Under the pieces are notes generated by a model. That model was not told the origin of the DNA, made no database searches, and saw nothing but the letters and a program-made list of their open reading frames with translations. Positions 1-64,000 of a stretch of DNA of 64,000 nucleotides are shown piece by piece. Position 1 is the stretch's first letter; every line of letters starts with the position of its first letter. The translations under genes and the position numbers were made by a program. This stretch comes from Promethearchaeota archaeon (GTDB lineage: Archaea; Asgardarchaeota; Lokiarchaeia; Sigyniarchaeales; SOKP01): assembly GCA_029838195.1 (NCBI GenBank), contig JALGVJ010000002.1:1-64000 (forward strand). The letters run 5' to 3'.

Positions 1-144
1 GAAGGTTTTGAGCAAAAATAAGTCATTGAGATGAACATTTCTTCTAACGCAAAATATATTTTAATGATGCGTCTCTATAGATGTATATTAAAAAAATTAA
101 AACAAACTCTTCAATTATGAAAGTTAAAATTAATATTAATCTTT

Positions 145-795
145 ATGGATTTCTATTATTTTAAAAAATCTAAGAAAGTGAAAGTAGATAGTGCTTTAAT
201 TAAAAAAAAAGAAGTGTTTGAGAGATATCTTAAATAGGCTGGAGAATTCGGGCGATTTGCTCATTGAGATTTCTATCCAAGAGTATTTAAGAGTCTAAAT
301 TTTATCATAGAACATATTGAAACATGCAGATATAATTTAATTGATATTAAGGGCGATATTGATATAATTTTAACCTCGGAAGAAAATAATAAGATTTTTG
401 TAGATGTTAAAAATACATTACCTTTTTATGATAAAGACTTATTATATAAATTCTTAAAAAAGTTAGAAGTTTTTGATTTTAAAATCATTCCATTAGTTAT
501 TGCAAGTGGAATTCATAAAAGACTTTTAGAAATCCTTAACGAATTAAACGAAACTGGTATAGAATTGAAAAAGGTAATCGTCCCCCAGAACTATAAAGAT
601 TATTCAAAGGAATTTAACGAATATTATGTTAACATAACGAGAATTATTCCAGAGCAATTAATCCCTATAGATATTAAAAAAAGATTCAGTATTGTAAAGA
701 ATTATAATGACGGTAGAATTTTTTCTAAAATTGACATAGATTCTTATTTTAGAAGAGAAAGATATGAAGAACCTGGACTATTAGACTTACTTTAA
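145..795 (+). pseudogene. PD-(D/E)xK restriction-endonuclease-like nuclease, pseudogene (two in-frame stops)
   Basis: Frame +1 from ATG 145 reads MDFYYFKK...ERYLK*AGEFGRFAH*DFYPRVF...KGDIDIILTSEENNKIFVDVKNTLP... and continues into the 565..795 ORF. TAG at 235-237 and TGA at 265-267. GDID-x(n)-VDVK matches the PD-(D/E)xK motif. The true 5' end may lie further upstream. Confidence 0.6.
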
Positions 796-877
796 ATAAT
801 TAAAATTATAGGATAAATTTATAAATACGAATTTTTATGATTAAATAATTTGAGTTTCCACTTTTATACAATAATTA

Positions 878-1549
878 ATGAAAAAAAAGAAGGTAAATCC
901 ATACGAGGTGATTCTAATTACCGTTAAATTAAATGATAAAAGGTTAAAAGCAATTTTGAAAAAAATCGACTCAGATCCGCAAATGAAGCAACTATATGCC
1001 TCCAAGTGGCATAAAATCGTCAATTTCTTATACAACAATACAGGATTAACAATAGCAAAAGTAGCAAAATCGGGGTCGTTCGCTAAACACACGGAATATA
1101 GCGACAGCGATCTGGATGTGATATTTTGCACATCTCCAGACTATTATTTGAGCGATATGCAAGAAATAATACAAGATAAAGCAGACGCTATATTCGGCGA
1201 TGTCGCTGATGTAGGGATTGGAAATAGAGCCGTCCACATAGATTTCGCAAGTCCAGAATGTAATATAGATGTCGTTTATCTATCGCAAGATGAGTTCGAT
1301 GCGGAATTCGAGGAGATCAGAGATTTTAAGATAATTGCCCCGCTACAAAAAGATTCGATTAAATTAACCAAGTATGCGTTTGACAAGGTGGGATTAAGCG
1401 AGATTAAAGGATATCAAATTGAAAAGGCGTGCTTACAGTTTAATTATACCACATTAGCGGAATATACTTTTCACAATGTAAAATACTTTACGGGGAAAAT
1501 TAGAAAGCACGGTTTAACTCTTGATGATGTATTACGAAAGTTAATTTAA
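878..1549 (+). CDS. Pol-beta superfamily nucleotidyltransferase, OAS/SMODS/CD-NTase-like
   Basis: SGSFAKHT-x-SDSDLDV (GS plus DxD), third acidic residue in NIDVV, and C-terminal helices KDSIKLTKYAF...IKGYQIEKAC resembling the OAS/CD-NTase lobe. Confidence 0.7.
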   Translation: MKKKKVNPYEVILITVKLNDKRLKAILKKIDSDPQMKQLYASKWHKIVNFLYNNTGLTIAKVAKSGSFAKHTEYSDSDLDVIFCTSPDYYLSDMQEIIQDKADAIFGDVADVGIGNRAVHIDFASPECNIDVVYLSQDEFDAEFEEIRDFKIIAPLQKDSIKLTKYAFDKVGLSEIKGYQIEKACLQFNYTTLAEYTFHNVKYFTGKIRKHGLTLDDVLRKLI

Positions 1550-1821
1550 GAATTATATTCTAAATAATAAAAAGGGAGTGAAAGAAATGGCTTAGAAAAT
1601 GCGTTAAAAAAGAGAATGTAAAATAAAGAATTGAAAAAGGAATTCTCTTATAATGAAATGATGTTTGAATTGCATCTTTATCGTGCGATTCAATTTCTAA
1701 AAAAACAGCGAACCACTAATAATATCTTCGCATTACTACGAGTTATCTTTATATAATAATGAAATAAAAACTATTTTTAATATTAGAAAAATATAAAAAG
1801 TAGAATTTTCTATTTTTAATC

Positions 1822-2088
1822 ATGGCAAATGTAAAAATGAATAATAAAACTATTTTAGATAAATTACAAGCAGAAATCACCCTAAAATTGGGAAAAAAGC
1901 TTACACAGCAGGAAATTCTGGATAGAAGCGTTGATTTTGTTTATAAAAGGTTGGATGAATTTATATCTGAAGAAATTGATCATCCAAGACTTACAAGAGA
2001 TATTATTGAGAGAATAAAAAAGAATGCTATTGACGCTCCTTTAGCTCACCTTGATAAATCTGATGATGAACTAATATATGATTTATAA
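1822..2088 (+). CDS. Antitoxin (VapB-like DNA-binding protein)
   Basis: 88-aa ORF immediately upstream of a PIN toxin; acidic C-terminus ending DDELIYDL. Confidence 0.7.
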   Translation: MANVKMNNKTILDKLQAEITLKLGKKLTQQEILDRSVDFVYKRLDEFISEEIDHPRLTRDIIERIKKNAIDAPLAHLDKSDDELIYDL

Positions 2089-2108
2089 ATAAAAAAATCA
2101 TCATGTGA

Positions 2109-2537
2109 ATGATTCTAATGATTGTTCTTGACACAAATTTTATTTTTGCCTTAAAAGCGAAAAATGATAAAAATCACGCTAGAGCAAATGAGATTTTAGA
2201 AAATTTATTTGAAGAATACAGAGATATAGTGATGATAACTTCTTATTTTATTATAAGTGAAACGCTTACACTTGTGGTTGCCAGATTTCATGGAAATATA
2301 CAATGTTTAAAAGAGTATTATAAATTATTTTGGGGGGCAGAAAACTTTTTTAAGATAGTTGATATTGAAAATAATGAATATCAAAAAATACATCATTTTT
2401 TAGAGAAATATTGTACGCAAAAAAGAAAATTAAGTTTTGTAGATGCGGTTTTGATTTATTTATATAAAAAATATAAAGCAAGATATATTATATCCTTTGA
2501 TAGGCATTTTGACAGCATCTTAAATCGCTTGTATTAA
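2109..2537 (+). CDS. vapC: PIN-domain toxin (VapC family)
   Basis: IVLDTN...E...SFVDA...SFDRHF PIN motifs; true start probably ATG 2118. Confidence 0.85.
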   Translation: MILMIVLDTNFIFALKAKNDKNHARANEILENLFEEYRDIVMITSYFIISETLTLVVARFHGNIQCLKEYYKLFWGAENFFKIVDIENNEYQKIHHFLEKYCTQKRKLSFVDAVLIYLYKKYKARYIISFDRHFDSILNRLY

Positions 2538-2544
2538 GTTTGTA

Positions 2545-3370
2545 TTTATAATGCATTAAATAATTTGACATGACTGTTTCTACTTCTTACTTTGGGAGAT
2601 TAATATTCTTGTGTCGTTATAAATTTTACTGGCACCCGTTGGAAATCCTTGAAATTTTCGAAAAAAGTTTTGCAAGTGACTTATTTGCATTAAAACTTCT
2701 AAAACTATTCTAAGGGATTCAAATCGGGAGAAGGGACAAAATACACGAATTTAAAGGTAGAATAATTTGAGGCTATCTTTATTAGCGGTTAAAAAGAGCT
2801 CCAATTCCTTGGAATGATGTGCCCTGATATGATTCAAGACAACTACGAGCTTTTTCGGCTTTGGGATTCCTGACAAGCACTCCTTCCAAAAAATGCTGAA
2901 ATTAGATTGTTTTTTGAACATCCTAAAAGCAATGCGGACATTTTCCCTAATAGGGTCTACGGCACAGATTAGATGTTGAAGGAGCCATCCTCCATATGTA
3001 AAGATTTCGAGCCCGTGTCTTTTTAAGGATCATGTACGGATGACAATCGGAGCAAACTGAATGCTCACATCGTCTATAAAAAGAATTCCATCGCGTGGTT
3101 CAAGAGAATCTGGTTTTTTTAACCTCCTGGTGATATGAAGGAAGAAGTCTTAGACTATAACATATCATTGAAATTTGTTCTGAAATATTTAATTAAAGGT
3201 CAACTTATAAGAATAGGCCGGTATTTGTGTTAACGCATCTATTTGAAGGCTTTCTATAAGATTATATAGTTAGCAATAGCGATAATTCTCTCCGAAAATA
3301 AGCGTTATTTCGCAATATTCTTTAAGAGAAAGGTGGCGCTCCAGAATTTTTTGATTGAGATATATGTACA
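2545..3370 (-). mobile_element. Degenerate IS630-family transposase remnant (boundaries approximate)
   Basis: Minus-strand translation gives DGILFIDDVSIQFAP...ICAVDP...KLVVVLNHIRAHHSKEL..., then frameshifted SPDLNPLE. These are decayed DDE_3 motifs (LFxDE, VLDNARxH, PYSPDLNPIE) with many stops and frameshifts. Core recognisable at about 2640-3120. Confidence 0.7.
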
Positions 3371-3508
3371 ATGTAAAAAAACGTGTAGTAATAGGAAGAA
3401 ATTAGAATTTATTCAATAATTATTAACTAAGTAAAAAATTAGATAATGATATAGTAGATAGATGCTTGTTTCAAAGTAGATCAAAAACAGAACCAATTAA
3501 TATAACAT

Positions 3509-4300
3509 TTAAATTCTTCTCATGTGGATGTAATTTACCATGAATTTAGTGAGGTTGAAAATTACTTTTTTAAAGTGAAATTTATAAATTCTATATAAGA
3601 ATCCATAAACTATTGATGATGGGCAAAACCTCTGTTGAATCAAGAGTAAAACGCCTTCAATTCCATCCAGCCAATTTATTTTAGCAGCGCCATGTTTACG
3701 ATATTGATAATTAATGGGAATCTCTTTTATCTTAAACCCATTTAATAAAATTTTTGACGTAATTTCAGGTTCAAATTCGAATTCCCGCGTATTTAATTCT
3801 ATTTTTCCTAGCACATTTTTGGTAAATAATTTATAACCTGTTTCCATATCCGTTAGATTAGTATTATATAAAATATTAGTTATTGTCGTTAAAAGCTTGT
3901 TTGCTAAATAATGAGATCTTGCCATGAATTTAGGTTTTTTGGCAAAACGCGTGCCATAAACAACTTCAGCTTCACCCTCTAAAATTGGTTTTAAAAGAGT
4001 GGGGATATCTTGAGGAAGATACTCCAAATCCGCATCTTGAATGATAAATATATCTCCAGATGCATACTTTAATCCTATTCGTATGGCTATCCCTTTCCCT
4101 TGATTTTCGGGGATCCTAACAAATTTAATTTTATTATCCTTGATTTCGTTTAAAACAAATTGTTTATGATTTACAGTAGAACCATCATCAATAACGATGA
4201 TTTCTCTTTCAATGGGAAATTTTACTTTAAAAATCGTGTCTAAAAGAGCATTAATGGTATGCTCCTCATTATAACAGGGTATGATAATGCTTAATTTCAA
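3509..4300 (-). CDS. Glycosyltransferase family 2 (DPM-synthase-like)
   Basis: SIIIPCYNEE, IDDGS, QDADLEY motifs. Confidence 0.9.
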   Translation of the reverse strand: MKLSIIIPCYNEEHTINALLDTIFKVKFPIEREIIVIDDGSTVNHKQFVLNEIKDNKIKFVRIPENQGKGIAIRIGLKYASGDIFIIQDADLEYLPQDIPTLLKPILEGEAEVVYGTRFAKKPKFMARSHYLANKLLTTITNILYNTNLTDMETGYKLFTKNVLGKIELNTREFEFEPEITSKILLNGFKIKEIPINYQYRKHGAAKINWLDGIEGVLLLIQQRFCPSSIVYGFLYRIYKFHFKKVIFNLTKFMVNYIHMRRI

Positions 4301-4401
4301 TAAAATTCAATTTATTCTGTTTTTAATAAATTAATACTAAAGAATATAATAGGAAAACAATTTGATATGAAATAAATTTACTTTTGTTTATATTTTTTTG
4401 C

Positions 4402-4842
4402 TTAGTAATTATACCAAAAGATAATATTTTGGCTATTTGAATAAATTATTATAAACTCCTCGTCATTCAAGAATTCCTCATAATCCATGGGATTAATTAG
4501 GGTTAGATCGATTACCGCATATCGTTCATTGTAAGTAGTTAAAAAACCACGAACTTTATCATACAAGCCTCTTTTAGCATTATCATATAACTTGTAATCA
4601 TAACCTACTAAAAGATCATATAAATAATTTTTTTCCCCCAAATCCGGTAAAATAAGCATGTAATTTTTTGGAACACGTTGATGAATGTATAAAATCGTGT
4701 CTATTTGATCAGAATTAAAATTATAGGTATGTTCTATATCATGAGCAACATCTTTCAGAATAACATTTAATAAAATGATAAACAATGCCCCCATGATTAA
4801 CTGTTCTCTAGGAATATCCTTAAATAACTTTTTAGGGAACAT
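4402..4842 (-). CDS. Membrane-anchored hypothetical protein resembling the soluble C-terminal domain of GT-C-like membrane proteins
   Basis: One N-terminal TM helix followed by an alpha/beta domain. Confidence 0.5.
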   Translation of the reverse strand: MFPKKLFKDIPREQLIMGALFIILLNVILKDVAHDIEHTYNFNSDQIDTILYIHQRVPKNYMLILPDLGEKNYLYDLLVGYDYKLYDNAKRGLYDKVRGFLTTYNERYAVIDLTLINPMDYEEFLNDEEFIIIYSNSQNIIFWYNY

Positions 4843-5036
4843 TGTTAAATCTAATTCATTTAATTATTATCCTAATTTTATTAAATAAATTCATGATTAA
4901 AATTTAAAGCTTCTCTTTTTGATATTTAAAAGAAAATTTAATATTTTGGGTTTAAGTGAAAAAAAGATATTTAGCGAAAATCATGAATAATGTATTAAAT
5001 TAGGTTTTAATTATTTTTTTAATTTGATTATTTATA

Positions 5037-6557
5037 ATGTTAAATTATTTAGTAAGGACTTATTTAATTTTTATCTTTTACACTTTATTACTAACTCTAT
5101 TTGGATATGGTTTTGTATATATTCTCCAAAAAATAAATAAGAAAAAATGGAATCTCTCTCTATTAGAAAAACTTTTCGTGTCTTATGGTGTGGGAATATT
5201 AATTTTTATAGAAATCTCCTATATTGCATCTTATTTCGGGAAATTTAATTTTTTTACAATACTATTACCTTTACTACTTGTAGATTTATTCATACTTTAT
5301 CTTATATTCCCCAGAAGAAAAATTAAGGATATTAAAACCTATTTGCAAACATTTAAGATTAAAAATCATTTGAATCAAGTGCAAGATATAATTCTTATTC
5401 TAATCGTGTTTTTGTGTCAATTTCTATTACTTTGGCCAATTATTTCTAGCTCTTCGGCTCTTCTTGCATATGATCCTTATTTATGGGTAAACGATGTTCT
5501 CTATCTTATTTCTAATGGAAGAGTAAATGATATTCAGAGAAACTATCAGGGTTATACCTATCCTTGGGGTTTCATTTTCATTTGCAGCGGAAACGTATTA
5601 ATTTCTCCTGATTTTGCAACCATATATTATTTCATGAAATTATGCCCCTTTCCATTTTTGAATTGGTATTTATTATTAATTTATAGTTTAGGAAAGCGAT
5701 TTATAAAATGGCCTTCATTAGTTTTCCTTTCTTTATTACTTGTATTAATTAATCGATATTTTCTCTATAGAACAATAATGTTTCTCTCTTCTTCCCTGGC
5801 AATTTTATTAATACTCATTATTTTTCTAATAATAATAACAAACATTCCAAATTGGCTTATTGGATTCATGCTTCCGGGTATCATTTTAATCAACCCGATT
5901 TATAGCATTTTTGCTATGCTATTAATCATTATTTTTCATGGATTACGTTTAATTGTTTCATATAAGAAATTTTTCACGACCATTAAGGATTTTTTCGGAA
6001 TTGGAATTTTAACTCTTGTTTTTTTAATTCCCTATGTTCTCATCTTTATTTTACTTTATGGAAAAGGGATTGAGGTTCTTATAAAAAATTTTATTTGGTT
6101 ATTTAAAAACCCAGAAAAAGGAAAATTGAAACTATTAGTGGAATTTAGAACCATTTTCCTCATGGGACCTCTTATTTACCAGCAAACAAATACAAGTGGA
6201 ATGGAACTCATAACTTTTTATTCTTCTGAATTACTGTTTTATATTGTAAATATGGACTTTTTATTTTACATCGCTTTTTTAGGGTTATTTATATTTGAAC
6301 GTGGCCAAGATCAAATAACAAAAGATTTTATTTACCTTATAAAAATAGGTTACGTCTTAGTATCATCAATATGGTTCATTCCAATATTCCTTCAGCCCAA
6401 TATTTTTCTTGAAATATTTATAATAAGGATGTATGAGGCATTCTTTCCTTGTATTATATTTCTTACAGTTTATTTTTTAAAAGTTCTAGTGGAAAAGATT
6501 AAAAAAGTATTCATGAAAGAGGATATTTTCAGTTTCAATGATGATGAATTTTTATAA
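5037..6557 (+). CDS. Polytopic membrane protein, possible GT-C-fold glycosyltransferase/polymerase
   Basis: About 12 hydrophobic segments; luminal loop LAYDPYLW...YPWG; located in glycan cluster. Confidence 0.6.
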   Translation: MLNYLVRTYLIFIFYTLLLTLFGYGFVYILQKINKKKWNLSLLEKLFVSYGVGILIFIEISYIASYFGKFNFFTILLPLLLVDLFILYLIFPRRKIKDIKTYLQTFKIKNHLNQVQDIILILIVFLCQFLLLWPIISSSSALLAYDPYLWVNDVLYLISNGRVNDIQRNYQGYTYPWGFIFICSGNVLISPDFATIYYFMKLCPFPFLNWYLLLIYSLGKRFIKWPSLVFLSLLLVLINRYFLYRTIMFLSSSLAILLILIIFLIIITNIPNWLIGFMLPGIILINPIYSIFAMLLIIIFHGLRLIVSYKKFFTTIKDFFGIGILTLVFLIPYVLIFILLYGKGIEVLIKNFIWLFKNPEKGKLKLLVEFRTIFLMGPLIYQQTNTSGMELITFYSSELLFYIVNMDFLFYIAFLGLFIFERGQDQITKDFIYLIKIGYVLVSSIWFIPIFLQPNIFLEIFIIRMYEAFFPCIIFLTVYFLKVLVEKIKKVFMKEDIFSFNDDEFL

Positions 6558-6686
6558 AAATCTTTTAATCTCTGATTTCTTGTTTAAATCATTTAAAATT
6601 AATAAGGTTTAATATTAATTCGTGTAAATAATAAATAACATAATAAAATCAATTAAATACAAAATTTATCGTTAACTCACTTTTTC

Positions 6687-7874
6687 ATGAACATATTACA
6701 GATAACAACTCGAATCTATCCCGACATTGGAGGCGTAGCAACACATGTCTATTCATTAGCACGCTATTTATCTAAAAAAAAAATTAAAACGGTTATCCTT
6801 ACTTGTAGATCAGAACCCGGCCTTATATCAAAACAAAAAGAAATTAATAAAAATCTAATAATCTACTATTTAAATTTTCATGCACCCGCCCAAAGTGCGA
6901 ATACTTTAAAATTAATAATATTTTTCATAAAATTCTTCATTTTTGGACTGATTAAAGCAATTAAATTACATGTTAAATATAAATTTAACATTATTCACTC
7001 CCATTCACCCCCTCCATCCAGTTTTATTACTTTAATTCTTTCAAAATTATTTCAAATTCCCTTTTTATATACAATACATGGTTTAGATTATCCAATTTCT
7101 TTATTGTTAAAAATTGATGCTAAATGCATGGATAAATACTCAAAAAAAATAATCGTTGTCAGTCGAACTATTGAAAACTATTTAAAAAAAAATTATAGGA
7201 TAAATAACATTCAATGGATTCCTACAGGCATAAACGTTGCTCAATATTACCACGTGGATTCTGAGAAACAAAAACAAGAAATTATTGAAAAAGAGAAATT
7301 AAATTCATTCCTACAAATGGATGATTTCATAATATCATATATTGGCTACATGAATCTTCATCAAAAAGTCATGGGAATGATAAATTTCCTAAAAGCATTT
7401 TCTTTCTTTCTAAAAAATTTAAAAAATAAAGATGATAAAAACCGAATAAAATTACTATATATAGGAGAAGGAAAATTTTCTTTTTTATTAAAAAGAGAAA
7501 TACAAGATTTACGATTAAATAGAAATGTTTTATTCATGGGTAAACGTAAAAATATTAAAAATATTTTAGCAATTTCAGATTTAGTTGGACTCACCTCATA
7601 TATTGAAGGTTTTCCTATTATATTATTAGAAGCCATGGCATCAAAAGTTCCTTGTATTGCTACTAATACCGGTGAAATAAAACATATTATAGGAAAAACC
7701 GGATATATCGTGTCTCCGGGAAGTATTTATGAAATTCAAAAAACTCTTGAAGAATTCTATTCATTACCAGAAGTTGATAAGGAAATGAAAAAAATCGATT
7801 CTTTTATCAGAGTAAAAAATTGTTTTGAGGAAGAATATATATTCAGAAAAATATTCAATCTCATCTTTAAGTAG
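6687..7874 (+). CDS. Glycosyltransferase family 4
   Basis: YPDIGGVATH, EGFPIILLEAMAS. Confidence 0.9.
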   Translation: MNILQITTRIYPDIGGVATHVYSLARYLSKKKIKTVILTCRSEPGLISKQKEINKNLIIYYLNFHAPAQSANTLKLIIFFIKFFIFGLIKAIKLHVKYKFNIIHSHSPPPSSFITLILSKLFQIPFLYTIHGLDYPISLLLKIDAKCMDKYSKKIIVVSRTIENYLKKNYRINNIQWIPTGINVAQYYHVDSEKQKQEIIEKEKLNSFLQMDDFIISYIGYMNLHQKVMGMINFLKAFSFFLKNLKNKDDKNRIKLLYIGEGKFSFLLKREIQDLRLNRNVLFMGKRKNIKNILAISDLVGLTSYIEGFPIILLEAMASKVPCIATNTGEIKHIIGKTGYIVSPGSIYEIQKTLEEFYSLPEVDKEMKKIDSFIRVKNCFEEEYIFRKIFNLIFK

Positions 7875-8063
7875 GAATAACTTAGAGTTAAAGGAATGAT
7901 ATAATTATACCTATTAAAAAGAAATAAAAAATTTAAGTTATACGAACTATTAATTATATCAATAAAGATTTATATTAAAATACTATAAAAATTTTAATAA
8001 AAATATGGGAATTATTAAAAACTAATTTATTGTGGTGTATAACTCCCAAAAAAATAATTTCAA

Positions 8064-8873
8064 GTGATTATCATCTCAGCTAAGCAGAATAAACATCAAG
8101 AATTTCAGGACTTTCTAGCAAAATATAAAAAACATAATTCTCATAAACTACTTTCGATAATTTTACCTGTTTATAACGAAGAAAATACAGTAAGAAAAGT
8201 GCTTGAAACCATTCCTACTGATGAGAGCATCGAAATATTAGTGATTGACGATCATTCCACTGATAATAGTTTACAAGAAATAAAGAAAGCAAAAGTATCT
8301 AATAAATTAAAAATATTACGACACGATAAGAATATGGGGTATGGAGCGGCAATCCTTACTGGTATAAAAGAAGCTAGGGGCGATGTCTTATTAATGATGG
8401 ATTCTGATGGGCAACACCGGCCCGAAGATATTTATTGTTTAATTAAACCAATTCTAGAAAAGAATGCCGATCTCACGATTGGCTCTCGTTATTTAGGAAA
8501 ATGTCATTATCCCTTACCCATTAAAACCCGTTTAGGAGAGGCTCTAGTTGAAAAATTGATTTACATCTTTTTCAAAACGAAAATAATGAATAATCAAAAT
8601 GGATTTAGAGCTTTAAATAGCAATTTAAAACATTTATTTAAAAATATAAAATACTGGGATTTTGCTTTTTGCACTGAAATTATAATTAAAGCTGCACTGG
8701 AAGGGTATAAAATAAAAGAATGTCCTATCAATTTATATGAACGAGCTCATGGAGAATCTAAAATTCATCTCACTAAATTAACATTAAATCTATTCTCATG
8801 CATTTTAAGATATTTCATTAGAAAAATTCAATTAATGACTTCTAATTGCAATCATATGAAAAAAAAACGATAA
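8064..8873 (+). CDS. Glycosyltransferase family 2
   Basis: SIILPVYNEE, IDDHSTD, MDSDGQH. Confidence 0.9.
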   Translation: MIIISAKQNKHQEFQDFLAKYKKHNSHKLLSIILPVYNEENTVRKVLETIPTDESIEILVIDDHSTDNSLQEIKKAKVSNKLKILRHDKNMGYGAAILTGIKEARGDVLLMMDSDGQHRPEDIYCLIKPILEKNADLTIGSRYLGKCHYPLPIKTRLGEALVEKLIYIFFKTKIMNNQNGFRALNSNLKHLFKNIKYWDFAFCTEIIIKAALEGYKIKECPINLYERAHGESKIHLTKLTLNLFSCILRYFIRKIQLMTSNCNHMKKKR

Positions 8874-8885
8874 ATTATCCTTCTT

Positions 8886-9686
8886 TTACTCAGACATCTT
8901 CTTAAATAGATATAAATTATTAGAAGAGTGGTCTTGAAATGTTTTGCTTTTTATTAATTTAAAATCTCCCTCTAGATGAGAAAAAAATTGTATTATTTCT
9001 TGAGGAGTAGCCACTTCATAGGGATATCCTCCCAACCAATCTTTAATATCTATTAATGGATTCATTCCTCTATTTTTTTGGTATTTATTTAACTCATTAA
9101 AGGGATTTTTCAGTAAAAATAATGGATAAATTAAATAATTAATGAAGAAATACACTAAAACCATTATTGATTTCCCGATTTTAGGTAAAAGATTATATAA
9201 TTTTTTCATCTTTAACCAATATTGAGAAGTCCTCGTTTTATTATAAATAGCTAAATATAACAATCCGTTTTTCTTTACCAATTTAGAAGTATTTTTAATT
9301 GCTTCCCACATGTTCCCTGTATGATGTAATACGCCCCAGGCATATATAATATCGTATTTTTTTAATTTTTTAAGAAATTCTTTGTCTAAAATTGAACCTT
9401 GAAAAACATGCCACCTTTCTTTTCTTTTTACACTATTTTGTAATAATCTCGTACATTTTACGGAATCGGGATCAATATCAAAACTGGTTATTTCTTTTGC
9501 ACCCATTAAGTACATTGCATAAGAAAAAAGCCCACTTCCAGATCCAACATCAAGAATAGTTTTATTTTGGATTTGTCCTAAAAATTCTTCAAGGGAACTC
9601 ATAGCATTCTTTATTCTCTCTCTTGATAATGATTTTAAAAATGCTTGCCAGTTTTTTCCAAATGAAAACATAATTTTTTCATTCAT
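8886..9686 (-). CDS. Class I SAM-dependent methyltransferase (glycan-associated)
   Basis: ILDVGSGSG motif I; YAWGVLHHTG. Confidence 0.85.
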   Translation of the reverse strand: MNEKIMFSFGKNWQAFLKSLSRERIKNAMSSLEEFLGQIQNKTILDVGSGSGLFSYAMYLMGAKEITSFDIDPDSVKCTRLLQNSVKRKERWHVFQGSILDKEFLKKLKKYDIIYAWGVLHHTGNMWEAIKNTSKLVKKNGLLYLAIYNKTRTSQYWLKMKKLYNLLPKIGKSIMVLVYFFINYLIYPLFLLKNPFNELNKYQKNRGMNPLIDIKDWLGGYPYEVATPQEIIQFFSHLEGDFKLIKSKTFQDHSSNNLYLFKKMSE

Positions 9687-9746
9687 TTAATTAACCTTGC
9701 CATTAACATTAAGTAATTCAATTTAAGATAAATCGAATTCTATGTA

Positions 9747-10898
9747 TTATAATTCATTTAAAATTGAATTGAATAACGCATGCCATTGTTTTTCAATTCG
9801 GTTATAATCAAAGAATTTAGCACGTTTTAGAGCCATCTTACTCATTTTTTTCCTTAACCCATCATCGCTTGCTAAGAGGATCATTTTTTTCGCTAACTCT
9901 TCAACATCACCTACGTTAACGAGCATGCCGTATTTTCCCTTGGCTAATATTTCGCGCGGCCCCGTAGGACAGTCCGTGGAGATGATTGGGAGTCCACAAA
10001 CTAATGCTTCTAATAAGACCATTGGAAGACCTTCGTAATGGGAAGATAAAACAAATATGTCTGCTCTACTCAGATACTTAAAAGGGTTATTAACTTGTCC
10101 CAACAATAATACATGATTATTTAAACTTAAATTTTTAATTTTTCTTTTTATATGCTTTTTTAATGATCCTTTTCCAATAATTATTAAAACAGAATCGGGA
10201 AATTGAGTTATTGTCTTTTTAAATGCTGAGATTAAATTGAAATGACCTTTTAACTCTTCTAACCGCCCAATTGTTAAAAATTTAATTTTATCATGATCTT
10301 CAAATATCTCACGATATTTACTAATTTTTTCCTTTTTTAACTCTGTTATTGTTTTTAAATTGATACCATTATAAATCGTGTCAATCTTATTCACGGGAAT
10401 TTTAAAATCTTTAATTAGAATGGTTTTTATTTCTTTTGAAATCGTGATAATTTTATCAGCTGCTTTTAAAGAATATAGGAATCGCATTAAGGGCTTAAAA
10501 TATCGTAATTCGATATCATATACAATCCTTGGATTGCAATGCGTCGAAATTACTAATGGAATTTTTAGTCGAAATATAATTTTTGTTGCGATTGAATAAA
10601 AATTGGCTAATTCCATAAAAGAGAGTATGAGATCGGGAGAATATATTTTAATAACCTGATGTATCCTCCAAAAACGGCTTAAAAAATTGAAATATTTTTT
10701 TAAATAATGCCCCTTCTCTGAAAGAGAATATAATGTGCCCTCATGCGAATATAAATCGATGGATTGGATAAAGGTCAAAATAGCCATTTCAAATTTAGAA
10801 GAAAATCTCTTAGATAACTCAGAAACAACACGTTCGACACCTCCTCCTCTTTCTAAAGAAGGAATAATCATTAATATTTTTTTTTTCATTGAGTACAT
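9747..10898 (-). CDS. Glycosyltransferase family 4 (PglJ/WabH-like)
   Basis: GGGVERV, EGLPMVLLEALVCG, TDCPTGPREIL. Confidence 0.9.
   Translation of the reverse strand: MYSMKKKILMIIPSLERGGGVERVVSELSKRFSSKFEMAILTFIQSIDLYSHEGTLYSLSEKGHYLKKYFNFLSRFWRIHQVIKIYSPDLILSFMELANFYSIATKIIFRLKIPLVISTHCNPRIVYDIELRYFKPLMRFLYSLKAADKIITISKEIKTILIKDFKIPVNKIDTIYNGINLKTITELKKEKISKYREIFEDHDKIKFLTIGRLEELKGHFNLISAFKKTITQFPDSVLIIIGKGSLKKHIKRKIKNLSLNNHVLLLGQVNNPFKYLSRADIFVLSSHYEGLPMVLLEALVCGLPIISTDCPTGPREILAKGKYGMLVNVGDVEELAKKMILLASDDGLRKKMSKMALKRAKFFDYNRIEKQWHALFNSILNEL
9882..9999 (-). repeat. 118-bp inverted repeat, copy A (partner at 16744-16861)
   Basis: Reverse complement matches 16744-16861 at 112/118 nt by manual alignment, including 59 perfect nt. 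Confidence 0.9.
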
Positions 10899-11101
10899 GC
10901 TAAGGCAATTAAAAAATTGAATTAAATTTTATTAAATTTGCCCTTAAGCAATGGCAAACTCTCTTGATCTCCAAAAAGTCTTGAAAGGTTTTTTAAACCA
11001 TTTCTTTTGAAGCATTAATATGCTATGTATTACTTTACTAATCATATCCGTTAAAACAATAATTTTTTCATGGGTACAATTAAAAATGAGTAAATGAGGT
11101 A

Positions 11102-12616
11102 ATGAAAGAAAAATTTTTTTTATCCTTTACCTTAAATATTCTTTCTAATTTAATGTATCTAATAAGTGGTTATTTATTGGCATTAAACTTAGAAGTTGCA
11201 TTATTAGGCTTGTGGGTTTTCTTAAATAGTTTAGTAAATTTAGGTTTTTTGTTCATGGATGTAGGATTTGATATAATTCATTATCAGTATTCCGGTAAAA
11301 AAGAATTTGCTAAATATTTTAGTACTTATTTCTCGTTAAAGCTCATTCTATTAATTTTTAATGTGCTTTTTTCTCTTTTATTATTGTTCATTTTTAATTT
11401 TTGGATTAGTTTCATGTTCCTCATATTCTTTCTCATTTTATTAATTTCTAAGATGTTTTATTATTTAAGCAATATTTTTTTGGTTCATTTAAGAGCAAAT
11501 TTAAAGATTTTTAAAGCAGAAACCCCTTCCTTTATTATTATTAGTTTAAAGAGCTTTATCATCATAATTCTGGCTTTAAATCTCTCGATTATCGAAAATC
11601 CGGTTTTATTTTTATGTTATAATAACTTATTCTTTGACATTTTATTAATTCTTATAATCGTATCTTTATCCAAAAAGGAAATTAAGTTTTATAAACCAAA
11701 CTTGAAGTACATGAGAAGTTATATCAATGATGCTAAACCGTTAACCCTTTATTCAATTATATTAGTAATTTCTACTTATTTAGGAGATGTAATTTTAGAT
11801 TATTCTTTTGGTCATGAAACCTTAGCATTTTTTAGCATTGTTAATGGATATATAATTCCCGTCTTATTATTAATTTCGGGGAGCATCATTACAATCTATT
11901 TTTCCTTGTTTTCAAAATACCAAGAAGAAAAGAATATTAACTCCATTACACAAATTACAAGAGTTCTTGAAAAATATTATTCAATAATATTTCTTTTCCT
12001 CATTATCTTTGTATTTTTAAATGGAAAAGAAATGTTTGAGATCTTTTTACCACAATATATCAGCTCAGTACCTATTTTATACATTTTAATATTTATCCCC
12101 TATATTGTGGGGATTTCAAGACCTTATCCCTATATCTTGATTTCAGGAAAAAAACAAGGATTAAATGCTAAGATTAGTACCATTAATTCCCTCTCCATCA
12201 TTTTTTTAATGATTATTTTAATTCCTGAAAAATTATTCCTCCTACCAGGATTTGGATTAGGTGCGATTGGATATGCATTGGCTCAAACGCTTCCTTGGAT
12301 ATTATGGTCAATACTAAATAGATATCATGTCTATAAGTATTTTGGAATAAAAATGAATGGGAATTTGTTTATTCATGTTCTCATGGCCATTGCAACTTTC
12401 TTTACGAGCTACTTCATTAAACAAGTTATTCGCCCCTATATCATGGAACTTTATTCATTAGTGATTATCTCCAGTTGCATGGAATTAATTATTTTTTTAA
12501 TCCTTCTTTTTGTCTTTAAACAATTAAATAAAGATGATATCAAGCTTTTCATGGAATTAATTAAATTAAAAATCTACATGACATCATTTAAAGATGAGTT
12601 TAAACAAGAAAATTAA
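11102..12616 (+). CDS. Oligosaccharide flippase (Wzx/MOP family)
   Basis: About 12-14 TM segments, GLGAIGYALA motif, glycan cluster context. Confidence 0.8.
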   Translation: MKEKFFLSFTLNILSNLMYLISGYLLALNLEVALLGLWVFLNSLVNLGFLFMDVGFDIIHYQYSGKKEFAKYFSTYFSLKLILLIFNVLFSLLLLFIFNFWISFMFLIFFLILLISKMFYYLSNIFLVHLRANLKIFKAETPSFIIISLKSFIIIILALNLSIIENPVLFLCYNNLFFDILLILIIVSLSKKEIKFYKPNLKYMRSYINDAKPLTLYSIILVISTYLGDVILDYSFGHETLAFFSIVNGYIIPVLLLISGSIITIYFSLFSKYQEEKNINSITQITRVLEKYYSIIFLFLIIFVFLNGKEMFEIFLPQYISSVPILYILIFIPYIVGISRPYPYILISGKKQGLNAKISTINSLSIIFLMIILIPEKLFLLPGFGLGAIGYALAQTLPWILWSILNRYHVYKYFGIKMNGNLFIHVLMAIATFFTSYFIKQVIRPYIMELYSLVIISSCMELIIFLILLFVFKQLNKDDIKLFMELIKLKIYMTSFKDEFKQEN

Positions 12617-12707
12617 TAAATCAATTCTTTTTAAACAATTTACCTAATAAAAATAATAATTTCTTATTTAACGATTAAAAATAATTTGAAAAAACTAAGC
12701 TTTACTG

Positions 12708-14555
12708 ATGTGCGGGATCTGTGGATTTAATTGGGAAAATCGAGATTTGTTAAAAAGGATGTGCAAAACATTGGTACATAGAGGCCCAGACGATGAGGGG
12801 CTTTACGTTGATGATCACGTCTCTTTAGGAATGAGGAGACTCTCAATTATCGATTTAAAAACAGGCCATCAACCTCAACACGATGAAGATCAAAAAACAT
12901 GGATTATATTTAATGGTGAAATTTATAACTTTCTTGATTTGAAAGAGGAATTAATTAATAAAGGACATGAATTTTATACATCTTCTGATACGGAAGTAAT
13001 AATTCATTCATATGAAGAATGGGGCTTTGATTGCGTTAAGAAATTTAGAGGCCCTTTCGCCTTTTGTATTTACGATTCGCAAAAAAATCTATTTTTTCTC
13101 GCTCGAGACCACATGGGATTAAAGCCATTATATTATCATTTTGATGGAGAAAATTTTATATTTGGTTCAGAATTAAAAGCGATTTTATGCCATCCTATTA
13201 AAAGAGAATTGAATAAAGCAGCTTTAAACTTGTATTTGTCTTTAAGATATATTCCTTTTGATTGTACGCTAATTAAGAGCATAAAAAAAATTCCTCCTTC
13301 TCATTACATGATATTTGATCTAAAAAAAAAAACCTTTTCTTTAAAAAAATATTGGAATATAAATTTTAAAATAAACCCTACTCAAAATCTCTCTCAATTA
13401 GTATTAGAGTTAAGAAATTTATTAAAAGAAAGTGTTAAGTTAAGATTAATCAGTGATGTGCCACTTGGGGCTTTCCTTTCTGGAGGAATTGATTCTACCT
13501 CTATTGTAGCTTTAATGTCGAGTTTGCTAGATCAACCCGTAAAAACATTTTCCATAGGATTTGAGGAAGGAGCTCCTGTTAATGAAACGCAATATTCTAA
13601 ATTTGTTGCGGAATATTACAATACAGATCATGAGGAAATATTGGTAAAATCCCCAGATATTTCTCTTATCTCTAAAGTGATTTGGCATTTAGATGATTTA
13701 ATTTCTGATGCTGCTATAATTCCTGTTTACTTGATGGCTCAAAATGCTAGAAAGAGAATGACGGTAGCTCTTACAGGAGATGGAGCAGATGAAGTATTTG
13801 CGGGATATTCTATATATTATGCTAGAAAAAATAGAAAAATTTTAAACCACGTTCCTAATTTCTTATTAAATACATTTTCTCAATGTGCTGAAATACTCCC
13901 TTCTTTTAACCTTAAAATATTAAATTCCTATTTAAACACTTCAACTTCGGACGTAGATCATTTTTTACGGGAAATTATTTATATAACGGATGAAGAAAAA
14001 CCATTAGTACTACCTTTTAAATTTCAAAATGTGAGAGAGATGATTAAAAGCAAGATACATGAAAATTTAGATTTTATCAATCAAACATTAAAATGGGATC
14101 AAATTTATCAATTACCTAATCAATATAACATGAAAATTGATAAAATGACCATGGCAGCATCATTAGAAGCGAGAGTTCCTTATCTTGACTGGAAAATAAT
14201 AAATTGGGCGGCGCAAATTCCTCCTCACTATAAAGTTAATAATTCCATTGAAAAATATATCTTGCGTCTTGCGATGAAAGATCTTTTACCAAGAAAAATT
14301 TTAAAAAGAAAAAAAATGGGATTTAGTACACCCGTAAATTTTTGGCTCAGAACGGGGTTAAAAGATCTTTCTAAAGAAATTTTTGATCGGTTATCGAAAA
14401 GAAAAGATATTATTAAGTACAAATACACGAAATTAATAAATAAAAATCGCGAAAAATTATTTCATGTAAATAGAGCATGGAATTTGCTAATGTTTGAACT
14501 CTGGTATGAGACTTTCATGGAATCCGATGGGTTACATCCTGTAAACAATTATTAA
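12708..14555 (+). CDS. asnB: Asparagine synthase (glutamine-hydrolysing)-family amidotransferase, probably glycan amidation
   Basis: N-terminal MCGICG, HRGPD, FNGEIYN, LSGGIDS, TGDGADE. Confidence 0.9.
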   Translation: MCGICGFNWENRDLLKRMCKTLVHRGPDDEGLYVDDHVSLGMRRLSIIDLKTGHQPQHDEDQKTWIIFNGEIYNFLDLKEELINKGHEFYTSSDTEVIIHSYEEWGFDCVKKFRGPFAFCIYDSQKNLFFLARDHMGLKPLYYHFDGENFIFGSELKAILCHPIKRELNKAALNLYLSLRYIPFDCTLIKSIKKIPPSHYMIFDLKKKTFSLKKYWNINFKINPTQNLSQLVLELRNLLKESVKLRLISDVPLGAFLSGGIDSTSIVALMSSLLDQPVKTFSIGFEEGAPVNETQYSKFVAEYYNTDHEEILVKSPDISLISKVIWHLDDLISDAAIIPVYLMAQNARKRMTVALTGDGADEVFAGYSIYYARKNRKILNHVPNFLLNTFSQCAEILPSFNLKILNSYLNTSTSDVDHFLREIIYITDEEKPLVLPFKFQNVREMIKSKIHENLDFINQTLKWDQIYQLPNQYNMKIDKMTMAASLEARVPYLDWKIINWAAQIPPHYKVNNSIEKYILRLAMKDLLPRKILKRKKMGFSTPVNFWLRTGLKDLSKEIFDRLSKRKDIIKYKYTKLINKNREKLFHVNRAWNLLMFELWYETFMESDGLHPVNNY

Positions 14556-14601
14556 CAATGAATTTTTATCAAATTAATAATAATTTTAAGAGGCTTTAAT
14601 C

Positions 14602-15774
14602 ATGAAATTACTTTTTTATTCATTAAATTTCTTACCCAAGGATATAGGTGGCATGGAAATCCAGTTATATCACCTTATTAAAAAATTAAAAAAATATCAT
14701 GAAATCTCATTAGTTTTACCTTCAAGGCACAATATTTTAATCCATGGAGTGCAAACATATCGAATTCCCACTATATTTCCTCATTGGGGGCAAAAAAAAG
14801 AATATCAATTAAAGTCTTTTTTAATAGGTTTTATTTCCCTTCTTTGTAATTCGCTCGCAACAATATTTTATTTCTTTTGGATTTATATGAGAAAGAAAAT
14901 TGATCTTGTAAACGTGTACCAAGGATCCTTATTTGCTACAATTGTATTATTTCTTTCGACCATGTTTAAGAAAAAAACTACTCTTAATTTAAGAGGTCCT
15001 GAAGGGTATTCCACTAAATTTAATCAATTTTTATTAGAAACTTCTATTATTCTTTCCAAATTAATTATAATTAATTCTCCTTCAATGCTTGATTCTTATA
15101 AATCGAAATCTCTCATGTTAAAGCATTTTGCCAATAAAAAAAATGTAATTTATATTCCCAATGGAATAGATGTTCATTTTTGGAGTCCAAACTCAAAAAG
15201 AATTAAAAATGATAAAGATCTCATTTTTGTGGGGAATCTTTTAGATCGTTCCCATATCATTAATAAAGGATTTAAAGTATTATATGACGCAATAATATAC
15301 TTAAAGCAAATTTACTCGCTCTCATTAAAAATTGAAGTTTTAGGAAATCATGACCTAGCATTATTGAAAAAATTAATTTCAAAAGAAATAGAACAGCATT
15401 TTATTTTTAAAGGGCTGATTAGAGATAGAAATGTTTTAAAGAGCGAAATTCAAAAAGCTAAGGTCTTTATTTTATCCTCCCTTTCAGAAGGAATGCCGAA
15501 TAGCTTAATGGAAGCAATGGCACTTGAAATGCCTTGCATTGCTAGTGATGTTGGCGCAGTAAAAAACTTAATTGATGACCGAGTTAATGGCCTACTTTAC
15601 GAGCGTGGAAATTACATTAAATTAGCGAAATTGATATTTGAATTGTTAAAAGATGAAAACCTCCAAAAAAAATTAGGGATGAACGCAAGAAAGAAAATTG
15701 TAAAGTATTATAATCTAGATGATATAATACACAAAAAAATTGAAAAAATTTATCAAAAAATCATTGAAAATTGA
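14602..15774 (+). CDS. Glycosyltransferase family 4
   Basis: IGGME, EGMPNSLMEAMA. Confidence 0.9.
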   Translation: MKLLFYSLNFLPKDIGGMEIQLYHLIKKLKKYHEISLVLPSRHNILIHGVQTYRIPTIFPHWGQKKEYQLKSFLIGFISLLCNSLATIFYFFWIYMRKKIDLVNVYQGSLFATIVLFLSTMFKKKTTLNLRGPEGYSTKFNQFLLETSIILSKLIIINSPSMLDSYKSKSLMLKHFANKKNVIYIPNGIDVHFWSPNSKRIKNDKDLIFVGNLLDRSHIINKGFKVLYDAIIYLKQIYSLSLKIEVLGNHDLALLKKLISKEIEQHFIFKGLIRDRNVLKSEIQKAKVFILSSLSEGMPNSLMEAMALEMPCIASDVGAVKNLIDDRVNGLLYERGNYIKLAKLIFELLKDENLQKKLGMNARKKIVKYYNLDDIIHKKIEKIYQKIIEN

Positions 15775-15865
15775 AAATCATGAAAAGAATTTGAGTATTT
15801 CCTAAGAGTTTTAGAAGATCTCAAAACACTGAAATTAAATTTAATTAATAAAAAAATAAACACTA

Positions 15866-16990
15866 ATGAAAAAAAAAATATTATTTCTCATACCCTCTTT
15901 AGAACTAGGAGGAGGTGCGGAACGAGCCGCTGCTAATTTATCATTAAAGCTATCCAAATTTCATGAAATTAATATTTTAACGTTTCACGATCCGAAAAAT
16001 AAGTATTTCTTTAATGGAAATTATTATACTTTTAAAGAAAATTATAATACGTGGAAAAAGATTTTACGTCCTCTCAAAATATACAAAATAGTCAAAGAAA
16101 TCTCACCTGATTTAATGATCTCTTTCATGGATCATGTTAATTTAATCGTAATTTTAGTTAAATACCTTTTCCGCCTTAAGATTCCTTTAATTATCTCTGT
16201 TAGAGGAAACCCTCAGTTAGCATATGCTAAAAAAAAGTCATATATTAAATTTTTAATTAGATTTTTTTACAACTTTAAAGGAGTAGATACAATTGTCACG
16301 GTTTCTAAAGGAATAGAAAATATCTTAGTAAAAAATTATAATATTAATCCTAAAAAATTGAAAACAATCTATAATGGAATCGATTTAGTTGAAATTAATC
16401 AAAAGAAAAAAGAAAAAATCAAAATCTTACCTGAGCTTTTTAAAAAAGATCAATCAATTAAATTCATTTCCATGGGAAGATTAAGCAAAGAAAAAGGACA
16501 AGTTTATTTATTGAAAGCTTTTAATAAGATAAAAAATGAGCTATCTGATGCAAAATTATTTATGATTGGAGATGGTATTTTAAAAAAAGAATTAGTAAAC
16601 ATGATAAATACGAACAATTTAAAGAATCACGTTTTTCTTTTGGGATTAAGAAAAAATCCCTATAAATATTTACATCGGGCAAGTATTTTCATATTATCCT
16701 CCCTTCATGAAGGATTTCCCATGAGTATTTTAGAAGCAATGGCTTGTGGACTCCCAATCATCTCCACGGACTGTCCTACGGGGCCGCGCGAAATATTAGC
16801 CACGGGAAAATACGGCTTGCTCGTCAAGGTAGGTGATGTTGAAGATCTAGCGAAAAAAATGTTATTTCTTGGCAGTAACCAAACTCTTTGCGAATATTAT
16901 TCCAATCTCTCTCTTAAAAGAGTTAATCACTATAATAATGAAAAAATAATTAAACAATGGATTTCATTAATAGAATTCTGGGTGAAATAA
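15866..16990 (+). CDS. Glycosyltransferase family 4 (paralogue of 9747..10898)
   Basis: GGGAER, EGFPMSILEAMACG, TDCPTGPREIL. Confidence 0.9.
   Translation: MKKKILFLIPSLELGGGAERAAANLSLKLSKFHEINILTFHDPKNKYFFNGNYYTFKENYNTWKKILRPLKIYKIVKEISPDLMISFMDHVNLIVILVKYLFRLKIPLIISVRGNPQLAYAKKKSYIKFLIRFFYNFKGVDTIVTVSKGIENILVKNYNINPKKLKTIYNGIDLVEINQKKKEKIKILPELFKKDQSIKFISMGRLSKEKGQVYLLKAFNKIKNELSDAKLFMIGDGILKKELVNMINTNNLKNHVFLLGLRKNPYKYLHRASIFILSSLHEGFPMSILEAMACGLPIISTDCPTGPREILATGKYGLLVKVGDVEDLAKKMLFLGSNQTLCEYYSNLSLKRVNHYNNEKIIKQWISLIEFWVK
16744..16861 (+). repeat. 118-bp inverted repeat, copy B (partner at 9882-9999)
   Basis: Starts TTGTGGACTCCCAATCATCTCCACGGACTGTCCTACGGGGCCGCGCGAAATATTAGCCA, identical in both GT4 genes. 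Confidence 0.9.
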
Positions 16991-17276
16991 TTTTTTCTGA
17001 TTAATGATATTTGTTTAAATTTCAAGACTTGTTATTCTTACATGATCATGCGAATCTCTGAAACTAGGAAAGTTAAATTTTTGATTTTATATTTCATTGA
17101 TTAAATAAAAATATATTTCCAATTAGAACTAAAAAAATCCTTGAATTAAATTTCACTTCATGATAATGACGTTATAATCCGAAAAAATTATTAAAGTTTA
17201 ATTTCTCATTTCAATTTTAATAAATAGAATGTAAATTACATGGATTTAAATAATAAATAGCTCTTTATCATCAATA

Positions 17277-18410
17277 ATGAAAATACTTCAGGTGAATCCT
17301 TATCCTCCAGAACATTTTGGAGGATCCGAAATATTTTGTAAGAATTTGGCCAACAATCTTTCTAAATATCATGAAATAGAATCAGACATATTAACTTCGG
17401 ATTACTTTCGGAAAAATAGGAGAAATCTCTTGCTAAATAAACACGTGAACGTGATTTATAAACGACTTTATATTAATTTGTGGAATAAAAACCCAATTGT
17501 CAATATTTATCCGTATTTAAGAAAGAATTATCAAAAATATGATATCATTCATGCTCACTCCTATATTTTTTTTACATCTTTTCAATGTGCGCTAATGAGG
17601 AGATTTAGAAAATTTCCTTTTCTACTTCATTTACATGGAGGTATTCAAACACAAACTCATGTTCATTCCAATCTCTCTGAATTGATTCAATTAATAATGA
17701 AAAAGAACTTGTTTGATAAGTCCCTTGGAAAATTCACCATTCAACGCGCAGATGGAATCATCTCCGTTTCAGAAAAAGATCTCAATATTATCCAAAAGCA
17801 ATATACCATTTCCCACAAGAATTGTTATCATGTTCCTAATGGCGTAGATACCGAGATTTTTAAACCGGAAGAGACTCAAGAAAAAAAATATATTACATTT
17901 ATAGGCAGATTAACTTATATAAAAGGTTTTGATATCTTTATTAAAATGATTAAAAAAATTCATAAATTCAACAATACTCTTGAATTTCTAGTCATTGGGG
18001 ATGGCCCTTTAAAAAAATTAATGGATCAAGTAGGAAATTCCATTTCACTAACTCATTTTGTCCGATATCCATATAATTTGATGAAAAAAATATATAATCA
18101 AAGTAAAGTGTTAATTCTGACCTCTAGGTTCGAAGGGGTGCCCACTACAATATTAGAAAGTCTATCATGTGGAACACCGGTAATTTCTACTAATGTTGGA
18201 GGCATTTCTGAGATAATTCAAGATGGAATTAATGGGATTTTATTACCAAATCGTTTAAATTCATTAAATATCTCAAGCATTATGGATTTAATTGAAGATG
18301 AGAAAAAATTAAAGCAATATGGTAAAAAGGGAAGGCAACTCATTTTAGAACATTTTTCATGGAAAAAAATTACAAATCAAATCTTAAAAATTTATGATCA
18401 ATTAATTTAA
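17277..18410 (+). CDS. Glycosyltransferase family 4
   Basis: PPEHFGGSE, EGVPTTILESLSCG. Confidence 0.9.
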   Translation: MKILQVNPYPPEHFGGSEIFCKNLANNLSKYHEIESDILTSDYFRKNRRNLLLNKHVNVIYKRLYINLWNKNPIVNIYPYLRKNYQKYDIIHAHSYIFFTSFQCALMRRFRKFPFLLHLHGGIQTQTHVHSNLSELIQLIMKKNLFDKSLGKFTIQRADGIISVSEKDLNIIQKQYTISHKNCYHVPNGVDTEIFKPEETQEKKYITFIGRLTYIKGFDIFIKMIKKIHKFNNTLEFLVIGDGPLKKLMDQVGNSISLTHFVRYPYNLMKKIYNQSKVLILTSRFEGVPTTILESLSCGTPVISTNVGGISEIIQDGINGILLPNRLNSLNISSIMDLIEDEKKLKQYGKKGRQLILEHFSWKKITNQILKIYDQLI

Positions 18411-18441
18411 TTTTTAAGGCTGTTCTAAATTCGTACTATTT

Positions 18442-19419
18442 TCATGCTTTTTTTAAAAATTGCAGGTATTTCCGTTGCCATTCCCATTGGTATTTAAGAC
18501 CCTCATCAATATTTACTTTCGGAAAATATCCTAGAATCTTTTTGGCTTTTAAGATATCAGAATGAGTAATATTAACATCGCCTTCCTGTTTTTCAGCATG
18601 AGTAAATTTTTTTGGTGTTTTCGAAATTGCATACATTTTTTCCACGAGGTCGTTAATAGAGATTGGATTTGAGCATCCTAAATTAAAGACTTCCCCGGAA
18701 GATCGTTTACTTTCTGCTGCTAAAATTAACCCATTGATAATATCTGAAATATAGGTGAAATCTCGAAGTTGAGTTCCATCTCCATAAATTGTTATTGCTT
18801 CATTCTTAAACATGGCATTAAAAAATTTTCTAATAGCCATATCAGGTCTACCTCTGGGACCATACACTGTATAAAAACGTAAGGAAGTAATGGGTAAACC
18901 TTTTTCACGATAATAATAATCGGCATAAATTTCACCGCAATACTTAGAAATTGCATAAGGAGATATTGGATTTTTAGGATGATTTTCATCTACTGGCGTA
19001 TAGATAGGATTTCCATAAACCGATGAAGAAGATGCATAAATAATTTTTTCCACATTTGTATTTAGAGCAAATTCAAATATATTAAGCGTGCTTTCAATAT
19101 TATTATGAGTTATTTCCGTTGCGTGTGCAATTGAATATCTTACGCCCGCTTGCGCTGCTAAATGAAAAATATAATCCAAGGAATGATTAATCTTCTTAAA
19201 AACAGTCTTGTTTGTTAAATCTTCTTTAAATAATTTAAAATTCTTATTTTCTTGATAATTTTTAGTAATTTCCCGTATATTATAATCTTTTCCTTCATAA
19301 TATTCATTAAAATTATCAATCAATATTAGATAATTATCATGCTTCAACAATTCTTCCGTTAAATGAGAACCGATAAATCCAGCCGCACCTGTAATTAAAA
19401 CTACTTTATTCTCTATCAT
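18442..19419 (-). CDS. NAD-dependent sugar epimerase/dehydratase (UDP-glucuronate 4-epimerase-like)
   Basis: TGAAGFIG, HLAAQAGVRYS, YAISK, YGPRGRPDMA; start placed at MIENK. Confidence 0.9.
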   Translation of the reverse strand: MIENKVVLITGAAGFIGSHLTEELLKHDNYLILIDNFNEYYEGKDYNIREITKNYQENKNFKLFKEDLTNKTVFKKINHSLDYIFHLAAQAGVRYSIAHATEITHNNIESTLNIFEFALNTNVEKIIYASSSSVYGNPIYTPVDENHPKNPISPYAISKYCGEIYADYYYREKGLPITSLRFYTVYGPRGRPDMAIRKFFNAMFKNEAITIYGDGTQLRDFTYISDIINGLILAAESKRSSGEVFNLGCSNPISINDLVEKMYAISKTPKKFTHAEKQEGDVNITHSDILKAKKILGYFPKVNIDEGLKYQWEWQRKYLQFLKKA

Positions 19420-19612
19420 GTGTAAAAGGCAGAACAAAAAATACTAAAAATATTATCGAAAAATTATAATTTATCAAATTAATACTTTTTTACTCCCGTA
19501 TCTTTATAATAGAATTTAATTTTTTACAAATGGGTAAATCCTATAAGAAAATAAAGAAAATTTTATTTGAATAATAAATTTTTAAACATACTTCATAAAA
19601 TCGACATGTATC

Positions 19613-20590
19613 ATGGAAAGCTTTTATCAAAATAAAAAAATTATCGTTACTGGAGCTGCGGGCTTCATCGGAAGTAATCTAACGGATAAATTATTAGAAT
19701 TAGGCGCACGCGTGGTTGGCATTGATAATCTCTTTAATGGCAGGTTAGAAAATTTAAAAGAGGCATTCAAGAATAAGAATTTTGAATTTGTAAAAGGAGA
19801 TATTCGAGATTTGAATTTACTTTTAGACCTCTTTAAAGACGCAGATATTATATATCATGAAGCTGCTTTTACTAGTGTTCCTCAATCCGTTTTGATGCCT
19901 AATACTTGTAACGATGTAAATATCAATGGAGCACTAAATGTTTTAAATTCCGCTCGAATAAGGGATGTTGAATTAGTGGTATTCGCCTCTAGCTCATCTG
20001 TATATGGAGATACTCCTGAATTACCTAAAAGAGAAGATATGAAAAGAGTTCCCATCTCTCCTTACGGTGTAGCAAAATTAGCGTGCGAGTCTTATATGCA
20101 AGTCTTTTATTATCTATATGGAATAAAGACAATTTCACTTCGATATTTTAACGTGTTTGGTCCAAGACAAAAAGATTCTCCCTACAGCGGGGTAATTGCA
20201 ATTTGGTTAGGAAATATTCTAAGAAATGAAGATCTCATCATTTTTGGAGATGGAACTAATTCACGAGACTTTACTTACATAAAAGATGTTATTCAAGCAA
20301 ATTTATTGGCCGGTCAATATGACGCTAAAGGGGAAATTATAAATATAGGGGCGGGATGCCCCATAAATCTTACTAAGCTGGCAAAATTAATGCTTAAAAT
20401 TACAAACAGGGAGAATTTAAACATCATCTATACAGATCCTAGACCAGGTGATATTGTACATAGTTTTGCGGATATAACTTTGGCACGTAAAATACTAAAT
20501 TTTGAACCTAAATTTAATCAAGAACAAGGACTAAGAGACTATATTCAATGGTACATTAAGAATTACAAGGTAAATTTAAAATTTAGTTAA
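19613..20590 (+). CDS. NAD-dependent epimerase (WbpP/GalE-like UDP-hexosamine 4-epimerase)
   Basis: TGAAGFIG, ASSSSVYG, YGVAK, RYFNVFGPRQ. Confidence 0.9.
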   Translation: MESFYQNKKIIVTGAAGFIGSNLTDKLLELGARVVGIDNLFNGRLENLKEAFKNKNFEFVKGDIRDLNLLLDLFKDADIIYHEAAFTSVPQSVLMPNTCNDVNINGALNVLNSARIRDVELVVFASSSSVYGDTPELPKREDMKRVPISPYGVAKLACESYMQVFYYLYGIKTISLRYFNVFGPRQKDSPYSGVIAIWLGNILRNEDLIIFGDGTNSRDFTYIKDVIQANLLAGQYDAKGEIINIGAGCPINLTKLAKLMLKITNRENLNIIYTDPRPGDIVHSFADITLARKILNFEPKFNQEQGLRDYIQWYIKNYKVNLKFS

Positions 20591-20664
20591 ATTGCATCTT
20601 AATGGTTAAGAATTTGGACTATTTATTTTTTCTAATCTTGATAAGTTTCTTCCAACTAAAAATT

Positions 20665-21453
20665 TCAATCAAAAATTTCATAATTATGAGGAATTACCTC
20701 CCCAATTTTTCCTTTTAATAACTTATTATGATTTCCACTAATTCTAAACATTTCAGGAATTTTTCCTATATGTCCAACTTTATTTTCACGTGAAATAAAT
20801 GCTCCAATTATGCCTTCGATGTCATCTACGGCATCTAATCCTTTTTTTATTGATTTTTCAATGTCTTTGCCTTTTACAAGATTGGCGATGTAGGTTGCGG
20901 CTCCATCGGCTAAGGTTGCATTAGGGGCAAAAATGGTAACGGCATCCGCTTCTCCCAAACTAATGGCATGTCCCACTGTTGCAGAACTCGTACCAATACC
21001 TATTGGAGTTTCATCTTTTTTGATTAAAAAACCAATTTCTAAATTTAGAGGATTTTTTCCGGCATAGAGCCCGATTTTGAAATCTTCTTCTGAATCTATT
21101 ACTATCTCTCCCCCATTTTCGATTAATGCGATTCTTGCGGGAGGATAATCTTTATCTTCCCTTTTCATTTCTCTCATCATCAAATCGGCTAAAGCTCCCG
21201 CAACAGTTGCCATGGGGCCAACTTTACATTGTTTTGAACCTTTTATCATTAAATCAATAATTTCTTTACCCGTTCTAATATCAAGAGGGCTAAAAGATTT
21301 ATAGAATTGCTCATTCTTAACAATATATTCTTCTAAAATCTTTCTATGAAAATAAAATGATGTTTTTGCACGCTCGATAGCTTCAAATGACTCTGAAATG
21401 ATGGTTACATCAGATTCTTTTTCCGTAATATGAACTTTATATTTTTTTACCAT
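20665..21453 (-). CDS. UPF0280/ApbE-like protein
   Basis: VGPMATVAGA, ENGGE, TSSATVGHAISLG.ADA. Confidence 0.85.
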   Translation of the reverse strand: MVKKYKVHITEKESDVTIISESFEAIERAKTSFYFHRKILEEYIVKNEQFYKSFSPLDIRTGKEIIDLMIKGSKQCKVGPMATVAGALADLMMREMKREDKDYPPARIALIENGGEIVIDSEEDFKIGLYAGKNPLNLEIGFLIKKDETPIGIGTSSATVGHAISLGEADAVTIFAPNATLADGAATYIANLVKGKDIEKSIKKGLDAVDDIEGIIGAFISRENKVGHIGKIPEMFRISGNHNKLLKGKIGEVIPHNYEIFD

Positions 21454-21557
21454 AATTTCTTAGAACATGCTTTTTTTCTAAATGTTTTAATTTTATAAAA
21501 ATATAAATATACCTTCTCTTATTATTTTATTAGTTAATTACCCAAATTTTTTACATC

Positions 21558-22049
21558 ATGGTAGAGGAGCTTTATAACGCCTTCATTTCAAAAATTAAGC
21601 AAGAATTAAACGCAGACTGCGCTATTGCAAACAAACACGGCATCATTTTGGCTTCAAATATAGAAGAATATTTGCCTAATAAAATCATTTCTCTAAATTT
21701 ACTCGATCTTATTCACGAGCATGAGCATATTGAGAAGGATCTTAATAACGCAGAGATTAAATCCATCATTTTACAGACCGAAGATTTCAATCATATTTTT
21801 CTCTCTAACAACGATTTAATTTTAATCTCAAAGCTACCCATCACCTTGAATACTTTAGAATTTTCCAATAAGGCAAGTAGTTTCTTAATCGAAATTAGTG
21901 AAAACATTAAAAAATCAGAAAAGGGTAAATTTACTGAATTTGATTTCTCAAAAGAAATATCAAAAATAAAGGAAACACTAGAAGACGTGCGATTTAAAAC
22001 AAAAAAATATGATATTATAAAGAAATTAATAAAATACGTTTCAACATAA
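21558..22049 (+). CDS. Roadblock/LC7-like domain protein
   Basis: CAIANKHGIILASN beta-hairpin pattern; directly upstream of a small GTPase. Confidence 0.5.
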   Translation: MVEELYNAFISKIKQELNADCAIANKHGIILASNIEEYLPNKIISLNLLDLIHEHEHIEKDLNNAEIKSIILQTEDFNHIFLSNNDLILISKLPITLNTLEFSNKASSFLIEISENIKKSEKGKFTEFDFSKEISKIKETLEDVRFKTKKYDIIKKLIKYVST

Positions 22050-22104
22050 ATAAAAACTTCCCCTAATCACACGCCATATTATTAAATTGTTAAGGTGATT
22101 CTTT

Positions 22105-23910
22105 ACGTTAAGACAAGTATATATTTATAAAAAAAATAAGAAACTGTATCATCGCCAATTTGGAAAAGCTTTAAATCCAGAAGCGTTCGATAATTTATTG
22201 AAAGACTTGAAAAAAGATGCTTTCGGTAAAGGAGGGAAAAACCTTGATATATTTGACTACTACAAATATCGAATCGCTTTCGCAACTGAAAAAGATCTGG
22301 GATTATTAATCATTTTTGTTTCGGGATTGACTGATAACCCCGATAATATTAAAAAAGAATTAATTCGGTGTAAAAAAGAATTCTTAAATCTTTTCCAAGA
22401 TATGCTTGAAACTGAACAAAACACTGCCACCTTTGAAATGTTTGACCCTACCATCGATTCTATCCATCGAAATCTACGTCCTAAAATCTCTCTCGTTGGC
22501 TTTTCTGGTGTCGGTAAAACTACTATCACCAAATTAATTAAAGCAGAAGAGATTCCAATGAAACACATACCCACCATAACAGGAGACATCGCAACCATTA
22601 AAATAGGGAAACTTCATTTCCATTTATGGGATTTCGCCGGTCAAGAGCAATTTTCGTATTTATGGAATAATTTCATTAAAGGCAGCGATGCTGTTCTTTT
22701 AATTACAGATTCTACATTGGAAAATGTTGAAAAGAGCAAGTTTTTCTTGGAATTGATTAAAGAACAGGCCCCACATGCACATGCTGCCGTGATTGGGAAT
22801 AAACAGGATTTGCCAGATGCCTTGAAACCCAATCAGATTGAAAAAATAATTGGGTTAAAAACCTATAAAATGGTAGCAACGGATCCCGGAAATCGAGATA
22901 AAATGATTCAAATCATCGCAGACATATTAGACATGAGTGCTGAAGTTTCTCCACTCCTAAAACCATTAATGGATCGAGATAAATTAACTGAAGAAGCTGA
23001 AAAGGCTCTGGAAGAAAATAGATTATTAGACGCTGCTGAAATCTATGAAAAAATAAGTGATTTATGCATTGAATTAGGAGATGATTCCTATGGACAAGAA
23101 TTTCACAATTTAGCCGAAAAAATTAGGAATTCAATTAAAGAGATTGACAAAAAGAAAGAAGTAGAACCAGAAAAAGTAATAGAAGAAATACCTGAAGAAA
23201 CTGCTAAGATCCCTGAAAAATCAAAAACGCAAGAGAAACTACATCTTCCTAAATTTAAAGCACCAAAACCAAAAGTCAAACCGCTGCCTTCTATCTCATT
23301 AAAAAAGCCAGAAAAACTTAAAATTGAGCCACCACAAGAAACAAAAATTGAACAAGAACACGATACCCAAATCGAGCTCCCTCTCGTGGAAAATGAAGTA
23401 GAAACCACACAAGAACAGCAACAAGCTGCCCCAAAAATCAATATCGAAGAACTAAAAATAAAAGAACCACCCAAAAAAGTAGTTCATGTCCCAGGTGATG
23501 CTAAAGAAAAGATAAAAACCTCCGCTTATGCTCACGTAGAAAATGTTATGCAACCTCTTAAATCAAAATTAGAAACACCCTCCGTTTCGGAAGCTCAAAT
23601 AAAAATGGAAAGCTCTGATGAGATTAAAATAAAAGAGGAAATTCAAGAAAAAGAGGTAATAAAAGAAGAAGAATCTAAAACTGAAGAGGTAGATGATGAA
23701 CAAAAGAAGAATTTAGAAAAAACTTTATTAGACTTAAAAATTAAAAAAGCAAATATCTCAAAAATGAGCTTAGAAATTGAAATGCAAGAATTAACTGGCG
23801 AATTGACCGCTGATGAAGTAAAAATGAAACTAGAAAAAATTAATTTATTAGAAAAAAAAATAGATGATCAAATGAAAGAAATTCAAGACCTTTTAAAAAA
23901 TCTTGAATAA
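22105..23910 (+). CDS. Small GTPase (Arf/Rab-like) with N-terminal longin-like domain, helical repeat, low-complexity linker and C-terminal coiled coil
   Basis: G1 GFSGVGKT, G3 WDFAGQE, G4 GNKQD. Frame is open upstream of TTG 22198 to a stop at 22096-98; candidate ACG start at 22105 behind AGGTGA. Confidence 0.85.
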   Translation, partial: TLRQVYIYKKNKKLYHRQFGKALNPEAFDNLLKDLKKDAFGKGGKNLDIFDYYKYRIAFATEKDLGLLIIFVSGLTDNPDNIKKELIRCKKEFLNLFQDMLETEQNTATFEMFDPTIDSIHRNLRPKISLVGFSGVGKTTITKLIKAEEIPMKHIPTITGDIATIKIGKLHFHLWDFAGQEQFSYLWNNFIKGSDAVLLITDSTLENVEKSKFFLELIKEQAPHAHAAVIGNKQDLPDALKPNQIEKIIGLKTYKMVATDPGNRDKMIQIIADILDMSAEVSPLLKPLMDRDKLTEEAEKALEENRLLDAAEIYEKISDLCIELGDDSYGQEFHNLAEKIRNSIKEIDKKKEVEPEKVIEEIPEETAKIPEKSKTQEKLHLPKFKAPKPKVKPLPSISLKKPEKLKIEPPQETKIEQEHDTQIELPLVENEVETTQEQQQAAPKINIEELKIKEPPKKVVHVPGDAKEKIKTSAYAHVENVMQPLKSKLETPSVSEAQIKMESSDEIKIKEEIQEKEVIKEEESKTEEVDDEQKKNLEKTLLDLKIKKANISKMSLEIEMQELTGELTADEVKMKLEKINLLEKKIDDQMKEIQDLLKNLE

Positions 23911-23953
23911 CACCATGCTAATTTTTATTTATAGTGAAAAATAATTTTAATTC

Positions 23954-25408
23954 ATGAAAAAAAAAGAAATTGTATCTCTTTCCTTCTTTCTGTTTCTCAT
24001 TCTAATTTTAATCATGGATAATACCTTAATCCTTTCCAATGAAGTATTAATAGCTGCAGATTTGGGAATTTATTTTGACATTATTGGAATCATGTTAGGC
24101 ACTTACACCATTATTCATGGAATAGCTATCCTCTCCTTCGGATATCTTTCTGATATTATAACAAGAAAAAAATTATTAATCGTGGCGGGTTTTCTGTGGG
24201 GTGGAACTGCTCTATTGCATGTTTTAATAACAGAGATTTGGCAATTATTTTTAGCCCGAATCGTTGCAGCTATCGCGACGGGCGTGACGGCTCCCCTATC
24301 CATTTCTTATTTAGCCGATATCATTCCATCAACAGCTCGTTCTAAAGCATTTGCCTCGTGGTCACTCATTTCTACTATTGGATATTTAATCGCAGGAAGT
24401 TTTGCTCTCTCTTTCAACCGAATTCCCTATGAAGAATTAGAAGCTGCCGGCGTATCTGAAAATCTTAATTATATTATTGTTAACTATTCCCATTTAGTTA
24501 ACACGTGGCGTTATCCCTTTTTTTATTTAGGAATTTTAGCCTTATTCGTGAGCTTTTTAAATATATTTTTTACTATAGAACCTAAACGAGGAGCTAAAGA
24601 AAAAGGATTAGAGGCACTTCTCAAGGAAGAAAAATATCAATATTCTTATAAAATAAAAATCTCAGATTTGAAGTTTATCTTCGTGAGAAAATCCAATTTT
24701 TTTCTCATTTTAAATTTCTTTGACGTGATTGCTTCCGGTCTCTTAACCGCTTTCATTTTTCCTTATATCAATTTAGAAATGGGAATCTCCTTTAGCGATC
24801 CTGTTGGGTTACTGGCGATCGCTATCTTGTTGGCTTTTATCATTCCATTATCTCTTTTTATCGGCCAGTTTGGATTAGCACATTGGGGTGATAAAAAAGT
24901 TCAAAAAGGAGATTTATCCGGAAGGGTAAAAGTAGCAACTATTTGCGGAATTTTAAATTTACCCTTTTTGATCATTGCTTTCCTAATGTCGCCTAACGTT
25001 ACAAGAAAAAGTTTCTTTTTTGATACGCTTTCCTCGACAGGAATAGAATTTTGGGTATTTTGGACGCTATTTTCTTTATTATTAGGCATTGGGTTAGCGT
25101 TCAGTTTTGGAATTGCTCCCAATTGGTATTCTTCTTTAATTGATGTTAATTTACCAGAACATAGAGGAACAATGGTCGCCATGGCATCTTTCGTTGATAC
25201 TTTCGGAAGAGCTTTTGGAGCGTTCCTGGGCGGATTTATTGTTACAGCAACAAACTCCTTTTCAACTGCATTATTTTGGTCCACGTTAATTTTTGGAATC
25301 GTTTCTACATGTTTCTGGGTTCCCTTATTTTTCACGTGTCAAAAGGATTTTAATGCAGTTGCTGAAATTTTAAAAGAAAGGGCTGAAAAATTAAAAAGTA
25401 AAGAATGA
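23954..25408 (+). CDS. MFS transporter
   Basis: GYLSDIITRK motif A, about 12 TM segments. Confidence 0.85.
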   Translation: MKKKEIVSLSFFLFLILILIMDNTLILSNEVLIAADLGIYFDIIGIMLGTYTIIHGIAILSFGYLSDIITRKKLLIVAGFLWGGTALLHVLITEIWQLFLARIVAAIATGVTAPLSISYLADIIPSTARSKAFASWSLISTIGYLIAGSFALSFNRIPYEELEAAGVSENLNYIIVNYSHLVNTWRYPFFYLGILALFVSFLNIFFTIEPKRGAKEKGLEALLKEEKYQYSYKIKISDLKFIFVRKSNFFLILNFFDVIASGLLTAFIFPYINLEMGISFSDPVGLLAIAILLAFIIPLSLFIGQFGLAHWGDKKVQKGDLSGRVKVATICGILNLPFLIIAFLMSPNVTRKSFFFDTLSSTGIEFWVFWTLFSLLLGIGLAFSFGIAPNWYSSLIDVNLPEHRGTMVAMASFVDTFGRAFGAFLGGFIVTATNSFSTALFWSTLIFGIVSTCFWVPLFFTCQKDFNAVAEILKERAEKLKSKE

Positions 25409-25466
25409 AAGTTAATTATCTTAAATTAACTTAAAAGATAAATCTTCATTTTCTTCCTATAATATT

Positions 25467-26342
25467 TTAAAGTAGATGTTTAAGATACTCGTCCGGAACT
25501 CCGGCTTCTCCCATTTTTATCCCTTTTTTACCTCCGTGATAATCTGACCCACCCGATTTTATCAAACCATATTTCTCAGCAATGTGATTATAATATTTTG
25601 GACAATTTTCTTGCGCCCAATTTGCTTTTTTTGTATTTACAAAAGGCCGATTCTTAGAATAAGTATATTCTATTTCAATACCTTTAATGCCACTTTCAAT
25701 GCACATTTTAATGAATTTCTCTCGATCTGAGACTTGATAAATTCCAGGATGAGCTAAAATGGGAAGTCCTCCACTTGCTTCTATCAAATCAATGGATTCT
25801 TCTAAAGTCAATTCAAAAGACCGCTCCACATGAGCAGCACCTCCATGACTAATCAATTTAAATAACTCGTTTTTAGTATAATCTTTGACCTTTTCGGGAT
25901 TATTTTTAATTAAAACCTCAACAATATGAGGACGTCCTACCGAAGTTCCACCTGCTCTCGCTTTAACTTCTTCGAAATCAATATTAAAACCAAATTCCTC
26001 CCGCAATCTCTTACATATTTCTTGCTTTTGTTGGAGACGCCCCTCCATTTGTTTTTTTAATGTTTTATTTAAAATTGCTGAATCATGATCAATATTTAAT
26101 CCAACAACATGAACATCTATTAAATTGCGTTTTGGTTCATGTTGGAGAGAAATCTCTATTCCCGGTAATACAATAATTTCACTCTTTTCGCCATGCGAAA
26201 GAAACTCTCTGATACCATCAATAGTATCATGGTCAGTCAATGCAATTGCTTTTAATCCATTAATAGTTATTGCTTCTTCTATTAATTGCGTGGGAGTTAG
26301 TAAACCATCCGAAAAATTTGAATGCAAATGTAAATCTATCAT
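25467..26342 (-). CDS. PHP-domain phosphoesterase (YciV/TrpH-like)
   Basis: DLHLHSNFSDG, LTDHD, GRPH, LAHP, GGSDYHG. Confidence 0.9.
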   Translation of the reverse strand: MIDLHLHSNFSDGLLTPTQLIEEAITINGLKAIALTDHDTIDGIREFLSHGEKSEIIVLPGIEISLQHEPKRNLIDVHVVGLNIDHDSAILNKTLKKQMEGRLQQKQEICKRLREEFGFNIDFEEVKARAGGTSVGRPHIVEVLIKNNPEKVKDYTKNELFKLISHGGAAHVERSFELTLEESIDLIEASGGLPILAHPGIYQVSDREKFIKMCIESGIKGIEIEYTYSKNRPFVNTKKANWAQENCPKYYNHIAEKYGLIKSGGSDYHGGKKGIKMGEAGVPDEYLKHLL

Positions 26343-26644
26343 TATTTGAATGAATTAAACATCTAAATTCTCTTTTTGCGTGGATAATTTTTTTGAATAA
26401 AAAGATCCATATCCTTTTTAAAAATAGTAATAATTCTTATTAAAATGAAGCATGCGATTAAAACCTATTATCTCTGCTGATATCTCAGATTTTACCAGTT
26501 CTATGAAAACTTTTCTAAAGATTATTAGGTTTAATGCTAAAATATTTTTGTAATCCGTGTTTTAAATGAATAAAATTGTTATAAGAAAAAATGGACTTTT
26601 TGAACGACATTCTATAAAATTAACAAAAATGTGAAGAAATCACC

Positions 26645-28078
26645 ATGTCAATAGTCGTCATGAAATTTGGTGGAAGTTGCCTGAAAAATCATGAAGCATT
26701 TGAAAAAATCTATAATATCACTCAGGTCTATAAAGATCATAAGAAAGTGTACGTGGCATCCGCTCTAAGTGGAATCACGGATTTATTGCTCTCAACAGCT
26801 CAAAATCTGGATGAGCCTGCAATAGTGGATAAAAACATTGCATTAATTGAAAAAAAACACTTGGATATTATTGAACAAATTTTTGAGGAAGATTCCCCTT
26901 ATTATAACAATTCAAAAGATTGGCTCGATAAAAAATTAAGTGAGCTCGAAGATGCATTCGCCGATATTATAGAATTTGGACTTGAACCTTATTATCAAGA
27001 TTATATCGTAAGTTTTGGTGAAATATTATCCACCTATATTTTAAATCAATTTTTATTGAGCAAGGGTTTTAATTCCGTTTATATCGCCGCAAATTATTTG
27101 ATCATTACTAACGATAACTTCAATAAGGCTTATCCCCTCTATGAGTTGACAAACAATCGAGTTAAGAATAAAATCATTCCACTTTTAGAAAATCCTAAAG
27201 AAGATTCCATTATCTGCGTGACTGGATTTATTGGACGCAATAAAATCGGATACATTACAACACTCGGAAGAGGAGGCTCTGACTACACGGCGACCATTTT
27301 AGCTCGTTCCATCCATGATACATGTTCAGATAAAGATATTAAGGTCATTCTTTGGAAAGATGTTGATGGGCTGTTAATAGTTGACCCAAAATATATGCCG
27401 GAATCTTCCTTAATAAAAAATCTGAGCTATAATGAAGCCAAACAAATTTCGCATTTTGGTGCCAAAATCCTTCATCCTAAATGTCTGGAAGCCATTGAAA
27501 AAAGAAACATCCCCCTCGAAATCAGAAATTTCGAAAAACCACTCGAAGAAGTTAGATTTACCCTCATCTCCGCTCATAGCGATTCTGAACAAATCAAGGG
27601 CATCTCAGTCGTAGATGATGCTACTGTCATTAACGTGATTTCTGGTACCATGGTAGACGTTCCTGGGGTGCTTGCTAAAATCTTTAAAATCATGGGAAAA
27701 AATGGTATTAGCGTGTCCTTTGTCGCTCAAAGTTCTTCTGAAATCTCCACTTCTTTCATCGTAAAAAATGCTGATGCAGATCGAGCCATTCAAGCTCTGC
27801 GGAATGCTAATTTATTTTCGGATTTTTATGAGGTATACTCCGAGAAGGTGGGCGTGATCAATATTACCGGGAAAAAAATTCTCGAAAATCAGACAAAAGC
27901 GAAAATTTTTAATGCACTCGCTAAAAAAAATATTAAAGTAAAAGCAATTTCACAGAGTTTTGAGGAACTAAATCTTTCTATTATTATCCCTAAAGAAAAA
28001 TTAAATCAAGCTATCATGATGATTCACAATGATCTCTGCGAAGATTTCAATTCAAATGAATGCAAGAATGGAGAATAG
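26645..28078 (+). CDS. lysC: Aspartate kinase with ACT domains
   Basis: VMKFGGS, TTLGRGGSDYTA, FGAKILHP, C-terminal ACT domains. Confidence 0.9.
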   Translation: MSIVVMKFGGSCLKNHEAFEKIYNITQVYKDHKKVYVASALSGITDLLLSTAQNLDEPAIVDKNIALIEKKHLDIIEQIFEEDSPYYNNSKDWLDKKLSELEDAFADIIEFGLEPYYQDYIVSFGEILSTYILNQFLLSKGFNSVYIAANYLIITNDNFNKAYPLYELTNNRVKNKIIPLLENPKEDSIICVTGFIGRNKIGYITTLGRGGSDYTATILARSIHDTCSDKDIKVILWKDVDGLLIVDPKYMPESSLIKNLSYNEAKQISHFGAKILHPKCLEAIEKRNIPLEIRNFEKPLEEVRFTLISAHSDSEQIKGISVVDDATVINVISGTMVDVPGVLAKIFKIMGKNGISVSFVAQSSSEISTSFIVKNADADRAIQALRNANLFSDFYEVYSEKVGVINITGKKILENQTKAKIFNALAKKNIKVKAISQSFEELNLSIIIPKEKLNQAIMMIHNDLCEDFNSNECKNGE

Positions 28079-28331
28079 TAATTTTTTAAATCGTGCATTT
28101 TCCTTACGGCTTAAAAAAAGTATAATATAAACCTTGAATTTGTTTTCCTCTTTTTCCGAACAAAATTTATCAAGGATTAATTTCGTAGTTTTTTCCTTTC
28201 TTATTTTTCTTAATCAAAAAGAAAAATGAAAAAAGAATCTAATACCAGTTCCTTCTCTTAAAGAACCAATAATACAAGATAAGAACAAGAAGATATAATG
28301 AAATAAGGTACTATATTCTTTTCTACCGCAT

Positions 28332-28856
28332 TCAAGTTCTTGAATCTATTATTCTCCTCGTTAGCTCTGTAAACGCCTCATCCACATTTACGCCGGTTTT
28401 AGCCGAAGTTTCTATATAAATCGATCCCTCACTCTCCGCAAATTGTCGTGCCTCCTCCCTATCAATTACCTCTCCCACATCCTCCAAAAGATCTGCCTTG
28501 TTCCCGATGAGTACGAATGGAATGTTTTCTCCGGCAAATTGCCTGATTTCTGCTAGCCATTTCCTCGTTTCAGTATAAGTTTGTTCACGAGTCAGATCAA
28601 AAACAAGTAATGCTCCCGCTGCCCCCTTGTAAAAGGTTGACCGAATGAATTCAAAGCGTTGTTGACCACCAATGTCCCATATAGAAAGCGTGGCAATTTC
28701 CCCGGGTTTAAATTCTACATCTTTCGTGAGGATATCTACCCCTACAGTGAGTTTATAATTAGCAGCAAATCTATTTTTGATAAAACGTTGAACTAAACTG
28801 GTTTTTCCGACGGCAGCGGCGCCAGTTAAAAGAACTTTTAGCTTAAAACTTGACAT
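28332..28856 (-). CDS. Rab-like small GTPase
   Basis: GAAAVGKT, TVGVD, WDIGGQ, GNKAD, ETSAK; no C-terminal Cys. Confidence 0.92.
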   Translation of the reverse strand: MSSFKLKVLLTGAAAVGKTSLVQRFIKNRFAANYKLTVGVDILTKDVEFKPGEIATLSIWDIGGQQRFEFIRSTFYKGAAGALLVFDLTREQTYTETRKWLAEIRQFAGENIPFVLIGNKADLLEDVGEVIDREEARQFAESEGSIYIETSAKTGVNVDEAFTELTRRIIDSRT

Positions 28857-29139
28857 GAAGATTTTCTACTCCATTTTTAGGGAATTAAAATATATGAATT
28901 AAAATTCTTGATAGTATATAAAATATTATTAAAATAGTTATTTAAGAATTTATTTACTTCTTTAAAAGCATCAACTATTAATTATTTTAATTAAAAGGGT
29001 AATAGAAATTCTTTCTTATAAATTTTCTCATTTGGAAAGAAGAACTATTTAAAGGAGTTGAGGGTGATAAGGGATAGTGTATTATTTAAAGAAATCATTT
29101 CTATAGATACGAATGGAGGAAAAAAAAAAAAGGAAAGGA

Positions 29140-31119
29140 TTATCGGATTGGAAGGTGAAGATAAAAGTCCTTCAAGGAGAAAAATTCATCAAGGTTCATG
29201 TGTGGAAAATACATTGCTTGGGCATATTCTCGTTGAAACATCTTTTTAGTTGCGATTTCCACATAAGTAATGCGTTTTAATAGTTTTTGGGCTTTTTTTC
29301 TGAGATTTTTATTAATGAGACAAAGTTTAGCCCCAGAGCCAGCAGCATTACCTATTTGAAAAATTTTCTCTGCCGGGATATCAGGGATCATGCCGATAAA
29401 TTTGGTGTTATGCTTATCAATATAATTACCGAATGCACCAGCAAGGAAGATTTGAGAAATGCTGAGCGGATCCGGATTCTCATGTATCAATTTGGAGTTA
29501 AGTTCTTGAAGAATAATCTTCATGCCAGAGTAAAATGCGGCTTTAGCCATTTGAATTTGACGGATGTCCGATTGAGAGATGGTAATATCTCTATTGAGGG
29601 GCGTATTTTCTTTTTTTACGATGATAAAAGCATGTTCTTTATTTTTTTTAATGATCCTCTCGTGATCGAGAAAATTTTTATTGAAATTGCCATTACGCGT
29701 GATTATTTTTGATTTTAACATTTCTGCGATGATATCGATGAGACCAGAACCACAAATACCAATTGGAGGCCGATTTTTTATGGTAGTATATTTAATTTCG
29801 AAGGTCTCCGGATCAATTTTTACCGTATCAATGGAACCCGAAGCTGCTCTCATTCCATCTTTAATGTGTGCGCCTTCAAGGGCAGAACCTGCAGCACAAG
29901 ATCCTGTTGCCAATATATATTTATTTCCAATAATGAGTTCTCCATTTGTTCCAATATCGATAACGAGAGTTAACTCCTCTTCTTTGTCAACATTTGAGGC
30001 TAGCATTACTCCCATGGTATCTGCGCCAACGAATCCTGCGATGAGGGGAAGCAAGTGAATATTTCCATTAGGGTGTATTTTTAACCCAAAATTTTTATTG
30101 GGAATGTCTATATTTCTTTGGAGTGCTGGAACGTAGGGACTTAAGCCGATATAAGTAGGATTGATGTTAAGAAAAATATGATGCATGACTGAATTTCCAA
30201 CGATGGAGGCTTCATGAATTTGATAAGGTGAGATATTTCCCATCTTGCAGGTTTTAATTATAATTTCATTAATGGCTTCGATGATTAAATCATGAAGTTT
30301 TTGAAGGCCTTTTTTATTTTCCTTGATGAAAGTAATTCTCGTGATTAAATCTTCTCCGTAGGCTGTTTGGGGATTTAATTTAGAGGAGATAGCATGAGTT
30401 TTTCCATCATTGAGGTTGATGAGATACCCGACCAGCGTAGTAGTTCCGATATCAATGGCGATTCCAAAATTATTCTGAGTTTTGTTTCCTTCTTCGATTG
30501 CTATGATAGATTGTTCATTCCATTCTGTAATTGTAACTCCATTTTTTGAGGTACGGAGTATTTGTGGCAATGATTTTAAAACATCATGTTCAATTCGAAT
30601 ACCATCATGGAGAGAAACACCATGCGTCTCTTTAATTTTAGTTAATAACCTTTCTAAATCAGGAATGGGACGAGATAATGTAGGGGGCTCCACAACACAA
30701 AAGAATTTCTTTATGGCAGGATTTATTTTCATTTCTTTTTGAATTCCCTCTGTCAAAACTTTAAAGTCTTCAATGAGCAATTCATCGGGTAAAAAGATTC
30801 GCAAGTGCGGAGGTTCTTTTTTTCTGATAATTTCCAATTCCTGCTCATTCAAGTACGCTTGGCATGCCAATCGCCAATTTTTTTCCAATTCCTCCTTTTC
30901 TAATAATTCATGTTCGTTCTGGGTTGGAGGTGTTAGAGCATTCCGGCCTTTTTGAATTAGAATTTTACATTTTCCACATGTTCCTAATCCCCCACATAAG
31001 GACCTTATACGAATTCCATTTGAAATTAATGTTTGATAGAGCGAAAGGCCAGGAATAAAATGAATTCTTCTTGAGATGGGTTCAAAATCGATTATTATGG
31101 GTTGATTTTTTTTATTCAT
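29140..31119 (-). CDS. ASKHA-domain ATPase with N-terminal 2Fe-2S (corrinoid reductive activator, RACE/AcsV-like)
   Basis: CGGLGTCGKC...RLACQ, IDIGTT, DIGTNGE, GICGSG, LAGAFG. Confidence 0.88.
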   Translation of the reverse strand: MNKKNQPIIIDFEPISRRIHFIPGLSLYQTLISNGIRIRSLCGGLGTCGKCKILIQKGRNALTPPTQNEHELLEKEELEKNWRLACQAYLNEQELEIIRKKEPPHLRIFLPDELLIEDFKVLTEGIQKEMKINPAIKKFFCVVEPPTLSRPIPDLERLLTKIKETHGVSLHDGIRIEHDVLKSLPQILRTSKNGVTITEWNEQSIIAIEEGNKTQNNFGIAIDIGTTTLVGYLINLNDGKTHAISSKLNPQTAYGEDLITRITFIKENKKGLQKLHDLIIEAINEIIIKTCKMGNISPYQIHEASIVGNSVMHHIFLNINPTYIGLSPYVPALQRNIDIPNKNFGLKIHPNGNIHLLPLIAGFVGADTMGVMLASNVDKEEELTLVIDIGTNGELIIGNKYILATGSCAAGSALEGAHIKDGMRAASGSIDTVKIDPETFEIKYTTIKNRPPIGICGSGLIDIIAEMLKSKIITRNGNFNKNFLDHERIIKKNKEHAFIIVKKENTPLNRDITISQSDIRQIQMAKAAFYSGMKIILQELNSKLIHENPDPLSISQIFLAGAFGNYIDKHNTKFIGMIPDIPAEKIFQIGNAAGSGAKLCLINKNLRKKAQKLLKRITYVEIATKKMFQREYAQAMYFPHMNLDEFFSLKDFYLHLPIR

Positions 31120-31347
31120 TATTAAATGGTAGAAAAATTAATTAATTTTTAATTTATTGAAATGAATATAAATTAGAGAGGGAGAGCACATGAGGAATGT
31201 TTAAAATTGTTTTAATATACCATTTGACGATTAAAAAAGCATGATTTCATGATTAATCAAAATTTAATTAAAATACGGTATTTTTAAAATAAATTTAAGT
31301 ATTAAATTTTATACATCTTATTTTGAATGGATGATGAGTGAAATAAC

Positions 31348-32853
31348 ATGGAACGATTTGAATTAGCCGAGAAAGCACTTGAATTTCTAAGTTTAGCAGA
31401 ACAATTTGAAAAAGCGGATAATTTTTCTCAAGCAATTGAGAATTACCAGAAAGCTGCTGAATACATGCAAAAAAGTGGATTATTGAAACATCGCATAGAA
31501 GAAATTTATAGAATAATTGAAAATTTAAAGAAAAGTCTTAACATGGATTTGGTCAATCAGCAATTAGAAAGGCAAGATCAAATAGATCAACTTCAACTTC
31601 AAGCATTTCATTCAATAGAAACTGCAAAACGATTAGAATCTAAAAATGAGATTGAAGAAGCCATTCAACATTACACATCTGCTTTAATCTCATTAAAAAA
31701 AGCAGGATGGTCAGAAGAGCAATTAAAAAACTTAGAAATTAAGAGAAATCATTTACTTCAGAGGCCAGAACGTCAACACTTGAAAAACGGCGCAGCTTCT
31801 TTTGAGAAAAAAAAGCCTCCTATCATTACACTATTATATGAACCACGTGTCATTTTTCGTGATGAAGGATTTTTAGGAGAAAAAGCAATTACAAAAAAAG
31901 TAAAATCAGAAAGATTAAAGACTTTTGAAACTAAAAGAAGACGGGAAGAAGAGATTCAGAATCGTGCCTTTTCCCATCTTGATGAAGCAAAAAAGCAAGA
32001 AGCTAATGAAGAGTATTTAAAAGCTCTTCTAAATTATCAAAAAGCTTTAGAATTATTAAATTCCATAGGATGGCATCATCAAACTCGAAATATTAAAGCA
32101 ATAATTATCAATTTGAAAAAGCAAATCCAAGATCAAAAAAAATCTGCCAAATTGGAGCAAGTAGAAGAGAAATCCACGATTGAGGAGCGTGGAGAACCCA
32201 AGATAATACAGCCGGAGCCAATGGAAGAGCTTCGAGAATACAAGGTTCTTGAATTAAAGAAAAAAAGAGAAGAAGTTGAACAGATTCAGAATAAAGCATT
32301 CAAGCTAATTGATAAAGCTAATGAGCTAGAAAAAGCAGAAGAACTTGATGAAGCACTCACAAATCTAAATGAGGCAATAAAATTGTTAAAATCTATTGGT
32401 TGGGACGATTATTTAACCCCAATCATCACAAAAATTAATCAAATCAAAGATAAAAAGTTGACTCAAGAAAGAAAGAGAGAATTAGAACAAAAAATGAAAC
32501 AAGTTGTTGAAAAAGCAGAACTTGAACAAGTCGATTTAAAAGAAGTAGAAATAGCAGAAAATTTAGAAGATGTAGATATTTTGACTAAAAAAATAACTCA
32601 AATGGTAGAAAAAAGTAAAAAGGATATAATGTTAAGGGAAAAGCAAAGACGAGAAAACGTGAAAGCTCAAGCAGCTCAATTTAGCAAATCCATGGGAGAC
32701 TTAATTAAGCTTAAAAGAGAATTTATTGAAGAATTAAAAAAAGCGAAAATGGAGGAGGAAAAAAAACTACAGCAGTTAGAGCAAGAAAAAGAGAGAGAAA
32801 AATTAGATGAGATTGCACGGATGTTAGATGAGCTTAATAGGAAAAAGCAATGA
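31348..32853 (+). CDS. Helical-repeat (MIT/TPR-like) coiled-coil protein
   Basis: Four related units A..A...E......A...Y..A..L....G(W), separated by E/K-rich coiled coils. Confidence 0.6.
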   Translation: MERFELAEKALEFLSLAEQFEKADNFSQAIENYQKAAEYMQKSGLLKHRIEEIYRIIENLKKSLNMDLVNQQLERQDQIDQLQLQAFHSIETAKRLESKNEIEEAIQHYTSALISLKKAGWSEEQLKNLEIKRNHLLQRPERQHLKNGAASFEKKKPPIITLLYEPRVIFRDEGFLGEKAITKKVKSERLKTFETKRRREEEIQNRAFSHLDEAKKQEANEEYLKALLNYQKALELLNSIGWHHQTRNIKAIIINLKKQIQDQKKSAKLEQVEEKSTIEERGEPKIIQPEPMEELREYKVLELKKKREEVEQIQNKAFKLIDKANELEKAEELDEALTNLNEAIKLLKSIGWDDYLTPIITKINQIKDKKLTQERKRELEQKMKQVVEKAELEQVDLKEVEIAENLEDVDILTKKITQMVEKSKKDIMLREKQRRENVKAQAAQFSKSMGDLIKLKREFIEELKKAKMEEEKKLQQLEQEKEREKLDEIARMLDELNRKKQ

Positions 32854-32860
32854 GGAAAGA

Positions 32861-34420
32861 TTAAAAACCAGATTTTACTCTTATTTTAATAGCACGCGAT
32901 TTTAATACATGAATTATTGCCCCAAAATTCATGGCAAGCACGAGGAACATCCCTCCTAACTTCAAATTAAAACCTAATGAAATGGAGAGAGAGAATGTTC
33001 CTGAAGGTATGTCGGTACTGTACACTAATTTGACTAATAAAAAATAAGAACGGTTTTCTTGAGAATACAACCCCATTTCTTTTATATCTGAATTAATTGT
33101 GAATTGAGAAATTGAATTCCCAAGCAAAATAGGACATCCATAATCGTCTGGTTCCGAGTTAAATAAATATATCTCTGCATCAGCAGATTCAGGCTCTTCT
33201 AATTTAAAAAAATAATGATTCACGCTTAAATTAATTGGCAAGCACAATACATGTTTGTCTGATCCTAATGTAAAATCGATCTCCGTGAAGCTATTGATAT
33301 TTAATGGGGGATTCAATGCATCTAATGCAGCATATCCTTGTACAATCCCCCAACCTTGCACGTTATCTTGAATTGTTAATGGTTCGTAGGTTTTATATGA
33401 AGTTAGTGAGATTATATTTTTAAGTTCTAAAGCAGTTAAATTCCGATTTTTTTCTAACATTAATGCTGCTAATCCAGAAACTAACGGAGTTGAACCTGAG
33501 GTGCCTGAATATGTTTCATATTTTTTTCCATTATTAGAAGTAGTTGCTCCATAAATTTCATGAGCTGGAGCGCATGTGTCTGGCTTGATCATTCCTTCGT
33601 GAGTTGGTCCTTTTCCACTCAAGTAATACATGGTGTTCTCATCTACAATTCCTCCCACGGTTAAGGCAGATTTAGCAGAACCCGGAGCTGAAACGGATCC
33701 AACTCCATCGTCCGAGCCTCCACCTCCTCCATAATTTCCGGCAGCAGCGACCACTAGAATATTTTCTCTTACCAATTGTTCTACAGCATCATTTATTTCA
33801 TTTATCAAGTCTACATAATTTTCGTCATATTCTACTCCAAAACTCATGCTTGCTATTCTAATATTATATTTTTCTTTATTTTGGAGGATCCAATTAATTG
33901 CCTTCTTTAATTTCTCTACGTCAGAAACGATTTCACCATTTTGGTATTTAAAAATTTTTAAAATGACAAATCTTACATTAGGAGCAATTCCTTGATAATT
34001 CTTGCTATTTCCACCCAATATGGATGCAGTCCACGTTCCATGCCATGAAATATCATAAGGATGAGGGGATTCTCCATTTACACTATCGTCATAGAATGCT
34101 CTTATTCGTCTTGCCCAACTAATTGTATTGTCATTAGTAAAGACCTCGTGAATGGCATCAATTCCTGTATCTATCACGGCTACTGTTACCTTATTTCCTG
34201 TTAAATCGTTATTCCAAGTATTTTCCGTTAACTTAATATAATCTTTTGCTTGAAATTGAGAATCCAAATCTAAAGGAGTTGAGAGAACGTTTTTCTTAGA
34301 AGGAATATTAAGATGATTCGAGATATTTTCTTTATTTAAATCAAGATATAAGATAGGCTCTTTCTGGGAATGTTGCACTATAATTATCCCACATGGAAAG
34401 CCCCAAATTATTAATATCAA
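32861..34420 (-). CDS. Subtilisin-like S8 serine peptidase, secreted/membrane-anchored
   Basis: VAVIDTG, HGTWTA, AAGN, SGTSGSTP triad motifs; N- and C-terminal hydrophobic segments; true start may be upstream. Confidence 0.9.
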   Translation of the reverse strand: MILIIWGFPCGIIIVQHSQKEPILYLDLNKENISNHLNIPSKKNVLSTPLDLDSQFQAKDYIKLTENTWNNDLTGNKVTVAVIDTGIDAIHEVFTNDNTISWARRIRAFYDDSVNGESPHPYDISWHGTWTASILGGNSKNYQGIAPNVRFVILKIFKYQNGEIVSDVEKLKKAINWILQNKEKYNIRIASMSFGVEYDENYVDLINEINDAVEQLVRENILVVAAAGNYGGGGGSDDGVGSVSAPGSAKSALTVGGIVDENTMYYLSGKGPTHEGMIKPDTCAPAHEIYGATTSNNGKKYETYSGTSGSTPLVSGLAALMLEKNRNLTALELKNIISLTSYKTYEPLTIQDNVQGWGIVQGYAALDALNPPLNINSFTEIDFTLGSDKHVLCLPINLSVNHYFFKLEEPESADAEIYLFNSEPDDYGCPILLGNSISQFTINSDIKEMGLYSQENRSYFLLVKLVYSTDIPSGTFSLSISLGFNLKLGGMFLVLAMNFGAIIHVLKSRAIKIRVKSGF

Positions 34421-34521
34421 GAAAGTTATATATTTTAATCTCGTTTGAACTTAAAACACCTAAAAATCTATAAATGTAAGTTTTTATATTATTATAAATA
34501 AAAGAAAATAGCTTTTTAAAA

Positions 34522-36108
34522 ATGTCTCATAGAAAAAAAGAGCATGTCTTCAAATCACGGTTATTTGCAAGGCAACAACTCATAGAAGGCTGGGACCAAG
34601 AAGTGTTAAATCAAAGTTGTATCTTGATAGCGGGAGTTGGGGCATTGGGATGTGAAATTGCAAAAGATTTTACTTTGATGGGTATTAAAAAATTAATCTT
34701 AATTGATTTGGATACTATTGAAACTTCAAATTTATCCCGACAAATGTTATTTCGTCCTGGAGATGAAGGTAGACCAAAAGCAGAGGTAGCTGCAGAAAGA
34801 TTGAAAGAAATGAATCCTTTCATTGAAATTGACTATTATTTTGAAAAACTCCAAAATATTCCGTTGGATGTGTATGAAGAAGCGGATATAATTGTCGCTG
34901 CATTGGATAATTACAATGCTCGCTTGGATTTGAATAAGCTAGCATTACGCTTGAAAAAACCATTTGTAGAAGGGGGTACAGTAGGTTTTGAAGGTCATGT
35001 TCAAATTGTCATTCCAGAAGGAAGTGGCATTTCCTATGGAAATCGAGAACGAGAAATTGAAAGAGTGGTTAATGAAGAATTATGGAATTTAGATGAAACC
35101 CAATATCCCGATTATTTTAAAGCTCTAAAAAAAATAGAAGAATTGGAAGAAGAAATTGAGAGAATAAAGAGAGAAAAAATTGACCCCGTAAGAGAAGAAA
35201 TTAAAAAGCAAGTTGAAAGTCAATTTGACGATAAACATGCTCCTAAATTATTAAATATTACACCTTGTTATAGATGTCTCGTTCCCATACCCCCTCCCGA
35301 TGATAAATTGATCGCAGCTTGTACGTTAAAAGGATTACCACGAAATAGAAATGATTGTGTTATTAAAGCAGAGGTTAATTTTGAGAAAGAATTTAGCCGA
35401 AAACCGGATTTGAGAAATGATGATGACGTTTTAAAATTAAAAGAATTAGCCCAAGAAGAATTAGAAAAATTAAGAGAACGCGTTTTTGAAGAAAATGTCC
35501 CGCCTGAGAAAAAAAATGCATTAACTGAGGAGGAAATTTTAGAATGGAAGGAAAACATTCGGACCACGTTTGGTCCCGATTTTCAATTTCATGAAATGGA
35601 AAATATTTTAGGAAACAAAATTCCGGCTATTCAATCCGTTAGCTCTATAATTGCCAGCATTCAATCGCAAGAAGTATTAAAATTATTATTTAGAACAAAA
35701 GGTAGAAATATTGGCGACCCCATGTATCCTCCCTATATTAATTATAACGGGGTATATGGGCAGTTTGACATGTTAGACATAATAAAAAGAGAAGATTGTT
35801 TAGCTTGTGGTAAAATAGAAGGGGAAGAGACAATTCATTTAGTAGTTCCTTTTAATGCAGATGTAGGTTATATTTTTAAAGCCTTGCAATTAATTGAGAT
35901 AGATCTTAATCCTGAAGAATGGATGATCACGAATTCAATAACTAAGGAAATTGCATGGCATCCTCTAATTCCTCAGTTTAAAGATCCTACAATTAAACTG
36001 AATTCATTAAATATAAAAAATAATGATATTATACATTTGACGCCCCTTGGAAAAGCCCGAGAGCAATTTGAAATAAAAAAATATAATGCTATTATTTCTT
36101 ACATGTAA
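34522..36108 (+). CDS. Ubiquitin-activating enzyme E1 (UBA3/UBA2-like ThiF family)
   Basis: GVGALGCE, D-x-IETSNLSRQMLF, PCYRC, catalytic-Cys segment ACTLKGLPR..DC, second CxxC (CLAC), C-terminal ubiquitin-fold-like domain. Confidence 0.88.
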   Translation: MSHRKKEHVFKSRLFARQQLIEGWDQEVLNQSCILIAGVGALGCEIAKDFTLMGIKKLILIDLDTIETSNLSRQMLFRPGDEGRPKAEVAAERLKEMNPFIEIDYYFEKLQNIPLDVYEEADIIVAALDNYNARLDLNKLALRLKKPFVEGGTVGFEGHVQIVIPEGSGISYGNREREIERVVNEELWNLDETQYPDYFKALKKIEELEEEIERIKREKIDPVREEIKKQVESQFDDKHAPKLLNITPCYRCLVPIPPPDDKLIAACTLKGLPRNRNDCVIKAEVNFEKEFSRKPDLRNDDDVLKLKELAQEELEKLRERVFEENVPPEKKNALTEEEILEWKENIRTTFGPDFQFHEMENILGNKIPAIQSVSSIIASIQSQEVLKLLFRTKGRNIGDPMYPPYINYNGVYGQFDMLDIIKREDCLACGKIEGEETIHLVVPFNADVGYIFKALQLIEIDLNPEEWMITNSITKEIAWHPLIPQFKDPTIKLNSLNIKNNDIIHLTPLGKAREQFEIKKYNAIISYM

Positions 36109-36190
36109 TTTAACACGGCCATTCCATTAAATGAAAAAAAAGTCGTTTTTATCTTGCTTTAATTTTAAATTTATTCATTATCCTCTTAAT

Positions 36191-36808
36191 CTATTGTCTA
36201 TTTTTCAGTTTTTCTCTGACCATTTCTTTTAACTCTCCAATTAAATGAGATTCTATACCTGCTTTTTCCCCGCAAATCATATCTTTTTGCATGTCTCCGA
36301 AAAAGATCGCTTCAGATTTATCTACCTTTAATTCTTTTAATATTTTCAACAAACCATCTGGTTCGGGTTTCCAATGACGCACATCTTCTCTTCCAACGAT
36401 CATATCAAATTTATTTTCAAGACCCAAGATTTCAAGCGCTTTTTTAATTGTTTTTCTCGTATTTAATGACATGATGGCTAATTTAACATCATCTTTAACG
36501 CAAAATTCCTCTAAGTGGTTAATAAAATATAACGATTCTTTTATCGGCGTGCTATTTTCAATATTTCTAACCTCGTGCTCTTCAATTACTTTAAAAAATT
36601 TTTTTAATAAAGTTTCATCTTGTCTTTCTCTAATGTGCGTTAAACACCTTGAAATACTCGTAAATGAATGTTCTTCGCCATAAATCTCATTTACCATGCG
36701 ACTTAAAGTTCGTTTTAATAATGGCCAATCCACTGCTAATTTAATGAGTGTTCCATCTAAATCAAATATGATTAGTCTTTTGTTTTCTAAAGATAGGGAT
36801 CCCATCAT
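36191..36808 (-). CDS. HAD-family hydrolase/phosphatase
   Basis: IFDLDGTL, KPEP, FGDMQKD. Confidence 0.9.
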   Translation of the reverse strand: MMGSLSLENKRLIIFDLDGTLIKLAVDWPLLKRTLSRMVNEIYGEEHSFTSISRCLTHIRERQDETLLKKFFKVIEEHEVRNIENSTPIKESLYFINHLEEFCVKDDVKLAIMSLNTRKTIKKALEILGLENKFDMIVGREDVRHWKPEPDGLLKILKELKVDKSEAIFFGDMQKDMICGEKAGIESHLIGELKEMVREKLKNRQ

Positions 36809-36925
36809 CCTTAATTCTTCCTAATTTGAAAATATTTTACAAAAAGATATCAAAAAAATAAATAAAATAATGTGTTATATAAAACAAGAGCCTGAACGTA
36901 AATTTTGCGCGTGCATGGTGACTAA

Positions 36926-37466
36926 TTAATCCATTGCGTATTTAGCAGTCCATTTTTTTGCTTTTTCCATGAATTTCTTCTGAGAGCGAAAATATTGTTC
37001 ACCAGCTTCATGATTTAATGGATCTCCAGGATTGAAAAAAGGGGGTTCCATGTGCATCATGCCTTTTAAGGCTTCAATAATATTCGTCAGAGTTTTACTT
37101 GGTGTCCAGCCAGAAGCTCCTGTAGCTGCATCTACTTTGCCAACCAAATCCGGATTGAGCAGATCCAAGCAGATATTTAATTTCCCCGGCGGAATGGAAG
37201 AGTCTATATTTGGATGCCACATTAAGGTAACAGCATATGCATTTCCCCAAATTAGTCAGAATCGGCTAATTTAATGGAGGTTGGAATGGATAATTTGGCG
37301 GAAATTTAATCTCAAATACAAATCGCCCTTTTGCATATGGAGTTCCTTCTTTTCCAATGATTGTTAGTCTCAAATGGTCAATACTTCTCCCCCATGGCTC
37401 CAGAATCACGTATTCATCATCTTTAAATACTTCCAATGCTTCCGTATAATCCGTTTCTTCTCGCAT
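36926..37466 (-). CDS. Ubiquitin-conjugating enzyme E2, interrupted by a 31-nt putative intron (exon 1 37466-37274, exon 2 37242-36926; spliced product 169 aa)
   Basis: Exon 1: GTPYAKGRF.FEIKFPPNYPFQPP. Exon 2: AYAVTLMWHPNID...NICLDLL...GWTPS..L..I...P..DPLN.EA. Joined they give the canonical PP-x8-(W/Y)HPN spacing. SD AGGAG upstream of ATG 37466. Confidence 0.9.
37243..37273 (-). other. Putative BHB/BHL-type mRNA intron (31 nt) in the E2 gene
   Basis: mRNA ...C CUCC AU^U AAAUUAG ccgauucuga CUAAUUU GGGG AA^A UGC... gives a 4-bp helix CUCC/GGGG, 3-nt bulges AUU and AAA and a 7-bp intron stem. Excision restores the frame (CCA UAU GCA). Confidence 0.75.
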
Positions 37467-37800
37467 TTTAATATTTCTCCTATATCAATTAATATATGAA
37501 TAACTATCTAGTAATTCTATTAGTTTTTAAAATTTTTGATTTCATAAAATTTTTTATCTTTTGAAATTGATAGAGATCTCTAAGGATTTATCCTATTAAA
37601 GATTATTTATACTAGGAGACATTGAGCATCAATTTTATTAAGACTCATCATGTTTATTTCCTATTCATGTTTTCACCATGGAGCAACTCTTCAATTTATA
37701 AAGATCGAAAAAAATATATTCAGTCGATTATTTTTGAAATCAATGAAATAATGGAAAAAATTCCCCTCTTAACTCAGACTGGTAGAGTGCTCGGCTGTAG

Positions 37801-37855
37801 ATATTAAAAATCGCGCAAGAAGGATCAAGCATCCAATGATCATGCGTCAGCAGGC
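37801..37855 (+). other. tRNA intron at canonical position 37/38 (55 nt)
   Basis: Helix CUGU/GCAG with bulges AG^A and GC^A. Confidence 0.85.
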
Positions 37856-37877
37856 ACCGAGATGTCGCCGGATCAAA

Positions 37878-37911
37878 ATGGGTGTTTTAAATTAATAAAA
37901 ACCCATGATAA
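37878..37911 (+). other. tRNA intron in the T-loop at 59/60 (34 nt)
   Basis: Strict BHB: GCCGG AUCA AA^A UGGGUGUUUU...AAAAACCCA UGAU AA^G CCGGC. Confidence 0.88.
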
Positions 37912-38293
37912 GCCGGCAGAGGGGACCATTTTCTTTTTTTTGATTTTATTTTAGAATTGTCATTTTTTTATAAGTATTAAAATCGTTTATGCTACGAAAT
38001 ATTTTAAGGTTTTTTTCATTGAATTAGTTATTAAATTTTAGACGTCTAAAGATATGGAAAAATTTTAGATGAGGTATTGAACTAATTATCGTCATTAAAA
38101 TATCAGAACTTTTTTTAATTTTTTTTAATTTGATTTATTTTCTCTTATTATATAACATCCAAAATTTAATTTTAATGTAGTCTTTCAGTAAATTGCCTCA
38201 TAATTCCCCCAATTCTTTAAAACATGCCAAATGCAAAAATAATTAATGAGAACACGGAAAAAAAATTAAGTTTATCAATAATTTCCTTATATA

Positions 38294-39580
38294 TTACATT
38301 TCTTCTTTAAACTCTAACTTCGAAAACAGAAATGCTATTATAAGAGGTATTCCAGCTAAACTTACATAATCTCTTATTAATACATTATAAGTACTAATGA
38401 ATAGATAAAAAAATAAAAAAAATAGAAAAGCTGAAGCGATTATTAAAAAAAGGTGAAATTTATTTTTACATTGAATAAGCCCTAAAATAATAGTAATGAA
38501 TATTATAAAAATAGTAATAATAATACAGTTTGTCATTCCATAATTAAGGGTACTCTTTAAGATAGTTACGATGATATTACCTGGAAATATTAATTCATCA
38601 TCTCGCCAATTACTCATTTTACAATTATGCCCTATTGGTGCTACATTGATAAACCAATCTATATCCATTAACATAAATGGTAATATCCACGCTAGGAAAC
38701 AAGAGATTGAAATTATCGAAAGAATAATTGTATTTTTAAATCCATAAATTTTTAAAATATATAAAAAAACAATTACCCCGATCAACCAAAGATGCATTCT
38801 TGCTGCTAAAAGAGAACCAAATAGTATTGAAAAACTTAATACTTTTTTATTTATGGGTAATGGTTCATGTGGGGTAAGTTTAATATATTTGAAAAGAATT
38901 TTTTGTTCAGGAATTTTATCTGGAAGAATAAATAAACACAAGCAAAAAAGAATCTGAATTGTTAAAAGGTCACTTTGCATTACCATTTCTAAAAAGAAAA
39001 AATCAGAAAATGTAATAAATGAGATGATTGGCAAAATTATTTTATCATTTTCCGAGTCAATAAATTTATAAAAAATAAAAATATAAAAGAAAACTATTGT
39101 AATTAATGCCATAAAAAAAGTATGTCCATTTGTAATTAAATAAATTGGCATGTAAAGAAAATAAGAAAAAGGTAAATTACTGGGTCTTAATCCTAAAGAG
39201 CTCATGGTATAATAAGGATTTTCACCCCTAAAAATAGCTTCAATACAATTCCTAATTTCTTCATCTCTGTCAGATTTGGTCCAATAAACAAATGGATTTC
39301 CAACGACGAACATAATAATACAAGCTATAGATAGTAAAATTGCGAAATAAATAACCCTTTTTTTTATACCTGCTAAATATAAAATAATAGAACAAATCAT
39401 TAAGGATAAACCTAAAAAAGTAAAAGAAAAGAGATTTCTAGTAACAAATTTGCTACTAACCAAAGAGATTAAAAATGGTATAAAAATTAAAATTAATTCC
39501 GTAGGAGTTAATTCTTTCTTTAAAGCTTTAAATTTATCGCTATTTTTGATCTTTGTAAAGTAAATTTTTAAATCTCTCAT
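38294..39580 (-). CDS. Polytopic membrane protein, probable GT-C (GT87-like) glycosyltransferase
   Basis: SDRDE...GENPY...LPF luminal loop, about 11 TM segments, next to a DPM synthase. Confidence 0.55.
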   Translation of the reverse strand: MRDLKIYFTKIKNSDKFKALKKELTPTELILIFIPFLISLVSSKFVTRNLFSFTFLGLSLMICSIILYLAGIKKRVIYFAILLSIACIIMFVVGNPFVYWTKSDRDEEIRNCIEAIFRGENPYYTMSSLGLRPSNLPFSYFLYMPIYLITNGHTFFMALITIVFFYIFIFYKFIDSENDKIILPIISFITFSDFFFLEMVMQSDLLTIQILFCLCLFILPDKIPEQKILFKYIKLTPHEPLPINKKVLSFSILFGSLLAARMHLWLIGVIVFLYILKIYGFKNTIILSIISISCFLAWILPFMLMDIDWFINVAPIGHNCKMSNWRDDELIFPGNIIVTILKSTLNYGMTNCIIITIFIIFITIILGLIQCKNKFHLFLIIASAFLFFLFFYLFISTYNVLIRDYVSLAGIPLIIAFLFSKLEFKEEM

Positions 39581-39815
39581 TTTTAAAAACCTTATATTTT
39601 ACTTTAACTTTATAATATAAAATATTCATAGATCTTAATTTTAGTTTATTATATCATTAATAGATAATGAATGAGTAGATCAATATTAAAAACTAAAAAC
39701 ATCATCCAATTTTTTTAATTAATTTGAAATTGGATAAGAATCCTTTTTTTATTAATATTATTAAATTTACCTTACCTTCTTTTTTTTAAAGTTCTTTCCT
39801 TTATTATCGAAATAA

Positions 39816-41042
39816 TTATTTAATTATGCTGTCAATTTCATTTGCCTTAATTATCTTATTACCTCTTAATATTATTCTAATAATTCCTAAAAAAGTTAAA
39901 ATGATTTTTTTAAAATTCAATTTTGACTTTCCAGACGCTCGTTCATAAAAAATTATGGGAATTTCTTTAATACGTGCCTTACTTAGAAGACAAGCATATA
40001 AGATCTCTTCTGTTATTGAATAATGAGTAGATATAAAATTCTTAAGATTAAATTTATTTATAATTTCTTTTCTAAACATTCTAAAACCACTTGTACAATC
40101 TTTAATATTTGTTTGGAACAACATCCTTACAATAAAATTAGATATCAAAGTTAAAATATATCTACCATAACTCCGTCCGATCGCACCTCCATTTTTTACT
40201 AAACGCGAACCAATGATAACATCATAATTATAAATTTGTTCTAAGAATTCTGGAATATATTTTGGATGATGAGAAAAATCGGCATCTAATTCCATCAATA
40301 TATTATAATCATTTTTTTGAAAATAATTTAAAGCCGTTATGCCGGCTAATCCTCGTCCCTTTTCTCCTCTTCTAATTATCAATTTTATATTTCTATATTT
40401 TTTTTGTTTATTATGTATTATTTCAAGTGTTCCATCGGTACTATTGTCATCGACGATAAGAATATCCTTTTCAAAAGGTAGTGAATTTATCAAATCAATT
40501 AGATTTCCAATATTATTCTTTTCATTAAATGTGGGAATGAAAATAAGGATTTTTAAATGATTTTTATCTATCTCTCCCTTTTTTAAATACGTTTTGTATT
40601 GTAATTCTTTACTCCGAGAAAAAGTCCATAGTTTATTTCCAATAAAATTAAAAAAAAAAGCAACACATATAGCCACTAATTCTCCTAAAATATAATAAAA
40701 ACCAAAATATTCTACAAGCATGAAAAGAACTGTGAGATTTACAAATAAAGATATAACACTTACCGAAATAAATTGTGTATATTTTATCATGAGTTTTTCT
40801 TTGAAAACTTCTTTAAAAGTCCAAATTTTATTTAAGGTAAAATTATGGAGGCTTGAAATAATAAAAGCAATAATTTCTGAAATGATATAAAAAATATGAA
40901 ATATTTCTGTAAATAAAAATAAAACTAAAATATTAACAATTGTTCCCAAGCCACCGACCACAGCAAATCTAAATGCTTGGAGAATGATATTCCATGATAA
41001 ATGATCTGAGGTTTCTTTTTCCAATTTAATAGACGGATTCAT
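39816..41042 (-). CDS. GtrA-like flippase fused N-terminally to a polyprenol-phosphate mannose synthase (GT2)
   Basis: RFAVVGGLGT..N...NF.LNKIWTF repeat (GtrA), then IPTFNEK, VDDNSTDGT, LDADFSH, DCTSGFR. Confidence 0.85.
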   Translation of the reverse strand: MNPSIKLEKETSDHLSWNIILQAFRFAVVGGLGTIVNILVLFLFTEIFHIFYIISEIIAFIISSLHNFTLNKIWTFKEVFKEKLMIKYTQFISVSVISLFVNLTVLFMLVEYFGFYYILGELVAICVAFFFNFIGNKLWTFSRSKELQYKTYLKKGEIDKNHLKILIFIPTFNEKNNIGNLIDLINSLPFEKDILIVDDNSTDGTLEIIHNKQKKYRNIKLIIRRGEKGRGLAGITALNYFQKNDYNILMELDADFSHHPKYIPEFLEQIYNYDVIIGSRLVKNGGAIGRSYGRYILTLISNFIVRMLFQTNIKDCTSGFRMFRKEIINKFNLKNFISTHYSITEEILYACLLSKARIKEIPIIFYERASGKSKLNFKKIILTFLGIIRIILRGNKIIKANEIDSIIK

Positions 41043-41267
41043 AGTGATTTTAAAATTAAATTGGGGAATATACCTTATATATTAAAAATTTCGAAATCAG
41101 AAGATTATGCCTTTTTAACACGAAATTTTAGGTTAAAGCAGAATTCAAAACCTAAATATAACTATATCATGTATAAAATAAAAATTATTATTTTTCAATC
41201 GAAATCATAAATTAATAAAATTTTCACTTTTTATTTTTTTAAATCATTTAAAGAATTATATTAATAA

Positions 41268-42649
41268 CTAAAGTTCGACAAGTCCAATTAATTTTTGCTT
41301 TCTCGCCTAAAGGGAGTCTATAGCATGCGGGTCCCCTCCATGGATTAACGTGTATATAACGCGAGCCATCTTGCGCGCCCTACATTCTTCTTTTAATGAA
41401 GTAATCCAGGCGCCAAAGATCTCCTCATAAAATCGATAAAAAACTGCCCGTTTCTTGCCCAACGTGTCCGCATCTGGGTGATGCGGGAATAACAATCCCA
41501 AGCGAGCGGCCCACGTGAGGAGACGGTACACTAAAAATACCAGGGTAATAAAGCAATACTGCCCTTCGATATTTCTTAACATGCACCCCTTCAAGTGCAA
41601 CTCTTGGGACTCGTCCCGATAACTCGTTTCGATGGTTCAGCGCTTCAAATAGGCTTGGATGATGCCCTTGGGACGTTCATTGAGCATGTTGGAAACTAAA
41701 CCGGTCCATCCTTTCTTATATTTCGGGGCAGATTTCCCCGAAGTGTCTCTCATCACCTCTCGCAGGAAGAGGACTCGTTGCACGCCAATTTTAGGAACGA
41801 ATACATCCCGATGAGCCATCAAATAATGGCGCTTTTCCTTGGTCTTGGGATTCGTGACTTCCACGTGCTCAAATTCTGATTCTGCAATATCCTCGTACAA
41901 CTCTTCCACCTTCCAGCGCTTCCGCTGATACGTGACCACCCAATTGCGTTTTATTTTGGACACGTAGAAATAGCCCGGTAAACTCAAGAGCTTCATTTTT
42001 CGGCACGTACCGTTCGGAGTGGTGCCGTTTTTCTAATTCTTGCGGACGTCGATAGAGCAAGCAATCGAGGGGATATTCGAAAGGACCGCCGTAGTAATGC
42101 GTGGTGATCATGGAAAGCCCAAGTATCTCTTTATTGTGGGCCGTGGAGTAAAAATAATCCACGCCTTCGATTTCCTTGCCCGTCTTGGGAATGACATGCT
42201 CGTCAAGCGCAATCACGCCTTTCGGGCGAATGGCAAGAGAAGTAATGGTCTGGAGCGAACGAAGATTATAAAGGAGCATGTCTCTTGCTCTTCTTGCACT
42301 TAGTCGGTGGAGGCTCCGATTCATCTGCCTCTCGCTCTGCCCCCGAACGGTGTTCTCAGCAACATGCTTGACGGAAGCTCCTTCATCCACTAATAAACCA
42401 TGAACAAACGCCTTCACGGCCTTTTCCTCGTTGGGTGGTAAACGCAAGCCATGTTCTTCAAAAAAATTCATGATAAGCGGGTTTTCTTCCACGACTAGCA
42501 TTTTAAGATAAAGGGCTCTTCCTTTCTTATAAAAGCGTACATGATGAGGGTGATATGTCACGCTTTTTCCACGTGAGCCTTTCTCAAGTCATTAGAGAGG
42601 TACAAGGATTTATAAAGCTTCTAAGATACATTAAGTTGTCGAACTTTAG
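41268..42649 (-). mobile_element. IS701-like (DDE) insertion sequence, 1382 bp, defective transposase
   Basis: 14-bp TIRs CTAAAGTTCGACAA (41268-81, 42636-49); 7-bp direct repeat TTAATAA (41261-67, 42650-56); higher GC; transposase in three pieces (IALDEHVIPKTGK; YVSKIKRN; KR*TIETSYRD). Confidence 0.88.
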
Positions 42650-42704
42650 TTAATAAATTATTATTTTTTATACACTTCTATTAATAAAAGAAGCATGGGT
42701 TTCA

Positions 42705-43616
42705 ATGAAAAAAAAAAGGACAGCAGTGATCGGAGCGGGCTGGTTTGGAAAAGCACACATTAGAAACTTTTATGAATTATCTAAGCTCGTAGCGGTATGT
42801 GATACGAATAAGGAAACATTATATCGAGCAATTCAACATCTTGAGGGTGTAAATGGATATTATAACGTGGATGAATTAATAAAAAATGAAAATATTGATG
42901 CAGCAAGTGTTGTCATACCTCCTAAAGAAATTCCATCAATATCAAAAAAACTAGCTTCTGCCGGAATAGATATATTAATGGAAAAGCCCTTGGCGTTAGA
43001 TTGGCGTGAATTGATTAATTTAAAATCGTATGATGTTCGAATTATGCCTGGATTTATTGAATTATTTAATCCAGTATTCGAGAAGCTCTTGAGTCATTTA
43101 CCCGAAATTGGAGAAATATACACCATTTCTTCCAAGAGAGTTGGATTATATCCAAGGAGAGAATGGCACATGGGCGTGATATTAGATTTATCCTTTCATG
43201 ACTTATATCTCCAACAAAGGATTATAAAATCTGAAATTATTAAAACCAAGTGCTTTAAAAGATGCTTTAAAGACAATGTTTATGCAGACGCAGCCTTCAT
43301 TATTTTAGATTATGGGAATGCCATTGGCCAGATAGAATCCAATTGGTTAACGCCTTCAAAATTTCGAAGGATGCATGTTAATGGTGAATTTGGGGGGATT
43401 ATTGTGGATTTTCTTACTCAAAAAATGGTCATTCGAAAAGGAATAGACTTACTAGGCGACCGTCCGTTATCGAAGGCTGTAGAATATGAACCTTTAACAA
43501 TTGAAGAGCCTTTAAGAAGAGAAATTTATAATTTTCTTTATGAAAAGGAAGCCAAGGTTACTTTAGAAGAGGGGATCAAAATTTTAGAATTAGCTTTAAA
43601 AATTGTAAATAATTAA
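42705..43616 (+). CDS. Gfo/Idh/MocA oxidoreductase (UDP-GlcNAc 3-dehydrogenase-like)
   Basis: VIGAGWFG, LMEKP, GFIELFNP, DLSFHD. Confidence 0.85.
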   Translation: MKKKRTAVIGAGWFGKAHIRNFYELSKLVAVCDTNKETLYRAIQHLEGVNGYYNVDELIKNENIDAASVVIPPKEIPSISKKLASAGIDILMEKPLALDWRELINLKSYDVRIMPGFIELFNPVFEKLLSHLPEIGEIYTISSKRVGLYPRREWHMGVILDLSFHDLYLQQRIIKSEIIKTKCFKRCFKDNVYADAAFIILDYGNAIGQIESNWLTPSKFRRMHVNGEFGGIIVDFLTQKMVIRKGIDLLGDRPLSKAVEYEPLTIEEPLRREIYNFLYEKEAKVTLEEGIKILELALKIVNN

Positions 43617-43642
43617 ATAGCATTAAGAGAGGTTAAAATATC

Positions 43643-44074
43643 ATGGATGAAAATAGGAATAAAGAAGACTCGCACGAATTGGATCGCATTCGAATGCAAA
43701 AAGTGAAAGCATTGTTAGAAGCTCAAAAAAGAAAACAACAACAAGAAGAAAGAAAATCCAGTATTCAAGATAAAATTGATTATCTTTTACGGGTGGTATT
43801 GAGTCCTGAAGCTCATGCCTATTTTAATAAATTGAAACAAGCAGAACCTTGGGTATATCAGAAAATCTATAACGAGCTAATTAGTCCTGACGTTATTAGA
43901 AACATGGATTATTTGTTAGCAATAATTTCCCGACAAGGAGGCGTACCACGTCGAATTCCGGTGGATGTTATCATGTATCTAGAAAGACAAGTCAAAGGAA
44001 TAAAAGGAACCATTAAAGTAAAGAGAGGCGATGAGGTATTAGATTTGGGTTCCTATTTAACAAAAAATAAATAA
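43643..44074 (+). CDS. PDCD5-like dsDNA-binding protein
   Basis: ELDRIRMQK...LRVVLSPEA...LKQ; C-terminal IKVKR. Confidence 0.6.
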   Translation: MDENRNKEDSHELDRIRMQKVKALLEAQKRKQQQEERKSSIQDKIDYLLRVVLSPEAHAYFNKLKQAEPWVYQKIYNELISPDVIRNMDYLLAIISRQGGVPRRIPVDVIMYLERQVKGIKGTIKVKRGDEVLDLGSYLTKNK

Positions 44075-44205
44075 TCATGAAGATAAAAAACCATAATCTT
44101 CTTATTCTACGTATTATAGTTTTTATTTTTAGATTCACGTTTTAAATTAATTTATTAATTACTCTTTTCGTAATTTATCTTCATTACTCTCAATTAAGTA
44201 TTTCC

Positions 44206-45216
44206 TTGACCATGCTTTTAAAAAGTAATCCTAAGAAAGATTTTATCAGCACGCAAGAGTGGCCTGAAGAGGAGTTACAAAATCTCATTAATTTAACCGA
44301 GGATGTGAAAAAAAATCCAAAAAAATATAATAATTCTTTAATGGGAAAAGCACTCTGCATGTTTTTCTATAACCCATCCACGCGCACGCGAAATTCTACA
44401 GAAGTTGCAGCTTATCAATTGGGAATGCATCCTACTTTCAATAGCATTAAAGATTCATGGATTGGGTATAATTCAGAATCCATTAAGGATACTGCCCATG
44501 TCTTGGCACGGTATTATGACGCTATCGGAATACGGATTTTTCCGGTATCGGTAAATTGGATTTATAAAGAAGGAAATCGAATATTAAGAGAATTCGCAAG
44601 TCATGCGAGGATTCCCATTATAAATTTTGAAGATGATCTTTATCATCCACTCCAAGCCTTAACGGATATTTATACTATAAAAGAAAAATTTCATACACCA
44701 AAAAACAAAAAAATTGTGATATCATGGGCTTACCATCCAAAACCATTGCCATTAAGCGTTCCTAATTCCATATTATTGATAAGCACGAGGTTTGGAATGG
44801 ACGTCACGCTTACTCATCCAAAACATTTTGAATTAGATGAAGAAATAATCAATATGGCAAGGCATAATGCAGAAGAATCCGGAGGATCCTTGACGATCTC
44901 AAATAATATTGAAGAAAGTTATGAAGGTGCGGATGTTGTATATATAAAAAGCTGGGGCTCCTGCGAATTCTACGGAGATCCGAGAGAAGAAAAAAAACTT
45001 CGCCTGCCTTATAAGGAGAGTTGGAGAATTAAAGAAAAATACTTGGAATACACACAGACTAATTCAATAGTAATGCATTGCTTACCAATTAGAAGGAATA
45101 TCGTTGCTGATGATGAAGTTATTGATGGGCCCCATTCCATCGTATATGATCAAGCAGAAAATAGACTATATACAATAAAAGCATTGTTATACTACTTGCT
45201 CAAGGAAAGCAAGTAA
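44206..45216 (+). CDS. N-acetylornithine carbamoyltransferase-type transcarbamylase (ArgF')
   Basis: NPSTRTR, HPLQAL, WAYHPKPLPLSVPNS (AOTCase-type loop), HCLP, QAENR. Confidence 0.8.
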   Translation: MTMLLKSNPKKDFISTQEWPEEELQNLINLTEDVKKNPKKYNNSLMGKALCMFFYNPSTRTRNSTEVAAYQLGMHPTFNSIKDSWIGYNSESIKDTAHVLARYYDAIGIRIFPVSVNWIYKEGNRILREFASHARIPIINFEDDLYHPLQALTDIYTIKEKFHTPKNKKIVISWAYHPKPLPLSVPNSILLISTRFGMDVTLTHPKHFELDEEIINMARHNAEESGGSLTISNNIEESYEGADVVYIKSWGSCEFYGDPREEKKLRLPYKESWRIKEKYLEYTQTNSIVMHCLPIRRNIVADDEVIDGPHSIVYDQAENRLYTIKALLYYLLKESK

Positions 45217-45257
45217 TAAAGGGATCATTATTTTTATAATGTACTAAAAATAGCGCA

Positions 45258-45812
45258 TTATTGCTCCCGAGCAGAAATTACTGCATTTACTTTTATTTCC
45301 CCGTTATCCAATTTTTCAGAATCAATGCTTGCGAACTGAAATGCGAAGGGCCTTTTAAAAACCTGGACCACTAACGGAGCAAAAGAACTAATAGCAAAAA
45401 TTAAAAGGCGTTTTAATATGCTCTCCGTGCTATCTTTTATATTTAACTCTTTCTTTACCTCTTCAACAGCTTCAATCTCTTTCAATGAATAGTGATATTT
45501 GTATACAAGCTTAAAATCGACAGGAGTAGGGGCTTCGGGGTCAGAAAATTCAAGTCCCCGCTTGCGAAAAGGAAAAATCGTATTTAAATAAAAATAAAAA
45601 ATTTCTTCATGATGATCCTTTAATAAATGTGATATTCGGCTTCTGTCTTCATATTTTGGCCAATATCTTTTCATTATCTCTAACAAGCGAGGATAATTTT
45701 TGTACTTGTTTTGACTTTCTTCTGTTAAATAATCCAATAGCCGATTTTTTAGAGGTTTAAATTCACTTTCCCGTGCTACTCTCCTGATGAATTTTTTAAA
45801 ACGAACACTCAT
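45258..45812 (-). CDS. Hypothetical protein
   Basis: 184-aa ORF with no recognised motif. Confidence 0.6.
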   Translation of the reverse strand: MSVRFKKFIRRVARESEFKPLKNRLLDYLTEESQNKYKNYPRLLEIMKRYWPKYEDRSRISHLLKDHHEEIFYFYLNTIFPFRKRGLEFSDPEAPTPVDFKLVYKYHYSLKEIEAVEEVKKELNIKDSTESILKRLLIFAISSFAPLVVQVFKRPFAFQFASIDSEKLDNGEIKVNAVISAREQ

Positions 45813-46128
45813 TCTCTTAAGGAATAAAGTTTATGGTAATTACTCTGATGATCTTTATTTTACTGAGTATTATAGATATATTATCACTATAATATCAAAT
45901 AAATTTATTTATCTCAATTAAACAAAGAATCTATTGCCTTTAGAAAGAAATAATGAAATTGATTAAAAAGTTATTTTTCCTAAAACGAAAATCATGAACA
46001 CGGAAAAATGGAGTTAGAATGATCCCGCATTAATGAAATATCATAATTATTTTTATTACCTATAGATATCATTATTTTATCATGAGATTTGTAAAATAAT
46101 TTTATAAAAGAAAGGAGCTACCACTATA

Positions 46129-47334
46129 ATGAAAAAAACTGCTTTAATATACACGACCGAATACCAAAAATACAATTTTGGTCCCGACCATCCCTTAAGA
46201 CCGCTCCGAATTGAACTCACTTATAGTCTTTTTAGGAAATTAAGTTTGCTAAATTCCAAAACACTTGAAATTCTCACGCCCAGACCTTGTACGGAAGAAG
46301 AAATTGAACTGGTGCACACTAAAGAATATATTAACGCCGTTAAAAAATTAAGTGTTAATCCAAATGATAAATCAGTAAATCCCTTCATGTACGGATTGGG
46401 ACCTGGAGATAATCCCGTTTTTAAAGGAATGTATGAAGCATCCGCATTAGTGTGCGGAGCAAGCGTAACTGCCGCAGAAAAAGTATGGACGGATGATGAT
46501 TTTCGAGCGGCATTCAATCCTGCTGGTGGTTTACATCACGCCATGGCAGATAAAGCTTCAGGCTTTTGCATTTTCAATGATATCGCAGTTGCTATAAAAT
46601 ATTTAAAGAAACTAAAAGAAGATATTCGAATTGCCTATGTTGATATAGATTGTCATCATGGGGATGGCGTGCAATCCATTTTTTATAAAGATCCAAATGT
46701 CCTAACCGTTTCCTATCATCAAGATGGGCGATATTTGTTTCCAGGAACGGGATTTATAAATGAACGGGGAGAAGATCGTGGTGAAGGTTTTTCTATTAAT
46801 TTTCCCTTATTACCAAACACTAATAATAAAATGTATTTAAAAATTTTTAGAACAACCCTTCCAAAAATTCTTGAAATCTATGCGCCTGATATTTTGATCA
46901 CTCAGCTAGGCGTGGATACCTACTATAAAGATCCGCTTACTCAAATGGGTTTATCTCTGGATGCTTATCGCCACATTGCTCAAACATTAAAAACTTGTGC
47001 GTTTGAGTTTTGCAATAATAAATGGCTAGCCATTGGAGGTGGAGGGTATTTATTATCCGTGGTACCTAGAGCTTGGACCATTTTTTTAGCTAAAATGCTC
47101 GATGTTGAATTAAAAAACGAATTACCGGCAAGTTGGATTGAAGAAGTAAAAAAAAAAGCACCTTATGAAGATACCCCCTATTCGTTGTGGGATAGAGACG
47201 ATAGAATTGAAGTTGAACTCCTTTCTCACCCTGAAATTGCCAAAAAAATGATTGAATATGGAAATCAATTGATATCCATAAATGAAGAAAAATATTTACC
47301 TGATTTAGAAGCAAAACTCCGTGCCCTCTCATAA
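46129..47334 (+). CDS. Class I histone-deacetylase-family protein (AcuC-like)
   Basis: HPLRPLR, GGLHHA, SGFC, DIDCHHGDGV, GVD, GGGGY. Confidence 0.9.
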   Translation: MKKTALIYTTEYQKYNFGPDHPLRPLRIELTYSLFRKLSLLNSKTLEILTPRPCTEEEIELVHTKEYINAVKKLSVNPNDKSVNPFMYGLGPGDNPVFKGMYEASALVCGASVTAAEKVWTDDDFRAAFNPAGGLHHAMADKASGFCIFNDIAVAIKYLKKLKEDIRIAYVDIDCHHGDGVQSIFYKDPNVLTVSYHQDGRYLFPGTGFINERGEDRGEGFSINFPLLPNTNNKMYLKIFRTTLPKILEIYAPDILITQLGVDTYYKDPLTQMGLSLDAYRHIAQTLKTCAFEFCNNKWLAIGGGGYLLSVVPRAWTIFLAKMLDVELKNELPASWIEEVKKKAPYEDTPYSLWDRDDRIEVELLSHPEIAKKMIEYGNQLISINEEKYLPDLEAKLRALS

Positions 47335-47611
47335 AATTCTGGAACATTTATGGAGTCTATCTTAGGGATAGCACCTATTCCATTACAAATCGTGGCTTTT
47401 CATGAATTTAATGTGTTTTTTAATCAAGAACTTTACTATATTTTTTAGCAGTCACTCTAAGTGCCATTAAATTAATTAATTCTTATATTCAAGTGATTCA
47501 TTTAAATAATTAGTTAAACTTTGTTTAATTTAATCTATCTTTATTTTTCTTATTTTTTTATAAGATCCACCCTTATTCTTTTTAAATTAATAAATCATGA
47601 AAATTATTAAG

Positions 47612-48723
47612 ATGGATAAAATATTTGACATTTTAGTAGTGGGAGAGCGGGACCTGCCGGCTCAATTGCTGCTAAAGTTGCCGCTGAACAAGGGTTTTCT
47701 ACATGCCTATTGGAAAAAGAAAAATTAGGCAAAGATGGTCGATATAAAGCATGTGGGGGTGCAATTGCTTGGGAGTTAATAGAAGAAATAGATTATCCCG
47801 AGAACAAAATTGAAAGAATTATCGAATCTCTGGAACTCCATCACGTGGATGGTGAACGTTATTCTAAAAAGGGAAAAGGGGCAGTTATATGGAGAAGCGT
47901 TTTTGATAAATTTCTTACTAACATGGCTATTGAAAGTGGAACACTCTTGAAAGATGCTGAAGCATTAATTAATATAGAGAAAGGCGGAGAATTCTATAAT
48001 ATCATTACGAAAAAGGGAATATATAAAGCTAAATATGTCATTGTAGCTGATGGCGCCACCTCACAAACTTTAAAAGCATTAAAATGGCCTTATTTCGAGA
48101 AAAATAATTTAATCTTGACTATTACAAGAGAAATGAAGTCAAAGAAAAATTACATCGATGGAGTTCTAGGAAAAAATGCGGTACACCTTTTTTTTGGCAT
48201 TAAAAATTTAATTCCTATAGGATATGCATGGTTATTTCCCAAGAAAGAAACAATAACTGTAGGCTGGGGCAATCAAATTAATTTAATTAAAAATTCGAGA
48301 GCGGAATTTAAAAAATTCGTCCATTTGCCTTTCGTTAAAGAAGCCCTAAAAAATGCTTCCTTAGAAATCTTCAAGCCCCATTTGATTCCTGTTGGATTAC
48401 GTCCAATGCTCTATAATGAAAATGTTTTTGCCGTAGGAGACGCTGGAGGAATTGTAGACCCTATAAGTGGTAAAGGTATTCCCTATGCCATGATGTCGGG
48501 ACAAATTGCTGTTGAAACCATAGCAACATGCGAAAAAAAAGATAAGATAGATAAAATGGGCGCAATTTATGAGCGAAACTTGGACAAAAAATTTCTTAAA
48601 GTTTTAAAAGCTAAAAGAATGGCCCGTGATAAAATTTTTGAAAGTGATGAAACACTTAAAAAATTTTTATCTCTCTGGGAGACCTATAGATCCTCCCAAA
48701 TAATAATGGGAAAAATGATTTGA
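47612..48723 (+). pseudogene. Geranylgeranyl-reductase-family flavoprotein with a +2 frameshift in the FAD-binding motif
   Basis: ATG 47612 MDKIFDILVVG, then an extra GA at about 47645, then AGPAGSIAAK... in the frame of the 47710 ORF (KACGG, ADG, GYAWLFPK, VGDAGG.VDP.SG.GI). Confidence 0.75.
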
Positions 48724-48785
48724 ATGTATCTTGACTTTTACACGTGATTTTTTCTTCAATAACTTCTCTCTTTACCTAATAACAT

Positions 48786-49295
48786 TTACAAGATGATGGG
48801 TGATGGCTCATCATTTCTAAATAATACGGTCTCCCCTAAATCAACACCATGTTCATTTAACCACGATGAGGGTAAAGCAATATTAAAATCTTCCTTATTA
48901 TCCTCATCAAACTCGAGCAATTCTTCGAGTTCTAAAGTCCTTGTCTTAATTTTATTAGAATCGTTAAAATATTTCATCAATGTTTTTAAATTTTTCAGAT
49001 AGTTTTCATCAATAATTCTATATTTATTTGCTCCAAGTGCTTTAGACACTTCTTTTAAAATAGTATAATTCTTTACCAACTCTCGATAGAAAGGTAATAA
49101 CATGAATTTGTCCGTGAATTTCTCTTTTGAATGCTTCCCCATAAGACTACAGATCTTTATTCGCTTTCCGGGAAGTAACTCGTAATCTTTCATGATAGCA
49201 GGATCTACCGCTACTATATTTTTTGGAGACTTAAGACTGGCTGTAATTTTAGCCAAGTACCAGCCGTGAGAACGAGAAATTATATTCCAATTCAA
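48786..49295 (-). CDS. Hypothetical protein (double-psi/AbrB-like barrel possible)
   Basis: 169-aa ORF; related N- and C-terminal segments (VDPAIMKDYELLPGKRIKI; LPSSWLNEHGVDLGETVLF). Confidence 0.5.
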   Translation of the reverse strand: MNWNIISRSHGWYLAKITASLKSPKNIVAVDPAIMKDYELLPGKRIKICSLMGKHSKEKFTDKFMLLPFYRELVKNYTILKEVSKALGANKYRIIDENYLKNLKTLMKYFNDSNKIKTRTLELEELLEFDEDNKEDFNIALPSSWLNEHGVDLGETVLFRNDEPSPIIL

Positions 49296-49572
49296 TTCAT
49301 TTATTATAATCTATTTGTTCAATTTAAATTTTTCTCTTTTTAACTAAAGAATATTATTAGAAAAATCTAATTAATTAAAAATCAAAGTGGAGAAAAAAGA
49401 CTGATTTATTCTTCATTTTATTAATAAATCATTTAGCATGACTTTAATCAAAATGAAATTTCCCCTTTTAAATATTAAATATATACTCTCCTCATTCTAG
49501 ACTATTTCCCTCCAGTTTTATCATGTTTAAAAAATATTTTGACATTATTTTCATTTTTTTCCTATGAAAAAG

Positions 49573-49601
49573 TTTAAATAAATGGGTAACTAATTATTAC
49601 C
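49573..49601 (+). promoter_or_regulatory. TATA box (TTTAAATA) with purine-rich BRE, followed by an inverted repeat GGTAA-N7-TTACC (candidate operator)
   Basis: GAAAAAG-TTTAAATA at 49566-49580; inverted repeat at 49585-49601. Confidence 0.45.
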
Positions 49602-49607
49602 ATGTAA

Positions 49608-49760
49608 AGAAATTGGAAAGCCATGAACTATGCAAAATATATTCTTATACCTAATTTCCGATTCAGATCGGAGCAATACCTCAACCCTTAACCCTGTTAT
49701 TAGATAATACGTCTCCTCTTCTTTAAATTTTAAAGAAAGGTTCATGCTTTCCAATTTTTC
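49608..49760 (+). ncRNA. Candidate ~150-nt structured small RNA closed by a ~20-bp terminal stem
   Basis: AGAAATTGGAAAG(C)CATGAAC pairs with GTTCATGCTTTCCAATTTTT; two internal hairpins; TATA about 28 nt upstream and oligo-T downstream. Confidence 0.45.
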
Positions 49761-49939
49761 CTTTTTTTTACCTCATGAACAATCACGTGTCAATAATAAT
49801 TTTTAATTTCATGATGAAAATGTTTTTAAAAACAATTGGGATTCAAAGATGCTCTTGAATATGGTTCAAACAAAAATTTTAAAAAGCTGAAGTCCATTAA
49901 TTATTAAGAAAAGAATATATTAGAGAAGAGGCTAAAAAA

Positions 49940-50386
49940 GTGAAAAAAACCATAAAGTTGAGCACGCTTAAAGAAGTTGAGATTGAAGAGGATAATCCCA
50001 AACCATTATTTGAAATGTTAATCAACGAGATTTTAATCCCAAAATATAAAGAAACCGATGATTTTAACTTGACGATTAATATCGTTTTAGAAGAAATGAA
50101 TCAAATTATTAAAGACCACGATTTAGATGCCAAGTTGAAATTAGAGTTGTTGAATGAAATTGAAAATCAATTAGATAAAAGTATCGAACAATTAACGGGA
50201 GTTGGAAAAATCGAAATTCTTTTCTTGAACATGGACGATTACGTGGAAGATATCAAAAAATTAATCATTTCTGGACTAGATAAGCAAGATCTTCGCAACA
50301 GCATGGCTCAATTGATTAGGCCCTTGACTCTTTTCGAATTAACTGAATTATTCATTTACTTAGGTAAAAGAGCTTTTTTAAAATAA
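49940..50386 (+). CDS. Hypothetical helical protein
   Basis: 148-aa ORF, GTG start with GAGG SD. Confidence 0.6.
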   Translation: MKKTIKLSTLKEVEIEEDNPKPLFEMLINEILIPKYKETDDFNLTINIVLEEMNQIIKDHDLDAKLKLELLNEIENQLDKSIEQLTGVGKIEILFLNMDDYVEDIKKLIISGLDKQDLRNSMAQLIRPLTLFELTELFIYLGKRAFLK

Positions 50387-50440
50387 TTTCTTTAATCGAG
50401 AACTTTTTCCCCTCTTTTTCATGTGAAATTTACTTTTCCT

Positions 50441-51451
50441 TCATTCCTTGTTCAATCTTTCTTTTTCATCAAGGGATGTAATGGCTCGCGATTGTAATAC
50501 ATAAATTTGCCCATCTTTTATTGCCCATTCGATATCTTGAGGAAATCCAAAAAATTGTTCGATCCACACGCCCATTTGGAACAAGTGAAAAATTTGCTTC
50601 TCTGATAGGGAGCATTGATTTTTCTTGTCCTCTTCAAGTTCAATAAGGGATGCTCCGAGGCTTGTAGTATGATTCCACATGATTATTTTTTCTTTTTTAC
50701 CCACTTGCATTTTCAAAATTTTACCGGAATTTTTGTCTAAAATGATCATGTCAGGATTAATTTTATTGCTTGTTACGGTTTCGCAAGAACCCCAAGTGGA
50801 ATTGATGATCATTTGATTCAGGTCATTATTTAATACGTTAGCCGTAAATAAAACGCCACCGATATCAGGTTCAATCATTTCTTGAACGATAACCGCGACT
50901 TTAATTTCAGATAAATTTTTTATTCCTATTTTTTTCCCAATTTTTATCATGTAAAGAAGAGCTTGAGGAGAATATAAGGATTTCCAACATCCTTTCATGG
51001 AAGTTAAGATTTCTTCAAGCGTGTTATTATATAAAAAACTTTCTAATTGCCCTGCGAACGATGATTTCTTAGAATCTTCTATAGTAGCAGAGGAGCGAAC
51101 GGCAAAAAAAGGGCTTGAAGCTTTTATTTGTTTTTTGAGTTCATTTAATCCCCATTTTACAGCATTTTCAAGGTCCACGGGTAAAGGTGTTTGGTCTATC
51201 AAATCAAATATTTTTTTCGAAAGACCTAAAACATCCTTAGGAGTATAACCTAAAAAAAGAAGGTTCTTTAACTCTGTTTCATGCGATGAAGATTCTATGA
51301 AATACTCGTGAGCCCGTGTATTAATTATAAAACCTTTAGGAATGGCAAATGGTAATTCTATTAAAGAAATAAGATTCGCTCCTTTTCCCCCTACTAAATT
51401 AACATCGTCCGTCCCTTCCATGAAAAAGGTAATGAATCTTGAATTTCTCAT
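50441..51451 (-). CDS. Stand-alone PEP/pyruvate-binding (PPDK_N ATP-grasp) domain protein
   Basis: VGGKGANL, AVRSSA..ED....SFAGQ, VIVQEM, PQDIEW, LQSRAIT. Confidence 0.88.
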   Translation of the reverse strand: MRNSRFITFFMEGTDDVNLVGGKGANLISLIELPFAIPKGFIINTRAHEYFIESSSHETELKNLLFLGYTPKDVLGLSKKIFDLIDQTPLPVDLENAVKWGLNELKKQIKASSPFFAVRSSATIEDSKKSSFAGQLESFLYNNTLEEILTSMKGCWKSLYSPQALLYMIKIGKKIGIKNLSEIKVAVIVQEMIEPDIGGVLFTANVLNNDLNQMIINSTWGSCETVTSNKINPDMIILDKNSGKILKMQVGKKEKIIMWNHTTSLGASLIELEEDKKNQCSLSEKQIFHLFQMGVWIEQFFGFPQDIEWAIKDGQIYVLQSRAITSLDEKERLNKE

Positions 51452-51686
51452 TAAAATTAATTAACACGATGTTATTAATAAATCTATGTACTCGTGAAGT
51501 ACTAATAAAAACTTGGTTTTTTTTCAGATTCCTTGGTAAGCACCGCGAGGTGTTGATTTCTTCAAATCTTATAGGTATAAATCGTTCGAACGGAATAGTA
51601 AAATAATTATTAGAATATAATAAAGATCCTGAAAATTTAAAATGGTTTTAGTTTAATAAAAAATAGAGCATTTAGGTTTCTTAATA

Positions 51687-52052
51687 TTAATCAATCAAGT
51701 AAAGAATTCCCTTATTATCTTTTTCTGTAATAATTTTTGCTTTCTTATTATTTAGAGAGGTAATGTCTTCTACCGCAAGATTAAGATTCATGATGCAGGG
51801 GATTTCAAACTCCCTGGAAACAATTGCTAAATGAGATCCCATGCCGCCCGTAGTACAAACTACACCGGCTAATTCGGATAAAATGGGACTTAATGCCGTG
51901 GTTCCATCGTTATCTATAATACAAATCTTCCCAAAAGCTTTATCAAACAAATCGATTACATCTTCTAAAGTTTTAATATAAATTAATTCTCCCACTACTT
52001 CCTCGGGAGAAGAACACGATAATCCTTCACCAATTTTCTTCATTAGGGGCAC
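51687..52052 (-). CDS. Stand-alone PEP-utilising mobile (phospho-His swivel) domain
   Basis: TTGGMGSHLAIVSREFEIPC motif. Confidence 0.85.
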   Translation of the reverse strand: MPLMKKIGEGLSCSSPEEVVGELIYIKTLEDVIDLFDKAFGKICIIDNDGTTALSPILSELAGVVCTTGGMGSHLAIVSREFEIPCIMNLNLAVEDITSLNNKKAKIITEKDNKGILYLID

Positions 52053-52163
52053 TCTCGCACGATTAATTTAATGATGTACTAAGATTTAATTTAGAAAAAA
52101 TATATAACATTTTAATAAATTTGATGTAAAATTAAAATTTTAGCTCTTCCTAAGGTAAAAAAA

Positions 52164-53321
52164 ATGAATGTAAAAGAAGCAAATGAACTGATTTCCCATC
52201 TATCAGATGTTATAGATTCTCAAGTTAACAAGCGGGGTTTGGTTGAATCCCAATTATTTCCTGTTACAGCTTATATTTGCGTGGCTTTTTATAATACTTA
52301 TGATTGTCTTTATAATATTTTGAAAAAGATTTCTGAAAAAATCACGCCGGAAAAAATGGGCAAGGAAAGCAAGAAAATCTTGTCGGAACTTCATGCACTT
52401 TCGATTTTTTACATACCTCTCTATTACTTACCGGGAAGAATGGGGTACATTCACAGAAATGGGGGGGCCCCTCATGTAGAGAGTGAGGAACAACAGAAGC
52501 AAACCATGTTCATTCTTGATTTTTGGAAACGATTAGCCAGTTCGTATCACCCAAATGGCGCACTCTGCGTGGAGGACGCAGGAGGCGTGAATCTAGCCTT
52601 AAATCAAGAGGATGTGGATTGGACATTGGAACATCTAAGAGAAATCTCGAAAGAAGAGGCATTAAAATTAAAAAAAACAATGGCAAATCTGGAATTGTTT
52701 TCCTTTCTCGATGAATGTGAGGCTCGTGCTAAAATTCATGACCATGGCCCTTATAAAATTAATGATAAAGAAGCCCTAATTTTTCGAGAAATTTCACACC
52801 TTTATGCTGGCGGCAAACCTCATTTTCCTTGGTCTGAAACCAAATTAAAGGCTCCTTATGAAAATATTGCCTTTGCCTTTAAGGTAAAGGATTTGGAAAT
52901 ATCCATTGATAACTTAGCAACAATGACTACGAATCCTCCAAATTTCACTCAAAATATTACGGCTGCTGCGATCTTTACTAGAGAGAAAGATACTGTAAAG
53001 CCCCTTAATTTTGACGTGTTAGATGCGTTTAATACTTATGCGACAGAAGGAAATAAGGAACTTTTTAAAAAATTTTATAAATGGAGTAAAAAAGAAAGAT
53101 TACTAGCGGGAGCCTTCGCATATTGTTATGGGTTTGCCCGATATACGAATTTTGTGGGAATAACAAGCGAAATTGATTGGAATTTAACAGAATATACCAT
53201 GAACACTTATGTTCCCATTTTTTTAGAAACGGATCATGATCCCGGCATTGCACGATTTTTCAGAACAAAGAGACAAAAGAAAAAAGAAGGCCCCTCTCTT
53301 TACCTATTACCGGAGAATTGA
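52164..53321 (+). CDS. Hypothetical protein divergent from the PEP-utilising domain genes
   Basis: 385-aa ORF with no recognised motif. Confidence 0.65.
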   Translation: MNVKEANELISHLSDVIDSQVNKRGLVESQLFPVTAYICVAFYNTYDCLYNILKKISEKITPEKMGKESKKILSELHALSIFYIPLYYLPGRMGYIHRNGGAPHVESEEQQKQTMFILDFWKRLASSYHPNGALCVEDAGGVNLALNQEDVDWTLEHLREISKEEALKLKKTMANLELFSFLDECEARAKIHDHGPYKINDKEALIFREISHLYAGGKPHFPWSETKLKAPYENIAFAFKVKDLEISIDNLATMTTNPPNFTQNITAAAIFTREKDTVKPLNFDVLDAFNTYATEGNKELFKKFYKWSKKERLLAGAFAYCYGFARYTNFVGITSEIDWNLTEYTMNTYVPIFLETDHDPGIARFFRTKRQKKKEGPSLYLLPEN

Positions 53322-54250
53322 TGATAGAAATGAAGGATAGAAGCAGAATGGTCGTAAAAAAGGAAGAAGATGATTATCTCCATGATCCCGATACCACTCT
53401 TAAATGGAGAGAATCTTATTATTTTAATTGGGTGGATCTAAAAAATAAAATTTCCGGCTTCTCTACAATTGGAATCGTACCAAATGAAAAAAAAAGAGAA
53501 TTGGTATTTTTTCTCTTTACTGAAGATAAGAGAGAGGCATATTATCGAGAGCCTCCCTTGGAAAAGTATGATAAAAATATTGACATGATGCTCCAAGACA
53601 AGAAACTTGCCTATAAATTAATTAAACCCTTGAAGACGTGGGATATCATGTTTAAATCTCATAAATTAGAATTTAAAATTAGATTTGATGCACGTTATCC
53701 TCATCACTATTTCGGAGTAGGCTCCTCCTCTTCATGGCACCAACATTTTGAAGCCTCAGGCAATATTAAAGGAGCATTAACGTATAAAAATGAAAATACC
53801 ATCAATATTAACGGATATGGCCAAAGAGATAAAAGTTGGGGATATCGCGACTGGCATAAATTCCAAAAATGGTTTGCCGGGCATTTTCAATTTGAAAACT
53901 GGACGTGTGGATTCCGAAAAGATTATATCCATGACAAGGTGGACCTCTCAGGATATATCGCTGACGCAAAAGGAAGTTATCGGCTCTCCCAACTCGATAT
54001 TAATGTTCAATATAATAATGATCAATACAAAAGCCCTCAAATAACGACCTACTTCATCAAAGATGAGAATGGCAGAGAGTTTCACATCGAAGCCCGCTTA
54101 ATTCAAAAACATTCATTCATTCGGTTTGCCAGAGATTTTCCCGGCGGTTATACCGAATTATTTGAACAAATGGTAATCATGAAAAATTTAGATACTGGAG
54201 AAATTGGTTCAGGAATGGCTGAACAACTGCGAACTATCCGTCAAAATTGA
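53318..54250 (+). CDS. AttH/CrtC/tocopherol-cyclase-like beta-barrel protein
   Basis: WRESYYFNW, QHFEASG, GQRDKSWGYRDW. Confidence 0.6.
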   Translation: MMIEMKDRSRMVVKKEEDDYLHDPDTTLKWRESYYFNWVDLKNKISGFSTIGIVPNEKKRELVFFLFTEDKREAYYREPPLEKYDKNIDMMLQDKKLAYKLIKPLKTWDIMFKSHKLEFKIRFDARYPHHYFGVGSSSSWHQHFEASGNIKGALTYKNENTININGYGQRDKSWGYRDWHKFQKWFAGHFQFENWTCGFRKDYIHDKVDLSGYIADAKGSYRLSQLDINVQYNNDQYKSPQITTYFIKDENGREFHIEARLIQKHSFIRFARDFPGGYTELFEQMVIMKNLDTGEIGSGMAEQLRTIRQN

Positions 54251-54413
54251 AATTTTTTTTACCTTATTCTCGTTATATTATTCTAGCACAAATACCGATT
54301 GCATTTTCCGATTATTTTACTTATCATGATAAATTACAAAATTTAAATATTTAAAAATTAAAATCTAAGTATATAATAAATAATTTAAAAATCATTATCA
54401 AGGTAAAAAAACT

Positions 54414-55283
54414 ATGTGTCAATGGTGCATGAAACATGGCGCTGGAAAAAAATGGTACATGAATGCGCGAAATTACTCCAATGAACTCGCCGATGAATAT
54501 AACATGAAAGAATACCTAACTGAACAATGGATGAATTTCGAACAAGTGTTCATCAGAAAAATCGCTGGCACTTCCTCCAAAAATTTAGGTTATAAATTAA
54601 AACTCCCCATCATTGGACGTATCTTACGATGGCAAGCGGAGAAAATGATTCACTCTGAAAAGAAAAATCGAAACCCCGTGCGAGCCGACGGCCATTTTGG
54701 ACAAGTAATCCCCCTAGAAGATGCCCAAATTATAATGCAACAATTAGCTGCTGAACCCATCATTTTGAATTATTGCATGTGCCGATGGATGCAGAGAAAA
54801 GAAAAAGAAGCTGTTTGCATCAATTTTGGTGTACTATCGGAAGTGATAGAAAAATTGCCTCGCTTCATTCCGAAAGATAGAACTGTTCGAATTGATAGGG
54901 AAACAGCAGTGAAAAAATTAGAGGATTTTAATAAGAAAGGATACATTGCATCGGTATGGTTTCAACCAGTTCCATACATAAATGCGATTTGTTCGTGTGA
55001 AGCTCCCGAATGTGGAGGATTAACATTAAGAACGAATTTTGACCTTAAAGCCGTCTATAAGGCAGAATATATCATCCAATTAGATCAAGATAAATGCCAA
55101 GGATGTGCGCAATGTGTCAAGATGTGCCAATTTAGCGCAATCAGGTATATCCCTTCCTTAAATCGCGTTATAATTGATTATGACAAGTGTTTTGGCTGTG
55201 GAGTCTGTCGTCATGCGTGTAAAAACGGAGCCTTGAAGCTCATCCCTCGAGAAGAATATCCCGGCTTTACGGGAGAATATTAA
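54414..55283 (+). CDS. 4Fe-4S dicluster protein
   Basis: C-terminal CQGCAQCVKMC and CFGCGVCRHAC; additional CMCR and CSC. Confidence 0.85.
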   Translation: MCQWCMKHGAGKKWYMNARNYSNELADEYNMKEYLTEQWMNFEQVFIRKIAGTSSKNLGYKLKLPIIGRILRWQAEKMIHSEKKNRNPVRADGHFGQVIPLEDAQIIMQQLAAEPIILNYCMCRWMQRKEKEAVCINFGVLSEVIEKLPRFIPKDRTVRIDRETAVKKLEDFNKKGYIASVWFQPVPYINAICSCEAPECGGLTLRTNFDLKAVYKAEYIIQLDQDKCQGCAQCVKMCQFSAIRYIPSLNRVIIDYDKCFGCGVCRHACKNGALKLIPREEYPGFTGEY

Positions 55284-55301
55284 GATTTGGGGGTGTCAAT
55301 C

Positions 55302-55580
55302 ATGGTGATGGGAAAAAAAAGAAGGAAAACGAAAATTAAGATAGATTATTCTAAATGTGGGGAGAAGGGAAAAGTAGACCCTCGTGATTGCGGTCTCTGT
55401 TTGAAAGCGTGTGATCCTGCAGTTTTTATTATGCATGAGACTATTGGTACGGAGAAAAAACAAAAAGATCCATTTGATCCTCAAGATTGGAGGATCACGC
55501 CTATTTGGGGTTCTTTATGCACTCGCTGCTTTAAATGCGTTCAAGTTTGCCCGGAAAATGCGATATCTATTAGTTGGTAA
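55302..55580 (+). CDS. Ferredoxin-like protein
   Basis: C..CGLCLKAC and CTRCFKCVQVCP. Confidence 0.8.
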   Translation: MVMGKKRRKTKIKIDYSKCGEKGKVDPRDCGLCLKACDPAVFIMHETIGTEKKQKDPFDPQDWRITPIWGSLCTRCFKCVQVCPENAISISW

Positions 55581-55607
55581 AAAATTTTTAATCTTTTTTT
55601 TAAATTT

Positions 55608-56378
55608 TTAATCATTTTCGTTTAATTTCGAAAGGATCTCTTTCATAATTTTTTTTTCGAAATTTGGGAAAAGATTTTGAGTTTCATGATAAACCTTGGT
55701 GAGATCAAGGTTAAAACACTTGGCGATTCGCTTTAATTTTTTAAGTTGATCTTCAATGGAAAAATGGGTTATTTCTTGCACGGAATGATCAATTTCAACG
55801 TCAGCGAAGCGGAAAGTGGCGTATCGAATTGCTTTTAACGTGATTTCAAAATCCGCCAGCCAATTTTTATCTTCGGGTAAAATTAATTCAGTAATCTCGC
55901 TTTTAAAGCCATATAATCCAGGTTGAGCATCAAAGTCTAATGTTAGATTAGGATTGTTTAAGATTTTAATGGCGCATGCGGCTTCAAATTGTTCAAATGG
56001 TAATCTATTTAAAATTTTATCTTGATATTTCATTTTTAGATTTCGATTTTTTCTTTGGGGAATGATGATCTCCCATTTATCTTGGAACAACAATTCTTTT
56101 ACAATCTCGAGAGAATTCAAGGGAAATTGCCCATCACCATCGGTAATCATGCAATATTCTCCCAATTCTCTGGCTAAAATCATGGACATTCGTCTATTCT
56201 TTCCGAATCCCAAGCGAGAGTCATTAATTAAATAGTTATCGCAAAATTGCGTGAAATCTAAATTCTCGGGTTCATCGAATGAAATAACGATTCTTGCATT
56301 CAATTTCTTTTTAAGAAGTTTTAACCAATCTAGGTTGATGTTCTTGTAAGCAATGAGAGCGATGGTTAGATTTCTCAC
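55608..56378 (-). CDS. GT-A fold (GT2-like) glycosyltransferase
   Basis: GFGKNRR, TDGDGQF DxD motif, DAQPG. Confidence 0.6.
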   Translation of the reverse strand: MRNLTIALIAYKNINLDWLKLLKKKLNARIVISFDEPENLDFTQFCDNYLINDSRLGFGKNRRMSMILARELGEYCMITDGDGQFPLNSLEIVKELLFQDKWEIIIPQRKNRNLKMKYQDKILNRLPFEQFEAACAIKILNNPNLTLDFDAQPGLYGFKSEITELILPEDKNWLADFEITLKAIRYATFRFADVEIDHSVQEITHFSIEDQLKKLKRIAKCFNLDLTKVYHETQNLFPNFEKKIMKEILSKLNEND

Positions 56379-56689
56379 GATTAAGAGGTTTAAGGAGTTG
56401 AGTTTATTTACATTATGATGCGTTCTATTTATTTTTTATTAAAAGGTTTTCATATCATTCAATTTAAAAAATGCGGGAACAAGAGAGTTTTATTTAGTAT
56501 TTACCGGTTAGAATTAAGGGATTTGAATCTTAATCTTAATAGTGGAAGTTTAAAAGAATGAACGAAATCGAATTTATTTTGGTGAGTGTTTCATTTTCTT
56601 TTATGATAAGTAAATAAAGATTAAGAAACTTGAAGAATTATTTAAGAACGCGTCATTACCCATATTTTAATGAAGGTGATTTAAAATAC

Positions 56690-58099
56690 ATGATAGATAA
56701 GAACGAGTTAACTAGTCAGTTCCGGTCGTTTAAATATAAAACTATTGATGATCTTAAAAGTGAGTTAAACCACCTCAATTTAGAGCTACCCCTTGTAGAG
56801 GATTGTAGTTCTTTAACCAAAGAGCTGCTATTTGAGCAAATCCTCTTGCCAAATCGGATAGCTATTCAACCTATGGAAGGATTTGATGCCAAATTAGATG
56901 GTACGCCGGGACATTTAACCATGCGAAGGTATGAACGATATGCTCGGGGCGGTGCTGCATTAATTTGGGTGGAAGCTACGGCTATAGTTCCTGAAGGCAA
57001 ATCAAATCCGCGACAATTATATCTTTCCGAGAAAAATGTAAACCAATTTACTCAATTCGTATCTACTATTAGGAATAGGTGTAATTCAACCCTGAAAGAA
57101 TTAGGGTTTAAAGCAAATTGTTTAATCATTCTTCAATTAAATCATTCAGGAAGATATAGCAAAAAAAATGGTCATCCATATCCTATCAAGATTTATCAAA
57201 ATCCAGCATTGGATAAAGCAATGGGGATTTCAGAAAGAGAAGGAAAAATTATTACTGATGAGGAGCTGGAAGAGTTAGAAAAAATATGGGTTCAAAAAGC
57301 TCTTTTAGCAAAAGAAGCAGGATTTGATGGCGTAGATATTAAATCTTGTCATGGCTATTTGATTAGCGAATTAATAAGTTCGCATTCTCGATTAAATTCT
57401 AAGTATGGAGGTAAGAGTTTGGAAAATCGAACAAAATTTTTCTTTAATATAATTAAAAAATTAAAAAAAAGGCTCCAAATCGGAGATCCTTTTATTATAA
57501 CCACGCGATTTGGAGTTTATGATGAATTACCGTATCCTAATGGTTTTGGAATCTCACGTGATAAAAAACAAAAGGTGCCTTCCATTGATTTAACTGAACC
57601 CATTCAAGTCATTAAAAAATTACATGAACTCGATATTAGATTAATTAATATTTCTGCGGGAAATCCTCATTACAAGCCTTATTTGACCAGACCTTTTGAT
57701 ACTCCGATTCCAGGAACTGATTTTCCTCCTGAACATCCCTTGTATGGCGTTTTTAGAATCATTAAACTAGCATCATTGATAAAATCTCAAGTGCCAAAAG
57801 ACATGGTAATATTAGGTTCCGGCTATTCTTATTTACGTCATCTTGCGGGCTATATCTGTGCCGGACTTATCAAGCAAAACATGGTGGATATTTGCGGTTT
57901 CGGTCGAATGGCACTTGCCAATCCGGATTTTCCGAAACAATTATTTATGGATGGTCAAATATACCCAAAAAAATCCTGTATTACATGCTCTAAATGTTCA
58001 GAATTAATGCGCTTGGGGTCTATTACAGGATGCGTAATTCGTGATGAATTATATAAAAAAATTTATAAAGAAATAAAAAGTAAGAACGCCGCTCGTTAA
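56690..58099 (+). CDS. NADH:flavin oxidoreductase (old yellow enzyme family)
   Basis: PNRIAIQPMEG, QLNHSGR, AGFDGVDIKSCHGYL, CITCSKC; start placed at the ATG after GAAGGTGA. Confidence 0.88.
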   Translation: MIDKNELTSQFRSFKYKTIDDLKSELNHLNLELPLVEDCSSLTKELLFEQILLPNRIAIQPMEGFDAKLDGTPGHLTMRRYERYARGGAALIWVEATAIVPEGKSNPRQLYLSEKNVNQFTQFVSTIRNRCNSTLKELGFKANCLIILQLNHSGRYSKKNGHPYPIKIYQNPALDKAMGISEREGKIITDEELEELEKIWVQKALLAKEAGFDGVDIKSCHGYLISELISSHSRLNSKYGGKSLENRTKFFFNIIKKLKKRLQIGDPFIITTRFGVYDELPYPNGFGISRDKKQKVPSIDLTEPIQVIKKLHELDIRLINISAGNPHYKPYLTRPFDTPIPGTDFPPEHPLYGVFRIIKLASLIKSQVPKDMVILGSGYSYLRHLAGYICAGLIKQNMVDICGFGRMALANPDFPKQLFMDGQIYPKKSCITCSKCSELMRLGSITGCVIRDELYKKIYKEIKSKNAAR

Positions 58100-60174
58100 T
58101 CAAATATTTTATTCTGAACGTAATCTTTCCATGTATTTTCAAACCACGAAGTTACTTTAGGAATGGGTCTTACATCCACCCATTTACATTTTATTGGGAG
58201 AGGATTCATGGAATTTTTTGGTGTCCTTTCAAGAAAAATTGTCAAAATCTTGTCTTTTAAATTTCTTTTACTCTTAATGAAAGCATATTGCTGTAATTGC
58301 TTGCATGGTATTGCTTTCTTTTCCGCATGATTGGGATTTAAAGTATTGCGCAAGATGATGGATGATCCCCTACTTCCTCCATGAGCACGATGATATTCTA
58401 GAAGGGAAGTAAGAATGAAGAGTCCCATGAGAAGCGAATTTTTGATTTTAAAATACTCAAAAACATCTTTATTAGATTCAATTAAAACTATATTATTGAA
58501 GTTTATTAGCCACTTTCTAAGGATGTTTATTTTTTCTTCAAGACCTTCTAAAGGTCTAATGATACCTCCATATTTTTCCATGATTTCTTTAAGTTGATTA
58601 AGATAAAACGAAACATGTTTACATTGAAGGGAAAAATTGCGCAAGTCGTTAGCCATTTTCTTGGTTTTATTATTAAATAAAGGTTTTAATTCCATAATTA
58701 AATCATTAAGCTCTCGTTTCGCGAGACGGACAAACTCTTCCTTCTTCATGGTAATTGAATGATAAGCATGTCCAATTTTTTGAGCCGCCCGCAAGCCTCC
58801 CACTTGACCTGAATTTAATGCACTTCCACCGGGCCTGTGAATACCATGGCTTCCATTAACTTCCCCTATAGAAAATAAATGTCTTACGGAAATAGTTTCC
58901 CACCAAATATCACCGGCAATTCCCCCATTCATGTGCTGATTACAAACTGCTATTTCGAGTGGCTCTTTTTTTAAATCGATATCATGCTCCAAATAGAGAT
59001 GATAGGCATCTTCATTCAATTTTAATAAACGCTTAATAGGAGTTTTAGCTAACGCATTTGATTTAGCTAAATATTCACGAGCGATGGGATCTAATTGTTC
59101 CATGCTAAATCCTTTAGGATTTTCGGTATAATCCAAAAATACTTTCCTTCCCAACGTTTCTGTTTCATGGTATACCGCTAAATCGATTAGAGAAGAACCG
59201 TGATTTTCTATCCGTTCTACATTAAATGGCCATTGATATCCTTTTAAAAAGATGGCTCGAGAGAGAATCGTAAAGGAGGGAAAATATTGCTCGAGAAACT
59301 CGAATATCCTTCCATTTTCATCAAGAGAATAATAACGCGGAATGACTTGTTGATAAGAACCGGAAAGATTCCACCGAAATTTTTTTGAAGCTATCCCAAA
59401 TTGCGATTCAGTCAAGTTCTGTAATACGGCTCCTGCTTGAATTGCTACTCCCGTTGATCCCCATTGAGAAGGAGGATAAACAGAATTTTTATAAAGTTGA
59501 GCTGGACCTCCGGTAGCAAGGATTAAATTTTCCGCTTTATAAACCTTAATACTGCTAATTAAATTTTCAATGCTTAATGTATCTTTTAATTTATCTATTT
59601 GAAGAGCTAACAAACCGATTGCTTCAGGAGGATTTCTTGAAGAATCAGTAAGTATACGAAAGACAAGGGTGTTATCATGAATGGCTATATCGTATTGTCG
59701 CACTTTTTTTAAAAGGCAATTACACATTTCTTGCGAAGTTAAGGGTCCTATAGACGTCGCTCTTTGCCTTGGATCATTATCCGTTTTATATCCAACATAC
59801 CCTCCAAATTTATCGTGAGGAAAAGGCATGCCTAAATGAATTAAGTGAAAAAATTCACGAATTGAGTTAGTGGCTTCCACGAGAGCAATATCACCGTGCA
59901 TGCATCCCCCCTTAAATAAATCTCTTGCTAATTCTAAAGGAGAATCCAATTCTCCCCCATGAATGGCCATTTTATAATATGTTTGTTTATCAGAACCCGC
60001 ATTAAAAGAAGTACCTCCACCTAATTTCTCCGTCACGATAGCAATTTGCGAATTTTCAAATCCTCCTTCTTCAACGAGATGAATAGCACAATTAAGACTC
60101 GCCGCACCCGATCCAATTAATATAGAATGATATTCGAAAATCTCTTTATTTTTTTCAAATTTATCGTTTTCCAT
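58096..60174 (-). CDS. FAD-binding protein (succinate dehydrogenase/fumarate reductase flavoprotein-like)
   Basis: IGSGAA, LATGG, QHMNGG, IGEV.G.HG..RPGGSAL. Confidence 0.8.
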   Translation of the reverse strand: MENDKFEKNKEIFEYHSILIGSGAASLNCAIHLVEEGGFENSQIAIVTEKLGGGTSFNAGSDKQTYYKMAIHGGELDSPLELARDLFKGGCMHGDIALVEATNSIREFFHLIHLGMPFPHDKFGGYVGYKTDNDPRQRATSIGPLTSQEMCNCLLKKVRQYDIAIHDNTLVFRILTDSSRNPPEAIGLLALQIDKLKDTLSIENLISSIKVYKAENLILATGGPAQLYKNSVYPPSQWGSTGVAIQAGAVLQNLTESQFGIASKKFRWNLSGSYQQVIPRYYSLDENGRIFEFLEQYFPSFTILSRAIFLKGYQWPFNVERIENHGSSLIDLAVYHETETLGRKVFLDYTENPKGFSMEQLDPIAREYLAKSNALAKTPIKRLLKLNEDAYHLYLEHDIDLKKEPLEIAVCNQHMNGGIAGDIWWETISVRHLFSIGEVNGSHGIHRPGGSALNSGQVGGLRAAQKIGHAYHSITMKKEEFVRLAKRELNDLIMELKPLFNNKTKKMANDLRNFSLQCKHVSFYLNQLKEIMEKYGGIIRPLEGLEEKINILRKWLINFNNIVLIESNKDVFEYFKIKNSLLMGLFILTSLLEYHRAHGGSRGSSIILRNTLNPNHAEKKAIPCKQLQQYAFIKSKRNLKDKILTIFLERTPKNSMNPLPIKCKWVDVRPIPKVTSWFENTWKDYVQNKIFD

Positions 60175-60190
60175 TTTACTTCACTTCTTA

Positions 60191-60991
60191 CTAAAGTCTA
60201 TGTAAGTGAAATCCTCCATCCACGTGTATTATCTCACCCGTGGAATAGGGTAAATTACCCGCAACAATCGCAGCTACCACTTGTGCTACCTCTTCGGGCA
60301 ATCCCCATCGCCTCAGAGGCGTAAGACCTTGTTCAAATAATTTATCATATTTTTCTTTTACGGGTTCCGTCATGGGCGTTTTAATAATTCCCGGTTGAAT
60401 TTCAAATACCGGAATGTCATGTTCAGCAAGCCTAACGGCATATAATTTCGTCATCATGGTGAGTCCTGCTTTTGATATGCAATATTCTCCACGATTAGGC
60501 GAAGCCGTGAAACTCGAGATAGAAGAGATGTTAATGATATAGGGTGTATACTCTCCTTGAAACCTTTTCTTTAATTCAATCATCCATTTGGCAATTGCTT
60601 GAGTAAGGAAATAAGGACCTTGGAGGTTAATCCTTAACACCCTTTCAAATTCTTCCTCGGATGCTTCTAATAAGTCTTTTCGTTCTCTTGGCGCTACTCC
60701 GGCATTATTTACTAACACATCAATTCTATTGAACTTCTCTTTAATTGTGCTCACTAACTTTTCTCGATCCTCAGGATTACCGATATCTGCTTTAACATAA
60801 GTGAATTTCTCTAATGCATTTCCAAAAATCTCGTTTAATTGAGATTCATAACTTTCGGATAACCTTACAGTTGAGGCTCCATTTAATACGAGAGAATATT
60901 TCAATCTTGCTAATTTAAGAGCAATAGCTTTTCCTATACCGTGCGTGCTACCCGTTATAAGTGCAACTTTATCGGATGAATTCATTCCCAT
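60191..60991 (-). CDS. Short-chain dehydrogenase/reductase
   Basis: TGSTHGIG, NNAG, YCISK, VDGG. Confidence 0.9.
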   Translation of the reverse strand: MGMNSSDKVALITGSTHGIGKAIALKLARLKYSLVLNGASTVRLSESYESQLNEIFGNALEKFTYVKADIGNPEDREKLVSTIKEKFNRIDVLVNNAGVAPRERKDLLEASEEEFERVLRINLQGPYFLTQAIAKWMIELKKRFQGEYTPYIINISSISSFTASPNRGEYCISKAGLTMMTKLYAVRLAEHDIPVFEIQPGIIKTPMTEPVKEKYDKLFEQGLTPLRRWGLPEEVAQVVAAIVAGNLPYSTGEIIHVDGGFHLHRL

Positions 60992-61226
60992 TACCTTTCG
61001 CTTTCAATGTGTAAAGAAAATTACTCATTCCTAAAAAATGCTCTAAACCTAAAATCATTATAATCTAAATATTTTCACATGAGAAAAATAAATTTTATAT
61101 TTTACTAAAAAGGAAAAAAAATCTAAAGTATCATTCAGAGATATGAAAAAATGAAATCATTATTAATCGAACACTTAGATTTCTAAATTCTTAAATTAAA
61201 AAGCGTTTTATGGTAAGAAAAAAGGC

Positions 61227-62021
61227 TTAACCAATCTCAATGGGAGCAGCTGTTCGCCATAAATAGCTAAAATAATAATTAGCCGCCGGCGCAAAGGCAA
61301 TATAATCCGCCAGAATTCCAAAATACGACATTCTTTGGAAAAACTTTTGCGATAATATGATAAATGCATCCTCTCCCTCATCAATTACGATAGATTCTCC
61401 AAAAATTTGATCACGATATCGAATTTCGCATAATTTATCATATTTTAATAAAATTTCTTTTTTCTTGTCAACGTTTAAGCTTGTCTCTTCCACCAATAAT
61501 CTTAAATCGGTACACCCTCGCGCTCGAGCTTTTTCTATATCACTAAAATAAATATCTAAAAATTCAAAATCCGTAGCTGTGAGGTATATAGCCGTTTTAG
61601 CGATATTAATCAAAGCTAAGACTTTATTTAAACAAACGTCTCTTCCCCGATGAACATACAAGGAAATTTTAATGGGAGTATCATGTGATTGATAGATGGG
61701 AGAAAGAGCATGAATGATATTGTTAGAATGCGAATCAAACATGTCATTATATTGCTTTTTAGCTATCACGAGAGCCTCGTCCGGGCTTTTGGCAAAATAT
61801 CGTGAGGGTCGAGAATCCTCTTTAACAATCCACTGCTTCTCTTTTTCTAATTGGGTTAAAATATTATATATACGAGAATAAGGGACTCCTGAGGCCTCGG
61901 AAAGCTCACGAGCATCCATGGGCCCCTTTGAAATGAGTGTTAAATAGATTGAAATTTCATAATCGGTTAATCCAATTTGCTTCAATGATTCTTTAACGCT
62001 TTCGGGTATTTCTCTTGACAT
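61227..62021 (-). CDS. TrmB-family transcriptional regulator
   Basis: GLTDYE..IY..L, SGVPYSRIY wHTH, C-terminal sugar-binding-like domain. Confidence 0.88.
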   Translation of the reverse strand: MSREIPESVKESLKQIGLTDYEISIYLTLISKGPMDARELSEASGVPYSRIYNILTQLEKEKQWIVKEDSRPSRYFAKSPDEALVIAKKQYNDMFDSHSNNIIHALSPIYQSHDTPIKISLYVHRGRDVCLNKVLALINIAKTAIYLTATDFEFLDIYFSDIEKARARGCTDLRLLVEETSLNVDKKKEILLKYDKLCEIRYRDQIFGESIVIDEGEDAFIILSQKFFQRMSYFGILADYIAFAPAANYYFSYLWRTAAPIEIG

Positions 62022-62258
62022 TACACTTGACCTTTTATTCTAAATTTAATCTTGTAAGATTTGTATTCGACTTATTATATTAAATGATGTTTAAGTCCAA
62101 TACAAACAATAATATTGCGATTACTAATTAATTAATCTAAATGGAAAATGCTATTTATTTTTATTTAGTTCCGGCGTGATATAAAATCTTTTTGAAATGC
62201 ATCCTCATATCAAGACTATATGGTAAGAAAAAAAAGCAATTTTTTCAAATCTCGTTAG

Positions 62259-63881
62259 TTATTGAAAATATTTTCGAATGAATTCTTTTCTAAAAGGTTC
62301 TGGGTTAGGTCCTTTATTCAGATAATAATCCTCATGCTTCTTGTAAAGCTTTACCATATCATCATAAAGTTGCCTATATTGAAGCCTTGGAGTTATTCTT
62401 TTTATAGTTCGCCCTTTTGAATGAGTATTTATTAATTCTCGCCAAGATATTTTTCCGTGAAAATGACGAGTATAAGAATAAATGCTTCTTAACGCAGCAC
62501 CTAACACGGCTGAATTGGTAATATCTAATTTATTTACATGGGCTCCAAAAATATCTGCGATGGTCTGAAGGATTTCATCATTAATCGAAGCGCCACCTGT
62601 AACCATGATCTCTTTAGGCGTTTCATTTATCCATTGGGAATGGAGTTTCATGGAAAGAAACTGCCCCTCGATTATCCCTCGCACATTTCCCTCCATATCG
62701 AATTTATCAAAACCAAAGCGCATTATCCGAGGATTTAATACTAAAGGAACTATCTCTGGTAAATAATATGGAAGCATGATTTTACCAAGATTTCCGGGAG
62801 GTGTGTTCATTAAAATCCTTGAAAACTCTTGCCAACTCAAGCCTAAAGAATTTTTCACGTATTCTCTCGTTAATGAGCCATTTTTATAGCAAATTAAACT
62901 CATGTAATCTCCTGTTGGAGCACTAAATACATGCCCTTCCCCCTTCAAGTCGAGTGAAAGTTCTTTTAAATAACTAAAATAAGTATCACTCGTCCCCAAA
63001 CTAATCGCAACCTTTCCTTTTTCAATCAATCCTACGCCAATCAAACTATTTGGGTTATCTCCGCTCCATGCTACTATATATGTATCGGGATTAAAACCAT
63101 ATCGTTTAACAAAATAAGGTGAAATCTTTCCAATGATTTTATGGGAGGCACATAATTTAGGAAGCTTTTTCTTTAAACCCGGCGCTGTTGCATTAAGTGC
63201 TCTGACATCCCATTTTTTTGATTGGATATTCATTAAATTCATCCCCGCTCCATCGCCATGATCAATAGGGGCATTTTTTCCAAGAAGGAGTGATGATAAA
63301 AAAGAACTCACGAGATGAATTATCGCTGTTCGACCATATTTTTCCGGCTGTTTTTGATAAAATTTCCTAATTTGAGGGCCTGAGAATCGTTCAAACGTGT
63401 CCGAGCCCGTAATTTTTATGGTTGCCTCTTTTCCTCCCAAGGCTTTCCGAATTTCCTCACATTGTTCAGTGGTGCTTGAATCCATCCAAATGGGACTCGT
63501 GTTTCGTGAAAATACGTGTTCAAGTTGAAAAGCGAGTGAAAGCTTGGGGTTCAAATTTTTTAATCTTTTCTCAAACGTGCTGTTTAAGTAAACTTGTCCA
63601 TGTTGCTGTGCAGAACCGCTTATTGCTTTAATTTGCTCTATTTCGACTCCTCTTTTCAACATGTAATCAAACATGGTTTCTAAAGCTTCTATCCAAATCA
63701 AGGGAGGAGAATGAACGGTTTTTTCATCCAGAAGTAAAACGCCATTTTTAGTGTTATAGTGAGGAAATGTGGTTTCAAAATCGAGATCATGAAAAAATTT
63801 TACGCCACTCGTGTTTTTTTCGATTATAATGGCAGTCAATCCCTGCGTAGAGCAATCTAACCCTAAAAATAGTTCATTCAT
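62259..63881 (-). CDS. FGGY carbohydrate kinase, eukaryote-like xylulokinase (XYLB/Xks1 type)
   Basis: LGLDCSTQ, SGSAQQHG, WMDSST, RFSGPQIRK, GDNP, SLGTSDT, CYKNGSL.RE. Confidence 0.85.
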   Translation of the reverse strand: MNELFLGLDCSTQGLTAIIIEKNTSGVKFFHDLDFETTFPHYNTKNGVLLLDEKTVHSPPLIWIEALETMFDYMLKRGVEIEQIKAISGSAQQHGQVYLNSTFEKRLKNLNPKLSLAFQLEHVFSRNTSPIWMDSSTTEQCEEIRKALGGKEATIKITGSDTFERFSGPQIRKFYQKQPEKYGRTAIIHLVSSFLSSLLLGKNAPIDHGDGAGMNLMNIQSKKWDVRALNATAPGLKKKLPKLCASHKIIGKISPYFVKRYGFNPDTYIVAWSGDNPNSLIGVGLIEKGKVAISLGTSDTYFSYLKELSLDLKGEGHVFSAPTGDYMSLICYKNGSLTREYVKNSLGLSWQEFSRILMNTPPGNLGKIMLPYYLPEIVPLVLNPRIMRFGFDKFDMEGNVRGIIEGQFLSMKLHSQWINETPKEIMVTGGASINDEILQTIADIFGAHVNKLDITNSAVLGAALRSIYSYTRHFHGKISWRELINTHSKGRTIKRITPRLQYRQLYDDMVKLYKKHEDYYLNKGPNPEPFRKEFIRKYFQ

Positions 63882-64000
63882 CCTTCCCACTTTTGTAAAA
63901 TGATCAACATTTATTACATTTTCATTACAAAACTTTAAATATTTACATTTATACTATTAACATTTTTCGAAAAAAATACTAAACTCTGAAATTTTTTTAA

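What the first reader, a model, noticed from the sequence alone, without database searches (positions are those of the whole stretch)
36926..37466. Candidate tRNA-type (bulge-helix-bulge/loop) intron in the mRNA of a ubiquitin-conjugating E2 enzyme
Seen in sequence: the E2 appears as two ORFs. Between the codons for FQPP and AYAVTLMWHPN lie 34 nt, where canonical E2 spacing (PP-x8-YHPN) needs one codon, so there are 31 extra nt carrying a stop and a frameshift. The mRNA reads CUCC-AUU-AAAUUAG-ccgauucuga-CUAAUUU-GGGG-AAA: a 4-bp central helix (C-G, U-G, C-G, C-G), a 3-nt bulge on each strand and a 7-bp intron stem. The exon-side stem is imperfect (UAUCCA/UGCAUA beyond a 7x3 internal loop), so this is a relaxed bulge-helix-loop. 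Established: archaeal EndA cuts after the second nt of each bulge and RtcB ligates. Applying that rule removes exactly 37243-37273 and yields CCA-UAU-GCA (FQPPYAYAVTLMWHPNID), a 169-aa E2 with an intact catalytic Cys. Both halves are otherwise free of lesions. The well-documented archaeal mRNA intron is in cbf5 of some TACK archaea; I know of none in a ubiquitin-system gene. Inference: E2 expression depends on tRNA-machinery splicing, since unspliced RNA gives a 66-aa product with no active site. This could be a regulatory switch analogous to the tRNA-ligase-dependent XBP1/HAC1 splicing that controls eukaryotic proteostasis.
Basis: partly seen in the sequence, partly recalled or inferred. Interest (0 to 1): 0.95.

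Follow-up and report, generated by a model that had tools for sequence, protein, structure and literature searches.

The report
tRNA-type mini-intron splits Asgard E2 gene
The ubiquitin-conjugating enzyme (E2) gene of this Asgard (Loki-type) archaeon is interrupted by a 31-base insert shaped like a tRNA intron, and relatives carry such inserts at seven sites of the same gene, so the mRNA is very probably cut and rejoined by the tRNA-splicing enzymes, which the papers I could search report for only one archaeal coding gene (cbf5).

Summary
Observation confirmed. The E2 gene (minus strand, 36926-37466) is split by 31 nt (37243-37273). These fold as a 4-bp helix, two 3-nt bulges and a 7-bp intron stem.

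Cutting after the second base of each bulge gives a 510-nt, 169-codon frame. Its junction (PP-Y-AYAV) matches about 110 uninterrupted orthologues.

The same-genus genome has a 30-nt insert at the same site. dN/dS between the two is 0.01 with silent sites saturated, so this is not a pseudogene.

Across 154 genomes of the order and 80 metagenome contigs, the orthologue carries 29-39-nt inserts at seven sites. All seven fit the same cutting rule, and every complete copy I spliced gave 510 nt without stops.

Stems covary: 89-91% of cells are paired, against 19-59% in slid controls. Two double changes lie in an exon-intron central helix.

The genome encodes two full-length EndA paralogues, a short third one and RtcB.

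No RNA data were available, so splicing is inferred (about 0.85).

The XBP1/HAC1-like switch idea has no support. Presence is patchy among close relatives, and other genes of this genome (elp3, dnaG) are split the same way.

This scan noted such introns before, in other genes of this genome and in other Asgard genomes. The searchable literature reports only cbf5.

The parts
37274..37466 (-). E2 exon 1: ATG at 37466-37464, 64 codons plus the first base (U, 37274) of the split Tyr65 codon
   Evidence: (UQ_con profile 22-62)
37243..37273 (-). 31-nt mini-intron carrying an in-frame TAG (37268-37266) and shifting the frame
   Evidence: The boundaries are fixed by alignment to intact orthologues and by the BHB cutting rule.
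36926..37242 (-). E2 exon 2: last two bases of the Tyr65 codon, HPN motif, catalytic Cys89 (37171-37169), stop TAA 36926-36928
   Evidence: (UQ_con profile 68-139)
37276..37279 (-). Central helix H, 5' strand (CUCC, exon sequence within the Pro-Pro codons)
   Evidence: All five complete intron-bearing alleles have exactly this exon context, against 15 of 37 intron-less ones.
37273..37275 (-). Bulge 1 (AUU); predicted 5' cut between 37274 and 37273
37249..37272 (-). Intron hairpin h': 7-bp stem (37272-37266 with 37255-37249) and 10-nt loop (37265-37256)
   Evidence: Covariation across six alleles.
37245..37248 (-). Central helix H, 3' strand (GGGG, intron sequence)
   Evidence: It reads GGAG in the sister species, turning U-G into U-A.
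37242..37244 (-). Bulge 2 (AAA); predicted 3' cut between 37243 and 37242
34522..36108 (+). Context: E1-like ThiF-family protein (528 aa), about 800 nt from the E2 gene
   Evidence: ThiF, E 4.6e-57

Best explanation
The 31 nt at 37243-37273 are an archaeal bulge-helix-bulge (relaxed, HBh'-type) intron inside the coding sequence of a ubiquitin-conjugating E2 gene. In the pre-mRNA, the exon bases CUCC pair with the intron bases GGGG. A 3-nt bulge lies 3' of each strand of this helix, and a 7-bp intron hairpin stacks on it. The splicing endonuclease EndA would cut after the second base of each bulge, and RtcB would join the exons. That creates the Tyr65 codon (U+AU) and a 169-aa E2 with its HPN motif and catalytic Cys. 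Unspliced RNA can only give a 66-aa fragment. The intron is one of a class of about 30-nt mini-introns scattered through protein genes of this Asgard lineage. It is probably a tolerated insertion rather than a dedicated regulator.

Shown: the motif, the exact frame restoration, conservation, covariation, selection on the exons, and the presence of the enzymes. Inferred: cleavage and ligation in the cell.
For: - Junction. Removing exactly 37243-37273 gives 510 nt without stops. The residue pattern PP-Y-AYAVTLMWHPN is the one found in uninterrupted orthologues.
- Sister species. The same-genus genome G001 has a 30-nt insert at the same base. The stems are kept, the loop has diverged and carries an indel, and the central helix changes from U-G to U-A.
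- One mechanism for both. The 31-nt insert shifts the frame, while the 30-nt insert only adds a stop. Only excision explains both.
- Selection. G000 versus G001 gives dN 0.027 and pS 0.73 (saturated), so dN/dS is about 0.01 in both exons.
- More sites. In 154 genomes of the order and 80 metagenome contigs, the orthologue carries 29-39-nt inserts at codons 56/57, 65, 74, 127, 130, 146 and 161. Each has a 4-bp helix and 3-nt bulges at the alignment-defined boundaries. Every complete copy I spliced gave 510 nt without stops.
- Covariation at codon 130. 89% of cells are paired against 19-49% when the partner is slid. 8 of 16 pairs show changes on both sides. In the central helix, U-A becomes C-G and G-C becomes A-U.
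- Covariation at codon 65. 91% of cells are paired against 36-59% slid, and 5 of 11 pairs show double changes.
- Exon constraint. All five complete intron-bearing alleles at codon 65 share the exon context CTCC-AT. Synonymous positions vary in the intron-less alleles.
- Enzymes. Two full-length EndA paralogues (202 and 199 aa), a 106-aa third one, and RtcB are encoded. ARAGORN reports introns in 23 of 36 tRNA genes.
- Other genes. elp3 and dnaG of this genome are split by strict BHB inserts inside conserved motifs or domains.
Against: - No transcript, circular-intron or peptide data exist.
- The exon-exon outer helix is missing (0 contiguous pairs), so the 3' cut site lies in an open region.
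- The BHB is not the minimum-free-energy fold. A competing pairing of exon bases 37291-37305 with the 3' half of the intron is predicted.
- The local folds are not unusually stable (z -0.55 and -0.68).
- My genome-wide scan for strict BHBs that merge two long ORFs showed no excess over a mirrored decoy (796 versus 759). The class is therefore not shown statistically in this genome by that test.
- The assembly is a metagenome bin with 7.9% estimated contamination.
Confidence: 0.85

Rival explanations
1. Recent pseudogene: a 31-nt insertion killed the E2 gene, and the hairpin is incidental.
For: The gene is interrupted by a stop and a frameshift. A second, distant E2-like paralogue (39% identity) exists on contig C26.
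Against: - The sister species carries the insert at the same base, and dN/dS is 0.01 with silent sites saturated.
- There are no other lesions in any of about 25 intron-bearing copies.
- The stems covary.
- The C26 paralogue is present in nearly all relatives as well, so it is not a replacement.
Confidence: 0.03
2. Recoding at the ribosome: translational bypass (as in phage T4 gene 60), or a frameshift plus readthrough across the insert.
For: A stop codon directly follows the interruption and a hairpin sits there, as in gene 60.
Against: - There is no matching take-off and landing codon pair.
- The conserved Tyr codon exists only as U...AU split by the insert.
- The 31-nt and 30-nt versions would need different recoding events.
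- Inserts at other sites lie in all three codon phases, yet all obey one RNA-cutting rule.
Confidence: 0.03
3. Regulated switch: the intron is spliced only under certain conditions and so gates the ubiquitin system, as in XBP1/HAC1.
For: Unspliced RNA cannot give active E2. A competing exon-intron pairing is predicted. The sequence of the helix strands is conserved between the two species of the genus.
Against: - Only about 16 of 129 genomes with the gene carry any intron in it. The sites differ among them, and the pattern on the gene tree is patchy.
- Unrelated genes of this genome carry the same kind of insert.
- The structure is a BHB, not the twin stem-loops cut by IRE1.
- The alternative fold is not significant.
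Confidence: 0.08
4. Split E2: the two ORFs are translated separately and assemble into an active enzyme.
For: Both ORFs are intact and conserved.
Against: - The first ATG of the second ORF lies after the conserved strand YAYAVTL, so that strand would be lost.
- The Tyr65 codon is split.
- Relatives with three inserts would need four pieces.
- Covariation of the RNA structure would go unexplained.
Confidence: 0.02

Closest known systems
BHB intron of the cbf5 (pseudouridine synthase) pre-mRNA of Crenarchaeota (Desulfurococcales, Sulfolobales; PMC2738675)
   Same: It is a short intron inside an archaeal protein-coding sequence. It has a bulge-helix-bulge motif, often in relaxed form. It is removed by the tRNA splicing endonuclease of hetero-oligomeric type. 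It has been gained and lost among relatives.
   Different: The gene (an E2 of the ubiquitin system) and the phylum (Asgard/Promethearchaeota) differ. There are seven intron positions in a single 510-nt gene across one order, and up to three in one copy. Sizes are uniform, about 29-32 nt. Splicing has not been shown experimentally here.
Archaeal tRNA introns at non-canonical positions, as in Asgard tRNA genes (bioRxiv 10.64898/2026.10.13.758758)
   Same: They share the same motif and cutting rule and, presumably, the same enzymes. [quoted passage not shown] Gains are repeated and presence is patchy.
   Different: The host is an mRNA, so the exon half of the helix is also constrained by codons. 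That preprint does not mention mRNA anywhere in its main text.
XBP1/HAC1 unconventional mRNA splicing (IRE1 plus tRNA ligase)
   Same: It is spliceosome-independent removal of a short intron from an mRNA, with exon joining by a tRNA ligase (RtcB in animals). The reading frame changes on splicing.
   Different: The endonuclease is IRE1, which cuts twin stem-loops, not EndA at a BHB. That system is stress-regulated. Regulation is neither shown nor suggested here.
BHB-dependent processing of an mRNA 5' UTR in Haloferax volcanii (PMC7714728)
   Same: EndA acts on a non-tRNA, non-rRNA transcript.
   Different: That site lies in an untranslated region, by the checked note of an earlier scan finding (e1-938019); I read only the abstract. 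The coding frame there does not depend on splicing.

Membership tests
Archaeal BHB (EndA/RtcB-spliced) intron | 4-bp central helix flanked by two 3-nt bulges, each lying 3' of its helix strand | tested here: met
   CUCC/GGGG with bulges AUU and AAA
Archaeal BHB (EndA/RtcB-spliced) intron | Cutting after the second base of each bulge yields the functional product | tested here: met
   A 510-nt frame results, and the junction codon TAT equals the Tyr of the intact orthologues. A shift of one base gives N or F.
Archaeal BHB (EndA/RtcB-spliced) intron | Flanking helices h (exon-exon) and h' (intron) of the strict hBHBh' form | tested here: not met
   h' has 7 bp, but h has 0 contiguous pairs. This is the relaxed HBh'/BHL form, which the cbf5 literature ties to hetero-oligomeric EndA (PMC2738675).
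Archaeal BHB (EndA/RtcB-spliced) intron | Structure maintained in evolution (covariation) | tested here: met
   89-91% of cells paired; double changes in 8 of 16 and 5 of 11 pairs; slid controls 19-59%
Archaeal BHB (EndA/RtcB-spliced) intron | EndA and RtcB encoded by the genome | tested here: met
   Three PF01974 matches, two of them full-length with the N-terminal domain, and one RtcB match at E 5.9e-166
Archaeal BHB (EndA/RtcB-spliced) intron | EndA of a broad-specificity type ((alpha-beta)2 or epsilon2), able to cut relaxed motifs | tested here: inconclusive
   Two distinct full-length paralogues fit an (alpha-beta)2 enzyme. Subunit roles and the specificity loop were not examined.
Archaeal BHB (EndA/RtcB-spliced) intron | Cleavage and ligation observed in RNA | not testable with these tools
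   No transcript data.
Ubiquitin-conjugating enzyme E2 (Pfam UQ_con) | UBC fold signature with HPN motif and catalytic Cys | tested here: met
   UQ_con in both halves (E 4e-11 and 3.6e-10). HPN at 74-76 and Cys89 in the spliced product.
Pseudogene | Relaxed selection and accumulating lesions | tested here: not met
   dN/dS 0.01 against the sister species, and no further lesions
Translational bypass (T4 gene 60 type) | Matched take-off and landing codons flanking the gap | tested here: not met
   The sequence shows no matching pair, and the junction codon is split U|AU.
XBP1/HAC1-type regulated splicing | Twin stem-loops cut by an IRE1-type sensor nuclease; condition-dependent splicing | tested here: not met
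   The structure is a BHB. Regulation was not testable, and an IRE1 homologue was not searched for.

The most novel reading that the evidence does not exclude
Asgard archaea have an active process that repeatedly inserts about 30-nt endonuclease-spliced mini-introns into protein-coding genes, and this E2 gene is a hotspot. It has seven sites in 510 nt, up to three introns per copy, and a patchy distribution that needs several gains or losses per site. Some such introns may later be kept as coding sequence: one in-frame 30-nt insert at codon 127 has the intron layout but has lost the central helix. If so, interrupted protein genes and an RNA-level repair system for them would predate the spliceosome in the closest archaeal relatives of eukaryotes.
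Probability: 0.45. Interest if true: 0.9.

Novelty: new member of a known kind. Interest (0 to 1): 0.74.

Why it matters
In the papers I could search, splicing of an archaeal coding sequence by the tRNA machinery has been confirmed for one gene only, cbf5 of Crenarchaeota.

Here the same mechanism is strongly indicated in an Asgard archaeon, in a gene of the eukaryote-like ubiquitin system. The indication comes with comparative proof of selection and with multiple intron positions.

Three consequences follow.

- Gene callers and pseudogene counts for Asgard genomes are wrong at such sites.
- These organisms tolerate and maintain interrupted protein genes.
- Intron gain, loss and possible exonisation can be studied in the lineage nearest to eukaryotes.

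The idea is directly testable with RNA from enrichment cultures, or with recombinant EndA and RtcB.

Tried and rejected
- Genome-wide scan. I searched for strict BHBs (4-bp helix, at least 5-bp stem, 16-90 nt) whose removal merges two ORFs of at least 60 codons. It found 796 candidates against 759 for a mirrored decoy, with no excess in any length or stem class. Adjacent genes dominate the background. Two of ten inspected candidates were plainly neighbouring genes. The scan therefore gives no census. It did recover the E2, elp3 and dnaG sites.
- Minimum-free-energy folding. The BHB is not the predicted optimum and the z-scores are insignificant. This is not informative for an enzyme-stabilised motif.
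- Other copies of the intron in the genome. None was found beyond 11-15-nt chance words, so it is not a repeated mobile element.
- Exact spliced junction in metagenome contigs. No hit.
- A same-species intron-less allele or cDNA among 5.8 billion proteins. The best match had 93% identity.
- Two inserts on metagenome contig L031. I first scored both as lacking a BHB. The one at codon 161 does fit once a U-U mismatch in the stem is allowed and the Ser junction is used (reading of the sequence, prompted by contig L142). The one at codon 127 still does not fit.
- A 38-nt insert at codon 162 in L138 and L139 fits no strict BHB.

Full report
**What is in the window.**

On the minus strand, an ORF of 66 codons (37466-37266) ends FQPPLN*. 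A second frame, open from 37255, runs to the stop at 36926-36928. Pfam UQ_con matches profile positions 22-62 in the first piece and 68-139 in the second. Together they form one ubiquitin-conjugating E2 broken in the middle.

An E1-like ThiF protein lies 800 nt away. A Ras-family GTPase and a MIT-domain protein lie nearby. The closest database proteins are labelled Lokiarchaeota or Promethearchaeota. The host is therefore an Asgard archaeon, a 4.5-Mb bin with 33.5% G+C.

**The motif.**

| Element | Sequence | Coordinates |
|---|---|---|
| Central helix, 5' strand | CUCC | 37279-37276 |
| Bulge 1 | AUU | 37275-37273 |
| Intron stem, 5' strand | AAAUUAG | 37272-37266 |
| Loop | 10 nt | 37265-37256 |
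| Intron stem, 3' strand | CUAAUUU | 37255-37249 |
| Central helix, 3' strand | GGGG | 37248-37245 |
| Bulge 2 | AAA | 37244-37242 |

Each bulge lies 3' of its strand of the 4-bp helix. That is the geometry of the archaeal bulge-helix-bulge motif, as established for tRNA introns at position 37/38. Cutting after the second base of each bulge removes 37243-37273. It joins U to AU, giving a 510-nt frame of 169 codons with HPN at 74-76 and Cys89.

There is no adjacent exon-exon helix, so the motif is the relaxed HBh' form. It is not the minimum-free-energy fold, and local stability is unremarkable.

**Comparison with intact genes.**

Uninterrupted orthologues of 169-171 aa read PP-Y-AYAVTLMWHPN. 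A DNA alignment of 31 loci places the insert exactly between T and AT of the Tyr codon. A shift of one base would give Asn or Phe. The boundaries set by homology and those set by the cutting rule therefore coincide.

**The sister species.**

The only other genome of the genus (G001) has a 30-nt insert at the same base. Both stem strands are identical, the loop has diverged and carries an indel, and GGAG replaces GGGG, turning U-G into U-A. One insert shifts the frame and the other only adds a stop. Excision explains both.

Between the two genes dN is 0.027 while 73% of synonymous sites differ. dN/dS is about 0.01 in each exon. A gene dead since before that divergence would not look like this.

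**More sites in the same gene.**

I searched 154 genomes of the order (129 have the gene) and 80 metagenome loci. I found inserts of 29-39 nt at these codons:

- 56/57: G011, G070, G125 and two metagenome contigs
- 65: G000, G001, G141, G129, G156, G125
- 74: G156 and one contig
- 127: G069 and three contigs
- 130: G003, G015, G008, G012, G073, G074, G139, G129, G156 and one contig
- 146: G129
- 161: two contigs

At every one of these, the alignment-defined boundaries coincide with a 4-bp helix (at most one mismatch) and two 3-nt bulges. Every complete copy I spliced by the rule gives 510 nt without stops, including one copy with three introns. About 16 of 129 genomes carry at least one intron in this gene.

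On a gene tree, presence is patchy. The minimum numbers of changes are 4 for codon 65, 2 for codon 56 and 7 for codon 130. The tree is poorly resolved.

**Covariation.**

| Measure | Codon 130 (nine alleles) | Codon 65 (six alleles) |
|---|---|---|
| Cells paired | 89% | 91% |
| Cells paired with partner slid | 19-49% | 36-59% |
| Pairs changed on both sides | 8 of 16 | 5 of 11 |

At codon 130 the central helix, whose 5' strand is coding sequence, switches U-A to C-G and G-C to A-U.

At codon 65, all five complete intron-bearing alleles keep the exon context CTCC-AT. Intron-less alleles vary at these synonymous positions: 15 of 37 have CTCC, and 5 of 37 have the full context. Kin are not independent, so that last count is only suggestive.

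**Machinery.**

The genome encodes two full-length EndA paralogues, a short third one and RtcB. ARAGORN reports introns in 23 of 36 tRNA genes, though some of those calls are doubtful. Two distinct full-length subunits fit the hetero-oligomeric enzyme that the cbf5 literature links to relaxed motifs in non-tRNA contexts (PMC2738675). I did not examine the specificity loop.

**Is this an E2-specific switch?**

Earlier notes of this scan list similar inserts in rpl11, tfe, dnaG, elp3, pyrG and other genes of this genome, and in several other Asgard genomes. I treated these notes as leads.

My own genome-wide scan did not show an excess over a decoy. It did recover strict BHBs inside the conserved motifs of elp3 and dnaG. 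Pfam shows the radical-SAM domain of elp3 starting at profile position 67 in the downstream piece. It also shows a GH32 domain starting at position 52 behind another candidate. Two other candidates were simply neighbouring genes.

Most close relatives have an intron-less E2. Together, this argues for a general, tolerated class of insertions rather than a dedicated regulator. Regulation is not excluded.

**Rivals.**

- Pseudogene: contradicted by selection and covariation.
- Ribosomal bypass or frameshifting: there is no take-off and landing pair, the Tyr codon is split, and the 30-nt and 31-nt versions would need different events.
- A two-piece enzyme: it would lose a conserved strand and would leave the RNA covariation unexplained.
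- Assembly artefact: excluded, because independent assemblies carry such inserts with different sequences.

**Literature.**

Full-text searches found no report of BHB introns in Asgard protein-coding genes. The confirmed case is cbf5 (PMC2738675, which states that no other gene had been confirmed). A 2026 preprint treats Asgard tRNA introns only.

**Verdict.**

The intron reading is supported at about 0.85, and RNA evidence is lacking. It is a new member of the cbf5-type class, in a new phylum and a new gene, with an unusual multiplicity of sites.

Noticed in passing
L031:336-911 (codon 127 of the E2 gene); also L050 and L142: An in-frame 30-nt insert without stops has the layout of a mini-intron (1 nt, 9-10-bp stem, short loop, 4 nt, AA), but its 4-nt block cannot pair with the exon. 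It reads as ten similar residues in all three sources. It may be a former intron now kept as coding sequence.
   Followed up: partly
L050 and L052 (genome G129, contigs C91 and C185): One bin holds two closely related E2 copies with different intron sets: codons 65, 127* and 146 in one, codon 130 in the other. This is either two strains in the bin or a recent duplication.
   Followed up: no
L048:1-330 (genome G069): The E2 match starts only at residue 33. The upstream sequence reads as an unrelated open frame, so the 5' part may hold a larger insertion or a fusion.
   Followed up: no
P0002 (1011 aa) and P0003 (351 aa): Close homologues of this E2 occur as C-terminal domains of longer predicted proteins. 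One has a long coiled, charged N-terminal part. The other has membrane segments and a CxxC...CxxC motif. They could be gene fusions or wrong gene calls.
   Followed up: no
window 37291-37305 with 37241-37254: The minimum-free-energy fold pairs exon-1 bases with the 3' half of the intron, which would compete with the BHB. It is not statistically unusual, and the exon strand is only partly kept in the sister species.
   Followed up: partly
window 41640-42561 (minus strand): Two overlapping ORFs lie here, and the longer one gives a weak DDE_5 transposase match. This is possibly a frameshifted or decayed insertion sequence.
   Followed up: no
window 28335-28856 and 31348-32853: A Ras-family small GTPase and a MIT/TPR-domain protein lie within 9 kb of the E1/E2 pair. 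Both are eukaryote-like signature proteins typical of Asgard genomes.
   Followed up: no
G000 contig C1 192051-193501 (L058) and contig C9 19116-20392 (L057): Strict BHB candidates of 29 and 32 nt sit in front of a GH32 domain that starts at profile position 52, and of a penicillin-amidase domain that starts at position 394. Both are possible further split genes.
   Followed up: partly
L138 and L139 (codon 162 of the E2 gene): A 38-nt insert before the final WTKKYAMD codons fits no strict BHB at the boundaries needed to restore the frame.
   Followed up: partly
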